A stretch of 63,713 bases of DNA, the filler included, from Folioceros fuciformis (Eukaryota): the NCBI GenBank assembly GCA_049999805.1. It is 6 parts of 6 records of this genome, joined end to end, with 100 filler letters (N's around TTAATTAATTAA, not from the genome) between each part and the next. Parts side by side here need not be neighbours in the genome. Positions count along the whole stretch, not along the records: positions 34,937 to 47,975 come from JBNGIO010005790.1; 5 more parts are not named here. One strand, 5' to 3'. The notes below the pieces were generated by a model. The model worked only from the letters and a program-made list of their open reading frames with translations. It ran no database searches and was not told the DNA's origin. The translations under genes were made by a program, and so were the position numbers. This document shows, piece by piece, positions 1 to 63,713 of this stretch (position 1 is its first letter; every line of letters starts with the position of its first letter).

Positions 1-1930
1 GGCTGCGAGGGAGCAAGGCAGGTATTAAAGAAGGGATAATAATGTGGCCCAGGGGGTTTAAATAAACCCTCAAACGGGTGTGGGGGCGCCGAGGACGGGT
101 GCACCCGTTAGGTGCTCCGAGGTTGCCGCACCCGCTCCCATCTCATGCCCGCCTGCATGCGCTCCAATCTCGGCCGTGCACGCTCCCCACACACCTGCAN
201 NNNNNNNNNNNNNNNNNNNNNNNNNNNNNNNNNNNNNNNNNNNNNNNNNNNNNNNNNNNNNNNNNNNNNNNNNNNNNNNNNNNNNNNNNNNNNNNNNNNC
301 TGCACCTGTGGGGATCTGAGTGGCCGCTGGTGCCGATTTTTCCAGGCTGGAGCCCGCCTGATCCCCAAATTCTTGCAAGCCTGCGCCTCCCACAAGCTGG
401 GCACCTGTACGGATCACCGGGCGGCCTCATGCCCACGCCTACTCCCTCCGCCTGCATCGGTCCGGATCTTGGTGTGACGACCGTAGAGGTCTGGGCGCCC
501 GCTCCAGAGTGCAGACCTGCGCCCAATCCCAACCAGGGTTGGGAAGGGGAAATCTCAAGGTTGGTGGATGAGCGCCGGATGGAGTCTCCGCTTCTATGGT
601 TGCCAGTGATCTGAATTTGGGCAGATGGTGGGTGGTGAGAACTCTCCCGGCTTCGCCCCTGCTTTAGGAGCCTCCCCAAGCGGTGGTGAGAACTCTCCCG
701 GCTTCGCCCCTGCTTTAGGAGCCTCCCCAAGCGNNNNNNNNNNNNNNNNNNNNNNNNNNNNNNNNNNNNNNNNNNNNNNNNNNNNNNNNNNNNNNNNNNN
801 NNNNNNNNNNNNNNNNNNNNNNNNNNNNNNNNNTGAGAACTCTCCCGGCTTCGCCCCTGCTTTAGGAGCCTCCCCAAGCGATGGTGAGAACTCTCCCGGC
901 TTCGCCCCTGCTTTAGGTTTGGGAGCATCTCCTCCTTCAGTACAGCAGAGATGGCAGTGGCCCGTTGAGACTCCAGAATCTGCAAGAGGCTGGACGACGA
1001 GCGCCTCCAAGGGGATGGCAGGCTGTTGGAGGTGGGGGCCTCCTACCCGTCAGCATAAAACATCTTGGGCAATTGTGGGGGGGGTTGTCCACGAGCGGAT
1101 GAGCGCTGACCGAAATCGGAGGAGGAGGTGCAAATCGGGTCGTGGAAGGATCTGGAGGCTGAATGACGAGCGTTGTTGCAATGCCTGGGCGCCCGGGCCG
1201 TTTCGATAAGTCGATGAATGGCCTGCAAGAGATGTTGCATAGTAACCTGGTGGGCTCGAGGTTCTGCGGGCGTCCATCCAGCATGTCTTCCCCGCTGGTG
1301 CCGCGCCACTCCGGAGTGGTGATGGGCACGGGGGCGCCCGCGTCCTCGCTTGCCCAGGGGGTGGATGGAGCTCCTTGCCGATGATCGCCTGGCCATCCCG
1401 ATGATGCAGTCTCTGGTTCTCCTACGCGTACGGTGAAGGTGCAAAAACAAGTTGGGGCAGGCGGCCTCTCCCCGCATTTCCTTTGAATTGCCCGTGCTCG
1501 GTGGCGTTACGTATCTAGATTGTAACCGTGTTCTGGGTGGAGTGCCCGCCCGAGTTCATTTTGCTTACTTTTTTTTTTTTGTGAGTAATTCTACGGATTA
1601 AAGAAAAAAAAATAGCTTGTTCTAAGGGGGTGCTGAGGTTCTCTCCCTTCTTAGGGAGGAGGGGCAGGGCGCCACGGCTTCCGCGCCCTCCCAGCCACGG
1701 ATCTTAGTAGGGCCTGGGCTCTGATACCATATGAACTTTCCTAAGGTGGGAGCGAAACGGAAGCATGAATTAGGAAAGATTGGGAAGTACATGGATTGGG
1801 GGCCCTTTTATAGGGGACCCGGGCACCCCTTCGTAGGGGTGCGACTATTCGCTGAACGAGCCAGGGTTAGCCTAACTCGCTTGACTATTAGCTAGGGTTA
1901 TGTAGCTCTTATTAATCTTAACACTTAACA
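1..1930 (-). mobile_element. LTR retroelement 5' portion (LTR ~1732-1930, PBS 1716-1729) nested in a gypsy pol gene
   Basis: Minus strand reads TGTTAAG...TTCA then TGGTATCAGAGCCC (iMet PBS). The gypsy frame ([19 protein letters not shown]) stops abruptly at 1931. No recognisable gag in 1-1700. Confidence 0.7.
631..917. repeat. 51-bp tandem repeat spanning an N gap, inside an LTR-element internal region
   Basis: Unit GGTGGTGAGAACTCTCCCGGCTTCGCCCCTGCTTTAGGAGCCTCCCCAAGC; at least 4 full or partial copies flank the gap. Confidence 0.9.
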
Positions 1931-3294
1931 ACCTGGTCAACGGCGCTGCCCTTTTAGCAAAGTTCTTGATGAACCTCCGGTAGTATCCAACCATCCCAAG
2001 AAATCCCCTCAACTCCTTTAGCGTGGTCGGTGGTCAGAGTGCTTTAATGATCTTTACTTTGTCAGGATCCACCTCAATCCCTCTAGCCGAAATTCTATGC
2101 CCCAATAAGATACCTTCCGACATCCCAAAATAACACTTTTCCGGGTGGAGGCATAGCTTGGCCTCTCTACACCTCTCCAGGCATTTCCTTAGGTGCTGTA
2201 GATGCTCCCCCGCTGACCCAAACACACAGAAATTGTCCAGGAATACTTCCATAAAGTCTCGTAGGAAATCCCTAAAAATCTTGACAATTGTTCTCATGAA
2301 GGACCCTGGTGCTCCAGTCAGTCCAAATGCGCTATGCTTGTAGGCGTATGTTCCCCAGTCGGTGGTGAAGGCAGTTAACGGCCAGTCGCTCTCCCGGAGA
2401 TGTAACTGGTTATACCCTGAGTACCCGTCCAAAAAGGAATACGTCATTTTTCCCGCTACTAGGTCCAGAATGTTGTCAATGAAAGGTAACGGGAAGTGAT
2501 CCTTTTGAGTCACCTTGTTCAACCTCCTCCAGTCCTAGCATACTCGAATTTTCCCAGGCTGTTTCTTGGGTACCACTACAATTGGTGCCACCCATTCAGA
2601 GGTGACAATGGGATAAATGATGTATGCCCTCAGGTATAGCTCTAGCTGTTCTTTTACTTTCAGGGAGTACTTTGGGTTCAACTTATACTGGGGTATCCTC
2701 ACGGGCACTGCCCCTGGCTCCAACTCAATCCTATGCTCCCCCCACTCCTTGGGAATGCCCTTCATGTCTGTGACATCAAACGCAAACACATCAATAAACT
2801 CGGCCAGCAGGTCCTTCATCCCTTCTTCTAGCACCGCATCCAGCTTGGTGGAGAACTTAAGGATTTTCCCTGGCAGGACCTCCACATCCTTGATCTCATC
2901 CGCCTGTACCCACTCTCGTTCGATCGGTGCTGAAGTAACACCAAACCCTTCCTCTGGCCTTCAGGGTTCTACCTCCCTCATCCCCCATTCACAGAACAGC
3001 TCTTCAAAGATGATCCTCGTGACACCCTCTTGATCCTTAGGAATTCTCATGTCCAGATCACCCTTTTTGATTCCTTCCGATCCGACTACCTTGGTACCCC
3101 CTAGGGCTACCGTCCGTTCCCCTCGGGCTACCGTAGAAGTCCAAGGGACTACCTCACGTTCCCCTGAGGAAATGTCTTCTTCCCCCGTCTCCTCATCCAC
3201 TTCCGCCTCTGTGACCCTGTAACAACTAACCATAGGTGGCTGCCACTGGTAATCCTTCTCTTCCTCCGACCACGAGATATGCGCAAACGGAAAT
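1931..3294 (-). mobile_element. Degenerate Ty3/gypsy (Athila-like) pol fragment: RT and connection region
   Basis: [67 protein letters not shown]; in-frame stops at 2034, 2535 and 2961. Confidence 0.93.
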
Positions 3295-3394
3295 NNNNNN
3301 NNNNNNNNNNNNNNNNNNNNNNNNNNNNNNNNNNNNNNTTAATTAATTAANNNNNNNNNNNNNNNNNNNNNNNNNNNNNNNNNNNNNNNNNNNN
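3295..3394. other. Artificial contig spacer N-TTAATTAATTAA-N (also 34837-34936, 47976-48075, 58767-58866, 61664-61763)
   Basis: The same 100-nt N block with a central 12-mer that gives stops in all six frames recurs five times. Confidence 0.97.
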
Positions 3395-3875
3395 GAGGGA
3401 ACAATTCTGGTGCGGCCGGATGGCGGAGGGAGGGAGGGAGGGAGCTGCTCAAATTTCTCGTCTCCCTCCCACACGTAACACAACCAACTGTGAGAGCGTG
3501 GGAGGAAGAGGGAACCCGTTGCGGGCGCGACGGCTTCAGCGGTTTGCGTTGGATGGGCAGGTCTGCGTAGAGTGCCGCGTGGCGTGAGGCTGTGGGTTGA
3601 GGAGGCCTGAGGAATGGCGTGGCCCGTTTTCACCCCCGTGTTCACTACGTCGTGGCACGCTTCATCACCCGCCGCTCAAACTCCTTCCCACCCCTTATCC
3701 CTTACACGCCGAAACGAATTTAGGTGGGGGATGAACAGCTTGCTGCTGGGACTACAGTATATGCTGCGGCCTTGGCTTGGGTTGTTGTGACTCCCAATTC
3801 ACTTCCCTCACAAACTAGATGGTTTTTGTAACACCTTATTCTGTGCCAACCAACTCTCCCCTTTTTCAATTCGTG

Positions 3876-4000
<125 letters not shown>

Positions 4001-4458
4001 NNNNNNNNNNNNNNNNNNNNNNNNNNNNNNNNNNNNNNNNNNNNNNNNNNNNNNNNNNNNNNNNNNNNNNNNNNNNNNNNNNNNNNNNNNNNNNNNNNNN
4101 ATCTTCTGCAATGTGCTATGAATAATTCCTTGAGAAAGAGTCTATGATAGCTTTCCATAATCTGGAACAAATATTTGTTATAAAAAATTCTAGTAAGTAG
4201 GGTCTGAAAAGATTGACTCAAAATTGTTAGAGAAAGAGTCTTGAAATACAATAAATGAATGTTATAATTATTTTTTATTATTGAAAAAAAGAGATAGAGA
4301 GTCTCATCTACTCTAAAGTTAGAGGAACAACCAGAAGAGGGCCAGGAAGGGTACTGGCGCTAGTTAGCCCCTTTATATATCATTCTCAAAAACTACCTAC
4401 TACTTCCAAAATGCCAATGATATGGACTAATAGAAGCCTTACCTACCACATGTGCCAA

Positions 4459-4900
4459 AGAAGCCGCTTGTTGATCTGCACTTGTTGGAGCCTTGTTGTT
4501 CTCCACTTGTTGGTGCCGACTTGTTGTTCTGCACTTGTTGGTGCCGACGAAGCCACTTGTTGCTCTGCACTTGTTGGTGCCGACGAAGCCACTTGTTGCT
4601 CTGCACTTGTTGGTGCCGACGAAGCCACTTGTTGCTCTGCACTTGTTGGTGCCGACGAAGCCACTTGTTGCTCTGCACTTGTTGGTGCCGACTTGTTGAT
4701 CTGCACTTGTTGGAGCCTTGTTGTTCTGCACTTGTTGGTGCCGACGAAGCTGCTTGTTGGTGCCGACGAAGCCACTTGTTGCTCTGCACTTGTTGGTGCC
4801 GACTTGTTGTTCTGCACTTGTTGGAGCCGACGAAGCCGCTTGTTGCTCTGCACTTGTTGGTGCCGATGAAGGCGCTTGTTGTTCTACACTTGTTGTTGTT
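4459..4900. repeat. 36-bp minisatellite with internal CTTGTTG subrepeats
   Basis: Unit GCACTTGTTGGTGCCGACGAAGCCACTTGTTGCTCT, with degenerate flanking units. Confidence 0.92.
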
Positions 4901-5567
4901 GTAACCCAACTCGGTAATTCTTTGTAGAAAGAGTCAGAAAGACAGCTCAACAATTCCCACAAGAAGAGTTTGAAACACTACTTGAAGGCATAGCAAGCAT
5001 TAGATTATTGAAGATATAGCATTCTATAATTGAAGGTGTAGCATTCGATTACAGAACACTTACAGAATTCAAAACAATTACTTCCATAAAACGTACTTAC
5101 AAACAAAATGCTGTACCACCTACACGGCGCCTCCATCACGAACGTGACTAGGGATAATGTGTAGTATATAGACGGCACTACCCTCTGCAAAACTACTTCT
5201 TAAGTAGGTAATTTGGCTATATAAACGCACTTTTTGAAGGTCTTTAAAAAAGGTTCACCCATTTCTAGGTTTTAGGTCTTGGTAAGAGCCCACAAATTCG
5301 GAGCAACCGTAAGTTCAGATCAGAACTGCTCCGGAGAGGACATCTAGTGTAGCAGTGGCATGCACGACTGGACGACTCAAGTTCCTGCTCAATGCGCTAT
5401 CATGCAAGTTGCTGTCGAACAGAAGTGGAAACGTTTGAGCAACAAAAAGTGCAGCATATGCCGTGATACAACAAACGAGCAATGTGGCCAGGGTTCCCAC
5501 AAAGGGTATCTAAAAGTGGAGTAGTAGAACTGTTGTGGAGATGGCAGGGGCGATGGAGCGCCTACGC

Positions 5568-6615
5568 TCAGTCCTCCTGCATGGGAGCCGCCCCCTCTGC
5601 AGGATTCGCGGGAGGAGTGCTCCTGGTGGCAGCGGCAAGCAAATCCCTAGCCTGCCCGCTCGCAACCGCCTGCTCCACAGCCTTGGCAGCCTCCTGCGCG
5701 GCGCCCGCCAATGCGCTGCCCTGTACGCTCTGGTTCAGGTCCAAGCCCTCGCCCTCGCCCTCGGGGGCGGGGGCGGGGGCGGGGGAGGGGACATCCGGAT
5801 TGCTCTTACCCTCACCCTCTGCCGCCTCAAGTGCCGCCCCATTGCTCTCCTCCGCCTTGCCTGGAACTGCCCCTCCGTTCGTGCTCCTTCCCCCGTCCCC
5901 GTGGCTGTCTCCGTTCGCCTTCTCCCCGTTCGCCTCTGCCGCCGCGTTGCTTCCGGGTGACTGCTCCGGGAAGAGCTTCGCGGATTTCTTCGGCTGCTGC
6001 TCCTCCTGCTCCGCCTGCTCCTTCACCTCGATCTGCTCCGCCCCGTTCGCCGCGCCCTGCACACCCATGGCCATCGCCGCACAGCACAGGGGCAGCATTT
6101 AGTGGGCACCCAACAATTTGCGGTGCGGTCTCCCAACATTTTAGGGGCACCCGACATTTTGCGGGCCCCCGACAGTTCTTGGCAAACACAACTCTCCAAC
6201 GCCAATCACATCCTGCCTCACCTTTTCCGCTACCACTTCCTCCGCAAGCTGCACGGTTTCCGCCTGCAGCTCCGCAACCTTCTTCAGCGCCTGGAACGGC
6301 TCAATTNNNNNNNNNNNNNNNNNNNNNNNNNNNNNNNNNNNNNNNNNNNNNNNNNNNNNNNNNNNNNNNNNNNNNNNNNNNNNNNNNNNNNNNNNNNNNN
6401 NNNNNNCAGGAACGGTGAAATTTGCTTGAAAGCCAAAAGGGAGAAAGGGGGAGGAAAAGGCACCGACCGACCTCGCATGAAAACACATGGCGTGGAGTCT
6501 CAGAGCTGTGGTGCATGCAAGTGCTCACCTCCTTGGGCTTTTGCTTGCTGCTGTCGTCACGACCCGCGTCCAAAGCCTGCTGCACATCGCGGGGGGCGGC
6601 CTTGGCCTGCGCCAT
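5568..6615 (-). CDS. Multi-exon gene for an Ala/Glu/Gly-rich disordered protein of unknown function
   Basis: Exon 1 MAQAKAAPRDVQQALDAGRDDSSKQKPKE|GTGAGC; middle exon ..ALKKVAELQAETVQLAEEVVAEK|GTGAGG; last exon after TGCAG, GAANGAEQIEVKEQ...PMQED*. A gap at 6307-6406 obscures part of it. Confidence 0.6.
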
Positions 6616-7259
6616 GGTACGGACCTACCGGTATGCCCGCCCTGCTCTCGATGCACCTGCAGCGGTAGCAGCAAACAAACAATGAAGCAGGTCCGGCGAG
6701 CGATTTGTCGCAGCGTGAGTTGCACAAACCGCGCTTCACGATCGGCAGGCAAAATGTGGCCGATGGGCTATGTGCACATGAGCCTGGCGCACAACTGGTC
6801 AAATTGCGGGCTTTTTCTTGATCGATTGCCTGCTTCTTCTTGCAATGGCTGCACCTCTCTTGCGGTCCTACACGTGTTGTGCTCGCCCGAGCCCGACACC
6901 TGGACCGGCTCGCCACGCGGGGCAGGCATCAGGCCGGGTTCGAACCCGAGGGTGTGGTTAAGTCAGTTCGAACTTGGGCTCTCACTGGCCGGACGGGCGA
7001 GCCCGCTCGCTTTTGAGCGTGAGAAGCGGGAGTAGAGTACAGCTCACTCTACCCAGCATGGCAGGGAATGATGGAGTTGGCGAACGACGGATCGTGAACT
7101 AGGTCGGAGCGGAGCGGAGCGTGATTGCGAGGGAACGCGGAAGGCCAGCGGGCGCCGGGACGGGATGCGGCTGAGTAGAGCTTTCCCGGGGCCGGCCATG
7201 GCGGCCAGCTGAGGCTGCAGCGGGCGGTGCGGGGCGGAAAGGGAAGGGAAGGAGAGGAG

Positions 7260-8441
7260 ATGGACGTGCCTGTGGAGCGGGTGCTGTTCTCCGGCGCGAC
7301 GCTGGCGCACATTGTGCAGGAGTGCAAGGCGGCGGCAGGGGACTGCGACGGGCTGCTGTTCGGGCATGTGCGGCAACAGACGATCCCGAGTCTGCAGGAT
7401 GACGAGGGGCCTGCGACGCGGGAGCAGGTTTCCGCCATGGTGACGGGGCATTTCTCGTCGGGGAGGGTGATGAGCTTCTACGATGCGGTAGGCGCGATCG
7501 ACCGGGCCAGGCTCGGGGCCATGGTAGGGGAACGGGAGGCGAGAGGAGCGGATCCGCTCATCGGGTGGTACATTGCGAGGAGGAATTCATCCATGAGGCC
7601 GTCCATGCGGGAGACTGCGGTTACAGCGTACTTGAAGCGGAGTGCTAGAGCTGATGCAGGCAGAGGGAAGGAGAGTGCCGGTGCGGACGCTCTCGTTGCG
7701 GGAGAGCCGCTCAAAGCGGGTGCGGATCCGGGTTTGCAGCACCTTTCGCAAGCGGGGAGGGGCGTGGGAGTGAGGTCGAGGCCGGTGCCGATTAGAACTG
7801 CAGTCTCCGAGTTGATTTCAGGCGGGGACGACGGGGCACTGAATGAAGCAGGGACGAAGGCTGCAGGGAGTCCTGTGGAAGTGCGGGCAGCAGGGCTGCC
7901 TGCTTCTGCTCCGTGTCTATTTCTGCTCATGGCTGAGTCTGAGACTCAGAATTTGGTGCTAACTCATGACTACCGAGCGTTTCAGTATCATCCCAGGTCT
8001 CAGGGGCGGGGGTCCTTCCAACCCCGGCCTGTCAGCATTGTCAATATTGGTCCCGTCTTCCGTGGACAGTATGATTCGTTTGCTCCTTTCGCCCCTTTCC
8101 CTCCCTTGACAGGGATTGTTCACGAGTCCGATGACGAGGATGGAAGCGAAGGTGCTGGCTGGCAAGGAAACCGGCCTATGTTTCGAAAGATAGGCGGCGG
8201 GAAGGACGTGGAGGCCGCACAGGCGCTGCTCAACGTGTACGCTGACGGGTTTTCTGTGGACACTCTTTTCAAGCTTGTCAGACCTGATAGATTAGGATGT
8301 TCAACGGAGTTAGAAGATTTGTATGCAAGGATGCTTTCTAAGCTGGAGGTAGTTGCAAAGCGGGTGCAGGAGAGCACTGCAGCTCTGGCTGAGCAAGAAA
8401 AGTTGAGAGCCAAGTTGAGAACCGAGAGCGAGCAATTCTAG
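7260..8441 (+). CDS. Abraxas/ABRO1 (FAM175)-like MPN- domain protein, single exon
   Basis: Plant-family motifs SGATLA, DGLLFG, SFYD, IGWY..RR...RPSMRE.AV, THDYRAFQ, IVNIGP.FRG.Y.SF.P, C-terminal coiled coil LEDLYARMLSKLE. Confidence 0.88.
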   Translation: MDVPVERVLFSGATLAHIVQECKAAAGDCDGLLFGHVRQQTIPSLQDDEGPATREQVSAMVTGHFSSGRVMSFYDAVGAIDRARLGAMVGEREARGADPLIGWYIARRNSSMRPSMRETAVTAYLKRSARADAGRGKESAGADALVAGEPLKAGADPGLQHLSQAGRGVGVRSRPVPIRTAVSELISGGDDGALNEAGTKAAGSPVEVRAAGLPASAPCLFLLMAESETQNLVLTHDYRAFQYHPRSQGRGSFQPRPVSIVNIGPVFRGQYDSFAPFAPFPPLTGIVHESDDEDGSEGAGWQGNRPMFRKIGGGKDVEAAQALLNVYADGFSVDTLFKLVRPDRLGCSTELEDLYARMLSKLEVVAKRVQESTAALAEQEKLRAKLRTESEQF

Positions 8442-9029
8442 TCTGACGGCACTCATTATCCTTTTTCCCCTGACCTCTTTGGAACCAGAGTTTTGAAGTT
8501 TCAAGTATAAGTCTGGAGCCTCAGATTTGGCTTGACATTACCAGCCTACCAACAATCGAGGTTTGTCAGGTCCTCATTTTCAAGGACTACAGACATATTT
8601 CATGAGCGACCTGGAGGAATTATCATGTTACTGGCGTCATATGGATGTCGGGCATTCTTTGTTTTCAGCAGACATTTATTGCTGCATCTCGCTGGAAATA
8701 GCTGTGATGTATCTGCATACCTGGCCCCGGGTAGATCCAGGTGATGTCAAGGATACTTTATCAGTTCAGTAACCTAACCTAGGCACACACAGTCAGATGT
8801 TCTACATCAACTTCTAGCTCTCCTTTCTCGTTTCCAAAGTCTTACTCCCCCCCTGCGTTTGTAAAAGAGCGAATCTCAAGTTCTCGCAAAATCCGGTGAA
8901 AATTGCCGACCACCTCAACGGGAAAAAATTATTCCAAGTAGATGTCGCACGTGTGAGAACCACAGGAACGTAGTCAATACACAACTAACTATGCTCATCT
9001 TCAATCGGTCCTTAGACGGGGTCGCCTTA

Positions 9030-9410
9030 TGGAGGATGCTCGTGGATGGGGTGCCTGAGAAAAGGAGGGCATCCTTTTCGGCTTCTCAACGGCTGGACAA
9101 GGCTGGACAGTCTCGGTGGACAGCCTCCTTGTCCTTGAGATGGGGTGCCTGAGAAAAGGATGCCCTCGACCGAAGACAAGGAGGTGCAGGAGAAAAGGAT
9201 GGGTTCTTCGATGGGGTGCCTCACGGAGGATGCTTGTGGATGGGGTGCTTGAGCAAAGGATGCCCTCGTTCGTCCGGAGAGAAGGATGTGCTTGAGAAAA
9301 AGAGTGGGTTCTTAGATGGGGAGGATGCTTGTGGATGGAGTGCTTGAGAAAAGGATGCCCTCGACCGAAGAGAAGATGTGCTTGATTGACAAAAGGATGT
9401 CCTCGATGCA
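9030..9410. repeat. Degenerate tandem array with GAGAAAAGGATGCCCTCG and GATGGGGTGC subunits
   Basis: The subunits recur several times with variation. Confidence 0.6.
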
Positions 9411-9794
9411 AGTGCAAGTAGCTAGCTAGGTGATCACTCCGTGGTGTACTCAAATAAAATTCTTCTACGGAAGGAGTCACTCATCAACATTATGTGGTTT
9501 GAGCAAGTGTAGAGAGTGAGATCTAAATTGTATTGTATTGTTACATGCATGCAAGTCCTTAACACAATTCAATGCACGGGACTAGTGCCTTCCCTAGCCC
9601 CAAAATGGTTATACTATTTCTATGCCTTCAAGTCCTAAAATAGTTCTATGATTTCTATGCCAACTTGCATCTTCCAATATTTTGGGGTATTCATCCTATC
9701 CTTTAGAATATGCCCAAGAACATTCAAGCCAGCTAATCTTCAACTTGAGCAATAACTACTAGTTATTGGATACCATATGGAGGTCCACTACATA

Positions 9795-11442
9795 TAGCCA
9801 AACCCCTCTAATTGGGACCCCTATAAATGGGAACCCCCTTTAAATGGGACGCCCGAGCTTACTCTCTTGAATGTGCTACATGCTAAATGGGAAACCCCTC
9901 TAATTTGTAAATGGGAACATGTCTCCCAAACATTCGATGCAAGTACACCTCTGTGAAAAGGAAAATACATATTTAAAATAAAACTGAGAAAATCATCTTA
10001 TTGAGATTAAATCATGAGTTATTGAGATTATGTCAAGTTAAAGGCTATCGAGATCATATCATAAAACATAGATAGTCATCGAGATTGGGCCTACATATGT
10101 AATAGTTTTATACACTATGCTTTGTGATCAGAAGCATTGTTTCTAGTACATAAGTTGTTTCATTGTACAAGTTGTCTTATGGTATTGTAAGTTGTTGTTT
10201 TGCTGTAAGATATTTTATATGTGTTCCTTACCCATTCTCTTTGACGTGTAGGAACAATGTCGCCCAAGCCGCCAGGCAAGCATGCTACCCTAACAAAGCA
10301 ATAAAAGAAAGAGGTATGTCCAACACTCTTACACACTTAAGGAGTTGACTAGATAGACAACATAGAAGTTTTCAATAGCAACTTCTAAAAGTGCATTGTC
10401 TAGGATCGTGAATGACAAAGACAAATAATTGGACCCTGCTATTGGTCCAACAACTAATATGACAGGAATGAGGGATAGACCAGTCATATGCCCACAGGTT
10501 GACCACGGAGTACACATTTGGGCTCTTGCAATCCAAGCTCAAGGTGCCACAATTTTAAATGACTTGCTTCGTGAGTGCATCAAGTTGTATCGTGACTATC
10601 AGGCAGTGGTTATGCTGGTAAAAGCTTGGACTTCATTTGTGAGTCCTCATACCATACGCAATTGCTGGAGGCATAGCACTTTGGATGCGGGATTGCCTAC
10701 ACAAGATGCTCGGTTCCGTGAGTCTTTCGATCTAAACAGCGCACCATATGATCCAGAGGATCCATTGTCGGATCCTCAAAATCACTCTAATTCGTTGGAA
10801 ACGCAGGTAGAAGAGCTACAATAGTCCATGCGAAACTTAGCATTATTAACATCTGAGGATATGACAGGAATTGTTGATGTTGGATATCCAACGATGACAG
10901 CTAAAGAGTATCTGAACTTTGAGGAGGATGAAGGATTGAAGACTACGTATATTTCTAGAGAGGACGAAATATGGCAAGCATTAATCCCTTCGCCTGTCAA
11001 TGAGGAGGGTGAGGAGAATGATACAGCGTCAATGGAGACCATAGCGCCAATACCGCATACGACAAAGGATGCTATAGATAATGCTATGAGGATAGCGAAG
11101 ATGTTTTTGGAAGAGATACCACATAACAATCTTGATGCTTTGAAGTTGCATTCTCAGCTGGAAAAACATATTGCTAGTCATTGGATGAAAGCAACTCAAC
11201 ATCAATCAAGGATTGATAATTATTTTAACCAAGCAAATTAGAATTAGGTTGGTAGCTATGTAGTATGAGGGAGCATTTTGTATTTTTTGGAAGCTTTTAA
11301 GCTCTTTCAAATTTTTAATTTAAAGGATTTTTAAAAAATAATAATTTTATTTTCAAAAAAGATGAAAATGCCTAAATGGGAACCCTCTAAATGGGACGAT
11401 TTTTGCTACTCCCAATTGTTCCCAATTAGAGGGGTCTGACTA
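9795..11442 (+). mobile_element. Internally deleted pogo/Tigger-like (Tc1/mariner) DNA transposon
   Basis: TIRs TAGCCAAACCCCTCTAATTGGGA (9795) and the reverse complement of TAGTCAGACCCCTCTAATTGGGA (ending 11442); subterminal AAATGGGA repeats; transposase remnant VKAWTSFVSPHTIRNCWRHS, acidic tract and C-terminal QSRIDNYF. Confidence 0.8.
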
Positions 11443-11715
11443 CATGAATTTGGCACCACCCAAAAAGTTTTTGCGCCCCTCAAAATCTAAGTGTTGATAG
11501 AATCCAAGTACCATGACTACAAAGACTACATGCTCCAAACTCAAAGCTTCAATTTATGCATACATATTCCTCTTTACACACAAACTTCTTCACCAACCAT
11601 TCCTGCATCTAAAATAATAGTCCTCACTTCTACTATGTCCTATGAATTCATAGAATATATTTATTATATATATATTTATTTATTTTATATAACTTTATTT
11701 GATTTTAGAATAAAT

Positions 11716-12216
11716 TTAAGGCACAGGATTAGGACACAAATTATTCTCATCAAACACCACATAGCTAATATTACAATCAACTAGTAAATACTCACCACTA
11801 CTCGCATTTTCACAAGTTTCTATTAACAAAGTCTTTGCACGCGAAAGACAAATGGAACATTGTTCCTTTGAATGCATAGTTTGTCTTGGTGCATAACAAG
11901 CAACAGTCCCCCAAAAGGTATAAATGTTAGGATATCCATATGGCTTATACAACGTGTATGAATATCCTCGTGAATTCACAAATTGGTCAGATCCTTTTAT
12001 TGCTAGCTCATTTATTGCAGTATTCATAAATTCCAATAAAATTGGGTTTATCTCCTCAGGTCCACATGAGTGTGCTAATGGCGTTACGTTTGGCTGTAAC
12101 ACACAAGTTATGAACTTTGAATACATGCAATGTAATGAAAATATTATAAGTATATTTGTTATATTTCTATGTGATAATAATGTCATAAGAAACTGAAAAA
12201 TATTTATAGCATGCAT
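11716..12216 (-). CDS. Small secreted cysteine-rich protein, Gnk2/DUF26-like
   Basis: Hydrophobic N-terminus; WGTVAC-X12-C-X2-CL..A...L...C....G......C...Y pattern; single exon; AT-rich. Confidence 0.65.
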   Translation of the reverse strand: MHAINIFQFLMTLLSHRNITNILIIFSLHCMYSKFITCVLQPNVTPLAHSCGPEEINPILLEFMNTAINELAIKGSDQFVNSRGYSYTLYKPYGYPNIYTFWGTVACYAPRQTMHSKEQCSICLSRAKTLLIETCENASSGEYLLVDCNISYVVFDENNLCPNPVP

Positions 12217-12914
12217 TATGTTGCACTAAAATCTCTCCATCCTTCCTTCTATTAACATAATTATGTGAAATACCTTAAAAATTCATTGAAAATGATCTCT
12301 CTCGAAACACCTTCCTTCAATTTGTGATGAATTGTTTTGGTCGATCTCATGTATCCATTGAAAAAATAATCATAAGATGCATTTGTCAAGTTTCCACAAG
12401 AAACATAAATATGGTGTGAAAGAAGTTGAAAAGAAGAATCAAAGAGGTAGCTATTGAATTGTAATCAAGGCAAATGAGATAACAATATGTACAAAGTTCA
12501 AAATTTTGGGTGAACGTTCTATGTTTTATTAATATTTTCTTTATTCATCCTCGTCTCATATACTCATGTATGACCACTCGTGATGTCGTACTCCGTGCTA
12601 TAGTCTTTTTATTCTTGGAAACAAATCTTTTAAAAATTAATAAGATATAAAGGTGCATGAAGATCGTTAGGAAAGTTAGAATGATGTTATAAAATTCCTA
12701 GGAGCCTTCGTTAGGGAGCTTTTTGTACCTTTATGTTATAAAATCATATATATATATATATATATATAGTATTTGAGATAATTAGGTCAGGAAATAAAAG
12801 GACGATGGGACCAAAAAAAAAACGGGTAACTAACTACCTATATCTCCTTGTCTGTGGTTACTGTGCAGGAGTGATGCCAACCACGTAATTTACAATTTTT
12901 CAGCCGAGCTGCAA

Positions 12915-13968
12915 CTACTTGGGGATTGGTTTATGGAAAACTTCTATCTGGTCCTCATCCTCAATCTCAAGCTCCTGGGGTGTGCTCTTGGCATTGAGCT
13001 GATCCCCATCGAAGCGAAACACTAAGTCGTCAACCTCCAGTTCCACGAAGCTGGCGTAGGCAGAAAAGAGTTTCTCCAACTTGTCCGTCTGCAAAGACGG
13101 CAACAACTTCAGGTCACTGCAGTGGGAGAAAGAAATGTGACATTCCCAGTTATGTCAAGAAGTTGCAGGGAGCAGCAAGTGACCTTGAGAAGCGCGTACT
13201 GCTTCCGGTTGCCGCTCTTGTCTTGTAGAAAAATCCTGATTTTCTCCTTGCTTGAATGTTCCTGGACTGGAACGGTTTTGGAGGAGGGTATGGTGCTCGA
13301 AAGTTCTGAGGCCTCAGCAGCTGTGCTCTTTGGCACGGACGGGGGAGGATTGCTGGCGATGTGTAACAGTTTTTCCTTTGTTTGTCTGGATCACAAGAGG
13401 CATGCCAAAGCCTGGATCAGAAGAGGCCACACAAGCAGGAAGGGAGAAACCTAAAGTTCAATCGATGCAGTTGCATACCTCAACCATGACAAGGTAGTAT
13501 CGGACAACGCGGGGTTGGGCAAGGCCACAGGTTTTGGAGGGGGAGATAGCCAGTCATCTTCGAGCACCACTGCCTTCGGCTCCGCTGCTGGTTGCGTGAT
13601 GAACACGTTTTCCTGCCCTTGCAGCACCAGACAACTCTTAGAACCCGACAGTAGCCGCCCTCAAGGATGAAGAACCCCAGAGGAGAGGCAATCGACTTTA
13701 CAACCACCTGTCTAGGCTTCTTCCTGCTTCTCTGCCACTTTTTGGGAATCGGCAGTTCCTCCTCATCCTCCTCCTCCTCATCGTCTGGTCAGGAACCAAG
13801 CATCAGCCCTCAGGGCCACCACGAAAGGACGTGGTCACGGCCAACAAACGGATCCTGCATCATACCTGTCACAATTGGAGCGTACTTCGCATAGCTAAAG
13901 AGCGGCTCAAACTCCTCCTCTTCCTTGTTCGCACTCCCGGCAGGAAACGTCCGCTGCGTCCCTCTCAT
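12915..13968 (-). CDS. Rad60/Esc2/NIP45-type SUMO-like-domain protein (At1g68185-like), about 5 exons
   Basis: Exons encode EEEEFEPLFSY, DEEEEDEEELPIPKK, EDDWLSPPPKP..DTTLSWLR, KIRIFLQDKSG and DKLEKLFSAY..LVFRFDGDQL..STPQELEIEDEDQIEV; GT-AG introns. Confidence 0.88.
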
Positions 13969-14160
13969 GTCTCTCTGCTAAACAACATGCTCTTCAATCT
14001 CGTCACCGTGGAATCACGCTGCCATGGAATACACGCAATCACTTCAACAAATTCCCATCCCGCTGAGTCTGAAGAACATAAAACAAGCGGGCGGGCTAAC
14101 ACATCAAAGCTTCTTTCCAGCAGAGGCCCACGTCGCCACCCCAAGGAGCTGCATCAAAAG

Positions 14161-14420
14161 CCCTTCCTCCGCCACAGTCACTGCATCAAAAAACCCTTCC
14201 TCCGCCACAGTCACTACATCAAAAAGCCCTTCCTCCGCCACAGTCACTGCATCAAACAGTCCTTCCTCCGCCACAGTCACTGCATCAAAAAGCCCTTCCT
14301 CCGCCACNNNNNNNNNNCCTTCCTCCGCCACAGTCACTGCATCAAAAAGCCCTTCCTCCGCCACAGTCACGGCATCAAGAAGCCCTTCCTCCGCCACAGT
14401 CACTGCATCCAAAACCCCTT
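14161..14420. repeat. 33-bp minisatellite upstream of the SUMO-like gene, probably in a 5' UTR intron
   Basis: Unit CCCTTCCTCCGCCACAGTCACTGCATCAAAAAG, about 8 copies. Confidence 0.92.
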
Positions 14421-16731
14421 CCCCCCGCCACAGGTAATGCAACCCCAACTGCACTCAGCTGACCTGCGCCAACGACACCCAATTCGCGAAATCTGCCACC
14501 TACCTGGATTCAAGAATTTCCCACAAATCCAAACGATCACCGGAGGGAATCTCAAGTTTTAAAGTAGTCTTACTTCCTCTCAACCTCAGCCTCTACCTCG
14601 TTGAACGAAGCCTAGCTATAGATGTATCTACTTGTTCCATGACTGTGTCAGTCAATCTGTCAGTTCAACCTCTTGTGAACGACCTAGACATCAGGCTGTC
14701 ATTTCACCCGAGTCTTATTTCAGTCCTGGGAAGAGCCTCCGTTTCCTACTCTCGTCACCGACACGTTCCCTCCCCTTCCGGGCGGGCCTTGTCTCTCAGC
14801 TGCAAAGTTTTGATGGTAGTTAAGTTAGGTCTGCAGGGACCTGCGCACACAACGGTAAACATAATTTGGACTACTGCCAACAATGGGGCACACAACGGTA
14901 AGCTAGGCCAGCACGGACTTGCAATGGTTGGAAGGTGTACGACTTAATGTGGTGACTCACACAAAGAAACGAACATACGCTTATGGTAAACGGTGTGCAT
15001 CACGTCTAGCTTTCAAATGATCTTCAACCAGCATTGACGCTACATTTTTGAACCAGTTTAATTGACTAAAAAATAATCTGGTAACCACTTTGATTTGTGG
15101 TAGGTAATATTTAATTAGTATCAGTGGTAGTTGATCGTGATTGGGTATCAATTTTTATTTTATTTTTGAGGATGTTAGGCCTGGTGCACGTGTTGCACAT
15201 AGTTCGGCTATCACTACGGCACAAAATATGGTCTTCAACAGCACACGGGCACCCTAATGGACAAATTGACTGCAAATGGTTTGGGAAGCCGAAAAGCTGA
15301 AGCATCTTGGGTAATGGCGTCCGTTGTACTAACCATCTTTTTTATCTTTTTTCTTTTTCTTCTCGTCTCTTCTCTNNNNNNNNNNATTTTATTTTCCATA
15401 AATAGGGTTCTTACAAGTTCATGAGTGATACACAAAGGGAATAAGTGACCTTAAATGCCTCCACAATCATTTGATTGAAGGACTAGTGATCCCATTCCAA
15501 GAGTCTAACCATCTTTTTTATCTTTATCTTTTTCTTCTCGTCTCTTCTCACATCTCATCTTGAAATTACAAGCACTTTTACGCTCTAGGAGCTAGTTGAT
15601 GCACCGAACTGTGGGCTAGTAGGTAATTGAAGAGCCTAAGTATGCGCCAATAGCTAAATGGCACACATAAGCACACGCCAACTGGCTCACATTGATCAAA
15701 AAATTCAAAACAATATAAGAAGGTCATAGACAACCCATGTCAATGTCCTCCTTTCTAGGAAACATACACATGTCTTGAAAGACCATCCATGCAACAACAA
15801 AACAGAATTGGGTTTAGTCTTATAATCTTCTGGATTCACTCTTATAATTTTATCAAGGTACAAAAGTACTAGCTTTCACAGCTGCGTTTACAATCTAATA
15901 AACACTTAATTGATAATAAAAAATTTAGAGATTCTATGGAGCGTAGTACGAGATGCAAGCACTGAAGCTCCGCAGAACTAGTGCAACAGCAGTTGGCAGC
16001 AAGATACGCGGGGGAAGTGTAAACAAGACTACACAAGGTTGCATTACAACCAATGTGAAGCTCTTGTAGAACCCAGTCGAGCCAGCATCTTCAGTGAAAT
16101 CCCGTACCATTACATACAACTAAATCGTTCGTCAGACGTGCGATCAATAAACGATAGACACGTCGACTTCGGGAGATGTCGAGTGATAAGGCGCTCACAT
16201 CCCAGTCATGCCACGTGTCACCTGAGGATACTATCAGACGTATACTTCACGATAATTAAGGCCAGCAAAAATGGAAGAGATGACGCAGTTCGCGGACTCA
16301 ACATCCATAATGAAAATCCCAACTAAAGAAAAAAAGAGCTTGGCCTTTACTTTAAAAATGCGACATCAGTCCTTCCTTCAAAGAGCTTCCGAAGCCTCAG
16401 GTCTAGGTGACATATCTACTAGAGATCAGCGATGCCTATGCTTTGTACCGCACCGGTAGATGGTCCGAATTCGTACTTTACAATTCGACTGATTTCGAGA
16501 TGATCCTCAACCGACTAGCTGTGCGAGGAAGAAAGTAGTCAGGATGCTTCTGGATAGAGAAGGAGACGAGAGAAAGAAAACAGAATTGCACATCACACAA
16601 AAATCATGGAACAGACTGATCTGGAGCGACGAAAGCAACTGAAGATTCAAGATAAACTGAAGATAGACAAAGATGGCACGGGGAAGTCGTCCAAATGTGA
16701 GCACAGAAAGACCTACCAGCGGTGGAAGAGC

Positions 16732-17130
16732 TCAATCCTCGTACACTCGGCACTCGTCCGTCTCGGGGTTCTCCTTGCAGTAGGCTTCAAGAGGATCCTT
16801 GTTGTCCTTCTCCGCGGCTTTCTTGTGTGCAGCCGCGGCGCTGAGCTCCTCAACCTCGTCCCACTGAGCAACGCACTCCTTGGACGTGTCGTCCCCCGCG
16901 CATACCTCCTGCGCTTGCTGGATGCTCCGCTCCACTTTGGCGGCCAGGCTATCTACATCCACCGACTTAGGCTGCAAGGCGGCCACGACGTGCAGTCTCC
17001 TTGCGGAGCGGAGAGGCGCCAGGGCGGGCATGGACACAGTCCTCACGGAGGCGAACTGCGAATGCGGTAGGCTCGCCGCCACCGGTGAGGGCACGCAGAT
17101 GGCCTGAGCCGCCATTGTCACCGACGCCAT
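16732..17130 (-). CDS. CP12: Calvin cycle protein CP12, chloroplast precursor
   Basis: Ser/Ala-rich transit peptide, C-X8-C loop, WDEVEELSAA core, C-terminal DPLEAYCKENPETDECRVYED. Confidence 0.96.
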   Translation of the reverse strand: MASVTMAAQAICVPSPVAASLPHSQFASVRTVSMPALAPLRSARRLHVVAALQPKSVDVDSLAAKVERSIQQAQEVCAGDDTSKECVAQWDEVEELSAAAAHKKAAEKDNKDPLEAYCKENPETDECRVYED

Positions 17131-17536
17131 GGCGGCAAACGCGAATGGAGCTGAAGAGATCGGAATTGCTATATTGCGTGAAGGCAGCCGGCCGCGCTTT
17201 CAAAGACGCTCGGGACTGGGGATCTCCCGCAGGAAGCAGCAGGCAGTCTGGGAGGGCACGAAAACGTGGTGTGGCGGAAGCAACACGGGGGGATTTTTAC
17301 CCGCAGCTTCGGAACAGGCTCGGCAATCCCGAGCCTGCCACAGCCTGGAGAAACAGGATATTTCTCCAGGCCACTAGGAATCGCTGTTGTGGCTGGCTTT
17401 GCCGAACTTTATCACCTCCTTGCCACGGTTCCGAGCGAGTGTATTGGGATTGGCTTCTCTTTTACATAATATTCTCCACGCTCTGAGCCTAAGAAAATGT
17501 GAATCAATTAGAACGATAAATACATAGGGCTAGAGA

Positions 17537-19202
17537 CTAGCTTGTAGATGCTGCCTCCGGGGAAAGCGGTGTGGCCATCTTCAACAGTGCAGGAATCCAT
17601 GCATCCACAACTTCAGACGTTCCATACCATTTCCTGCTGCTGTTTTCGTCGTTTGCTGGAAAGTGCTCCACACCTGATTAGATACAACATTAAAGAATCG
17701 TGTCATTGAGCAGAGGTTGTGGTGAGAGGCATCCGGATGCTTCTTGTACTAAAGAGCAGAGATGCTAACCTTCCAGAATGATGTGCTCTGCACCATCCAA
17801 ACCTACAGCACACTGTACAGGTGTGACACCGTCACCCCAAACATCCCCCGAGCCACAGCACAGTTCATAGCTCTGGTAGGTGAAGTCCTGAAAAGCAGGG
17901 TATTGTGAGAGTTGACTGCTAAAAAAAATGCTTTCATAGCAACTTAAATACGCACTGGGAATGGTTTGAACCTTCCAAAGGCCACCGTACTTCGAGCTAC
18001 CACGTAGACACTTTCCAGCGATGCACACGTACTCCACACCGAGTCCCTTCTCAGCAGCCCCTGGATAGTTTGTGTTAACGAAGTCCATGCTTTTCTTCGT
18101 GAGCCTGTCCTGTATCGAAATGGACGAAAGCTGTTAGCTCCAAGCTCAGCGAGCTCTAGCGCTCCAGTCCTCACTGCTCGGAACTCACTTACTGTGCAAA
18201 TATGAGGGGTTCCGAGAGTGATGAGGCCCTTCACACGATGGGCAGCACCATATATCTTTCCGTCATACGGTACTCTCCTGCCAAGCTGTGTTTATGAATG
18301 TGAGCCTAGCAACAGGCTTGTCACAGCAGACCAAGTTGGCAGGTGAGTAAAACGGCACAAAGGGATGGGAAACACACCAGTATTCTACATATCCACCCGC
18401 CAGCTGAGTGAGCTACTAAGACAACTTTTCGAGGTGGCATGCCTGACCTCCGGGAATCCAAAGCAAGGTCCTGTTGAACGGCCGAAGCAGATTCATCAAG
18501 CTCGCCAAATAGCAGCCTAGGATGTGCCCCGTTCTTCGGATTTGAGAACTCGCGCAAGAAGTCTAAGAAAGTGTACTTCGGAAGGTCCTCATCCTGTGCT
18601 GAGTTACCTGGTGCTGTCCTATACAACAACGGGGAGTGAGATGACATAAGCCAGAAAGGACATGAATCGTCTAGGAAACGAGCTCACGCTTCTCACCTAT
18701 CTTCATCTGCATCAGTTGGCGCAGGAGAAAGAGCTTGCGACGCCAGCGAGATGGCAGCATCTATCCTGTCTAAAATCGGGCGAACAGACCTCCCACCTAG
18801 CGACGGAAGCCAGTTGTACCATCTCAAAGGGACAACCTACAATAATCTTCAGCAAGATTCAACATGCTTCTTCACACCGCCCCTCACCGACTCCTCATCA
18901 ATTCATGTGTACAAATAATGCTGGATGGACGGATTGTGGATACATACAGAGGTGGTAAACCCTTTGCAGCGGAGGTGAGCAGCCATAGAAGCATACTGCG
19001 ATACACCGGACAACCAGCCGGGCACAATCACCACTGCCACATCTTGGCCCTTGCTGGCCCCTTGAGCTCTTGCTGATCCCGCAAACCCTGATCTGCAGTT
19101 GCACTGCCTGCACTGGCCCAACCCGCCAGCTCGTGCCCCATTGAACTGCACTGAGGGGAGAAAAAACACGCCTGCTCCTGCCGCGATCACCTGGCTTGCC
19201 AT
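17537..19202 (-). CDS. Alpha/beta-hydrolase (PGAP1-like/lipase family), multi-exon, probable plastid transit peptide
   Basis: VVIVPGW, KVVLVAHSAGGW nucleophile elbow, LITLGTPH, YVCIAG, VWGDGVTP, GAEHIILEGVEH, WYGT..VVDAW. Confidence 0.87.
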
Positions 19203-20583
19203 CTTCACTTCCAGTCTCAAGTCCTTCTCCTCACCAATCCCATGTAACGCAGCATTCATCTATCCATCCGAGGTCACCGCTGCCTTGCACACCAGCCTTG
19301 TGCTCTGATGGCGTAACAAACAGCCTTAACAAGGAGTTCTGCATTCGTACCAACCATTATGCTATCGTTGTTTGCACTGAATCAGACTGTCACATGTTAC
19401 GCTTTAGTTTTCCTGTTGCTGCGCTCTTTGCGTGCTGGAGCGTCGTCCGCACCTCACTTAGCGGACAATGAAAGAACTCCATCACTGAGCGGAGGTTGCA
19501 TTGAGACTTGTTAACACTGCTCAAAGCTTACGCAAAGCTTATCACAACCACAGCAGTGGGGTTTTCTTCTTTCTTGCATTGGCTGCTTTCCTTTGACAAT
19601 GCGTTTCCAGCAAAAAGCTGTCTACATGTTGGCATCTGCAGCTTTGGTTTCAAGTAGGCCTAGTATTCGTGAGGGATAGACCCTTTTTTCTCTTTTGGTC
19701 CTCTCCATGTCTCTTCCCCTTTTTCTCTTTTGGTCCTCTCCATGTCTCTTCCCCTCTTGTTTGATGTAGATAGATCTCCCAACTCTTTTAATAAGATATA
19801 CAAACATTAGCATCCAAGCAATCTCAAAGCGTTTGTTAGTAACGGGGCACAGTGAGGTTGTCGCCTAGCATGACCTCCCGACTTTGCATCCAATCCAGTA
19901 ATGCCTGTGATCTCACGTCCAAGACCTCGCTCAAGAGTGGCCAACGTGCCCTATACGCGGAAATGATCTATGTCCTGGTGGGTGATGCGTACATACATGT
20001 ATATGGCTACAGAAGGCAGGTTAAACGACTATTTGGCTTCGTTAGAGCTTCCTGCAGGAACGTCCGGCTCAACCGCCCTCGGCACCTAATCCCCAGTTGG
20101 GCTCACTCAAGGTGAAGGAGATCTTGGTGATGGCCTGCACTGGGGGCCTAGATTCTCTCAAGAGCGTGTCTCACACATGCATGCATTGGGGAAAGGATAT
20201 ACAACCACTTTGCTCCTGCCGTCGATTTATTTTTAACATCAGAGCACCTGGCACCATCTTGCAGGCATGGCTTGCCCTACGAGCTGGGTCTACTGTTGGT
20301 AATAGGCATTATGTTAGTTGGCTATTTGAATCTTGAGTATTCCGTATTGCGGGATTGTAACTGTCAAGGACGGTATCGTGGCCTTCAAAATCCTCCTCCA
20401 TCGGTTTGTCTTCAGTATGATGATCGCTCGGAACCGAAGAGCCTGCCTGTACTTCGTCTCGTGCGTTTCCGCCAATCTCTCTTGGAATATGCCTCATAGC
20501 TCGGATGGTGTTGGGAGTTCCAGCACTTTTTGATAAACATGCTTCTGAAGAACATTTCGGTGCAGTAGCAGAAAGAGAGGAGG

Positions 20584-21514
20584 ATGAGGACTTACATGCT
20601 GCTCAGCGTCCTTTTTGTAGTGATGGAGGCAGGATGGGCACGGGGGGACAGCTCTGTGGACAGCGTTGAGTCTCTTCTCACAAAAGCTGGCCCTGGTTTC
20701 AGCCAGTTCTCTGTGGCAGCAAATAGCAGCAACGTCGATAGTGTGCCACTGCCTGACGCCTACACCCTCTTTGCTCCTACAAATGCAGCTGTTGAGGTTC
20801 TCGTGTGAATCGTCCTTCGTACCATCCGTGTGTCGAAGGTGAAATTTTCTGGCATTGTTTTGAACCGTGGAGTCTTGGAAATGCAGGCACTCATGTCTTG
20901 CTTCAACTCCTCGAAGATTGATTCAGACACCAAGTTGGAAATCATTCGGTATCATATCATCAGCACATCCCTGAAGGTGGCAGCTATCCATGCGATAGTT
21001 GCTAACACGGTAGGAGACTGGGTGGTCCCATCTCTCTACAATGGTCAGCCTCTTAATTTCTCCCTTGATTACTCCAGCAACGATGAAGATGACCCTGTAA
21101 TCACTATCAACCGCGTGAGCCACATAGTCAAGTCGAATGTCGTTGAGACCCCCAGAGCTACTGTCCATGGAATCAACAGAGTCCTCATTCCTCCCTCGCT
21201 GCAGGTAATTTTTTTCTTCCGCGCGCCCAACCTTGCGGGATTTTTCTTGTTTAGCACAACACGCTGACGAGCTTGCTCGGAAATCGGTTTGTTTTGCAGG
21301 CCTTGATAGCTCAGTGCCGGGCCAGCTCGTCTCCTTCTCCTCTTCTCCAAGGTACACTTTTCACACTCTGTCGCTCCTTCAGCAACCGTGCAGGCCCGCG
21401 TGTACCGTAGATCAAACTCCATGGTGGGATGAATGTGGTGATGCAGGGACATGGAACTACGTGATGTTCATGCTTGTCGGACTGTTAACTATCGCTTTCA
21501 ATCAGGTGCAATGA
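20584..21514 (+). CDS. Fasciclin-like protein (single FAS1 domain), 3 exons, probably GPI-anchored
   Basis: Signal peptide, H1 YTLFAPTNAA, IIRYHII, H2 VHGINRVLIP, hydrophobic C-terminus; introns ~20796-20886 and ~21204-21299. Confidence 0.88.
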
Positions 21515-22267
21515 GCCTCATCTTGCTTGACCCATTGTTATCCTGCAATAGGATCAGCCTCTCTAATCTAACCGTCCGTGAAACTCTAAAAAGAACATCC
21601 AAGACACTCTAGCAAGCAGGGACAGCAGAGCATCAATATCCCAACGATGGGGCCAAGTAGAAAATAACTGGAGGCCCAGTAGACAATAGCAGCTATAGTC
21701 TGAGTTGAAGCAAAGACAATTAAGGTCTGGTGAATGATGCAAAATACTCCTGCCGCCCTTCAGGTTTGACAACAAGGTTGCACCACCTTGCAGAAGCGCA
21801 AGTATAGAGTCTCGTCTCAAGTTCCCACACCAGCGAAAGAGGAGCAAATAGCTTATAAAAGCAATGGGGGCAAAAAGGAACAATGCATAGCATGAGCACG
21901 AGACGAAGAAGCCAACAATGACTGCGCACGGACGGGCCAACAATTGATTGCGGCGTGAACGGCACGGAAAGGCAAGTTCCAAAACAAAATCAAAGTTTTG
22001 CAGCTTCCATGAGTGGGTGGTGCAACCAGAGTACCTACGGCGGTCGGGAATGCAGTTCCAACTCATGTTATTTGCAAAGCCGAGACACCTCCTCAACTCA
22101 GAGTCCTGCAAATGGCTGCAAACGAAGCAAAAGGCTGCAAACAAGATAAGCAGCCTATAAAGCTTTGGTGGTCCTATGGACATACAAGAGCTAGTGCGGA
22201 TACGAGCATTCCATTCATATGCTAGTGTTAGCAGGGAGCGAAAGAGCTTTCCATTGACATACTAGAG

Positions 22268-23395
22268 TTAGCAGGTAGCGAAAGAGCTTCTACGTACTAG
22301 AAGACAAGAAATCTTTGTGGGTTGCCCTACTACTTTGGGTAAAGTGCACACCGCATAGTCAGGCTTGTGATAGGTTAGATTGAGCTGCTCCTCTCCTAGG
22401 ACTACATCTGATGCATCCAGGAGCACATGCCAACAATTCCTTTGAGCTTCTGAAACCCAATGCAATGAGTTTCGGGTGCCCATATTATCTGCTGCATACG
22501 CAAATGCAAACAATCCCTTTGGACTATGCTTGATCTTCTTCCTCAGTTGCTGGCTCAACTGCGAACCCGCCTTCCTGAGATCAAGCCAGTCCATGGGCGC
22601 CGAGACGACCTTGGACTCCTTAGGTACAGCATAATCTCGTATGCCATCCACCTTGCTATCAAGGACCGTGAGATAGACGTTGTATCTGAAGAACGGATAG
22701 CTCTCCCCTATGAGACTCAAAGCTTCCCTACTGCTTGAGATGAACACGACGAAGTAGTCGTCCTCATGCAAACCACAATGCCGTAGCACGCGATTCCTTG
22801 CGTGCATCTCCGGGATGGAAATGGAATTATCTGGAGAAGACGACTTCTTGGCCAAGATATCCGACAACCTAGAAGGCTCCAGCTGCATCCGCTTTGTTTC
22901 TGGCAAGGTGCTACCGAAAACAGCCGACATATCTTTGGAAGAAGCATATCCCGGCGAGGTTCTGGAGTGCGACCCAGAACTGCTGCAGCTGCTGCCATCC
23001 TCATTGTACTCCTGATCCTCCCTCACAGTGGATAGATTTACCGCCGATGATGACCCCTCATATATCTCAGGGTACCTGGCTTTCACGTACTCTTCTACGT
23101 ACTGCATCTCCATGGGCGTGATGGGGCTGGACCATCTCAGGTTCAGTCCATGCAACGTCGACATGGCTTCTGCGACGATGTGCGGAGGGATGACGAAGGT
23201 CCGTGCCTGTGCCCCCCATCACCATCACCATCATCACCAGTCGGGACGCCAGTCATATAACTCCACAACCTAACAAAAGCAGAAAGGAAGAAGGCAAGCC
23301 AAAAGCTGCAGACAGAATAGTACCAGTGGCTCATCCTCTTTGCTCTGGTGGTGCCTGCGAGGCCAACCCTCCGCTGCTGCTGTGTTGGAGCTCAT
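22268..23395 (-). CDS. MoCo-sulfurase-like/PLP-transferase-fold plant protein, 2 exons (23395-23324, 23206-22268)
   Basis: IPPHIVAEAMSTLHGLNLRWSSPITP.EMQYVE.YV, LIGESYPF, KGLFAF, WVSEAQRNCWHVLLDAS, KPDY; the predicted intron is in phase. Confidence 0.85.
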
Positions 23396-24530
23396 AATGC
23401 CGCTGCCGCTCCTGCTGGATATCCTGCCCGCAGAATATCGCAGATCCCACCAAGTCAGGAACGAGGGAGCTGAGCCCTGCTTGATCCGTGGCTGCTCTCT
23501 ACTGACCACAAGAGTGTAACGTATTCACACTTGGAATCAATCCAACTCGGCAGCAGAATTCATCCCTCTAACTCCTCCATACCACACTTTCAGAAACAGC
23601 AGCAACTTGCCAAACCACGCACGAACGAAGGACCCGCTAAGCCCCATGGACCAGATCTCCTCAACATCACGCCCCCACATAACCGGAAGCAATCCCACTT
23701 ACTCTGGTACCTCAATTCGAACGCACAGCCCAGCTACGGAACACCAATATCCCCCAGAGCAGAGCCGAGACCAGGCTGCGCTTCTTCCTGCCCGTACAAC
23801 CCACCTCCGCCCAATGTCCCAGACATCCCAGGCAAGCGGATTGTGGGCCAGTCAAGAGATTGCGCCACGCACCAGTCCCAGCTCAGCTCAGACACCCAGC
23901 GCAGCACAACCCACAACAGCCCAGCACATCACTTCACAGCCCAGCCCAGCCCAGCCCAGCCCAGCACAGTACAGCAAAGCCCAGCAAGGCAGCGTCCCCC
24001 CTCTGCTCTCCTGCCCTGTGGAGGGCAACACTGGATTTCACGCTGCCCCGATTGCACAGTGCCCAGCCCCTCGACGCAAGACCAACCAAAGACAGTGTAC
24101 ATGGTTGTTTCTCAGAACTTGGCCTCTTTGGACGGTAGCTGTGATTACTCCTTGTGGAAGACCGTTCCGCATCTTGAAGCTTGACTCGCCTTGTCATTTC
24201 CTCCAATTTCTTTTAACGCCACCTTCCCAGTCGCTTTTTCTTTTTATCTGGGCACACCATACTTCTCCGCACCCAAACTTTGTTACCTACCAACTGTGGG
24301 CACTTGGAGATACCGAGGAACCCCCTTTGCTTTGTCATACATATGTCCTGGGAGCACGGATTTGTCTTTCTTCACACTCTGGCTTGTCTGGCCTTTGGTT
24401 CTAGGGCTCCCTTCTTTCCTTTTCCGCTCCCGCTCTGTCGTGGATTCAAAGAAAATGCAAGTGTTTTTTGTCCTGCGCCTGCTTGGGTCGTAAAGACATG
24501 TGAGGACTCCTTAGTCTCCACGCTCTCGGC

Positions 24531-27500
24531 ATGGGTGGCTCCGACCTTTGCGTGTTGTTCGCCGATTCCTTTGCGCATGGGGAAGTGAGGGACCATGTGG
24601 ACGAGGTGACTGGAGCGATTTTTTATTGCATTGCAGGATTGGTGGATTCTCTCCAGCTCCCCTCAGTTGCGGTGCTTTCTCTGAAACTGGATGTTGCAGG
24701 TGCGGTTCGATGAGCCGGTTGTCATCTGTGGATGTGAGGTGGTGGACGCTGGCGCTTCTTCGCTCTGTCCAGCGTTGTCGTTGAGGGGGTACGTTTGTTT
24801 TGGAATTTCACCTCGTTTCATGGCTTGTCGGGGATAGCAGGACTGACGGTGGGAATCTATTTGATGGGGCTGCAGGATCACCAGACCAGCATCCTTCCCC
24901 CTGGAGATATACGTTCGAAGTGGTGGCGATGCCCGGTTCAAACAGATTAGCCCTACTTTTTTGTATGCTTCATCTTCCTCCGAGCAGATCGATGTTCAGG
25001 TGAGCAGTCGAAGGATTTATTCCTGATTAACAGCTCTGTATGGCTTGGGCTGCAAGACCTGGAGTGTGTGGGCCTTAGTATGTTGCTCTTCCTTGTGGTG
25101 GTGGCAGGCTCTTGTGACTGACCATTTGGTTGTGCGGGGCCATTACTCTGCTCTTACCCTGGTGGTTTTCGGGAATGCTGTCGCTGATTTCTCGAAGGAC
25201 ATGGAAGTAGAGAATGCTACCATGTCTGAAGCGGCTAGCAAAGTTGAGGTATCGTGGCGTCTTCAGCAGCTGAAACTTATCTCGAACAGGTCGAGACAGG
25301 TGCCAGCTGTTAGGCAGCTGCTTCAGTTTGCCTTGACTGGAGATCATGTTTCTATAGATAGTAAATGGGTGCAAAAAGTGGTGAAGACTCTCCTTTCTGC
25401 CTCTTCTTCACTCTTTCCACCTCTCAGGAAGTTACATGGGCCTGCAAGTGTTAGCCGGTGGTCATCCTTTGTGAAGTACACTGCAGGTGAGGTCCAGGAC
25501 TCGCAGAAGGATGAGCGGAATGTAGATGATGTGCATGAGACTTTTCAGATTCTTCATGAACAGCTGCATGAGCAAGTAGAGCATGGGAAGAGCGTGGAGG
25601 AAATACTAGAGCCTCAATGTGCATCTGAAGGAAAGGTAGAGCCTATTGTTTTCAAACAAAGTCCTGGTCAGCAAGTTCTCAAGGACGAGGAATGTGGCAA
25701 ATGTCACCCTGAACAACAGTTGAAACTTCAGTCGGAGGCTGGGCAGAACCATGCGTGGCAGAGTGATGAGAAACAGAAGCTGGGTCCCCAGCGTCAAGAA
25801 AGTGAAAAGCAAGAGATTGCGGGTGACCATCAAGAGAAGCCAGAGGTTGAGCATGGTTATGAAGGGGAGCCAGAGACTGACAGTGATCATCAAGCGAAGC
25901 AAGGGATTGAGGGTCACCAGCAAGAGAAGCCAGAACTAGGGACTGACCAGCAAGAGAAGCCAGAGCTAGAGACTGACGAGCAAGAGAAGCCAGAGCTTAA
26001 GACTTACCAACAAGAGAAGCCAGAGATTGAGGGCGACCATGAAGAGAATCCAGAGATCGAGGGTGACCATGAAGAGAAGCCAGAGATGGAGGGTGACCAT
26101 GAAGAGAACCTAGAGATGGAGGATAGCCCTGGAGAGAGGCCAGAGATCGAGGGTAGCCATCAAGAGAAGCCAGACACTGTTACAGACGAAGAAGAGATTC
26201 AGCCCGAAGCACAAAAGGACCAGGAACGGAAGATAGAACCTCAGAACAACCAGGAAGGAAAGCCTGACTTCGAAGACAACCTAGAAGCGAGGCTTGACAT
26301 TCAAAACAACGAACAAAACCTTGAAAATCACGACCAAGAGGAACCAGTTGTAAAGGACCAGGAAGAGGAGCTTAAGAATGGGCAACGAGAGAACCCACAA
26401 CTTGAGTGTGACGATGAGGTGTGCGTGTCAGTAAAGAGCGTGGAGGTCAAAGATGACCATGACAACGATGGAAAGGCTGCTGGTGAAGGAGGAAGTTCAT
26501 TTGAAGAAGCCATGACGATGGAGGCGGATGATCATCACAGTAACGTGCTAGGATGTCTGACCGATGTTGATGAAGTCAGACTGTCCCCCATGATAGAGTT
26601 GATAGTTTCGTGGATTCAGGCTGGTGTGGAGCAAGCAAAAAGCTCCTCTGAGGGCATTATTCTGGTACTCCTACAGTTTTATATTTTCATAAAAAATTGG
26701 CTATTCGTGTCTCTCCTGGACTCTTTGTAACAGCACGAACTCTGCAGGTGGATAGCCTTATTGCAGGTCTGGCTGCTGCACAGCTAGTTTGTTTGGATGC
26801 TGAATGCTGCAGCAAATTTGTGGAGGTCGGTGGAATCAAAGTTGTGATGGATGTGCTAATGGATGGTGCTTTCGACAACTCTGCCATCTGTCTTCTGGCG
26901 CTCAGGGCTATTGAGTGCTGCTCTTGTCACGCCATAGCTTGTAATGCTCTGTCAAGCTGGCACAACTCCCAAGCACCTCCTGGGGGTGGACATATGGATG
27001 CATCTGTTTCCCCTATTCAGTGCACGCCTCTGCTGCAGCTTTTAGCTCAGCCTCTCAGGCAGCCTGTTGCTCAGCTTGTACTGTGTGTTCTCCAGAGACT
27101 CCGTGCTTCTGAAGCTGCAGCCACGTTTCAGGTCTGTCTTTTCATACAGGGCTTTTTTGCTTGTGCTTCTCAGTTGCTCAAATTGCACTTCTCACATACC
27201 GAAAACGAACTGCACCTGCAGTGCACCGCAGACATGGTTTTGCAGAAGTCAGACGAGAGTTGTGAATGTGATGACAGAAAGTTACTGGACAGAATGGCAT
27301 TGGCATTGACTGAGTTGCAGGTTTGTATGCATCTCTGTTGTGTTGAAATTGTGATGCAAAACCCAATGTCAATTGCATGTAGTCACAATTTCTTCCATAT
27401 TGTTATCTTCTCACTTAATTGAGCAGAAGTGTCTAGTCATCATGGATTCCACAGTGGAGGGATGTTCACCAATTCTATTGGCAAAAGCTCTTGGTTTCAG

Positions 27501-30500
27501 CATAGACGGAAATGGTCAAAAGTCCACATTTGGCACGAAGCTTATGTCAGGACCAGAGGACATAGACCCATATGTGCTCGCCATTCTTCAGGTAGTAAAT
27601 TGCTCTCGAATTTTTCATCCTTATCCCATCATGAACAACACTTACCAAAGCGCTGTTGTAGAGGACATGGTTATGTGGAATGAGAATTTCCACATTGTAG
27701 TCTGGAACCTAAGGCACTTCCATATGTCTGGCATGTCGGTGCATGCAGGAAAGGAGAATCATACCCTCGTTGGCTGCTCTTCTTGCAGCTCTAGTTTTCA
27801 GGTCTGCTGAAGGAACTGTGGCAAGCTCATGCCAGAATCTGCTGTCCGCTGTCCACTCTCTTGTTCTGACCCTAGTAAGCTGCAAATCTGGTGAGTACCT
27901 TTGTATTCTGTGACCTTGTGAACTTGTACGAATCTGTGGATCCTTAACTGACAGTATGTTAGCTCTCTGTAGGGTCTATATTTCTTTGTTCGGAGCCAGA
28001 TGCAGCCGGATCTTTGGCAGCAGTCTTACAGGGTCCAAATGATTTTCAAGAACAGGAACATCTGCCTGTGCGCTATGCAAGAGCTCTCCAGTCTGTTGGT
28101 TTGCTTCACCAACCAAAGGATCTGGGGAGGATTCTCCAAACAAGCTTGTTTGTGGTTCGTTGCCTATCTAGCACGCATCTTGTGGTGCCTTTATGGTTCT
28201 TTGTAGCTTGAGCGGCATGCTTACTCACATATGTATGTTTTCCTCTTCTCCTCACATACAATTCCTCCTCTTAACATTCAAAAGTCCTAGCCAACAGTTT
28301 GCTGCGTATTTTGCAGACACAAGCTATAGATAAGTTTCTTGTTGCTGGGGTGGAAGCACAGGAAGTATTTTGGGCTCTTAGAGATCTAGTGGCAATATCC
28401 AGGTATGCACAAGGCTGCTTGTTTGAGAGAAGAGATTTCTTCAGTTGTTGAGTGAGGAGAGCGTGCAAGCTATTGGCAAATGTGGGGTTTACTTTTGTTT
28501 TTTCCTTTTGTATCTGCAGGTCAGAAAGTGGCAGACAGGCAGTAATGTCAATTGTCTGGTTTCCGGAGGTATGAATAGTTCAGTGTTTTTATGTCAGCTG
28601 TCAAGCTGAAAGTAAATCGAAATCTGTAAATCGAAGTCTGCTAACGCTCTATTTCAGGCCCTGTCGATGTTGAAGGATACTATACAGCAAGGGCCTGAGT
28701 CAGCTCCACCATCTCTAGCAGGTAGTGTACTATAGTTTTGAATGATTGTTAACGAGTGGGGTTGTAATGTCATGATCCTCAAGCTAAGTTGGTTGAACCT
28801 TTTCTTTTTTCAGAAGGGGCAGCCTTGAGGTGTGCTGCAATGCACTTCGCAGGTGAAATCTTGCAGGTGGTCCTCTCTGATCCATCACCTGCGACACTAC
28901 TATTGTGGATGCCCCATGCTATTCCCTTGCAGGAGGCTCTGCAAACCAGGCCAGCAGCTCAAGTTGACTTGTCCCTCCCAAATAGTCGATCTGACAAAGA
29001 TGCATTATGTGGACGCCTCCTCTCGTGGGTGGACGCAGCCGTAGTGTACCAGAAGGGGGGTGTAGTTGGCTTGCTCAAATATGTTGCAGGCCTTGCGGCA
29101 GGTGCTGTACAGCAACTCACTTCAAATGGCCTCTCACCGGGTGAGGGTGTAGAGTTTGACAGAAACAAGTCAAATGAATCGGGTGGGACTGTTGACTTCC
29201 CAAACGTCCCTCCTTGTTCCTTTGTGAAAGGGGTTGGACAGACTGCCACAAGACTGGCTAATGCTGCTGTTCCTCAACTGACAGTGGCATTTCGCATTTT
29301 AGCCCACGTCTCATCTGACCCTGTAAGAAATATGTCCAAAAGTATCCTTCAATTGTCAGGTCGTTAGTTTGCGAAATCAATTGTTGTCTGGTCTTTTCGA
29401 ATGAACACACTGCTGTGTTCTGTCCTAATGCAACTTGCCGTCACTGTTGTGAAGAGCGTTGCTGCTCTCCTGTATGGAGAGGGTGCCATGGAAAGCTTGC
29501 TCAATGTGCTTGAGCAATGTTCAACTGCTTTTCACCAGTCGCCAGTAAATCAAGGTTCGACTATACCTGATTACCAGCTGTACAGTGGATCGAAAACTCT
29601 GGGCGTAGCAGTTATATATGCCTGGTGTCCTGCAGATGAAAACTTATATGAGGACGCTGAAGATGGTGTAGCAGAAGAGTTGACTGGACGGGTGATCGAA
29701 CGTTGCCTAATGGCATTGCTGTTCCATGCATTGTTGGTTCTACTAAATATTCTGAAAAGGCTTCAGGTACTGTGAGGGAGGTTATGTATGCCGGCAGATG
29801 AAGTTCTCTGCAGTTTGGAGGGTATGTCTTCACAATGAGGAGTCCATGTTGTGGCTGAAAACTTCCGTCATCTCTCCTGTGCAGACTGCAGTCCAGTCAT
29901 TCCAAAATTCAAAATTGGTGGATCTGCTTTTGCGACTGCATCATTGCTTCAGGTAGATTGAATTAGTTTCATGGCATTATTTGTGCATGTCCATCGCTGT
30001 ACTTTCTCTCTTAAGACTGGAAATAGCTTCCTTGTGCTGACGGCTAGATCCCTGTGTTGTGACACATCGGTACAGTGTGCGTATGATGTCGTTTGGAACA
30101 GTCCCACCATCTTCTTGGACGGGGGGCACATTGGATGTGGGGGCCATCTGCAAAGTCTTAGCCTCAATCTTGGCTCTGTGGCCAATCTATGGCTGGGCAC
30201 CGGCACTTCTTCCTCGTCTGCTTGGCACCAGCAGCATGCCCACAACGGCCACAACTGCAGATTGGCTCCCCCCAGAGCCAGGCAAGGCGTGCAGTGCTCT
30301 CTTCTTAGTGGTCTGCACCATCTCTGTATTACCCCTTCTGTTCAGCACGTAGTTATCATCAGCTGTTTGGCTGGACTCCGCAACAGTCATTTTATGGTTT
30401 GTAACTTGTGACCAATTCCAACAGAGGGATATGCTGCCAACAGAGCTGAAGCACTGTAGGCGCGGTTCAGATGTCTTCAGAACGCTAGCTGTGGGGACTC

Positions 30501-33500
30501 TGATAGGTCCCAGCAGCTTGTCAATGCTGGACTGGCACGTGCAGGACTCTCGTTTAGAGAAACTGCTACAGGGATTCGTCCCTCATCTGAGCTACCTGGC
30601 GGAAATGATTCTACAATACTCCACAACGGTACGCTCTGTACTCTCTTTGTCCTCGCAAATCATTTTTGAGTTCCTATGTCGCTCCATGTCAGATCTGGAA
30701 AGAAACTGGTTTCATGTTGTGTGCTTCTTTCACAGACCTGCGGAGTGTTGCGCAACTTACTGACATCTGTCGTGGGAAAACTGGCATGCAAAAACTGCAG
30801 TCATGCCAGTGTCCTAGTTAGTCCAGTGATGGCTTTTCTGAAGGAACACACAGATGGACGTGTGGCCTCTTCTGAACTTGACATCTGCAAGGTGCTTAAA
30901 ACTTCGTAGCATTCCATGTGATGTTCAGGAGGACGCAGTTTGGTGGATTATGGTTTCTGCTAGAAATCTGTGAATAACAGAATGTGTTGCATCCCCAGGT
31001 GCAATGTGTGTTGGAATTTGTTGCTCAGCTGGCTTTACACCCTGGTTCAAAGGTAGGCTTCGTGATGCTACAGGTTAGTTGTATGCCAACAAGTATTCCT
31101 TCCATTTACAGGTGTGTTTCTCAATGTGCCAGGCAGTTTTAATACAGGGAGGGATGGTAGATGTTTTGCTTCGGGTCGTTCAGGCTGAAAATCAGGGATT
31201 TCTTTTGACTGAAGCTAATCTGGATGAAGGGGCACTACATCATTTGAGATTGACATGCAGTTTGTTAAGTCTGAAAGCTATCACAGCCTTGTGTGATGTA
31301 GATATTTCCCGCCCTCCTATAGCATCATTGAAGAGGTATGCGGTTCTGAAAACGCTGACAGTTGCACTGTATCAATGGCATGTTATTTTAAGGAGAACGT
31401 AATATTAAAATCTTAGAACATCTATACAGACGGGCCATAGAAGATTGTCCAAGTCTTGGAGACTGTTGTCTGGTTGCTTCCACGCTTCTTTCTATCTTCC
31501 AAGTATGGTGTTCCATAACCAAGCATGGTCTTATGCAGATTACAGAGCTTGTCTTGAGGCTCTTGTATTCTGATGCATTGTTCCTGATCCCACAGGATGC
31601 ATCTCTGGATGTCGTGGATCATGTACTGGATGGGCTGGAAAAGCTATCAGGACATGATGTCGGGTGTGCAGCCTTCGCAACCGTTGCCCTACGATATCTG
31701 CCAGACCATGATGACGTTGGAAAAGTCCACGATATGAAAGCGGAAAATGGACAAGCAACTCAAGAGGTTGCACATTCGGATGTCGTTGAAGAAAAGCCTG
31801 CAGAAAGGAGCATAGATGACAAGAAGAGCCCCCCTTTTCTCATATGCTGGAAACGACTTTTGTGTCTACTTCAAGATGATGGTGCTTCGCTACCAACTGT
31901 GCTTCAAGCAGTTCACAAGTTGTCACGTACATGTCTGGCACTGGCCTCCAATGAAAGCAGGTTAGTGCGTCCTCGAGAAGACGAATGAGATGCAGACCAC
32001 CACTAATTTCAATTCTTTTCTGAACGAGGGAAGCTATTTCAATTGTGGATCTCTGCTGGTAGCGCGTCTGCAAATGCTGCAAGGTCGGGCAGTGTGCTGA
32101 TTAGTTCGGCGCTGATGTGGCAGATGTGGCTTTTTGGCCCTGAAGATTTTAACTGGCGTGGGCCCTGAAGCAGAGAGGCTTTCAAATGAAGAACTGTCGG
32201 AATCGGCGAAGTCTGTAGTAATTGCTGTGGAAGAGTTCTGTGAACGAGCTCCGCATCTTCTGGGAGATCTGACATCCGTTCCCTGTCCTGCTGGGATATC
32301 TATAGAGGTAGAGTTCTTGGGATGAAGAGTATTGGGTTTTAGATGCACATCTCTGACACGATTTGCTACTCCTGTTCACAGGTGAAACGACTGCTGAATT
32401 CCTTGCTGGACGTACTGGCAAGGCCAATGATCATGACGACGTGCACCTTAAGTGATGAGATTCAGTCCTTGATGAAAGGGATTTCTAGTCCTGATCCTCC
32501 AAGTGTGGTGAAAGACGAAGAAGCAAATGCACTAGGACCTTTGGGGACGGGATTTCTATGTGCGATGGAAGATTGGGATATGGAACCAGACTTACAGGTT
32601 ACAAGCATGGACAAGTCAGTGGATACGTCTTCCAAGCATCTGAGGGAAAAGTTTGTGTGGGAGTGTCCTGCGCTCAGACAGGAAAAACCTTTAGTGTCCA
32701 CCAATTTATCCAAGAGGAGGCCTATCACGACAGTTGACGTCGGGAACAAAAGGCATCGTGCAGATGTGATGGCAGCTGCCTCTGCTACCGAAGGTGTGTC
32801 AAGTGCTGGGGCTGGATCAACTGTGCAGTCTGCACGGGCTGGCGCTGCTGCTGTTAGCTCCGTTGCGCCTTCAAATCGACGGGACAGTTTCAGACAACGA
32901 AAGCCCAACACAAGCCGGCCACCATCAGTGCACGTAGATGACTATCAAGCCCGGGAAAGAGGTGCTACAGGAGGAAGGCCTCCATCCATTCACGTAGATG
33001 AATTTGTTGCCCGGCAGCAGCGTGAAAGAGTGCAACTGGCAGCCGCCCCAGGCAGCACAACTCATACTCTCACAGGGTTGCAAACCTCTTCTGGAGCGGA
33101 CACTCCTGGAATAAAGGAATCAGCTGGGGCGAAAAGTCAAGATGACAGTCAAGGGGATGCGGGGGAGTCTTCTGACTTAGCAGGTATCAAACCCGCAACA
33201 CAGTCCGATTTTCAAGGTTGCATGCTTTCATTGTGCAGAGAAGCATGTTGCATTGTATACCTGCACCTCAAACCAAAATGTGATTGCAGGGCAAGGACCC
33301 TCTCCAATGGATGTGGAACCATTATCTCGTTCCGGGGAGGTACAATGTGGTCAAGATGGCTCATCCACAGCAGTTATGGCTCATTCCGAATTAGAGAGGC
33401 AAAGCCGTGATGTAACCTCTCACAAGCAAGAAGGTGGCGCAAAGCGAGGACTGCAACCCACCACAAAAACAGCTAGTGCCCGAACTTCTGGCAAAAGTAA

Positions 33501-34836
33501 GAGCGCAGGGCCTCTGGTTGTCAGGCTTCCGGAATCTTCAAAATCAGCTCCTATGGCTACAGTAGTTTTGCCCTCACAGCGGCCACCTTCACCAACAGTT
33601 CTTCCCAGACAATCAGATCCTCAGACTGCATCTGCCAACGCGATGTTCACCGTGGGAGGAAGAGAACAGAGGCAGCCGCGTCCTGGAGTGACTTCGATGC
33701 ATGGCCAGGATTCACATCAGGTGCCCCTTGTGATGATGGTGTCTTCACCAACAACACGGGACATGAGACCGCCACCACTTCCGCTAAGGGGAGGGCTCGT
33801 TGAGGTGTATCCTACAACAAGCACAGGGGCAAGTTTGATCGGTGACGCGCAGAGAGAACGTGGTGGTGGGGAGTTTGCTCCTTCATTAGCACCCCCTCCT
33901 CCGCCTCTTTGGTTGTCAATGGATGCCCGTCGCCCGGACTCAACTTTACTTCAACCACCTTCAGTATCTCAACAGCCTCGTGGGCTGTTTCCTTTTTCCG
34001 CGCTACACCCTGAGCTGCCTGTTGGAGTGCAGGCTCTTGCACCACCTTGGCCTGGAGTAGTCAGCAATCCAAGAATGTTTGAGGAGCTGGGGCATGTCTT
34101 TGGAGGACCGGGCCGGCCATCGCATCTGCCCACTCTCCCCTCTCAACTTGCAGGCAGTCCACTGGCTGCAATGCAAGGACCTGGGCAAACTGGACATTCG
34201 GGGATGTCTGCCCAGCCATATGGGCAAGGAAGTCTGCCTTTGGAGACGAGACCGGCTTATTCTCTATCACCAAATGAACGCAGGTTTGGTGTCTATAATA
34301 CTCTGCCAGCAGTGTCGTTTGTCTCTGGCTATCCTCCTCCATCTCCAAGTTCCAGGCCACCAACTCCTGTCAGCCAGAGTCAACAACAGCAGCAACACCA
34401 AATGCTGCAGGCTCAGCAACTACAGATCCAGCAGCAACTGCAGCTGCAGCAACAAACACAGTTGCAACAGTCATCCCAGGTGCAACTAACACAGCAGTCG
34501 CAAGCGCATTCACACCAGCAACAGCAAATTCAGCAGAGTCAGCGTACACACCAGCAGCTTCAACAACAGCAGATGCACCAACATCAGCAGCAACAGCAGA
34601 AGATCCAGCAGCAGCAGCTGCAACAACAACAACAGCAACAAATACAGCAGCAGCTTCGCCTGCAACAGCAACAGCACCTGCAGCAGCAGCAACAACAGCA
34701 CCTGCAGCAGCAGCAACAACAGCACCTGCAGCAGCAACAACAACAACACCTGCAGCAGCAACAGCAACAACAACACCAGCAACAGCAGCAGCAGATACAA
34801 GTGCAGCAGCACCAACAGAACCTTGCGCGCCCAGTA
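24531..34836 (+). CDS. VIR: VIRILIZER (VIRMA/KIAA1429, EMB2016), m6A writer complex subunit; many exons, 3' end cut by contig end
   Basis: N-terminal LCVLFADSF.H....HVDE|VRFDEPVVI, FPLEIYVR, LVTDHLVVRGHYSALTLVVFGN; C-terminal KFVWECP, RRDSFRQRKPNTSRPPSVHVDDY, RPPSIHVDEF; Pro-rich and polyQ tail. Confidence 0.93.
25820..26180 (+). repeat. 30-bp coding tandem repeat (HQEKPEIEGD-like) in VIR
   Basis: CAAGAGAAGCCAGAG/GAAGAGAA recurs at 30-nt spacing, in frame. Confidence 0.88.
34381..34820 (+). repeat. CAG/CAA polyglutamine tract in the VIR C-terminus
   Basis: In-frame Gln-dominated stretch with HLQQQQQQ repeats. Confidence 0.9.
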
Positions 34837-34936
34837 NNNNNNNNNNNNNNNNNNNNNNNNNNNNNNNNNNNNNNNNNNNNTTAATTAATTAANNNNNNNN
34901 NNNNNNNNNNNNNNNNNNNNNNNNNNNNNNNNNNNN

Positions 34937-35341
34937 AGAGATTACTCAGCTTGGCTGGAATCGTCTGAACGGCATCGAAGTTGCGCAGCACCACCATGGC
35001 TCTGCCAATCACCCACAGCAAGTTAGGAAATTTGCAGCGCAAGGCTGCAGTGGGAGCAAAATGGCAACCACTTACCATAGCGAATGATGAGGCAACCTTC
35101 GTCGGAGAATTCACTTCCTGCATACATAAATCTGTCCATGCAATTGGGCAGGAATCACCAGGGAGCATCATCGACAAGTCGCGGCAAACCTTGCGCTGTG
35201 CGGAACCTAGCGTGAGCCAATTCAAGCTCCTCTTCCAGTGTGTACAGCTGTTTGAAGCCGGAACAGACCTTGCAAGGGCGTCGTCGACGCAGGAGACAAA
35301 GGACCGGCACGATGAGAAGCACAATGCATGCTAAGTGGGAG
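34937..35341 (+). mobile_element. 3' internal end and PPT of an upstream copy of the same copia family, sharing the LTR at 35342
   Basis: Near-identical to 41072-41618 apart from a ~140-nt deletion; ends in PPT AAGTGGGAG. Confidence 0.85.
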
Positions 35342-38300
35342 TAAAAATATAAATAAGTTGAAGGTTATTTATTTAAAGTAGCCTGCATTTAATTAATAAT
35401 AGTTATATATCGAAACTTTAGATACATAAGGGTGCATAATGAATGGTCGTGACCTAACTAACTCAACAGCCACTTTCACGGGACACCGTGAACCGGTGTC
35501 CCCACGCCTTCAAGAAGGCCACACGACCTTCCATAATTTACTTCTTACTTTCCTACACATTTGCTTCTAGCACGATCCTCTACTTTTATCTTTATGGTAT
35601 CAGAGCTGTAGCATGGATTCAGTCAATCCCTCCCAACAAGTCTGCAAAATTTGCGAAAGCAAAGATTGTATTAAAAATCTGCCACATGCATCTTTTTGTG
35701 CAGCCATTTCAGCACTTAAAAATGCATTAAGCAGATTTGGGAAGATGACTGAACAATTCTTGGAAAATGTGGTAGAACATTACTACTCTTAAGTGTCTAA
35801 GCATTATGCCGAGGAATAGAGGCAAAGGTTGTAGCAATCTTACGCTGTCTGCTGAGAGTGAACGCCAACTCCATGCTAGAATTCCTGGAGAGGTCTTCGA
35901 AAATCATATGCAAGTCTTAGAAAGGTTCTTTAACAATCACTGCAAGAGTCTTTACCAGCAGAAACAACATCAAGTTAGTAAAAATCAGCAATCACTGAAC
36001 AATAATCCAATTCCAACATTTGGATCACGCACACAACCTAGAGAGAATTTGCCTTGTTCACACCACATTCCTCAGCAAAGTTTGTCAAGATTTGTAGCAC
36101 CCCGTCCCACTTTATGTCATACATGTACTGATAGGTATAATTCCTTTCCACTTCCTTCTGATCAACTCGTTGTTGATGTGTATGAACTAGTAAAGTCACA
36201 AGGCCAGATAACCAGGGGTAGAATCACTGCATTAGAAGATAGATTAGTAGCAAACAACACTAAATTGGATGCACTAAGCCTGCAAAGTCGCAACCTAGCC
36301 ATCATCTCACAATCCCAGGAGAAACATAAAGAACCTGAGTATTTTTGAGCATTATGGTTTTGAGAACCTGCAAGAGCCAATTGCTCCAGTTGTACTTGAG
36401 ATGAAGGCAATCGTTGATTCTCATATTAAGGCACTTGACGAGATGGAGTCACTTGTACCAAAGTGCACTCAATAATTCTGAAATTGTGTACATGTCACAC
36501 GGCGGACGTGGAGGCAGAGGCAATCGTGGGCGCTACCACCTACAACACGGAAGATGACATGATTCTGACGAGGAGGATACTGAGCATTCAGAGGAAATTG
36601 AAACACGACCTGTAGACAAAGACGTTGAGCAGGCACCTAACCAGGCTAGCTCGTCGGTCCATCATCATCCTACACCTCATCAAATTAGAAATCTGGCTCA
36701 GTTAGCTGCAGCTGCACAAGCTGCACAAGCCGCAAGGGCTGCAAGATTAGCAAGGGCTGCAGCTGCACAAGCCGCCAAAATGGCACAACCAGTAACACAT
36801 CTGAAGATAGATTTTAAGGAAAAAGATAGGTTCTCAGGGTCCAATTTTGATATCTGGGCCATGCGTGTCACCACCATACTTTGAGAGCATGAGTTGTGGG
36901 ACACAGTCAGTGGTACTAATGCCAAGCCTAGAAACAATGCTACAGTAGCAAAAAAGGCGGCATGGGCCAGATTAGACCTTAGGGCACTAGGTGTCATCCA
37001 ATCAACCCTTGATGCATCCATGATGCATCATACACAAGGTGCTGAAACAACAAAGGACGTCTGGGACTCTCTAACCCAAATATATCAAGTTACAAATGGA
37101 AGTTCAATAGTGCAGGCCACAAGGGCCTTTTATACTTGCCATATGAAGGAGAATGAAACCGTTGAGCAGCACATCATTAAGTTTCGAACACTTCGAACCA
37201 AGCTCATCTCTAGTGGAACACCAGTCAATGAGCTTCAAGCTTCAGTGGCCCTCCTTCTTTCATTACCGGACAGCTATCGAACATTTATAAGCAATTATAG
37301 CTCTACACTTAGAGCAGCAGGTCAGCCACCAGGGATCACTCTCTCTGACCTAATTGGAGCTCTTCTCGAGGAGGAGTCCACACATGCTACCAGGCGAGGA
37401 AGCAATTTCCAGAGAGGTGAGTCCTCCAACAGGGTGGGTGCTCTACATGAACAAGGGCCCTCGGCGACCACCTTCTCGACCATCCTGGCAGCCTAACACC
37501 AACAATGCTTGTAAGAAACGGTCTCCACAAGCTGGACCTGCAAAGAAGAAGGGGCCCTGTAATTGGTGCCTCATACCTGGCCATTACGAATCAGAATGTC
37601 GTAAGAAAAAGGAAAATGAGCCTCGGAGGTCTGCACCTCCACCTGAGTCTAACATAGCACAAAGAAAGTCACAAACTTTGCTTGCTGTATGCCTTGTGTC
37701 CACAGCTTCAGATCAGTCCGCATGGTTTCTAGATTCTGGAGCATCAGCTCATTGCTTTCAGTCAAGGCAGGCATTCTCTGAGTATGAAAAGATACCACCT
37801 GGTCAAGAAGTCCTCATGGGTGATGACAGGGGTAGTCCCATTGCTGGTGTAGGAACAGTTTCAATACTACTTTCAGATAAGTCCACACTGTACCTATAGG
37901 GTGTCCTCCATGTTCCAGCTATGGTTAAGAACTTAGTAGCATTATACAAGTTCTCAATAGAAACTGGTCTTGACACTTCCTTTCGTGGCACCACTTGTGT
38001 CATTTCTAATCCAAAGTCCAAAGGGAAAGTGAAAGCCATAGGCACACCTGTCAATGACATTTACAAATTAGACTTTGTTTCTAAGCTATGCCAGCCTCAT
38101 GCACATGTTACCCAAGCTCAGCAACAGGAGAAGGATGCCATGCTATGGCACTGCCGCTTGGGGCATGTTAACTTCGATAAGTTGAAGACTATGGTGGCAT
38201 CTAACAGCCTATACAGAGAAAAGTTCATGCTAAAATTTGCAGACAAGCAGTTTTGTGAATCCTGTGTATTTGGGAAGCATCATCGACTTCCCTATAAAGA

Positions 38301-41300
38301 TGTCAACCCAACTAAAGCAACAAAGCTACTGGAACTTGTTCATTCTGACCTTTGTGGACCTATGTCCACATCTACCTTTGGAGGAGCAAAATATATTTTG
38401 TCCTTCATTGATGATTGGAGTCGATACATCACTGTATATCTGATCAAGTTCAAAAGTCAAATCTTGGGATGCTTCCAGGAGTATGTCATGTATGCGTAGC
38501 ACCAAACTGGTTCTCTCTTGAAAATTCTGAGCAGTGACAATGGTGGCGAATATGTCTCAGATTCCTTCTCGGATTATTGCAAAGAGTTGGGGATATCCAG
38601 GCAGTTTACCACACCTTATACATCGTCGCAAAATCCGATTGCAGAATTGAATAATTGCCGCCTCTAGGAAATTGCAAAGTCAATGCTCAAGCTGGCTGGT
38701 CTATCCCGCGGCTATTGGGGTGAGGCCGTGGCCACAGCAGCCTACATCATTAACAGGTTGCCAACAAGTGTGTATGAGGGAGCAACTCCTTACGAGCGGT
38801 GGACTGCACACAAGCCACGCATCAACCACTTAAGAATCTTTGGAGCACTTGCCTATGCACACCTGTCAGAAGACCAGCGTGTAAAGCTTGATTACAAAGC
38901 AAGGAAGTTTGTCTTCATTGGATACACACAGGGTATAAAAGGGTACAACTTTTCGACCCTGACACTAGAACCACTACGCACTCACGTAGTGTCATCTTTA
39001 ATGAACAGCTTCTACTCAAAGCACCAGCACTTGACAGTGTGAGAGAGGCATCAAGTGAGTCAACATACCCTGAGTTAGAGGATGACCACATAGATGTTAG
39101 TCACCCTCCAGCAGCACAAGTGCCAGCTGCACCTGCTCAAGTATCCAGACCGCCTAAAGGTATAGATTCAGTGCCAAGTCATTTCCTTGATGACGATTTG
39201 CACATCCATGATGACGTAGCATCAGATGCACATGGAAATAGTGACCTGGACATTATGTTAGATGAAACATCAACAGTTGTACCTGTTCCAATCATTGAGC
39301 CAGAAGTTGAGCAACCAACAGTCTTGTTACGTAGGGGCACTGACCTAGGAACCAGGAGGCACACCTCTTCACCATCTGAATGGGTGAACCTGCCTCTTTG
39401 GCCTTAAACCTTTCTAGTACAAGATGACAGTAACCCCATGGACATGGGTGATCCACCTACTTATCAGGCAGCACTTAACTCACCTGATGGTGAGAAATGG
39501 AGAGAGGGTATTCAATCTGAGTACCAATCGCTTGTGGACAATAAGACATGGGTCCTTGAAGATCTTCCGCCTGGAAGAAAGGCTGTTACCTGTAAGTGGG
39601 TATTTAAATGCAAGTTAGATGCTGAAGGCAAAATTGCACGCTACAAAGCCAGATTAGTTGCTCGGGGGTACAGCCAAGTTGAAGGCTTGGATTATAATGA
39701 AACCTTCTCACCAGTGGTGAGGGCATCTTCCATTCGAGCTCCATTGGCAATAGCAGCACAGCATGACTATCTCTTACAGCATATGGACGTTAAGACCGCC
39801 TTCCTCAACGGGAACCTTGAGGAAACTATCTACATGCAGCAGCCTGAAGGGTATGTAGATCCTGCACATCCCACCAAAGTTTGCAGATTAGTGAAAACTA
39901 TCTATGGGTTGAAGTAGTCTCCCAGGGAATGGTTCAAACGAATCGATACCTATTTGAAAAAATGTGGGTTCGTCCAAAGCGAGGCAAATAGTAATGTATA
40001 CATGCTGAATGACAAAGATGGGATAGTCTACTTAGCTCTCTATGTAGACGACACGGTTATAATAGCAAGCAATCCAGCTGCCATGGCCAAATGCAAAGGT
40101 TTCTTGACAACTGAGTTCTCTATGACTGATCTTGGTCAGTTGACTTTCTTCTTGGGTATCCGTATTCAGCAAAACCTGCAATGGCATATGATATTCATAC
40201 ACCAAGGGCAGTTTGTTCAGCAGGTGTTAGCTAGATTTCGGCTGCAAAATGCAAAAACCAGCTCCAACACCGATGGCAGTGGGAGACAAACTTACACTAG
40301 CGCAATGTCCAAAGACTGAACAAGAGAGCACTGAGATGGCCAAGGTACCTTATCGATCTGCAATGGGAGTATGTATATATTTCCGTAATTGGACAAGGCC
40401 TGAGCTTGCACATTCAGTGGGAGTAACCTCGCAATTCCTATCCAACTACGGAAATGCGCACTGGCATGCAGTCCAACGAATATTGAGATATCTTGGTGGC
40501 ACACCAAATCACGGGCTGTTATACATTAAAAGACCATAGAATCTCCTACTAACCTGTTTCTGTGATGCTGACTGGGCATCCGATGCTAACAGTCGTAAGT
40601 CGATCTCAGCACACTGCTTATTACTCGGCAAGGATGAATGGAACTCAACAGTCATTGCATGGCATAGTAAAAAGCAACAGGAAGTTGCTTTATCGTCAAC
40701 CGAAGCGGAATACATCTCTACTACTACAGCATCTCAGGATATCATACATTGTAGAGAGCTCCTAGGGTCTTTGGGAGCACCTCAACCTGCGCCAACACTT
40801 TTGTTAAGTGATAATCAATCTGCAATAGCTTTGGCACAAAATCCTGTCATGCACGCATGTACAAAACACATAGAGATTAAGCATCATTTTATCCGTCAGG
40901 TGATAGCAGAAGGCCAAGTCACATTACAGTATGTTCCAACAGATGCAAACATAGCTGATCTGCTTACAAAAGCCTTGCCTAGGGAAAAACATGAGAGATT
41001 CGCCAAGGCACTGGGTCTGTCACCTAATCCTGATGCATGAAAGCACCACACACTCTAACCACTATGCATACAGAGATTACTCAGCTTGGCTGGAATCGTC
41101 TGAACGGCATCGAAGTTGTGCAGCGCCACCATGGCTCTGCCAATCACCCACAGCAAGTTAGGAAATTTGCAGCGCAAGGCTACAGTGGGAGCAGAATGGC
41201 AGCCACTTACCATAGCAAATGATGAGGCGACCTTCGTCGGTGAATTCACCTCCTGCATATATAAATCTGTCCATGCAATTGGGCAGGAATCGTTAAGGAG

Positions 41301-41870
41301 CATCATCGACAAGTCGCGGCAAACCTTGAGCTGTGCGGAACCTAGCGTGAGCCAATTCAAGCTCCTCTTCCAGTGTGTACAGCTGTTTGAAGCTGACGCA
41401 GATTTTGCAAGGGCGTCGTCGATGCAGGAGACAAAGGACTGGCACGATGAGAAGCACAATCACAGTCTCCAGCTCGAAGACGGCCATGCTCATTGCCGCC
41501 AGTTACTACCGACACCGACTGGAACCCTAGCTGCTTGACAACGCAAAAGTTCTAAGTACCCGATGCTGGAAGAGGCGAAATGCCGAGTTACCAAGGGTGA
41601 ATGCATGCTAAGTGGGAGTAAAAATATAAATAAGTTGAAGGTTATTTATTTAAAGTAGCCTGCATTAATTAATAATAGTTATATATTGAAACTTTAGATA
41701 CATAAGGGTGCATAATGAATGGTCGTGACCTAACTAACTCAACAGCCACTTTCACGGGACACTGTGAACCGGTGTCCCCACGCCTTCAAGAAGGCCACAC
41801 GACCTTCCATAATTTACTTCTTGCTTTCCTACACATTTGCTTCTAGCACGATCCTCTACTTTTATCTTTA
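35342..41870 (+). mobile_element. Full-length degenerate Ty1/copia element (LTRs 35342-35594 and 41619-41870, PBS 35595-35606, gag-pol ~36780-41040)
   Basis: LTRs differ by 3 substitutions and 1 indel; PBS TGGTATCAGAGC; CNWC-H-C knuckle, WFLDSGAS, WHCRLGH, HSDLCGP, YKARLVARG, LYVDD, KHIEIKHHF; several stops and frameshifts. Confidence 0.96.
41081..41493 (-). pseudogene. Putative spliced antisense accessory gene of the copia element (~112 aa, N-terminal hydrophobic helix)
   Basis: ATG at 41493; intron 41210-41137 (GTAAGT..CCTAAC..TGGCAG); one internal stop lies at a different codon in the second copy. Confidence 0.5.
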
Positions 41871-44800
41871 GAGAGGCTCCTATAAGATCAGGTGAGCCTG
41901 TAGGAGGAGGTAGTTATTCACTTTGGGAGTCAGTGTACCACTTTGTGAGCTCTTGGAGGTACTCTCTACATGAGCTCTTGTGGTATGTCCCTACTTGGTT
42001 TAGGACCTGCAGTGTGTTGCTGGCTGTGCAACGTCTGGTAGGATCGCAAGCCGCGTGTTGCCGGTTGTACAGTGTCTGGTAGGATCACAAGGTGTAATGA
42101 CCAGGGTGAAGGGGCTTGCCCCTAGCTCTTGATTGTAAAGGATGTGTCTTTCTCTCGACCTGTCCACTCTTGTTCTCTGTTTGGACAAGTGCTGTAGGCC
42201 GGTCATGTTTGATGGCGTCTGGTAAGGTTGTGAGGAGGAGATACCCGAGAGAGGAGTGTATTCCCTTCTTTCTTTTCTTTGGGGTTGGTCTAGTGACTCT
42301 TGCCGGGTAGGAGGAGTCAATAGGGAAGTGTAGAAGGTAGTGGTGTCGTTGTTAGTTGCTGGTGTTGGTGCTGGAGTGAGAGAGCGAGTGAAGTGAGTAA
42401 GGGAAGTCGCAGATCCGAGAGGTTAGGGTCGTTGTAGTGACTGGACTGAGTTTGTGGGCACCGAGAGAGGTGCAGCTGACCGCTGGATAGTGAGGCCTGT
42501 CCTACGCCTGATTGGAGTTGGAAGGGAGCCCTCGAATCCATCACCGAGTCGATTGAGTCCGACCCTCCTTCCACAGTAGCAAGGAACCCCATCGCTCCTT
42601 CATGGGAACAGAACCCAATGTCTCAACGACAGTGGGATAAGTGTGGCCACTAAAGGTGGAACCCGTCAGCAATCAGTGCCCGGGGTTTTGCCTCCACACT
42701 TAGTCTGACCAGTCTTGGCTCTTGCACCTGTGTTAGCTGCCCCCTTGCTAGAGAACATGGACTGGTAGTACGTGAAAGCCTTGGAATGCCAAGAGGCATA
42801 GGCCGAGAAGGCTACCTCCTTCTTCTCAGCTTCTTCATGCACTTGCTCCAAAGTGTACTTGTCCCCATATTTGTCCACCGAGGACGTAACCAGCTAGAAA
42901 TGAAACAACGGGTCTCCTTCAAGTGTAGTAAAAAACCTCTGCGCTGCTTCCTGATTTGTTAACATCCCTGTACCTTCCCTCAATTTCTGTAGCCTTCTGA
43001 AGCGCATATGGTATGTCTCCCCCTTTTGCGAGCAAAGGCAGCAAGTTCTGCAATTTTCTCTGGGGTCTTCAATGGGAATGCCCTCTCCAAAATAGCTAGG
43101 AACTCCTCCACTGGGTTCAGGTACTTGCAGGTGTGTGTAGAAACTCTTGCACACCAGCTGTGGCAGTAGCCCGCTCTGCTAGTGTCAAATTCACCACCGT
43201 TGGAGGTAGTGTGGTGGCGAAGATGGTCTTGGCTACAATCTCTGCTTGATGGTCGTTAATGGCTGCTGCCAATTTGGCATTATATGCCAACTGCAGAGCC
43301 GAGTGATGGGCAAGGTTAGGAGTGGCAATTGTGCTCGACAGCTCAGCCTGGTGAGCCTCGTACAAATCCAATGCCTCATCTACTAAGTAGCTGGACAACT
43401 GTTCAAACATGTACTGGTGGTTGTAGGCAGCACCATGTTTGAACTTCACTCTGCTGATGACTGCATTGATGAACAAGCGAAAGTCCCTTAAGGATTGGGT
43501 GCTTGGTCTACTTGAGAATTTCTCCGCCCTAAGCCCTGATGAACCACCCTCCATGATGTCTTACCCTTTAGACAGGTCACCCTGGCCTTGCCCTACACCA
43601 AGGACAAACCCAGCAAACCCCGGATGTGTTTGTTGTGACCTCACAAATGAGGGCTGTGAATTGGGAGACCCTTGTTGTCCAGGTTCCTCATGACAAACTA
43701 GCTGACCCCTTAAATCTGAGCTAGTTAGCACACCAATCTTGCTCAAGTCTAAGAGGGGTGACCGGTTGGGTTGCCCAATGGATGTTGCTGGTTCCAAGTC
43801 CTCTCTCAAGTCTTCTTCACTTGCAAGTTGGCGTCGTCGAGCTGCCCACCTTCTCCTCCGCTGTGCACGCTCCGGTGATGCCCTAATAGGAATGTGTCGA
43901 CTCCTCAATCGGTAACGTGGGCTGGCCTCTTGCTGATCTAGTTGCATACCCCATGCACCCCTGTTACACCTACAGCTGGTGCTTGGCAAAGACAGTGAGG
44001 TGTTGTGCTGCAAATGACAGCACCGGGCATGGGGAAGTGACTCTCGCTGGGATGCCACACACTGCTTCAACTCTACCCACAGGACCCTTCTACTAGCTAT
44101 TGCTGGCCCCTAAATCAAACCCCTGTTCACAAAGGCAAAACGAGCCGCTAAACGTGTGGTTCCAAAAAACCATGCGTGCCTCTCAACAAATGTCACCAAG
44201 AACTGAGGGTTAGTTCCTCCCAAATTCCTAGTGGTGGCCTCCCTTCGTGCCACGTCTGGTAATAGCTGTAAGCTGCCCGCCCCACAGTCTAAATGAGTGT
44301 GAGCAAAGCTCAGCTACTCCCTACCCAGATAATCCTTGTTTTGGGAAAATCGTAGCCCTGGAAATCTCAATTCCCTAGGCTTGCTGGGCAAATGTAGCTG
44401 TGATTAGGAAGCAAAGAAACACAACTTTCTTGGAGTCCTAAGGGAACAAGAAATCTACCTCTACCCAAAGCATCCATGATCAGCCATGTCCCTCTTCCTG
44501 CAGTGATATGATCCGCAATGAAGATCAGTCCTTGGAATCAGCTTAAAAGCAAGCACAAAGCATACCAAAACGTTTGCCTCTACAAGAAAAATATGTTGGT
44601 ATGTAGATCAAAGGGATCCAAGTGGAATTGCGGCCGTTATGTCCTCCTCTTGCAGTGATCTGATCGACACTGAAAATCTAAGATCAGTCTCTGGAATCGG
44701 CTCAAAAGTAAGTGCAAAACATACCAAAATGTTTGCCTCTTCAAGAAAAATCTATTGGTATGTAGATCCAAGGCATCCAAGCGGAATTGTGGCCGTTATG

Positions 44801-45741
44801 TTCTCTTGAAGTTTGGCGTCCACACCCTCAAACCCCAAACCCGAGGCTTAAGTGCGTGAAATGCTGAGCGACTTGCTAGGGCTGCCTCGATGTGGTTTCT
44901 TAGCAGTGCCTTAGCTGCCAGCTCTCCCGAGCCCTGTCTAAAGAGCCTTGGATCAACATGTGGCTGCTGCGAGTAGAAAGGTAGTTGCTACAGCACTAAG
45001 CAGGCACCTTCCAAACTCACGGCTGCTACAAAGGAAGAGAAGGATTCTTCAAGGCTGCTGCCGGAATGCACATGTTTGGCCGCGCCCGTAGAGTCCCTAC
45101 AAACCCTAAATCCCTAGCAATGCAAAGGGAAAATGAAAGACTTCACACAAACGGGTCTGGATGGGTGCTCCACAAATGCTACCTTGCTGTAGCTGCTTGG
45201 CTGCGCTCTAAGAGCTCCTTGCCCATGCCCTCATTGCCTGATTGAAGCAGTTGTTGAAGTAAGATGTTAGGCTGCTCACATGCGCCATAGCTCACTCCGT
45301 GTCGTAAAGCAACAAAAAGGGGGCTGCCCAGAGTTAGTAAGTCACTAGTGGGATGCCACCATCTCCTTACACCCACAATCTGCACCAAATAGCTCTTTCT
45401 TTCATAGACGGCTAGTGAACAACCAAAAAAAGGGTTTAGGTCTTCCGGTGGTTTCTCTAATGAGCAACTTTGACAACTGCCTTTCTCCTCGCCGTGTTTG
45501 GTCTATTAGTTTGGTGCCCTTCCAAGCCATTTCCTGTGGGCTGTATGAGCCCACACACTTCTAGTGGGCAAGTAGCCCTGGCTTGTATTTCAGCCATTTA
45601 CATAATTTAGGTTGAGACAATTCTTTTACCTATTACTTATCTTATTTCCTATTATTAAATCAGCTAATTTAGGTGAAGTTAGTTTAATCACCTATTATCT
45701 AATCAGCTGAATTCCACTAAACTATCACGTTCAGCATGACA
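41871..45741 (-). mobile_element. Degenerate gypsy-like element: long LTR ~44191-45741 and gag remnants ~42666-43560, interrupted by the copia
   Basis: Inverted termini TGTCA...TGACA; gag-like LRAEKFS..., LSSYLVDEALDLY, QKGET..MRFRRL; a ~150-bp duplication inside the LTR. Confidence 0.6.
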
Positions 45742-46757
45742 GTCTCCTATAAGTTCATTTTTGCCACAATTTCACGATAAGGCTGGCCGAGAGGTATAAA
45801 AGGGAATGGGATGAGGCAAGAGCCAAGGTTAGGAGTGAGGCAAGAAGACCGAAGAAGGGAAAGGGTTCAGCCACCGCAGTGGCCGAAGTAGCAACCGTGG
45901 TGGGATCAACCATGGTTGCCGAAACAACAACCGGTGTGGCTGAACCAGCCACCATAGTGGAAGGAGGAATGGAAGTACTGGAACCAACCACCGACGAAAC
46001 TATGGCAGGGGAGCATGCAACACCCCTGGAATGGAGGAGGCAGCCACCCTAGGACAGTCAATAGGAGGAGAGGGTAAGGACCTCTTTAGCAGGGGGCCAT
46101 ATTGTGTTGCGACATAGGGATGAGGATACCCATGTCCCTGGCTTCCAATTATATGGTGAGCGGGTGCTCGCTCTAAATGTGTATGTGGTGGTTCTATAGC
46201 GGAGATGGGCACACTAGTCTAGGGGCAAACTAGGTTAGGTTTTTATTAGAGAATAGTATGCTAATGAATTATGATCCAAAGATTGTTGACTTTAGGAGCA
46301 TGCCAGGAAGGTATAATCATTTCTTAAGACTCTGAAAGGTTGCGATAGTAATGGTACTCCAAGGCTGAATGTACAAGGGGCCTTGTTATGTCTCTCAAGG
46401 AGACAATTTCAGGTGTGAGCTTCCATGTGTTGAATTTGTGCGTTGTGGGTTGGAGACATCCAATCGATGAAAGCATGATTCGGCCTGCTGTCCTCTTGTC
46501 ACAAGAGGACCAGGACGATCCTTGGGTGGTCGAGAGCTGTGTGACCCAGCTTCGCGACTGGTGTGGCTAGTGGAAGGGGTGCTCCGCACCTGTGAGAAAG
46601 AGAAATTTTTGAAGAAGGTGAGGGTGGTAACGCAAGTTTCGCGAAACCCCTGGAAAGTCGAGAGGGAGCGCGTTTTCACAAAACTCTTGTAAAGCCGTCC
46701 GACTGTGATTTTTCCCTTCCCCACTCTACTGTCTAACTAGGCCGTGTTTAATCTCTA

Positions 46758-47010
46758 TGAGGGGTTTGTGTAACCCAAGGAGGGGTTTGTGTGGCCTAAG
46801 GAGGGGTTTGTGTGGCCCAAGAGGGGATTGTGTGTCCCAAGGAGAGGCCTGCGTGGCCTAGGAGGGGACCGTGGGTCCCAAGAAGACGCTTGTGTGGCCT
46901 AGGAGGGGACTGTGTGTCCCAAGGAGATTCCTGCGTGGCCTAGGAAGAGATTGTGTGTCCCAAAGAGAGGCCTATATGGCCTAGGGAGGGGTCTGTCTGA
47001 CCTGTGGAGG
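46758..47010. repeat. Degenerate ~21-bp tandem repeat
   Basis: AAGGAGGGGTTTGTGTGGCCT-like units, about 11 copies. Confidence 0.8.
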
Positions 47011-47229
47011 AGGATTGAGTGAATATTTGGTGCGAGAGAAGTGTGAGTGTTTGAAATTGTGAAGCGCTGAAGAAGATTGGAGGTAGATTGTGTGGAGCAT
47101 CAGCGATGCAATCAAGCGTCGTGGTGTGGTTGGCCCTAATCTACATCTACAAGTGAGATTTGGGTGGAAAATAACATGAGTATGACTTTGTGTGCATGAG
47201 AATCAGCCTGCACAGACCATAGCTCTATA

Positions 47230-47975
47230 GGGTTATCAAAGCCCAATGTGATTAGACTAATGTGTTTAGTCTAAGATTAGTGTCTAGTTAAGTATCATTA
47301 GTTTAGATTAGCTTAAGCTAATCTATAGGAAGCTTCTTGCGCAACTTCCTGTGCGCTTCTTGTGAAGCTTCCTAGGGAGCTCTTCTAGAGGGTATAAATA
47401 CCCCTTTGAGCTCCCTTGCTATAGAGACTCATTGTGAGAGTGTGACCTCTCTTTCTCCTCCTTGCCTCCTCCTCTCATTCTTCACCATGTAGCTCCTGTA
47501 GCGGTCCTTCAAGTGGTATTAGAGCCTGGTTGTGTAGCAAGGTGGTGTCTGTAGGTGATGCGGACAAGTGAGGAGTGCACCGGAGTGAGACAACCTCCGG
47601 CATCCGGGGGTTCCGTGTGCACCATCCCGAAGTGTAGGGTCTCAACCCCTTAGGCCAGAGCGCAAAGCCCGAGTTGGGAGCTTGGGGTGCCGGGAGCTCG
47701 GGGTGTGGAAGCGCGGGGAATCTGCCTGGGGCGCCATCCGCACCAGGCGCCACATCGAGAGTGCCGGGCGCCAGGCGAGGCGCCACTAGGCGCCCAAGCC
47801 ACGGGGGCTACCATCCCGCACGGGCGCCCAACCCACAGGGGCGCTAGGAGGGCATCGCCAGGCCCCTGGAGCCAAGGCCACGGGGTGCCGGCACACTCAG
47901 GTAGGCCCCTGGCCGCGGGGGTGCAAGCTAGGCCCCGCCCTGGGAGAGGCACCTACCAGGGCGCAAACCCAGCCA
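47230..47975 (+). mobile_element. Probable LTR end, iMet PBS (~47514) and 5' internal region of another retroelement
   Basis: TATAAATA, then ...CTTCA AG TGGTATTAGAGCC; the LTR start is uncertain. Confidence 0.5.
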
Positions 47976-48075
47976 NNNNNNNNNNNNNNNNNNNNNNNNN
48001 NNNNNNNNNNNNNNNNNNNTTAATTAATTAANNNNNNNNNNNNNNNNNNNNNNNNNNNNNNNNNNNNNNNNNNNN

Positions 48076-48590
48076 TGGAATTTGAAATACCACTCCTTGG
48101 GTGCCTGCTTCAAACCATAAACACTTTTCTTTAACCTGAACACCAGACTCTCTTTGCCCTTCTCAATGAAACCCTCTGGTTGCTGCATGTATACCTCTTC
48201 CTGGAGATCACCATGCAAAATTGCCGACTTCACATCCATCTGGACAAGTTCCGCGTCGAGCCTCGGAACCAGACCAAGAACACATCGCAAGGTGGTCATT
48301 TTGACAACCGGTGAGAAAATCTCATCAAAGTCAATACCTTGCTGTTGCTTAAAACCCTTCACCACCAATCGTGCCTTGTACTTGGGTTTGCCATAATGGG
48401 GTGTGTCCTTCATCTTATACACCCATTTGCATGGCAACGCGGTGTGGCCGAACAGATGAACAGGACCATCCAGGAGAGGATGCGTAGTTTGTTGTCAAAC
48501 TCTGGATTGCCTAACGGATTTTGGGCAAAAGCAGTGGCTACTGCGGTGCATCTTATTAACAGATCTCCTAATAGGGCTGTGGATTTTTAG
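48076..48590. mobile_element. Copia fragments in opposite orientation: RT on minus (48076-48437), integrase on plus (48438-48590)
   Basis: YKARLVVKGF, QMDVKSA, YGLKQAP on minus; GVAEQMNRT, FWAKAVATAVHLINRSP on plus. Confidence 0.85.
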
Positions 48591-48946
48591 AATAAATGAA
48601 AATATGCAGAATATTATTCATTGATTAATTGGCAGAATTACATTGTGTCTATACATGTATATTATATACAAGACAATAAATCAAACTTAAACTACAGCCT
48701 TTCTACGAAACGGTACACCCTTTATGAAACGCTGCAACCCTAACGAACGGGTATGGTTAACTAACCTAACCAGAACAGAACTGGCTCTAATTATTACTCA
48801 GCACTTATTATTCATTACTCCCACTTGTTGATAATAATTCAGCCATGTTCGCAACCGCCGGTACCCCCTTCAGCTTACTCCCCGTGAAGAGCTTGAACTG
48901 AAGACACACTTGATTACGCCCCAGCTAAGAGAGCTGCTAGCACAAG

Positions 48947-49974
48947 ATGCCGTCTGAGGGTACAGATGCCGGTGTGAAGGCAGTTGAGCTGAGGTGCGCC
49001 GCGCTCATAAACCTGCTATTCTTGATTTCAAGATTGCTTTGTGAGCTCCTTCACCAGAAGGTCGAACAACTGCTGCTGCTCACCGCCGCTACCATGTCTT
49101 CAGATCCCTTTGATCACACACCTGGACGCCGCCGCCACAACCGTGATGCTCTAGGGCGATTCGCGCTAAGGACAACTACCACAGAGCCCAAGGTTGAAGA
49201 GGAGAAGAGGATCCTGCCCGTCGGAGTGAAAAGGAAGGTCGGTCGGCCGCAGGGAACAACCAAGGGTTTCCTCGAGTGGCACAGGCTCGGTGTGCTGTAG
49301 GGTGAGCCCAGCATGGCCGGTCCTTCGGATCTTCAGCATCATCCGCCACCACCCCCGGTGCTTGAGGAGGAGGTGGTTATGCCCTTCACCAGAGTGCTCA
49401 ACCTGGATGTGGCTTACTACAGCAACATCTCCAAGAACCGCATCCCTGTGAAGCTTCCGAAGCCCATCTGCCGTGGTGAAGAGACGAAGATCGTGAACTG
49501 TGGCACGCTGGAGTTCCCTTCGCTCTCTGATCTGGTACAGAGCCTGGGTTGGTCTTGAGGAGCTGATAATGAAGCGGGTGAAGGTTCTTCGATGTAGATG
49601 CTTCCCTGGACATGTCGTAAGTCTATACAATAAGTATCTGCTGCTTCCCTTTCTTGCTTTCGCTGCTACTACAATTTCTGTTTGTAAGTTTCCTTGTTTC
49701 TTTAACACTTGCTAATTGCTCCCACTTACTGTGGACAGAGTCCAACAAGCGGATCAAGGAGGAAAGAAAGTTGGAGGATGGAGGGAGAGCTTCCGGTTCA
49801 GAGGTCAAGCCCAAGGGAGGATATCACTTGAAGTCTTGCAAAGAATGGTCGCCCGATGCCTACTACGAGACTGAAACTGAAGATGAGTCAACCTTTGACA
49901 CTATTGAGGCAAGAACTGAGATAGAGATAGAGTTGATTTCTGATTCTGATAATTCAGTCTCTTCGGGCTTTTAG
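48947..49974 (+). pseudogene. Putative spliced antisense accessory gene of the copia element (~301 aa; AT-hook-like motif, acidic tail)
   Basis: ORFs at 48947 and 49313 share a frame; intron 49617-49738 joins them in frame to the 49654 ORF; the three stops are TAG, TGA and TAG. Confidence 0.55.
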
Positions 49975-50306
49975 AAACAGTTGGCTTAATTTGAACCGGA
50001 CAGGAAAGCTTCTGCCCCTCCCATTCCCAAACGCTGCATGTGCTTGTGATGAGCTTCTCTGCTCAAAGCCTTAGTTAGTATGTCCGCTGGATTGTCTTGA
50101 GTCGGAACATACTGTAACTCAATTTTGCCTTCAGTCACAAGCCCTCTTATATAGTGGTATTCTACTTCCACATGCTTTGTACGCGCGTGAAACACTAGAT
50201 TTTTAGCTAAAGCCATTGAGCCCTGACTATCAGTGTGGATTGTTGTGCAATTAGGTGTCTGGATTCCTAATTCCTTGAACAAGAGCTTACACCACACGAT
50301 CTCTTT

Positions 50307-50476
50307 GGCAGCTGCTGTCAAGACCCGATACTCAACCTCGGCAGCTGCTGTCAAGACCCGATACTCAGCCTCAGCAGCTGCTGTCAAGACCCGATACTCA
50401 GCCTCGGCAGCTGCTGTCAANNNNNNNNNNATACTCAGCCTCGGCAGCTGCTGTCAAGACCCGATACTCAGCCTCG
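50307..50476. repeat. 33-bp in-frame tandem repeat (EAEYRVLTAAA) inside the copia RNase H region
   Basis: GGCAGCTGCTGTCAAGACCCGATACTCAGCCTC, about 5 copies around a 10-N gap. Confidence 0.85.
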
Positions 50477-53449
50477 GTTGAAGACAAGGCCACTGTCGGC
50501 TGCTTCTTGCTTGACCAGAAAACAGGGCCACTAGCAATTGAGATGACATATCCTGAAACTGACTTTCTGCTATCTTTCAAGGTTGTCTAGTGTTCTTTCG
50601 CTAGGTTTTCCAAGAACTGTGAGAGCACACTAGTGGTATATGCAACTTCCAATCTTGTGGTATTGCTTGCATATGTCAACTTGCCTACACCTTGCCTCTA
50701 AGGAACTCCTCTCATTTGTTCCTTGTCTTCTTGAGTTGTAGGTGACATGAGCTTGCTGAGTTTCTGACCAAATGGCATAGGTGTTGAGACAGGTTTTGCT
50801 TCCTTAAGACCTAGTTGCTCAGCACATTCTAAAAGGTAACGGGGTTGTGTTAGTGTCATCACGTGAGTCTACCTGTTTCTTTGAACATGAATTCCTAGAC
50901 AGCTCTGTAGGGGTCCTAGGCAATTCATTCTGAATTTTGTTCCTAACACATCTGTGATGCTAGTGATAAAAGCCTGACTGTTGCTTGACAAAATCAAGTC
51001 ATCGACATAAACTGCCAAGTAACATATAACAGTCTCCTTGAGGTAAATGTACAAACTACTATCAGCTTGACTTTTGGTAAACCCTAGAGCTAGCAACTCT
51101 GTTTCTAGGGCTGCATTCCATTTCATGGCTGATTGCTTCAAGCCATATATGCATTTGATAAGTCTGCAAGCTTGATGTTCTTTGCCTTTTACAACATATC
51201 CAGGTGGCTGTTGCATGCATATTTCTATGTCCAGCTTTCCATATAGAAATGCTGTTTTAACATCATACATCTGCAGCTCATAGTTGTAATATGTGGATAT
51301 GGCCAGGATAATTCTGAGAGTTGAAAGCTTGACAAATGGAGAGAAAGTTTCCAGGTAATCCAATCTAGGGATTTGTGAGAAGCCCCTTGCAACCAAGTGG
51401 GCTTTGTACCTACCAAAGGTACCATCAGCTTTGACTTTCAACTTGAAGACCCACTTGCAAGTTACCAATTTTCTGCCTAGAGGTAAGTCTGTGAGCTCCC
51501 ATGTTCCATTCTCAATTAATGAATCATACTCAGACTGAATTGCCTTTTCCCATTCTTTGTGGTCAGGTCTACTCAAGGCCTCCTCATATGATTGAGGTTC
51601 AATGGGATCAAGGGAAGAGGTGTCAGCATGAACTGCCACATGAGAAGAAGGATTTCTGAAGTCTGGAGCTTGGTAATAGTCTAGAGGCTGCCTCTGACGA
51701 GTAGGGTACCGTCGAGGCTCTACTACAGGCACATCAAAGTGGTCTGGATTAAGGTCAGCGTGGTCAACATTGTCAACGTCAGCTGGTTCAACTTGTTCAG
51801 GAGGATGTTGGTCCTGTAAGTCCAGCGACGCAGGCTGATTTTCAGGTGCATTGACTTGTGCAGGTGCTGCAGCTACTATGTCCTCAACATCAACTAGCTC
51901 AAAACCAGCTGCTGGATATTCCCCACCTACAGGAGCAATGTCCTCCATAGGAACAACCTGAGTACCATGATCAGATTGATCAAAGGAAGTGTCATCATCA
52001 GAGGGAATAGCTTCAACAGCTTGAGGAGCTTCCACTTAGACCCAGTTGCGGTCTTCATCAAATATAACACTCCGTGCATAAATAACTTTGTTCTTAGGTA
52101 CATCATACAGCTTGTATGCTTTAATGCCTTCTGTGTAGCCTACCATGAGAAGTCTTCTAACCTTGTCTGACAGCTTTTTCCTTTTCTCTTTAGGTATAAA
52201 AGCATATGCAACACATCCAAATGTGCGCAACTGAAGAATAGAAGGCTTACGCCTTGTAAAGGCTTCGAAGGGAGTTTGGCCTTCAACAAAAGTAGTTGGC
52301 AACCTGTTCTTCAGATAAGTTGCAGTCATTTAAGCTTCTGCCCAGTATGGCAATGGTAGCTGTGCTTGATGTAATAGAGAGGATGTCATCTCTTGCAGGG
52401 TCAGATTAAGGCGCTTAGCAACACCATTTTGCTGAGGTGTGTAAACTACTGTCAGCTGGCAACCAATTCCCTCAGCTGTACAGTAAGCTTGGAATTCATT
52501 GGAGGTAAACTCCCCCCCATTGTCTGATCTCAATATTTTTAGTTGCTTTCCAATCCATCTTTCAGCATACTTGATATAATCTCTGAAATGACTGAAGCAC
52601 TCATTTTTCTGTTTGACAACGTAGGTTGTAACAAACCTAGTCTTATCATCAGTAAAAGTTAGGAAGTATCTACCTCCTCCTATGGAGTTTTGGGAGAGAG
52701 GTCCACACAGATCTGTGTGTACTAATTCCAGAACCTCAGAGGCTCTATGTGGGGCCTTATTTTTGAAGGCTGCCTGGTGTCTTTTGGAAAGGATACAGGG
52801 CTCACATAAGGGAAGTGAAGCTAAATGCCCTATGGGGCCATCCTGGTAAAGATTACTAACAGTAAGTTTCTGAAGTTTTGCTGAATGTGGATGACCTAAT
52901 CTCTTATGCCACAACTTAGCTTTTTCTGTCTGTTGTGCAGATACAGCAGTGGCATCTTGTGTCAAATGTGACGCTGGTACACTACGATCTGTATGGAGAC
53001 GGAACAAGTCTCTATCCGATGACCCATAGGCAAGTACTTTACTATGATTACAGGCATCTAGCATTTGACAGTCTGTCTGTGTGAATAGAACGTGACAATG
53101 ATTGTCAGCATTGAGGTTTCTGACTGAAATCAAATTGCGAGTCATGTCAGGAACAAAATAAACATCATGTAATGTTAACACATGCCCTGACGGAATTGGC
53201 AGGTCTATGGAACCACGACCAGGAGACACTAGGGATCTGTCATCACCTAGGTACACATATTGATCCTTAAATGTTTTGTATGTATGAAATGATCCTTTGT
53301 CAAAACAGATGTGAGCTGTAGCCCCTGTGTCTAGATACCAATCTAACACAGGTCTACCTTTTATATTTGCTGATAAGCTAGCAGGATACAAGAAGGAACT
53401 TGTTGCAAACACAGTTGTACCTACTGTGAGGGCTGAAGGGGTTGGTTGT

Positions 53450-56400
53450 TGTTAAAATATAATCCCGTTTAGGCATAAATACATTATATTAATTAAACCA
53501 CCCGAAACGGTATGGCTGGTGGAACGGCATGGATGGTGGAACGTTGCACGTGACACCCATAGGCAGTTATTTAGTAAGGGCGGTGGTTGGTATATTGTAA
53601 TTAATTAATTTGTAAGACATTTTTTCTGCATGCAATAAAGCAACTACTTTGCACGCTACTCCTAGTCTCCATCTCTGACATGGTATCAAAGCCATGCAGA
53701 TACGCCTAGAGGAGCTTTGGAATCATGCCGCGACGCAACGCTACTTCTAGAGGCAGACACGGATGCAGATTTTTCAGGGAATCTCCCGCTGAAAGTCAAC
53801 CATCTGGACACGCAGCGCACATCTCCGTTGAGGCTGCGTGCTCCCCTAGAAGGGCAGGCGCCCGGTGGCAAACCCTCCCCAATCCGCGTTGGTTTCTACC
53901 TACGCAACGCGGAGGCCCCTCCGACGCGCATCGCGCCCATGATTCCTATGCCCCCATGTGTCACGCATGCTGCGCGATACAGGATTCCAAGACGCGCGGA
54001 GCACCTGCAAGGCACAAAGACAAACCTGACATCAATTCCCTAAAGGGGCTGAGGAAAATTCTCGACAGATCACAGAATACCCTCAGCCGCGTGGAGAGAT
54101 TGTTGTCCAGCTTATTGTCCTCCCAAGCCCCCTCTAGGATCATCGCCCAAGGGTGTGCCACAGGCCCTCAAGTTGGTCAACCCCCAATTGATGAAGCCAA
54201 GACAAGCACCCAGCAAATTGCAGAATTTCTGGGCCAAATCTTGGCCACTTCATCAAGATCAGACAGCCTCCACTAGATCCTTCCGCTGCAAGGGAGTAGC
54301 AGCAATTGAGAGCACCAGATCTGAACCGGCGCGATGCATTCCGCGTTCCCTGCCAAGGCCTCACTTGGTGCTCCCCCATTGGCCCACTTGGAACACCTCT
54401 TCATGTAGTTGGGACACGTCCGTTAGAAAAACCCTAATCACACGCTGGTTTTAGGGTTTGTAGCTACATAACCGACGCACCCCTACGTTGCAATTACCCC
54501 TGGCGAGACCTATAATTGGGCTCAGGATCTAGCAGCCACCACTGTTGATGGCCCCTGAACTCTGCGCCCAACTAGGTCTCGCTGGAGACAACACGACGTG
54601 AGTAAGTGAGACAGGGACAGGCAGCAGTGAGACCCACCATCACGGCTGCATAGCTTAGGTGTTCATGTTCACCGCTGCACAGCTTAATTCCCTCATTTGT
54701 GGTTTCCAGAACCTCACACTACACCCTAATCCACAATCAGCTATGGCATCTAGCAGTCTACCTACCTTCACCTCGGAACTTAAGGAGAAGGATAGGTTCA
54801 AAGGGCATGGGTACAACGTCTGGAGGGTGAGGATGAAGGCCACCTTGCTGGCCAGGGGAGTTTGGACCACTGTAGATGGAACATACCTCAAACCTGACCC
54901 GTCCAGCAGCCCAGCACCAACCCCAGAAGAGATTGCCAAATGGGAGCAGTTCAAAGCAATTGTTGTCGCGCTGATTATTGGTGGACTGGACTCAGACCTT
55001 GTCCCTGATGTGGAATACCTCACATCTGCACACGCCATATGGGATCAGTTAGAGAAAACCTACAAAATTCAGAACATGATGACTCTATGCGCAGTAAGGC
55101 AGGAGTTCTACTCTCTGAAAATGAAGGAGGGAGACAAAGTAGCCTCCCACGTCTGCAAGTTTAGACACCTACGTGCTCAACTTACAGCTATGACAGGAGA
55201 GAAGATGTCGGAAGTGGACGCTATCGCCCAGCTCCTGACCAGTCTCCCTGCCTCGTACCAGACCTTTGTGACAAGTCAAAACAGTCCCATACGTGCTGCA
55301 GCTGCTGCCTCCGGCCAGTCAGTGACCATCATCCTGGAGGAGGTGATTGGTGCACTGTTCCAGGAGGAGCAGAGTCACACTTTCTCCTCAGCTGCCAAGA
55401 ACAGAGGGGAGAAAGCATTAGTGACCAATTTCCGCAAAGGCAAGTCAAGGTTCCGAGGAGGAATAGCACAAGGACAGAGGGGAGAACCCTCCAATGCTGC
55501 CAAACGCCCTGGCAGTTGCAACTGGTGTGGCCTCCTTGGCCACTGGGCAAGAGAATGCCGCAAACGGAAGGCAGGTGAGCCCCAACGTCAGCCAAAGGCT
55601 ACAGCAAATGTAGCAGTGAAGCAGAGCAAATCAGACTCCAAGGCCCCCGTGAAGATACTTACAGTATGCCTGTTCAGCACACAGAGTGATGACAACTGTT
55701 GGTATCTTGATTCGGGGGCCACCACTCACATCTGCAAGAAAAAGGAACTTTTCAGAACCCTAGACCTGACGCAAACAGGGGGTCAGGTATTTCTTGCGGA
55801 TGAACAAAGTAAGTCAAGCTTACCTATTCAGGGTAGAGGCACTTGTGTCTTCACACTGCATGATGGCACAGAGTTAACCCTAGATGATGTCATCTATGTC
55901 CCAAGCATGGCCAAAAACCTCATGTCTATGAGTCAGATCATGCGTCAACGCATGTTCTACATGCATGCAGACTCTGAACACTGCTGTTTCTACAGGCAGT
56001 CATCTCCCCACACATGTGTTTTCGAGGGTCTGCCCGAAAGTAACCTGTACAGACTTAACATTACCTGTACAAGCTACTCATATGAGGCTACTCACTCAAT
56101 CTCATCTTTTAACCTAAGTCAAGAACAGCAGGCCTTGCTTTGGCACGCCCGTTTGGGCCACATCAACAAGTCCAAGTTGATAGACATGTCAGTCTTAGGA
56201 TGCCATCGTGAGCCTCTACCGAAATGCTTTAAACAACTACCTGTGTGTGAACCTTGCATACTAGCCAAGCAAAAGGAGCTGCCACTCCCTAACTCACCTG
56301 CACAGAGAGCCACAAGAGCCCTTGAGTTAGTCCATGCTGACATCTCGGGCAAGGTCCATGAGCCCTCACTAGGAGGTGCCCGCTACTTCTTCACTATAAC

Positions 56401-58766
56401 TGATGACTACAGCCGGTACACATGGACATTTCCAATGGAACTCAAGAGTGACACTTATGGATTTTTCAAGGATTGGCTTACCACTGCTCAGCGACAGTCT
56501 GGGCAGCTCTTGAAGACCTTTAGGACAGACAATGGCACTAAATTTGTTAACTCCAACTTTGAATACCTGCTGCAGTCTCATGGGATACTGCACTAGACAA
56601 CAGTGCCCTATACGCCCCAACAAAACGGAGTATCAGAAAGGAAAAATCAGACTTTACTGTCCATGACAAGAAGCATGTTGTTATGGGCAGGCTTACCTCA
56701 GGGTTATTGGGCGGAGGCTATAGTGACAGCGACGTACATCCTCAACCGTGTCCTCACCAGCACTGTCCCAAACAAAACCCCATTTGAGGTATTTTGGAAC
56801 AAGAAGCCCAGCCTCCTCCACCTCCGGGTCTTTGGATCCCGCGCTTATGCCTATATACCTAAGGAGAAAAGACATAAGTTAGACAGCCGCGCTGAGGCAC
56901 TTATCCTGGTTGGCTACAGTGAACACTCAAAAGCCTACAAGCTGTATAACCCAGACACTGATACTATTGTTCTTGCTAGGAGCGTCACCTTTGTTGAACT
57001 CCATAGTCCTGCCTCCGAACACAGCCCACCAGAGGACCCTACAACTTCCTCTCCGGCTGATCAACCTGCTGTTTTCCCCCTTGATGATGATGAGCCTGAA
57101 CCCGTGGTTCCACCTCCTGTGCCTGCAGAAAGTCACAATTTAGACCTTCCCCACCACATTGAGGCAGACGCAGATGCATATGTTGAAGGCGAAACCATAG
57201 ATGCAGACACCATGGATGCCATCCCTGCTCAACCTGTGTTGGACGCAGAGGGGGATGTAGGGCTAGCTGATGATACACATACCTTGGCTAACCCTGCACA
57301 GCCTCCACCCCAGGTTGACCCAGATGTCGATCTCCCCCACCGTTCCACATGTCACAGACCTCCTCCATCTGAATGGAAGGAACCTCCCTATGCATCCACT
57401 GATTTTCGAACCCATGCAGTCCCCTCCCTCGGACCAGCTTTGTCCTTACCTGAGGAACCCACTACATTAACTCAGGCATTCACAGGTCCTCAACGTGAGC
57501 AATGGAAGCAGGCAGTTGAGGAAGAATACCAATCCTTGGTGAAGAACAAAACCTGGACGCTCACTGATCTCCCTCCAGGCAGGAAAGCCATATCCTGCAA
57601 ATGGACATTCAAACTAAAATTAAATGCCAAAGGTGAAGTCGCCAGGTTCAAAGCACGACTTGTGGCGCGAGGATTCACTCAAGTGGAAGGGCTGGACTAC
57701 CAGGAAACATTCTCACCTGTAGTTCGCAGCCAATCCATTCGCCTCATCCTTGCTTATGCCACAGAGTTTGACCTTGACCTCGAGCAAATGGACGTATGCA
57801 CTGCCTTCTTGTATGGGATCCTTGAGGAGGAGCTGTATATGTTTCAGCCCGAAGGCTACGAAGACCCTGCACACCCGCATCAAGTTCTCAGGTTACTGAA
57901 ATGTATCTACGAACTGAAGCAAAGCGGCAGGGTATGGTATCTTACAATGCATGTTTACCTAATCAGCATTGACTTCGTTCAGAATACTGCTGACACAAAC
58001 GTATACATGCTCATGAGAGGAACCTCTACTGTGCTCCTTGCTCTCTACGTCGATGACTTGATCCTTGCTACAAACGACCATGCACTGTTAGCAGACGTAA
58101 AGAAGCAGCTGCACCAGAGGTTTGACATGAAGGACATTGGAGAGTTGAGGTACTGCCTAGGCATTCAAATTCTGCGAGTTCGCGATGCTGGGATCATGTA
58201 TATACACCAGGGAAAGTATATCACTAAAATCCTACGCAAGTTCCATCTAGACCAGGCAAGACCTGCCACGACTCCATATGCAGTTGGCACCAAATTAACT
58301 CGCCGGCAGAGCCCACAAACCCCAGATGAATTGAAGGACATGGAGGGCGTACCTTATAGGCACGCAGTGGGTAGCTTGTTGTTCGTCGCCAACTGGACAC
58401 GGCCCGATATACAGTACGCTGTCAGCATAGTATCCCAATTCCTTGAGTGTCCCGGGAGAATTCACTGGACAACAATGAAACGAATTTTTCGTTATCTCCA
58501 GGGCACGATAAACTACGGCCTCATGTACAGGAGAAGTGGGGACCAACGACTCACCTTATCTGGTTACTCAGACGCTGATTGGGCCTCGGATTCAGACTCC
58601 AGGCGTAGCATTTCCTCTTATTGTTTTCTTCTTGCTTCAGCAGCAGTCACCTGGAGCAGCAAAAAACAGACCACCATTGCCCTTAGCTCCACTGAAGCTG
58701 AATATAAGTCGCTGACTGAAGCAGTGTGGAGGCAAAACCCCGGGCACTGATTGCCAACGGGTTCCA
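53450..58766 (+). mobile_element. Ty1/copia element (5' LTR 53450-53680, PBS 53681-53692, gag-pol ~54743-58750), 3' end missing
   Basis: TG...CA LTR, PBS TGGTATCAAAGC; CNWC-H-C, WYLDSGAT, WHARLGH, RTDNG, LYVDD, YSDADWA; one premature TAG at 56594. Confidence 0.96.
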
Positions 58767-58866
58767 NNNNNNNNNNNNNNNNNNNNNNNNNNNNNNNNNN
58801 NNNNNNNNNNTTAATTAATTAANNNNNNNNNNNNNNNNNNNNNNNNNNNNNNNNNNNNNNNNNNNN

Positions 58867-59930
58867 AATGAATAGTGCCCTAAGCTAGCCCTATTCTAGC
58901 TCTATTTTATCAGCCAAGACTCTAGAAAATCTAGAACTAAATTTCCTTCAATCAATTTCAGGGATTGGAGTTGTTCCCGGGTGTATAACTTAAAGCCCAT
59001 GCTCCCCTCTACATAGGTAGATTGCAATTTGTCCCACATTTCTTTGGATGCTTTTAGTCTTTTGATTATAGGGATTAATCTATCTCCTACATGCAAGAGT
59101 ATGTTGGAACAGGCTTGTGCATCTTTGAGAAGCCATGCAGGTAAGTCAGCGTGACCTAGTGTTGGTTGTGCTTCAGAGCCTTACTGAAGGCCNNNNNNNN
59201 NNATTTCTTAGTCAGCATGACCTAGTGTTGGTTGTGCTTCAGAGCCTTATTGAAGGCCATAGAGAATTTCTTAATAAAAGCATTTCTATACCGGCTGCCC
59301 ATGTGTGATAATTGATGCTACTTAACTTATCAATCTGATATGCCCTGGAAATGGTCGGAGGTGGATTAGCCATTAAGTTAGATCTCCTAACGTTTATGAT
59401 TGCTTGTGCATGATTTCTAATTGAGTATTAAATTGTCATGCTGTCTCCTATATATATCGTCTAAATGAGCAGATAGACTATATATATCGTCTAANNNNNN
59501 NNNNATATATCGTCTAAATGAGCAGATAGACTATATATATCGTCTAAATGAACAGATAGACTATATATATCGTCTAAATGAGCAGATAGACTAGAGAGTT
59601 CAGATGATGTCTAGATTGTGCAAGAGTTATTGATTGTGTGACTTGTTTATGTAGAAGACGAATGATGTCTGAATCCAAAAGACCAGAGGGACAAGAATGC
59701 CTGAGTATCTCAAAGGATTCTGGACAGAATCTCCGTAGTCTGTCCATTGGGTTATGCTATTTTACTGGCACAGAATCAGAGTCTGTCCAGTCTTTGTCAT
59801 GCATTTCAGGCATGCTCTACGATCGGTGCTCTGATACCATGAACCAGAGTAAAGGAGAGCACACACACAACGGAGAGGAGAGAATGCAAAGTGTGTGTTT
59901 TAATTATGAGCATGTACGAAGGTATTGAAC
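58867..59930 (-). mobile_element. 5' part of a copia element: PBS 59839-59828, gag remnant ~59371-58880
   Basis: GCTCTGATACCA followed by TG on plus; gag-like KLSSINYHTWA, SKEMWDKLQSTY, LQSLKL; the LTR extent is uncertain. Confidence 0.75.
59448..59593. repeat. 30-bp tandem repeat in the element 5' leader
   Basis: CTATATATATCGTCTAAATGAGCAGATAGA, about 5 copies. Confidence 0.9.
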
Positions 59931-61763
59931 AAGTCTATACGAGGAGGAGTCGCGTCTGTTCCGATCGTGTCTCTTACGATGATGCCTATTCAGAATAACG
60001 AGCTTCACGAAAGGAACCAGTTTCACACAGAGTGCACTTTTTGCCTTCCTCCTCATAGTCTTAAGCTACACAGCAAAGCATCTGCAAAAATTCGACTGTA
60101 CTTGCTGAACAGGGGCACACCAAAGAGTGAGACAGTCCGGCAACACCAAAGGAACTTGGTTCATTTAGATACCACTTTCACCTCTCGTGCTGTATACATC
60201 GAGGCAAAATTGATGCCACTATTCTGCATGAGCTCTGCAAGGTGCCCTGTAAGGCGCATCGCACCTTGTCCCACAGTTTCGACTCCGACCTTCGTCATCA
60301 CTTTCCCATGCAGAACTGCAATACGACCACGGGTAAGCAAGATGGCGCAAGCAATGCTAAGGACACCCAGCAAGTACTTACACTCCTCCCGATGCTCTGG
60401 TCGTTGGCATCAGCAGTTGACAGGCACAGAGTCCTAGATCCCCCAAATTGCATACGTCATAATCAAAAGGTCGGTCGGCTCTCCATTTGCCCGACCGGAT
60501 GCACACGCGAATGCGAACGCTGTCTCGACCTTGGACTCACCCGGCACCGCCTTCTCGTTTCACATCTGCCACACTAGCTGAATTTATGACAGTTCTGACA
60601 TCCAACCGAATCAGAGCTACCGCTGCATACGTCTCTGGCTTTCTTCTGGCCACAAATTCTCCAACGGCACCTCCGATCCAGCATCGCAGAATAATGGATC
60701 AGCTCTCAAATCCTCCTCCTTCCAGATCCGTACATAACCACCTCAGAAAAAGGCAGCTCGACCGATCTCCTCTCCAGCCGCAAGACCTTCTATCGCTTCC
60801 TGGGACGCGGGCAAGAACCGCAGCCGCAACCGCCTAACCACCCACCAATTCAGGCACGCAAGTACACCACGGAGGATCTCAAAGGCTTCCACCACAGCAA
60901 ACGTGCTCAGATGTCGCGAATCAGCAACACAAAATTTGCAAGGAGTAATTGATCTTCCAATTGACCATATATGGCTCCCCTCTGCCGACTTGTTGCTGGC
61001 CAACTGCTCTTTCCGGTCTCCTCTCCTCTACTGCCCTGCTCGGAGATGGAAATACCAGATCCGAAGGGATCGGATCAGATCAGATGAGGAAGAATGGGCA
61101 GGCGGGGAAGGGATAGGCAAGAGCTTGGCTGCAGCAACGCCAGCTCAGGAAAACATGGTGCCACGCCGCGTCGGGTGTGGTCCAGCAGGGGACGTGGAAG
61201 TCGGAGAAGGGAAGGTAGAGTGAGAGGGGTAGGACTGCGAGAGTGGAGCAACCGTTCTGCTTCTGATTTCCTGGAAACAGCGCGCAACCAGAGCGAACCA
61301 GGCCGGTTTAGGTCGGTTGGTGGTTCTTGGTCAGACGACAGCGGCCTCCAACCAACCTTGCCCTTACGACAGGCACCCTTGTTCACACAGCCTGGCTGAA
61401 CTCGGAGGTCCCTTCTGCTACTCTGCAGTGTATTGCATGGTTGCCTGCACGTTATATCTTCTGCATCCACCGCCCTAGCCCGTCGTCTCTCAGGAGGGAA
61501 AGGACAAGAGGAGGAGAAAGACTTCTCTATGAATCCAATATGGACGGATTTTCCCATGATGGGACTTGGTAGGTCGTGTGTGAGCCCTGCGGGCGTTCTA
61601 TTCGTGCTGGCTCAGCGTAGGGCTGGTGGGATTTCGTAGATCTTGCGGAAACCTACTCTTCGGNNNNNNNNNNNNNNNNNNNNNNNNNNNNNNNNNNNNN
61701 NNNNNNNTTAATTAATTAANNNNNNNNNNNNNNNNNNNNNNNNNNNNNNNNNNNNNNNNNNNN

Positions 61764-63713
61764 TAAGAACGACATTACCAAACCACCTCCCACACCACAA
61801 AATGGCAATGAAACCATGGGCAATTCTAGGTACCCGGATAGGGTACGCAAACCGCGTGGAGAGTGGTGGATGAACCACATTCCGCCGCCTCAAGACAAAG
61901 AGCATGCAAACATGGCCGTCGTAGGGGAACCTAGAAACTTGAGAGAGGCCATTGAATCGAGTGATGCGAGCGAGTGGGAGTTGGCCATGCAAGAGGAATA
62001 CAATTCCCTCATCGCCAACGGCACGTGGGAGTTGACACAATTGCCGAAAGGCCGCAAGGCCGTAGGACGCAAGTGGGTTTTCCGCACCAAGAGGGATGCC
62101 AACGGTGCGGTGGTGCGACACAAAGCTAGATTGGTGGCCAAGGGGTACACGCAAGTAGAAGGTGTAGACTTCGGCGAAACCTTCGCCCCCGTGGCCAAGT
62201 TCAACACCATTAGATGCACTCTAGCACTAGGGGCAGCCATGGACTTAGAAATGCATCAAATGGACGTCAAGACGGCATTCTTGAACGGGGAACTTGACGC
62301 GGAAATCTACATGGAGCAACCGGAGGGGTTTGTGCAAAAAGGCCGAGAGCACCTCGTATGCAAGTTGAAGAAATCCCTCTACGGATTGAAACAATCCTCT
62401 AGGGCATGGTACGAACGCATTCACATATTCTTTGTGAACAAAGGCTTTACGAGGAGCCACGCGGATCATTCATTGTATGTTTTGCAAACTAGCCACTACA
62501 TTGTGATTATAATCATATATGTAGACGACCTCATCATGTTGGCGAGCGACCCCGAAATGATCAATGAGTTGAAGTCTAGCCTTGAGCACGAATTCGAGAT
62601 GAGCGACCTCGGCGAGTTACACTTCTTTCTTAATGTTCATTTTGAGAGGGATAGGCCGAGTCGCACCATCACCATGCATCAACGCACCTACATCCAAACG
62701 GTTTTGGAGCGATTCGGGATGAGCGATTGCAAGCCCATCGGAACGCCGCTCGATACGAAGACCTCATTGCCAAATCTTTCGGAGGAAGATTACGAGGCAT
62801 GTGTGCATGAGATGAAGGACGTTCCGTATCAAGAGGCCGTAGGGTCGTTGATGTACGCCATGGTGGCCACAAGACCGGACCTTGCATTTGCGGTAAGCGT
62901 GGTTAGCCGATTCATGTCGAAACCGGGTCCAATGCATTGGATGGCGGTGAAAAGAATCATGCGGTACTTGAAGGCCACCTTAGACATGAGATTACGCATT
63001 GGGGGAAGCCACATAGACATCAAAGGGTATTCGGATGCGGATTGGGCCGGGGATGTGGAGAATCGAAGGTCCACATCCGGATATGTTTTCTTACTTGGAG
63101 AGGGGGCCGTATCGTGGAATAGCAAACGGCAACAAACGGTGGCACAATCTACAATGGAGGCCGAATACATGGCCATGAGCCGATGCACGAGGGAGGCCAT
63201 TTGGATTAGACAACTAATGGAGGATGTAGGATTTGTACAAGAGGAGGCAACGACCATCATGTGCGACAACCAAGGTTCTATGGCTTTAGCTAAGAATCCC
63301 ACAAAGCATGATCGGTCGAAACATATAGATGTACAACATCATTTTATTAGAGAAAAGATTGAAAACAAGGTTGTAGAGTTAGAATATTGTCCAACGCAAT
63401 ATATGGTAGCGGATATTCTAACGAAAGCATTAGCGAGAGATAGGCATTCAACATTGAGTGAAATAATGGGGTTGGAATACAATGCCACCTCGCAAAGTGG
63501 GAGTATTGGAGGATAGTACTAGCAATGGTTGATAGTACTAGCCAAGGAGGATACAACTAGAAGAGCATAAGTGCACTAGGTTGCATTGGTGACATTGTCC
63601 CATAAGGGTTGTCAAGGCTGGTCCTATTTGTACCATATAAATAAAGGCATATCGGAAGAGCTAATCACTCTCTCCATTGTATGCACTCACCGTGTGTTGT
63701 GTACTACCTTCTA
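61764..63713 (+). mobile_element. Ty1/copia 3' half: uninterrupted RT-RNase H (to 63516), PPT and 3' LTR from ~63504
   Basis: 566-aa open frame with HKARLVAKG, QMDVKTAFL, YVDDL, YSDADWAG, KHIDVQHHF; PPT AAAGTGGGAG. Confidence 0.96.

Follow-up and report, generated by a model that had tools for sequence, protein, structure and literature searches.

The Ty1/copia elements of one clade in the genome of Folioceros fuciformis carry an additional gene of two exons and 112 codons (type A), placed antisense between the end of pol and the 3′ LTR. As the overall explanation we favour, with moderate confidence, a lineage-specific accessory gene of that clade. That it is a real coding gene is highly probable, the splicing as drawn is very likely, and the product is quite likely membrane-anchored; a trans-acting role as membrane adaptor, taken alone, is a tentative proposal that we infer from the predicted protein.

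The window analysed here, i.e., the whole stretch of 63,713 nucleotides, consists of six joined parts of this genome. It also holds a host gene, whose best land-plant protein matches reach 43-44% over its length. Genes for the RuBisCO small subunit are present in the genome, as are two LCIB matches of exon size above the Pfam cut-off; according to the available text of PMC8075897, LCIB occurs among land plants in hornworts only, in keeping with a hornwort-like host.

The antisense gene and its carrier element

The carrier is a Ty1/copia element in contig JBNGIO010005790.1 (34937-47975), with the domain order of that group including RVT_2, two LTRs, a primer binding site and a polypurine tract (PPT). 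Along gag-pol, the order is gag, protease barrel, pre-integrase, integrase SH3-like, RVT_2 and RNase H end, and the Pfam matches are, in order, PF14223, PF22936, PF13976, PF25597 and PF07727. The features are as follows.

34937..35341 (-): second antisense-gene copy, at the contig start, 94% identical to the copy at 41081-41493
35342..35594 (+): 5′ LTR, shared as 3′ LTR with the tandem element upstream
35595..35606 (+): primer binding site TGGTATCAGAGC, presumably of the tRNA-Met type
36885..41040 (+): gag-pol in Ty1/copia order, decayed and split into several ORFs
41081..41136 (-): exon 2 of the antisense gene, 18 residues counting the junction codon, then stop
41137..41210 (-): intron, 74 nt, phase 1, following a Tyr codon; GTAAGT donor, GCAG acceptor
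41157-41162 (-): branch motif CCTAAC of the antisense intron
41184..41191 (+): second PPT core of the element, AGTGGGAG, within the antisense intron
41211..41493 (-): exon 1, 283 nt, 94 codons + 1 nt, ending in phase 1; the product runs from a short N-terminus through a hydrophobic helix, basic patch, CxxC and helix to a conserved LPNC segment
41293-41295 (-): internal TAA of this copy, codon 67 of exon 1
41425..41481 (-): predicted single transmembrane helix, residues 5-23, from hydropathy only
41610..41618 (+): PPT
41619..41870 (+): 3′ LTR, 252 nt, ending TA...TA
41649..41660 (-): TATA-like motif, candidate antisense promoter, 30-40 nt inside the LTR edge

The gene is bounded by the pol stop (41040) on one side and the PPT (41610-41618) on the other. 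A location inside the LTR was ruled out, as the PPT and the LTR edge sit upstream of the gene. The antisense ATG at 41493, the 74-nt GT-AG intron and exon 2 were found as an earlier note on this DNA had described them, and together they give a spliced frame of 112 codons with a single internal stop, from MSMAV...PCKIC at the start of exon 1 to EPWWRC...QPS* in exon 2. The start codon quoted in that note is followed by the stop at codon 67, by which this copy is truncated; to judge by its sequence, this copy is dead.

The second copy at 34937..35341 forms the 3′ end of a tandem element located upstream, with one LTR common to both elements, and has lost approximately 142 nt, start codon included. 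The 3′ LTR of the carrier differs from its 5′ LTR by three substitutions and one indel. A single stop that differs between the two copies had been taken as a sign of an open ancestral frame. The stops do differ, that of the second copy (34937-35325) lying one codon later, and 31 of 35 copies in the genome have no stop at either codon, in agreement with a gene that was open in the lineage; this support does not extend to the particular ancestral codons proposed in the note. The two-copy argument by itself, however, cannot show selection, the copies being 94% identical tandem 3′ ends of which one lacks the start. Likewise, the splice signals are shared by both copies as claimed, but in 94% identical tandem elements this is expected by common descent.

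RIP-type damage was considered for the TA...TA ends of the LTR and ruled out, because the LTR begins with TA in 20 of 30 type-A copies and the host is a plant. Among 26 type-A LTR edges, 24 have a TATA-like motif in antisense orientation at a distance of 27-48 nt into the LTR, compared with 1 of 26 on the other strand. Because the pattern was tuned post hoc on these same 26 LTR edges, the motif is only a lead to a possible promoter of the antisense gene.

Distribution and inheritance of the type-A family

A search of the 87-Mb fragmented assembly with exon 1 gave 60 matches, which were examined as 51 loci. The gene lies antisense next to RNase H in 48 of these (34/35 in a first set, 14/16 in a second); two of the remaining three stop at a contig edge, and one is without an RNase H match in the fetched stretch. 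None of the 51 loci was shown to lie outside an element. Young copies may have been collapsed by the fragmented assembly.

The position of the intron and its phase 1 are kept in 35 copies, and the preceding codon is aromatic, Tyr in all but one. Intron length varies between 74 and 95 nt and is not bound to multiples of 3, the three remainder classes comprising 13, 5 and 17 copies. Donor GT is found in 29/35 copies, acceptor AG in 32/35, and a branch-like motif in 35/35. In 15 representatives, hand-picked to span subfamilies, mean identity is 65% in exon 1 (last 150 nt) and 64% in exon 2, compared with 56% in the intron and 53-54% in the flanks; the baseline for shuffled introns is 47%. A conservation beyond chance is borne out by the survey of 35 introns, the contrast in identity between exons and intron, and the frame test below.

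In a quick tree with 86 rows of RT/RNase H, restricted to elements of the F. fuciformis genome and omitting seven near-duplicate loci, four rows of short coverage and one locus that gave no row, 24 of the 25 type-A rows fall on a single branch (SH-aLRT 99). The exception, L037, has a long branch and a second, unrelated polymerase in the locus. None of the 61 rows from other groups falls inside the clade, although type-A loci were found via the protein, so that clade members without the gene would escape detection. Distances in exon 1 and in RNase H are correlated (Mantel rho 0.38, a value reached in 12 of 5000 permutations). The type-A gene thus appears to be a heritable part of its copia clade, inherited together with the polymerase.

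Fully open copies number 6 of 35, and in each of them one splice site is altered, the donor to AT in 4 and the acceptor to TG in 2, such that both open exons and canonical splice sites are combined in 0/35. The AT donor is common to a group of five near-identical copies, and elements with a damaged splice site have evidently multiplied or been duplicated. Splicing may therefore not be required in cis, and has perhaps been lost in the AT-donor sub-lineage. The copies with damaged sites fit a protein with action in trans, or one that is not needed in cis, as well as loss in a sub-lineage. An intron-less junction copy of the gene was sought in the genome with 0 matches (control, 1), which is expected because the intron is antisense, and which equally provides no genomic proof of splicing.

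Selection on the spliced antisense frame

Nei-Gojobori counts were made for 105 pairs of the 15 representatives (81 pairs for the exon 2 medians). The resulting pN/pS ratios are descriptive values, because synonymous sites approach saturation and pairs are non-independent. In the spliced antisense frame, exon 1 has a pN/pS of 0.50, its codons 29-94 one of 0.38 and exon 2 one of 0.41, with 0.23 for RNase H as comparison; the hydrophobic codons 1-28 are weakly constrained (0.84). The other exon 1 frames have values of 0.98 and 1.34 (antisense) and 1.05, 0.61 and 1.32 (sense), and the other exon 2 frames 1.19 and 1.19. The sense frame with the value of 0.61 is the mirror frame, which shares wobble positions with the spliced frame and contains 40 stops as against 13. 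Variation is greatest at third codon positions of the spliced frame.

Clear purifying selection is consequently seen, among the frames compared, for the spliced antisense frame alone. The possibility raised in the earlier note that another reading frame is the conserved one did not hold: a 134-aa ORF has a pN/pS of 0.98 and a 144-aa sense ORF 1.05, and a 140-aa ORF lies outside the 3′ LTR. Since the frame is preserved by selection across the family, the element probably uses the gene.

Properties of the predicted type-A protein

The best 19-residue window in the product of the 41081-41493 copy (residues 5-23) has a mean Kyte-Doolittle value of 2.57, and the next 12 residues hold four K/R. A hydrophobic stretch of this length begins 2-7 residues past the start in all eight rows longer than 80 residues, with best values of 2.25-3.06, such that hydropathy upholds the suggestion of a small membrane-anchored protein. 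The residues after the helix are more basic than acidic in 7/8 long rows, and a juxtamembrane patch of 3-4 K/R is present in 5/8. According to the positive-inside rule, charge bias sets the orientation of membrane proteins, and here the bias suggests a cytosolic C-terminus.

Four Cys positions recur, and CxxC is present in seven of the eight long rows and missing in one. The predicted model has helices at residues 3-29 and 33-59 and a C-terminal part of low confidence (pLDDT 43-62); the cytosolic helix is moderately amphipathic (0.24-0.42). The most conserved part of the protein is the predicted cytosolic C-terminal half, not the hydrophobic helix. No AT-hook-like or long basic region was found in the protein.

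Exon 1 matched no Pfam family at E≤0.01, TRP28 (PF04195) and PMD (PF10536) being among those absent, and as a query it gave no homologue at E≤0.01 in 8000 scored candidates (lengths 26-170), none in the ESM Atlas (best 0.78) and no match in a phage search; such blanks carry little weight, as the libraries hold few intron-split or unannotated proteins of plant elements. One match in 1.84 billion representatives, to a repeat-rich protein of 1006 aa, covers 27 positions in 11 stretches and was rejected as spurious. Viral structures gave no match to the exon-1 model at E≤0.001. In these searches, the predicted type-A protein is without known relatives elsewhere.

A second family and further copia clades

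The layout of pol, spliced antisense gene and LTR had been proposed to recur in the element at 48.9-50 kb of the window, and this was corroborated both there (type B) and in further copia clades.

48947..49974 (+): type-B antisense two-exon gene, decayed in this copy
48947-49629 (+): type-B exon 1
49630-49738 (+): type-B intron, with donor AT in this copy and followed by an acidic exon 2
49719-49726: inner PPT copy of the type-B intron

To this element we added 60 other copia 3′ regions, fetched by ranked similarity to the RNase H of the 50-kb element and hence a non-random sample. The end of type-B exon 1 is present in 37 of the 61 regions including the window element, one of them doubtful, and in 29/36 of the other type-B loci a GT donor in phase 1 follows the same motif, in most with an acidic exon 2 behind it. 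The type-B domain has 98 matches genome-wide. More distant clades (types D and E) carry a homologous domain (profile probability against B of 88% for D and 86% for E, with 47 aligned columns), and types C and F are different antisense ORFs in other copia clades; one element and the last element in the window have nearly no room for an antisense gene. Type B thus appears both real and widespread, and the architecture evidently recurs across copia clades.

Types A and B agree in position and orientation, and both have a hydrophobic segment at the N-terminus, a Tyr codon followed by a phase-1 intron, and the inner PPT. A comparison of their profiles gives a probability of 14% over seven aligned columns (0.4% with exon 1 alone), and the idea that both families might form one clade finds no support in the quick tree of 86 rows, in which they are separate clades with no supported A+B branch. 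For the type-B domain, no homologues were found among longer proteins or in the Atlas, Pfam gave a single weak match in 1 of 16 rows, and the model had no PDB match (best VIA Z 3.4). The structure searches of types A and B are no demonstration of a new fold.

An exact second copy of the PPT core is present in 13 of 35 type-A introns from several subfamilies, where 0.08 are expected from base composition (the copies being related), in 5/7 further resolved type-A introns, and, with a slightly looser pattern, in 30/37 type-B loci. The simplest reading, inferred from its sequence, is a second plus-strand priming site; alternatively, the inner PPT could be a splicing element.

Proposed mechanism and alternative explanations

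For the type-A gene, we propose that transcription would be driven by an antisense promoter where the 3′ LTR meets the interior of the element, and that the antisense transcript would be spliced to a two-exon mRNA. Because it is located on the strand opposite to the genomic RNA, the intron would never be excised from the template and would survive retrotransposition; the reverse of this arrangement is exploited in retrotransposition reporters (PMC12786077, in its available text). The product would be a single-pass membrane protein, its very short N-terminus outside or luminal and its cytosolic domain, about 85 residues long, containing Cys. Such an adaptor might act as a tether, at the ER or the nuclear envelope, for particles of the element or for a host factor. 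Small retroviral accessory membrane proteins act as tethers of this kind. The proposed link to capsids, membranes or a host factor is drawn solely from the anatomy of the predicted protein, and we rank the possible roles with the membrane adaptor first, an anti-silencing or regulatory function second, and movement third.

An anti-silencing or self-regulatory factor, tethered to the membrane and possibly metal-binding, would make type A a reduced relative of the type-B antisense proteins, which carry basic DNA-binding-like motifs. The features common to A and B and the four recurring Cys positions speak for this, as does the nuclear location, or predicted DNA binding, of known aORF proteins (PMC7264820; PMC11963269, available text). 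We nevertheless consider it unlikely, given the near absence of similarity between the A and B profiles and a type-A protein devoid of AT-hook-like or long basic regions. Still less likely is a factor for movement from cell to cell, corresponding in plants to the sORF2/FAST proteins of Drosophila MDG1 or to the small transmembrane movement proteins of plant viruses, by which particles would reach neighbouring or germ-line cells. With 112 aa, one hydrophobic helix, a basic patch and an amphipathic helix, type A does have features listed for sORF2 in the available text of 10.1101/2025.03.14.642691, but the same source requires an N-terminal segment of 10-50 residues, as against 2-7 here, and the MGxxxS/T myristoylation motif is found in 0/8 rows. 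Moreover, sORF2 is on the element's own transcript in Ty3/gypsy, in contrast to the antisense, spliced type-A gene, plant cells have walls, and conservation is strongest in the cytosolic C-terminal half and not in the helix. Very unlikely in our estimate is the broadest combination, in which there is a whole class of intron-containing, LTR-driven antisense copia genes with an intronic plus-strand primer site, and type A is a movement factor of plasmodesmata or gametes.

The gene might also be coding in appearance only, its frame being a by-product or decaying relic, and what matters would be just the antisense RNA, or else cis elements such as the inner PPT or a structure of the RNA. The PPT copy conserved within the intron would suit this, as would the lack, among 35 copies, of any that is both open and canonically spliced, and antisense promoters without a protein are described for other elements (PMC7264820). 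Codon periodicity and low pN/pS in a single frame, on either side of an intron whose length varies, and an identity of 64-65% in exons against 53-56% in intron and flanks, make it highly improbable. A host gene fragment, transduced once and passively carried, could account for the host-type intron and the TATA-like promoter motif; it is hardly credible and already largely refuted by the 48/51 loci beside RNase H with none shown outside an element, by a protein that is conserved although synonymous sites are near saturation, and by protein searches in which no homologue was found elsewhere.

Comparison with known antisense and accessory genes

Antisense ORFs in the interval between pol and the 3′ LTR are described for Grande, RIRE2, Retand, PvRetro13 and Boty (PMC7264820), and are known mainly from Ty3/gypsy. 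The type-A gene resembles the aORF-3R class (maize Grande gene23, rice RIRE2, Silene Retand and bean PvRetro13; PMC7264820 and available text of PMC11963269) in being antisense between pol and the 3′ LTR (48/51 loci) and in encoding a protein that is conserved across its clade. Members of that class are present lineage-wide, as conserved as other element proteins, without a host parent and of undescribed function (PMC7264820). Unlike them, type A resides in Ty1/copia, has only 112 codons, and has an intron and a predicted membrane anchor, and it differs from the Retand and Ogre aORF proteins in having no TRP28 (PF04195), PMD (PF10536) or SMC-like domain. The brtn gene of Boty-like elements in Botrytis is likewise an extra antisense gene in the same position, but its host is a fungal Ty3/gypsy element (PMC7264820; PMC8365987, available text).

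The candidate promoter of type A has a parallel in AtRE1, a copia element with non-canonical TA ends like the LTR starts of 20/30 type-A copies. AtRE1 has an antisense promoter (Kato 2005, via PMC7264820), but no conserved antisense protein-coding gene is reported for it in the available text of that review. Drosophila MDG1 sORF2/FAST-like proteins are similarly small and single-pass, with a basic patch after the helix, and belong to an LTR element without env; in contrast to type A, they are found in gypsy, have an ectodomain of 10-50 residues and are often myristoylated (10.1101/2025.03.14.642691, available text). The polybasic criterion of at least three K/R in 15 residues applies, with an approximate window, to 5/8 type-A rows. 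Finally, the env-like eORF-3′F of SIRE, the sole regular extra ORF reported for plant copia in the available text of PMC6317226, occupies the same interval, but in sense orientation and with at least 250 codons.

In the survey by Neumann (PMC6317226, available tables), eORF-3′R frequencies are 86% in Retand, 60% in Ogre and 1% in SIRE, with a dash for most copia; two small values for Bianca and Ikeros stand in the same table, with ambiguous column assignment. The cut-off was 250 codons in a single ORF, which is blind to a gene of 112 codons in two exons. A literature search, with subscription papers mostly beyond its coverage, found no description of a plant copia element with an antisense gene that is spliced, and a review calls for antisense and spliced transcripts to be searched for (PMC7264820).

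Plant copia elements have been viewed as gag-pol only, save for the sense env-like ORF of SIRE. Several copia clades in this genome instead appear to have antisense genes under selection. The encoded proteins are orphans, the LTR offers a candidate promoter, and the intron often contains a second PPT. The role of antisense aORFs thereby becomes testable via small, defined proteins. If it were true that the type-A protein moves particles between cells, the spread of retroelements in a walled organism would have one of its rare examples here, and env-independent infectivity a plant counterpart. For seed-free plants more generally, the findings suggest that copia annotation misses a class of genes.

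Antisense genes of the copia elements and their diversity

Features in the window that belong to copia elements with antisense genes:
35342-35594 and 41619-41870, LTRs with TA...TA ends
41184-41191 and 49719-49726, second polypurine tract (PPT) core, which is also found at many further loci
48947-49974, type-B gene, antisense to gag-pol, also present among the 60 ranked copia 3' regions (L040-L099)

The type-B gene, which has 98 matches across the genome, is interrupted by a phase-1 intron and encodes a hydrophobic N-terminus, an RDxxGRF motif, an AT-hook-like GRP motif, a beta domain of 60 residues, and an acidic tail. The beta domain is modelled with pLDDT values of 85-94, and no fold match was found for this model. 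A Met recurs internally, downstream of the hydrophobic helix, and might give rise to a soluble isoform. A non-canonical splice donor is common to a group of nearly identical copies in each of two types: TT in type B (L046, L047, L050, and L052) and AT in type A, the 112-codon two-exon gene (L012, L013, L014, L017, and L024).

The type-C antisense ORF (~200 codons; L076, L077, L089, L091, L092, and L094) has a conserved domain that differs from the type-B domain, and its loci are nested within the type-B clade, where it apparently replaced the type-B gene. The type-E antisense gene (L061, L062, L063, and L071) ends in a B-like domain, and looks as if it has several introns. Type F is an antisense ORF of ~130-150 codons (L064, L068, L069, and L070), with no evident intron in L068 and L069. 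In L060, from the same clade, only 40 nt separate the stop codon from the PPT, apparently as a result of deletion.

Elsewhere in the window, a GC-rich, single-exon-looking Abraxas/BRISC MPN-domain gene lies at 7179-8441, and internally repetitive open frames of 567, 355, and 552 codons occupy 25027-26730 and 32343-34836; these three frames gave no Pfam family above cut-off.

LTR ends, tandem elements, and the second PPT core

Type-A LTRs start with TA in 20 of 30 cases and with TG in the other 10. At 34937-41870, tandem elements have a common LTR. The LTR pair of the window element is 98.8% identical, yet gag-pol is broken at many points. Three other contigs of the assembly (C4399, C6177, and C4366) carry identical antisense ORF copies at distances of 6-14 kb, which suggests further tandem arrays.

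In most antisense-gene types, the second PPT core is located 7-360 nt past the pol stop, usually within the antisense intron, and is a possible second site for plus-strand priming.

Follow-up and report, generated by a model that had tools for sequence, protein, structure and literature searches.

A possible decayed antisense gene with an intron in the spacer behind pol of a low-copy copia element of Folioceros fuciformis

The spacer behind the pol gene of a broken copia element in Folioceros fuciformis may hold the remains of an accessory gene of two exons, antisense to pol and belonging to a low-copy copia family, and we put the chances of this at about even. The gene in this copy is broken and cannot be functional. 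A larger proposal, that selection in a Ty1/copia lineage maintains, in the short spacer behind pol, a spliced antisense accessory gene whose product is an orphan nuclear protein, and that the intron survives retrotransposition as antisense, is one that we entertain tentatively and on balance doubt. The case is a lead and not a result, built on one dead copy and a set of indirect signals. The window, by which we mean the whole stretch of 63,713 nucleotides that was analysed, consists of unplaced contigs chained by N44-TTAATTAATTAA-N44 spacers, and the candidate gene lies on the 10.7-kb piece at positions 48076-58766.

What kind of element carries the candidate gene? On the minus strand of this piece, Pfam matches to Pol_BBD, gag_pre-integrs and rve at 52330-53451 lie upstream of an RVT_2 match at 50869-52035 (E 1.2e-54), and integrase domains upstream of an RVT_2-type reverse transcriptase mark the element as Ty1/copia. 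Its pol (protease-integrase-RT-RNase H), placed by the Pfam matches and the ORF positions, extends over 49986-53451 on the minus strand and ends in the stop codon TAA at 49988-49986. The copy is dead, since the pol ORFs at 52330-53451, 52036-52329 and 50869-52035 are parted by in-frame stops and the frame shifts before the last ORF at 49986-50453. It is also a 5'-truncated fragment. There is no gag upstream of pol, nor any for this copy within the window, and the window holds no matching 5' LTR or other second LTR, so that the pair of LTRs and the gag of a complete element are missing here. In addition, about five repeats of a 33-bp unit surround an N gap in the copy.

Between the pol stop and a run of purines there is a spacer of about 1.10 kb. 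The purine-rich tract, GGGGAGTAAGCTGAAGGGGG, is read on the minus strand at 48883-48864 and is a candidate PPT. Adjoining it is a stretch (48585-48863, minus strand) that may be what is left of the copy's 3' LTR; it is 279 nt long, AT-rich and low-copy, with ends that are not TG..CA, and one sample contig spans 48585-48859. The word depth of 48585-48863 is 20-40 versus about 1e4 at 48076-48584, and at 48584 the remnant abuts fragments of a different copia whose word depth is about 10,000. With no second LTR in the window, 48585-48863 may be an LTR and the purine run may be a PPT, each as a candidate only.

On the plus strand a frame opens at ATG 48947, 64 nt inside the purine tract, and in this frame there are three stops, TAG 49298, TGA 49556 and TAG 49595. 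Joined across one candidate intron it gives 301 codons, which fill nearly the whole 1.10-kb spacer opposite pol. The sequence features listed in the preliminary description were all found where it had placed them, on the plus strand opposite the minus-strand Ty1/copia pol; these include the three stops in the frame of ATG 48947 and the reconstruction of about 301 aa with a leucine-rich N-terminus, KRKVGRPQG, PPPPP and an acidic tail. The added remark that each stop is one transition away from a sense codon is true, but it holds for any TAG or TGA and carries no weight. The antisense frame at 48947-49974, bounded by the purine tract at 48883 and by the pol stop at 49986, has the position and orientation of an aORF-3R, an additional antisense ORF lying behind pol and before the 3' LTR. 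An aORF-3R also has an open frame, and in this copy the frame is closed by the three stops.

The candidate gene would be laid out on the plus strand as follows. Part A of exon 1 (48947-49297) is open for 117 codons and holds the ATG, the leucine-rich helix and the basic KRKVGRPQG; it ends at the first break, the in-frame TAG at 49298-49300. Part B (49301-49519) holds the proline run and is the most coding-like and the conserved part, as judged by periodicity, GC3 and related contigs; we refer to it as the B block. The 3' end of exon 1 (49520-49616) is ill-defined: it is aperiodic, TGA 49556 and TAG 49595 lie in frame within it, and its register differs from that of the relatives near 49521. 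Exon 2 (49739-49974) is an open, periodic frame, basic at first and then acidic, which closes with TAG 49972-49974 at a distance of 11 nt from the pol stop; the place of this stop is a small correction to the preliminary description.

Between the exons lies a candidate intron of 122 nt (49617-49738), with GTAAGT at 49617-49622, GCTAAT at 49711-49716 and CAG at 49736-49738. Its phase is 1, because exon 1 amounts to 670 nt, and the split codon joins exon 1 to the frame of 49741-49971. As in a U2-type intron, the ends are GT..AG, a branch-like motif stands 20-40 nt ahead of the AG, the 3' part is pyrimidine-rich (0.65 pyrimidines at -20 to -3) and the GC content is lower than in the exons. The GC content of the candidate intron is 0.39, versus 0.52-0.64 in its flanks, and its AT skew is -0.53, a T excess; the aperiodic stretch, the GC trough and the T excess together are of the kind expected for an intron with an exon on either side. 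Is the donor at 49617 the only one that fits? When all GT-AG pairs with a donor in 49500-49700 are considered, 60 of the 198 connect both frames, and among these 60 the GTAAGT donor with the pyrimidine-rich CAG acceptor has the top motifs. Four rival donors in 49535-49584, however, connect both frames with the same or an adjacent AG and with fewer stops. One stop remains with the donor at 49535, paired with the AG at 49739-40, or with that at 49548, and two remain with 49578 or 49584; the 49617 pair has the best motifs, yet it keeps three. The intron that the preliminary description proposed does join the frames, in a stretch that is AT-rich, T-rich and aperiodic, but the exact donor is not unique. 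We take GTAAGT 49617 as the most likely donor, although the choice is ambiguous.

A second plus-strand frame is open at 49497-49712 and contains neither TGA 49556 nor TAG 49595. Because of this open frame, and because relatives differ by one letter from about 49521, this copy may have been broken by a single stop and a register change near 49521 instead of by three stops. A 36-nt GT..AG stretch just after TAG 49298 was also looked at as an intron and rejected by eye, being too short and preceded by the stop. Contigs of four sequencing runs, mostly DNA, contain no joint at 49616/49739. One of these runs, guessed to be RNA, yielded just one contig, which lies on pol (50001-50333, 84% identity), and none on the spacer; it is uninformative on expression.

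Does the spacer look like coding sequence? Base use by codon position gives a chi-square per codon of 0.16 for 48947-49297, 0.29 for 49301-49555 and 0.355 for 49741-49974, and the same measure in the element's own pol pieces is 0.10-0.19. Compared with 2005 null ORFs of 75-130 codons from simulated sequence of equal make-up, the three pieces have P values of 0.035, 0.0005 and <0.0005, respectively. Smaller pieces of the plus strand were each compared with 3000 random windows, with the outcome that P is 0.16 for 48947-49165, 0.025 for 49166-49297, 0.0003 for 49301-49519, 0.55 for 49520-49615, 0.56 for 49617-49738 and <0.0003 for 49741-49974. Followed along the sequence, the signal holds from about 48970 to 49520, is lost at 49520-49720 and returns at 49720-49975. 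By the periodicity in 49166-49519 and 49741-49971, the frames that the preliminary description named do carry a coding-type signal on the antisense strand. Third positions point the same way in 49301-49519, where GC3 is 0.69-0.70 and A occupies 5-6% of third positions; over 49301-49555 the values are 0.70 and 6%. Eight long ORFs from other parts of the window were used to train a codon score, by which the plus-strand frame is the best of the six frames in all three pieces, by small margins. It is also the sole stop-free frame of the six in 48947-49165 and in 49741-49971, and in the latter stretch the other five frames have 3-9 stops each.

Is the spacer a peculiarity of this one copy? Relatives are available as contigs of DNA runs from one sample, aligned at a threshold of 80%; two runs carry the stretch, and in a third run of the same sample C>T and G>A changes are in excess, as is typical of converted DNA. 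The spacer and the pol end are low-copy, with a summed word depth of 20-160, and contigs identical to the window have a depth of 10.7-14.7. At least three relatives, about 78-80% identical, carry B-block sequence colinear with pol. The first related contig is aligned to 49369-49642 with 54 differences and 1 gap. The second is aligned to 49390-49635 with 55 differences and 5 gaps, and to pol at 49998-50313 with 49 differences; between the two it has 303 unlike letters instead of the window's 362 (49636-49997). A third lineage is aligned up to 49520, then at 49717-49763, and then at 49881-50234 (69 differences). A further relative, 84% identical in pol, continues differently after it. An aORF-3R is expected in most copies of its family, about as well conserved as the element's other proteins; here the block at 49369-49642 has an identity of 78-80% versus 84% for the pol end, and other parts of the spacer fall under the 80% threshold. 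Several diverged lineages have the B block behind pol, and hence the spacer, or its B block at the least, belongs to the family and is no capture private to this copy. Such a capture was the outcome that the preliminary description had named as fatal to its proposal, and the diverged relatives, with the B block at the same position with respect to pol, speak against it.

The relatives also bear on how the frame has been kept. Within 49369-49519 indels are compensated within 6 nt in both contigs that have any. From about 49521 two related contigs are one letter shorter, up to 49635-49642, and the third ends at 49520. A zero-difference contig spans 49364-49589, and the register and the TGA are therefore real in the sample and not assembly slips. 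Among the 40 best-supported differences listed, 29 lie in pol at 50034-50181, and 24 of these 29 are at third codon positions, which indicates that the lineages diverged with pol under selection. The implied divergence at pol third positions is about 39% (by arithmetic from 15.5% overall), and that of the B block is 20-22%, about half as much. The B block appears to be constrained, a comparison in which the 80% alignment threshold favours such blocks.

If the spacer belongs to the family, might it still be of host origin? It is possible, though in our view unlikely, that an ancestor of the family captured a host gene fragment, two exons with their intron, in antisense orientation at the DNA level, and that this passenger has no role for the element. 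Gene capture by LTR elements is known, according to the available part of the text of PMC7264820. The composition of the spacer differs from that of pol, with a GC3 of 0.62-0.70 in exon 1 versus 0.34-0.45, and a GC content of 0.52-0.64 in 48915-49589 (exon 1) and 49725-49859 (the start of exon 2) versus 0.40-0.51 in pol at 49995-50309; the succession of exon, intron and exon composition is what a genomic gene fragment would show. A passenger is harder to reconcile with the protein searches, in which exon 1 has no similar host or other protein among 1.84 billion representatives of all lengths, and exon 2 has no candidate among proteins of 42-135 aa. A further search with exon 1 (with X at stops) gave 405 word candidates, none with E<=0.01. 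The window holds no spacer-like sequence elsewhere. The frame moreover begins with an ATG and closes with a stop of its own, and it takes up the spacer from end to end. Three or more diverged lineages keep the B block, with a divergence about half that implied for pol third positions, which would also tell against a mere passenger. Two exon 1 matches among the 1,835,955,588 representative proteins were internally repetitive, with 7 and 6 weak stretches, and were judged spurious.

A different view is that there is no gene at all. The spacer would then be non-coding, its frames open by chance in GC-rich, stop-poor DNA, and the conserved block a cis-acting RNA or DNA element; this strikes us as improbable. 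How much openness does chance provide? First-order Markov resamplings of the spacer, in which dinucleotide transition frequencies are kept, served as the null. When a path may have one intron of 60-200 nt with a GT[AG]AGT donor and <=3 stops, the longest real path is 303 codons versus a mean of 228 in 200 resamplings (sd 40, 95th percentile 293, maximum 364). When any GT donor is accepted, the fraction of 400 resamplings that reach the observed path is 0.145, 0.015, 0.062 and 0.16 with up to 0, 1, 2 and 3 stops permitted, respectively. Openness alone is marginal and makes weak evidence, as shuffled spacers match a one-intron path of up to three stops about 4-16% of the time. That 1.5-16% of shuffles reach the observed open path is compatible with a spacer without a gene, and the orphan protein with its three stops, the many alternative splice pairs and an AF2 model of mostly low confidence are in keeping with it, as is the placing of the exon 2 periodicity mostly in the acidic second half (P <0.0003 versus 0.185 for the first half). 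Non-coding DNA would not be expected, however, to give P values of 0.0003 or lower in two separate pieces, and these in exactly the frames that one intron connects. Tandem repeats account for only 15 nt of the periodic signal, and exon 2 still has a P of 0.006 after removal of its sole tandem repeat, (GAGATA)2.5. A search of Rfam with 48076-50420 gave 0 matches at E<=1.

That the real gene is instead a sense ORF downstream of pol (49711-49166, 181 codons, stop-free), with the antisense frame as its mirror, is very unlikely: although this ORF is fully open where the plus frame has three stops, shares through its mirror phase the periodicity of 49166-49519 (periodicity being strand-symmetric, the same on both strands), and is of a length that an uninterrupted ORF attains in only 5.5% of 400 shuffles, its periodicity ends near 49520 while the ORF continues to 49711, the periodic exon 2 (49741-49971, with 3 stops in the mirror frame) lies outside it, as does 48947-49165 (4 stops in the mirror frame and only the plus frame stop-free, in a piece that is itself not significantly periodic), its first Met is at about residue 122, its product would be Arg/His/Leu-rich, as in our judgement antisense readings tend to be, its codon score is under that of the plus frame (0.02 versus 0.06 for piece B, -0.11 versus 0.00 for A and -0.30 versus 0.17 for C), and it has no Pfam match. 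On these grounds we prefer the plus strand over this mirror ORF.

What would the two-exon antisense gene encode? The product would be a protein of about 270-300 aa with a long N-terminal hydrophobic helix, an NLS-like KRKVGRP, a proline run, the B block and an acidic tail. An AF2 model made without alignment (exon 1, X at stops) has a mean pLDDT of 53.5 and is confident only for one helix, at residues 5-51, where pLDDT is 88-96. The preliminary description saw in the basic patch an AT-hook-like motif. The core of the AT-hook (PF02178) is R-G-R-P flanked by basic residues. The patch, K-R-K-V-G-R-P-Q-G, has V in place of the first core Arg, giving V-G-R-P and not R-G-R-P, and in our reading KRKVGRPQG is no less like a classical nuclear localisation signal than like an AT-hook. 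Pfam has no family at E<=1 for the exon 1 pieces or their read-through, with AT_hook and Transposase_28 (PF04195) among the models searched, and short-motif models such as AT-hook are easily missed by HMMER filters. The AT-hook designation is not supported.

Other searches were similarly empty. For exon 2 the only Pfam family was NESP55 at E 0.19, with 11.8 bits versus a cut-off of 35.4, and PDB sequences gave 0 matches at E<=1 for exon 1 or exon 2. In the Atlas there was no usable match for 48947-49297, and the best value for 49301-49555 was 0.89. We note separately, as a lead only, an Atlas cluster at 0.86 in which ATHILA is found on 18% of members. A metagenome scan with 49301-49555 yielded 356 pattern stretches, of which 2 passed tblastn and were judged by eye to be chance; each is part of a long ORF (of 1063 aa in one case, of 329 aa and open-ended in the other) beside bacterial-looking ORFs, and they share only ...LNLDVAYYSN... 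with 49301-49555. The DNA-binding, nuclear or anti-silencing function suggested earlier draws nothing from an empty homologue search and an AF2 model with a single confident helix. A nuclear or accessory function may be inferred, by analogy, from the layout and from what has been written on other antisense ORFs.

How might such a gene live with its element? The gene would belong to the element family and lie, on the strand opposite to pol, in the spacer of what is here a 5'-truncated dead copy. Exon 1 would run from ATG 48947 and be clearly coding-like to about 49520, a T-rich and AT-rich intron would end at CAG 49738, and exon 2 would extend to TAG 49972-49974, the gene filling the spacer tail-to-tail with pol. 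Being antisense to the genomic RNA, the intron would never be spliced from it and would be copied at each retrotransposition; it would persist because it cannot be removed from that RNA. By analogy only, the product would act in the nucleus as a regulatory or accessory protein, and its antisense transcript would begin within the 3' LTR or close to it.

Some plant Ty3/gypsy lineages are known to carry extra genes in antisense orientation, a feature as yet unexplained. In the limited full-text literature covered, we found no description of an antisense ORF in a copia element, intron-bearing or not. If the present reading is true, copia would gain its first described antisense accessory gene, a compact and intron-bearing one, and such genes would have arisen more than once. 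At about 1 kb, it would also offer a tractable case for asking what such proteins do.

How does the candidate compare with the antisense ORFs already described? In the portion of PMC7264820 available to us, the elements listed with an antisense ORF in the interval from pol to the 3' LTR are Grande (gene23), RIRE2, Retand, pvRetro13 and the fungal Boty, with functions unknown and at least one product nuclear, and the review calls for attention to antisense and spliced transcripts. Like the ORFs of these plant Ty3/gypsy elements and of Boty, as far as they are covered in those pages, the candidate has a position between pol and the 3' LTR, an orientation opposite to gag-pol, an orphan protein and a suggested nuclear or regulatory role. 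Unlike the Ty3/gypsy antisense ORFs, it would be carried by a Ty1/copia element and would have an intron; the word 'intron' occurs 0 times in the available text of PMC7264820 and PMC11963269. In common bean, according to the available part of PMC4093653, all 15 families with antisense ORFs are Ty3/gypsy, and two copia families carry sense env-like ORFs. Retand differs in scale and in content. Its pol-LTR spacer is 2.9-6.6 kb and 97% of its clusters encode Transposase_28 (PMC11963269, available part), whereas the spacer here is 1.1 kb and has no Transposase_28 match at E<=1.

Two further systems, one viral and one engineered, invite comparison. HTLV makes an antisense product, HBZ, which is spliced, nuclear and of the basic leucine-zipper type. 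The HTLV antisense promoter lies inside the 3' LTR (PMC7264820, available part), and the candidate unit here would likewise read from the 3' LTR into the region behind pol or env, a likeness of layout only. The candidate has no sequence similarity to the HTLV antisense gene and no bZIP family match. In reporters of the his3-AI type, an intron antisense to the element RNA is not spliced from it. Unlike these engineered cassettes, the arrangement proposed here would be natural; if true, it would be the natural counterpart both of the antisense-intron reporters and of retroviral antisense genes driven by the 3' LTR.

The hexamer GTAAGT, which supplies the donor at 49617 of the candidate intron (49617-49738, plus strand) in the spacer gene, the candidate decayed two-exon gene at 48947-49974 antisense to copia pol, occurs three times inside 113 nt (49617-49729). 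Two of these copies, at 49617 and 49684, are on the plus strand, and the third, at 49729-49724, is on the minus strand. Over the whole window the motif was observed 31 times, versus 21.8 expected.

The sequence adjoining the putative 3' LTR remnant (48585-48863) of the minus-strand copia, at 48076-48584, is a mosaic from a different, very abundant copia family. Word depth there is about 1e4, against 20-160 in adjoining sequence. Read by eye, the mosaic joins a minus-strand reverse-transcriptase piece (48076 to about 48440) to a plus-strand integrase piece (about 48440-48584), and the contigs aligned to the window show numerous breaks at 48437-48441 and at 48584. Tandem repeats are also present: about five copies of a 33-bp unit (83% matches) at 50307-50477, in the RNase H part of pol and flanking a 10-N gap, and an array of 20-21-bp units (…AGGAGGGGTTTGTGTGGCC…), eight copies in register, at 46734-47011.

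Contigs of sequencing run X3 were aligned to the window, and on 48076-50420 the majority are less than 95% alike to it; among the differences two types prevail, C>T with 103 and G>A with 71. This pattern is as expected for bisulfite-converted DNA from the same sample, and the run could yield the methylation of the minus-strand copia copy.

Five filler spacers, N44-TTAATTAATTAA-N44, with all six frames stopped within them (3295-3394, 34837-34936, 47976-48075, 58767-58866 and 61664-61763), indicate that the window is a set of separate contigs chained together, and pieces that adjoin here may lie apart in the genome.

Do other copia elements carry a spacer gene behind pol? A second copia, on the plus strand at 34937-41870, has direct repeats in 34937-35594 and 41072-41870, one of 389 nt (94%) and one of 272 nt (98.5%). 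Only about 30 nt separate its pol stop (about 41040) from the repeat, so that there is no spacer gene there. A third, also on the plus strand (54659-58750), has long, open gag-pol frames of 645 and 717 aa; the contig end cuts this element, placing its post-pol region out of view. A relative of the minus-strand element is suggested by a 1450-nt contig (record 22) of run X4, which is guessed to be RNA. The contig aligns to the pol end at 50001-50333 with 84% identity, and its letters below 50001 are unlike the post-pol spacer of the window. On this evidence, a copia family related to the minus-strand element, with a different post-pol region, may be expressed.
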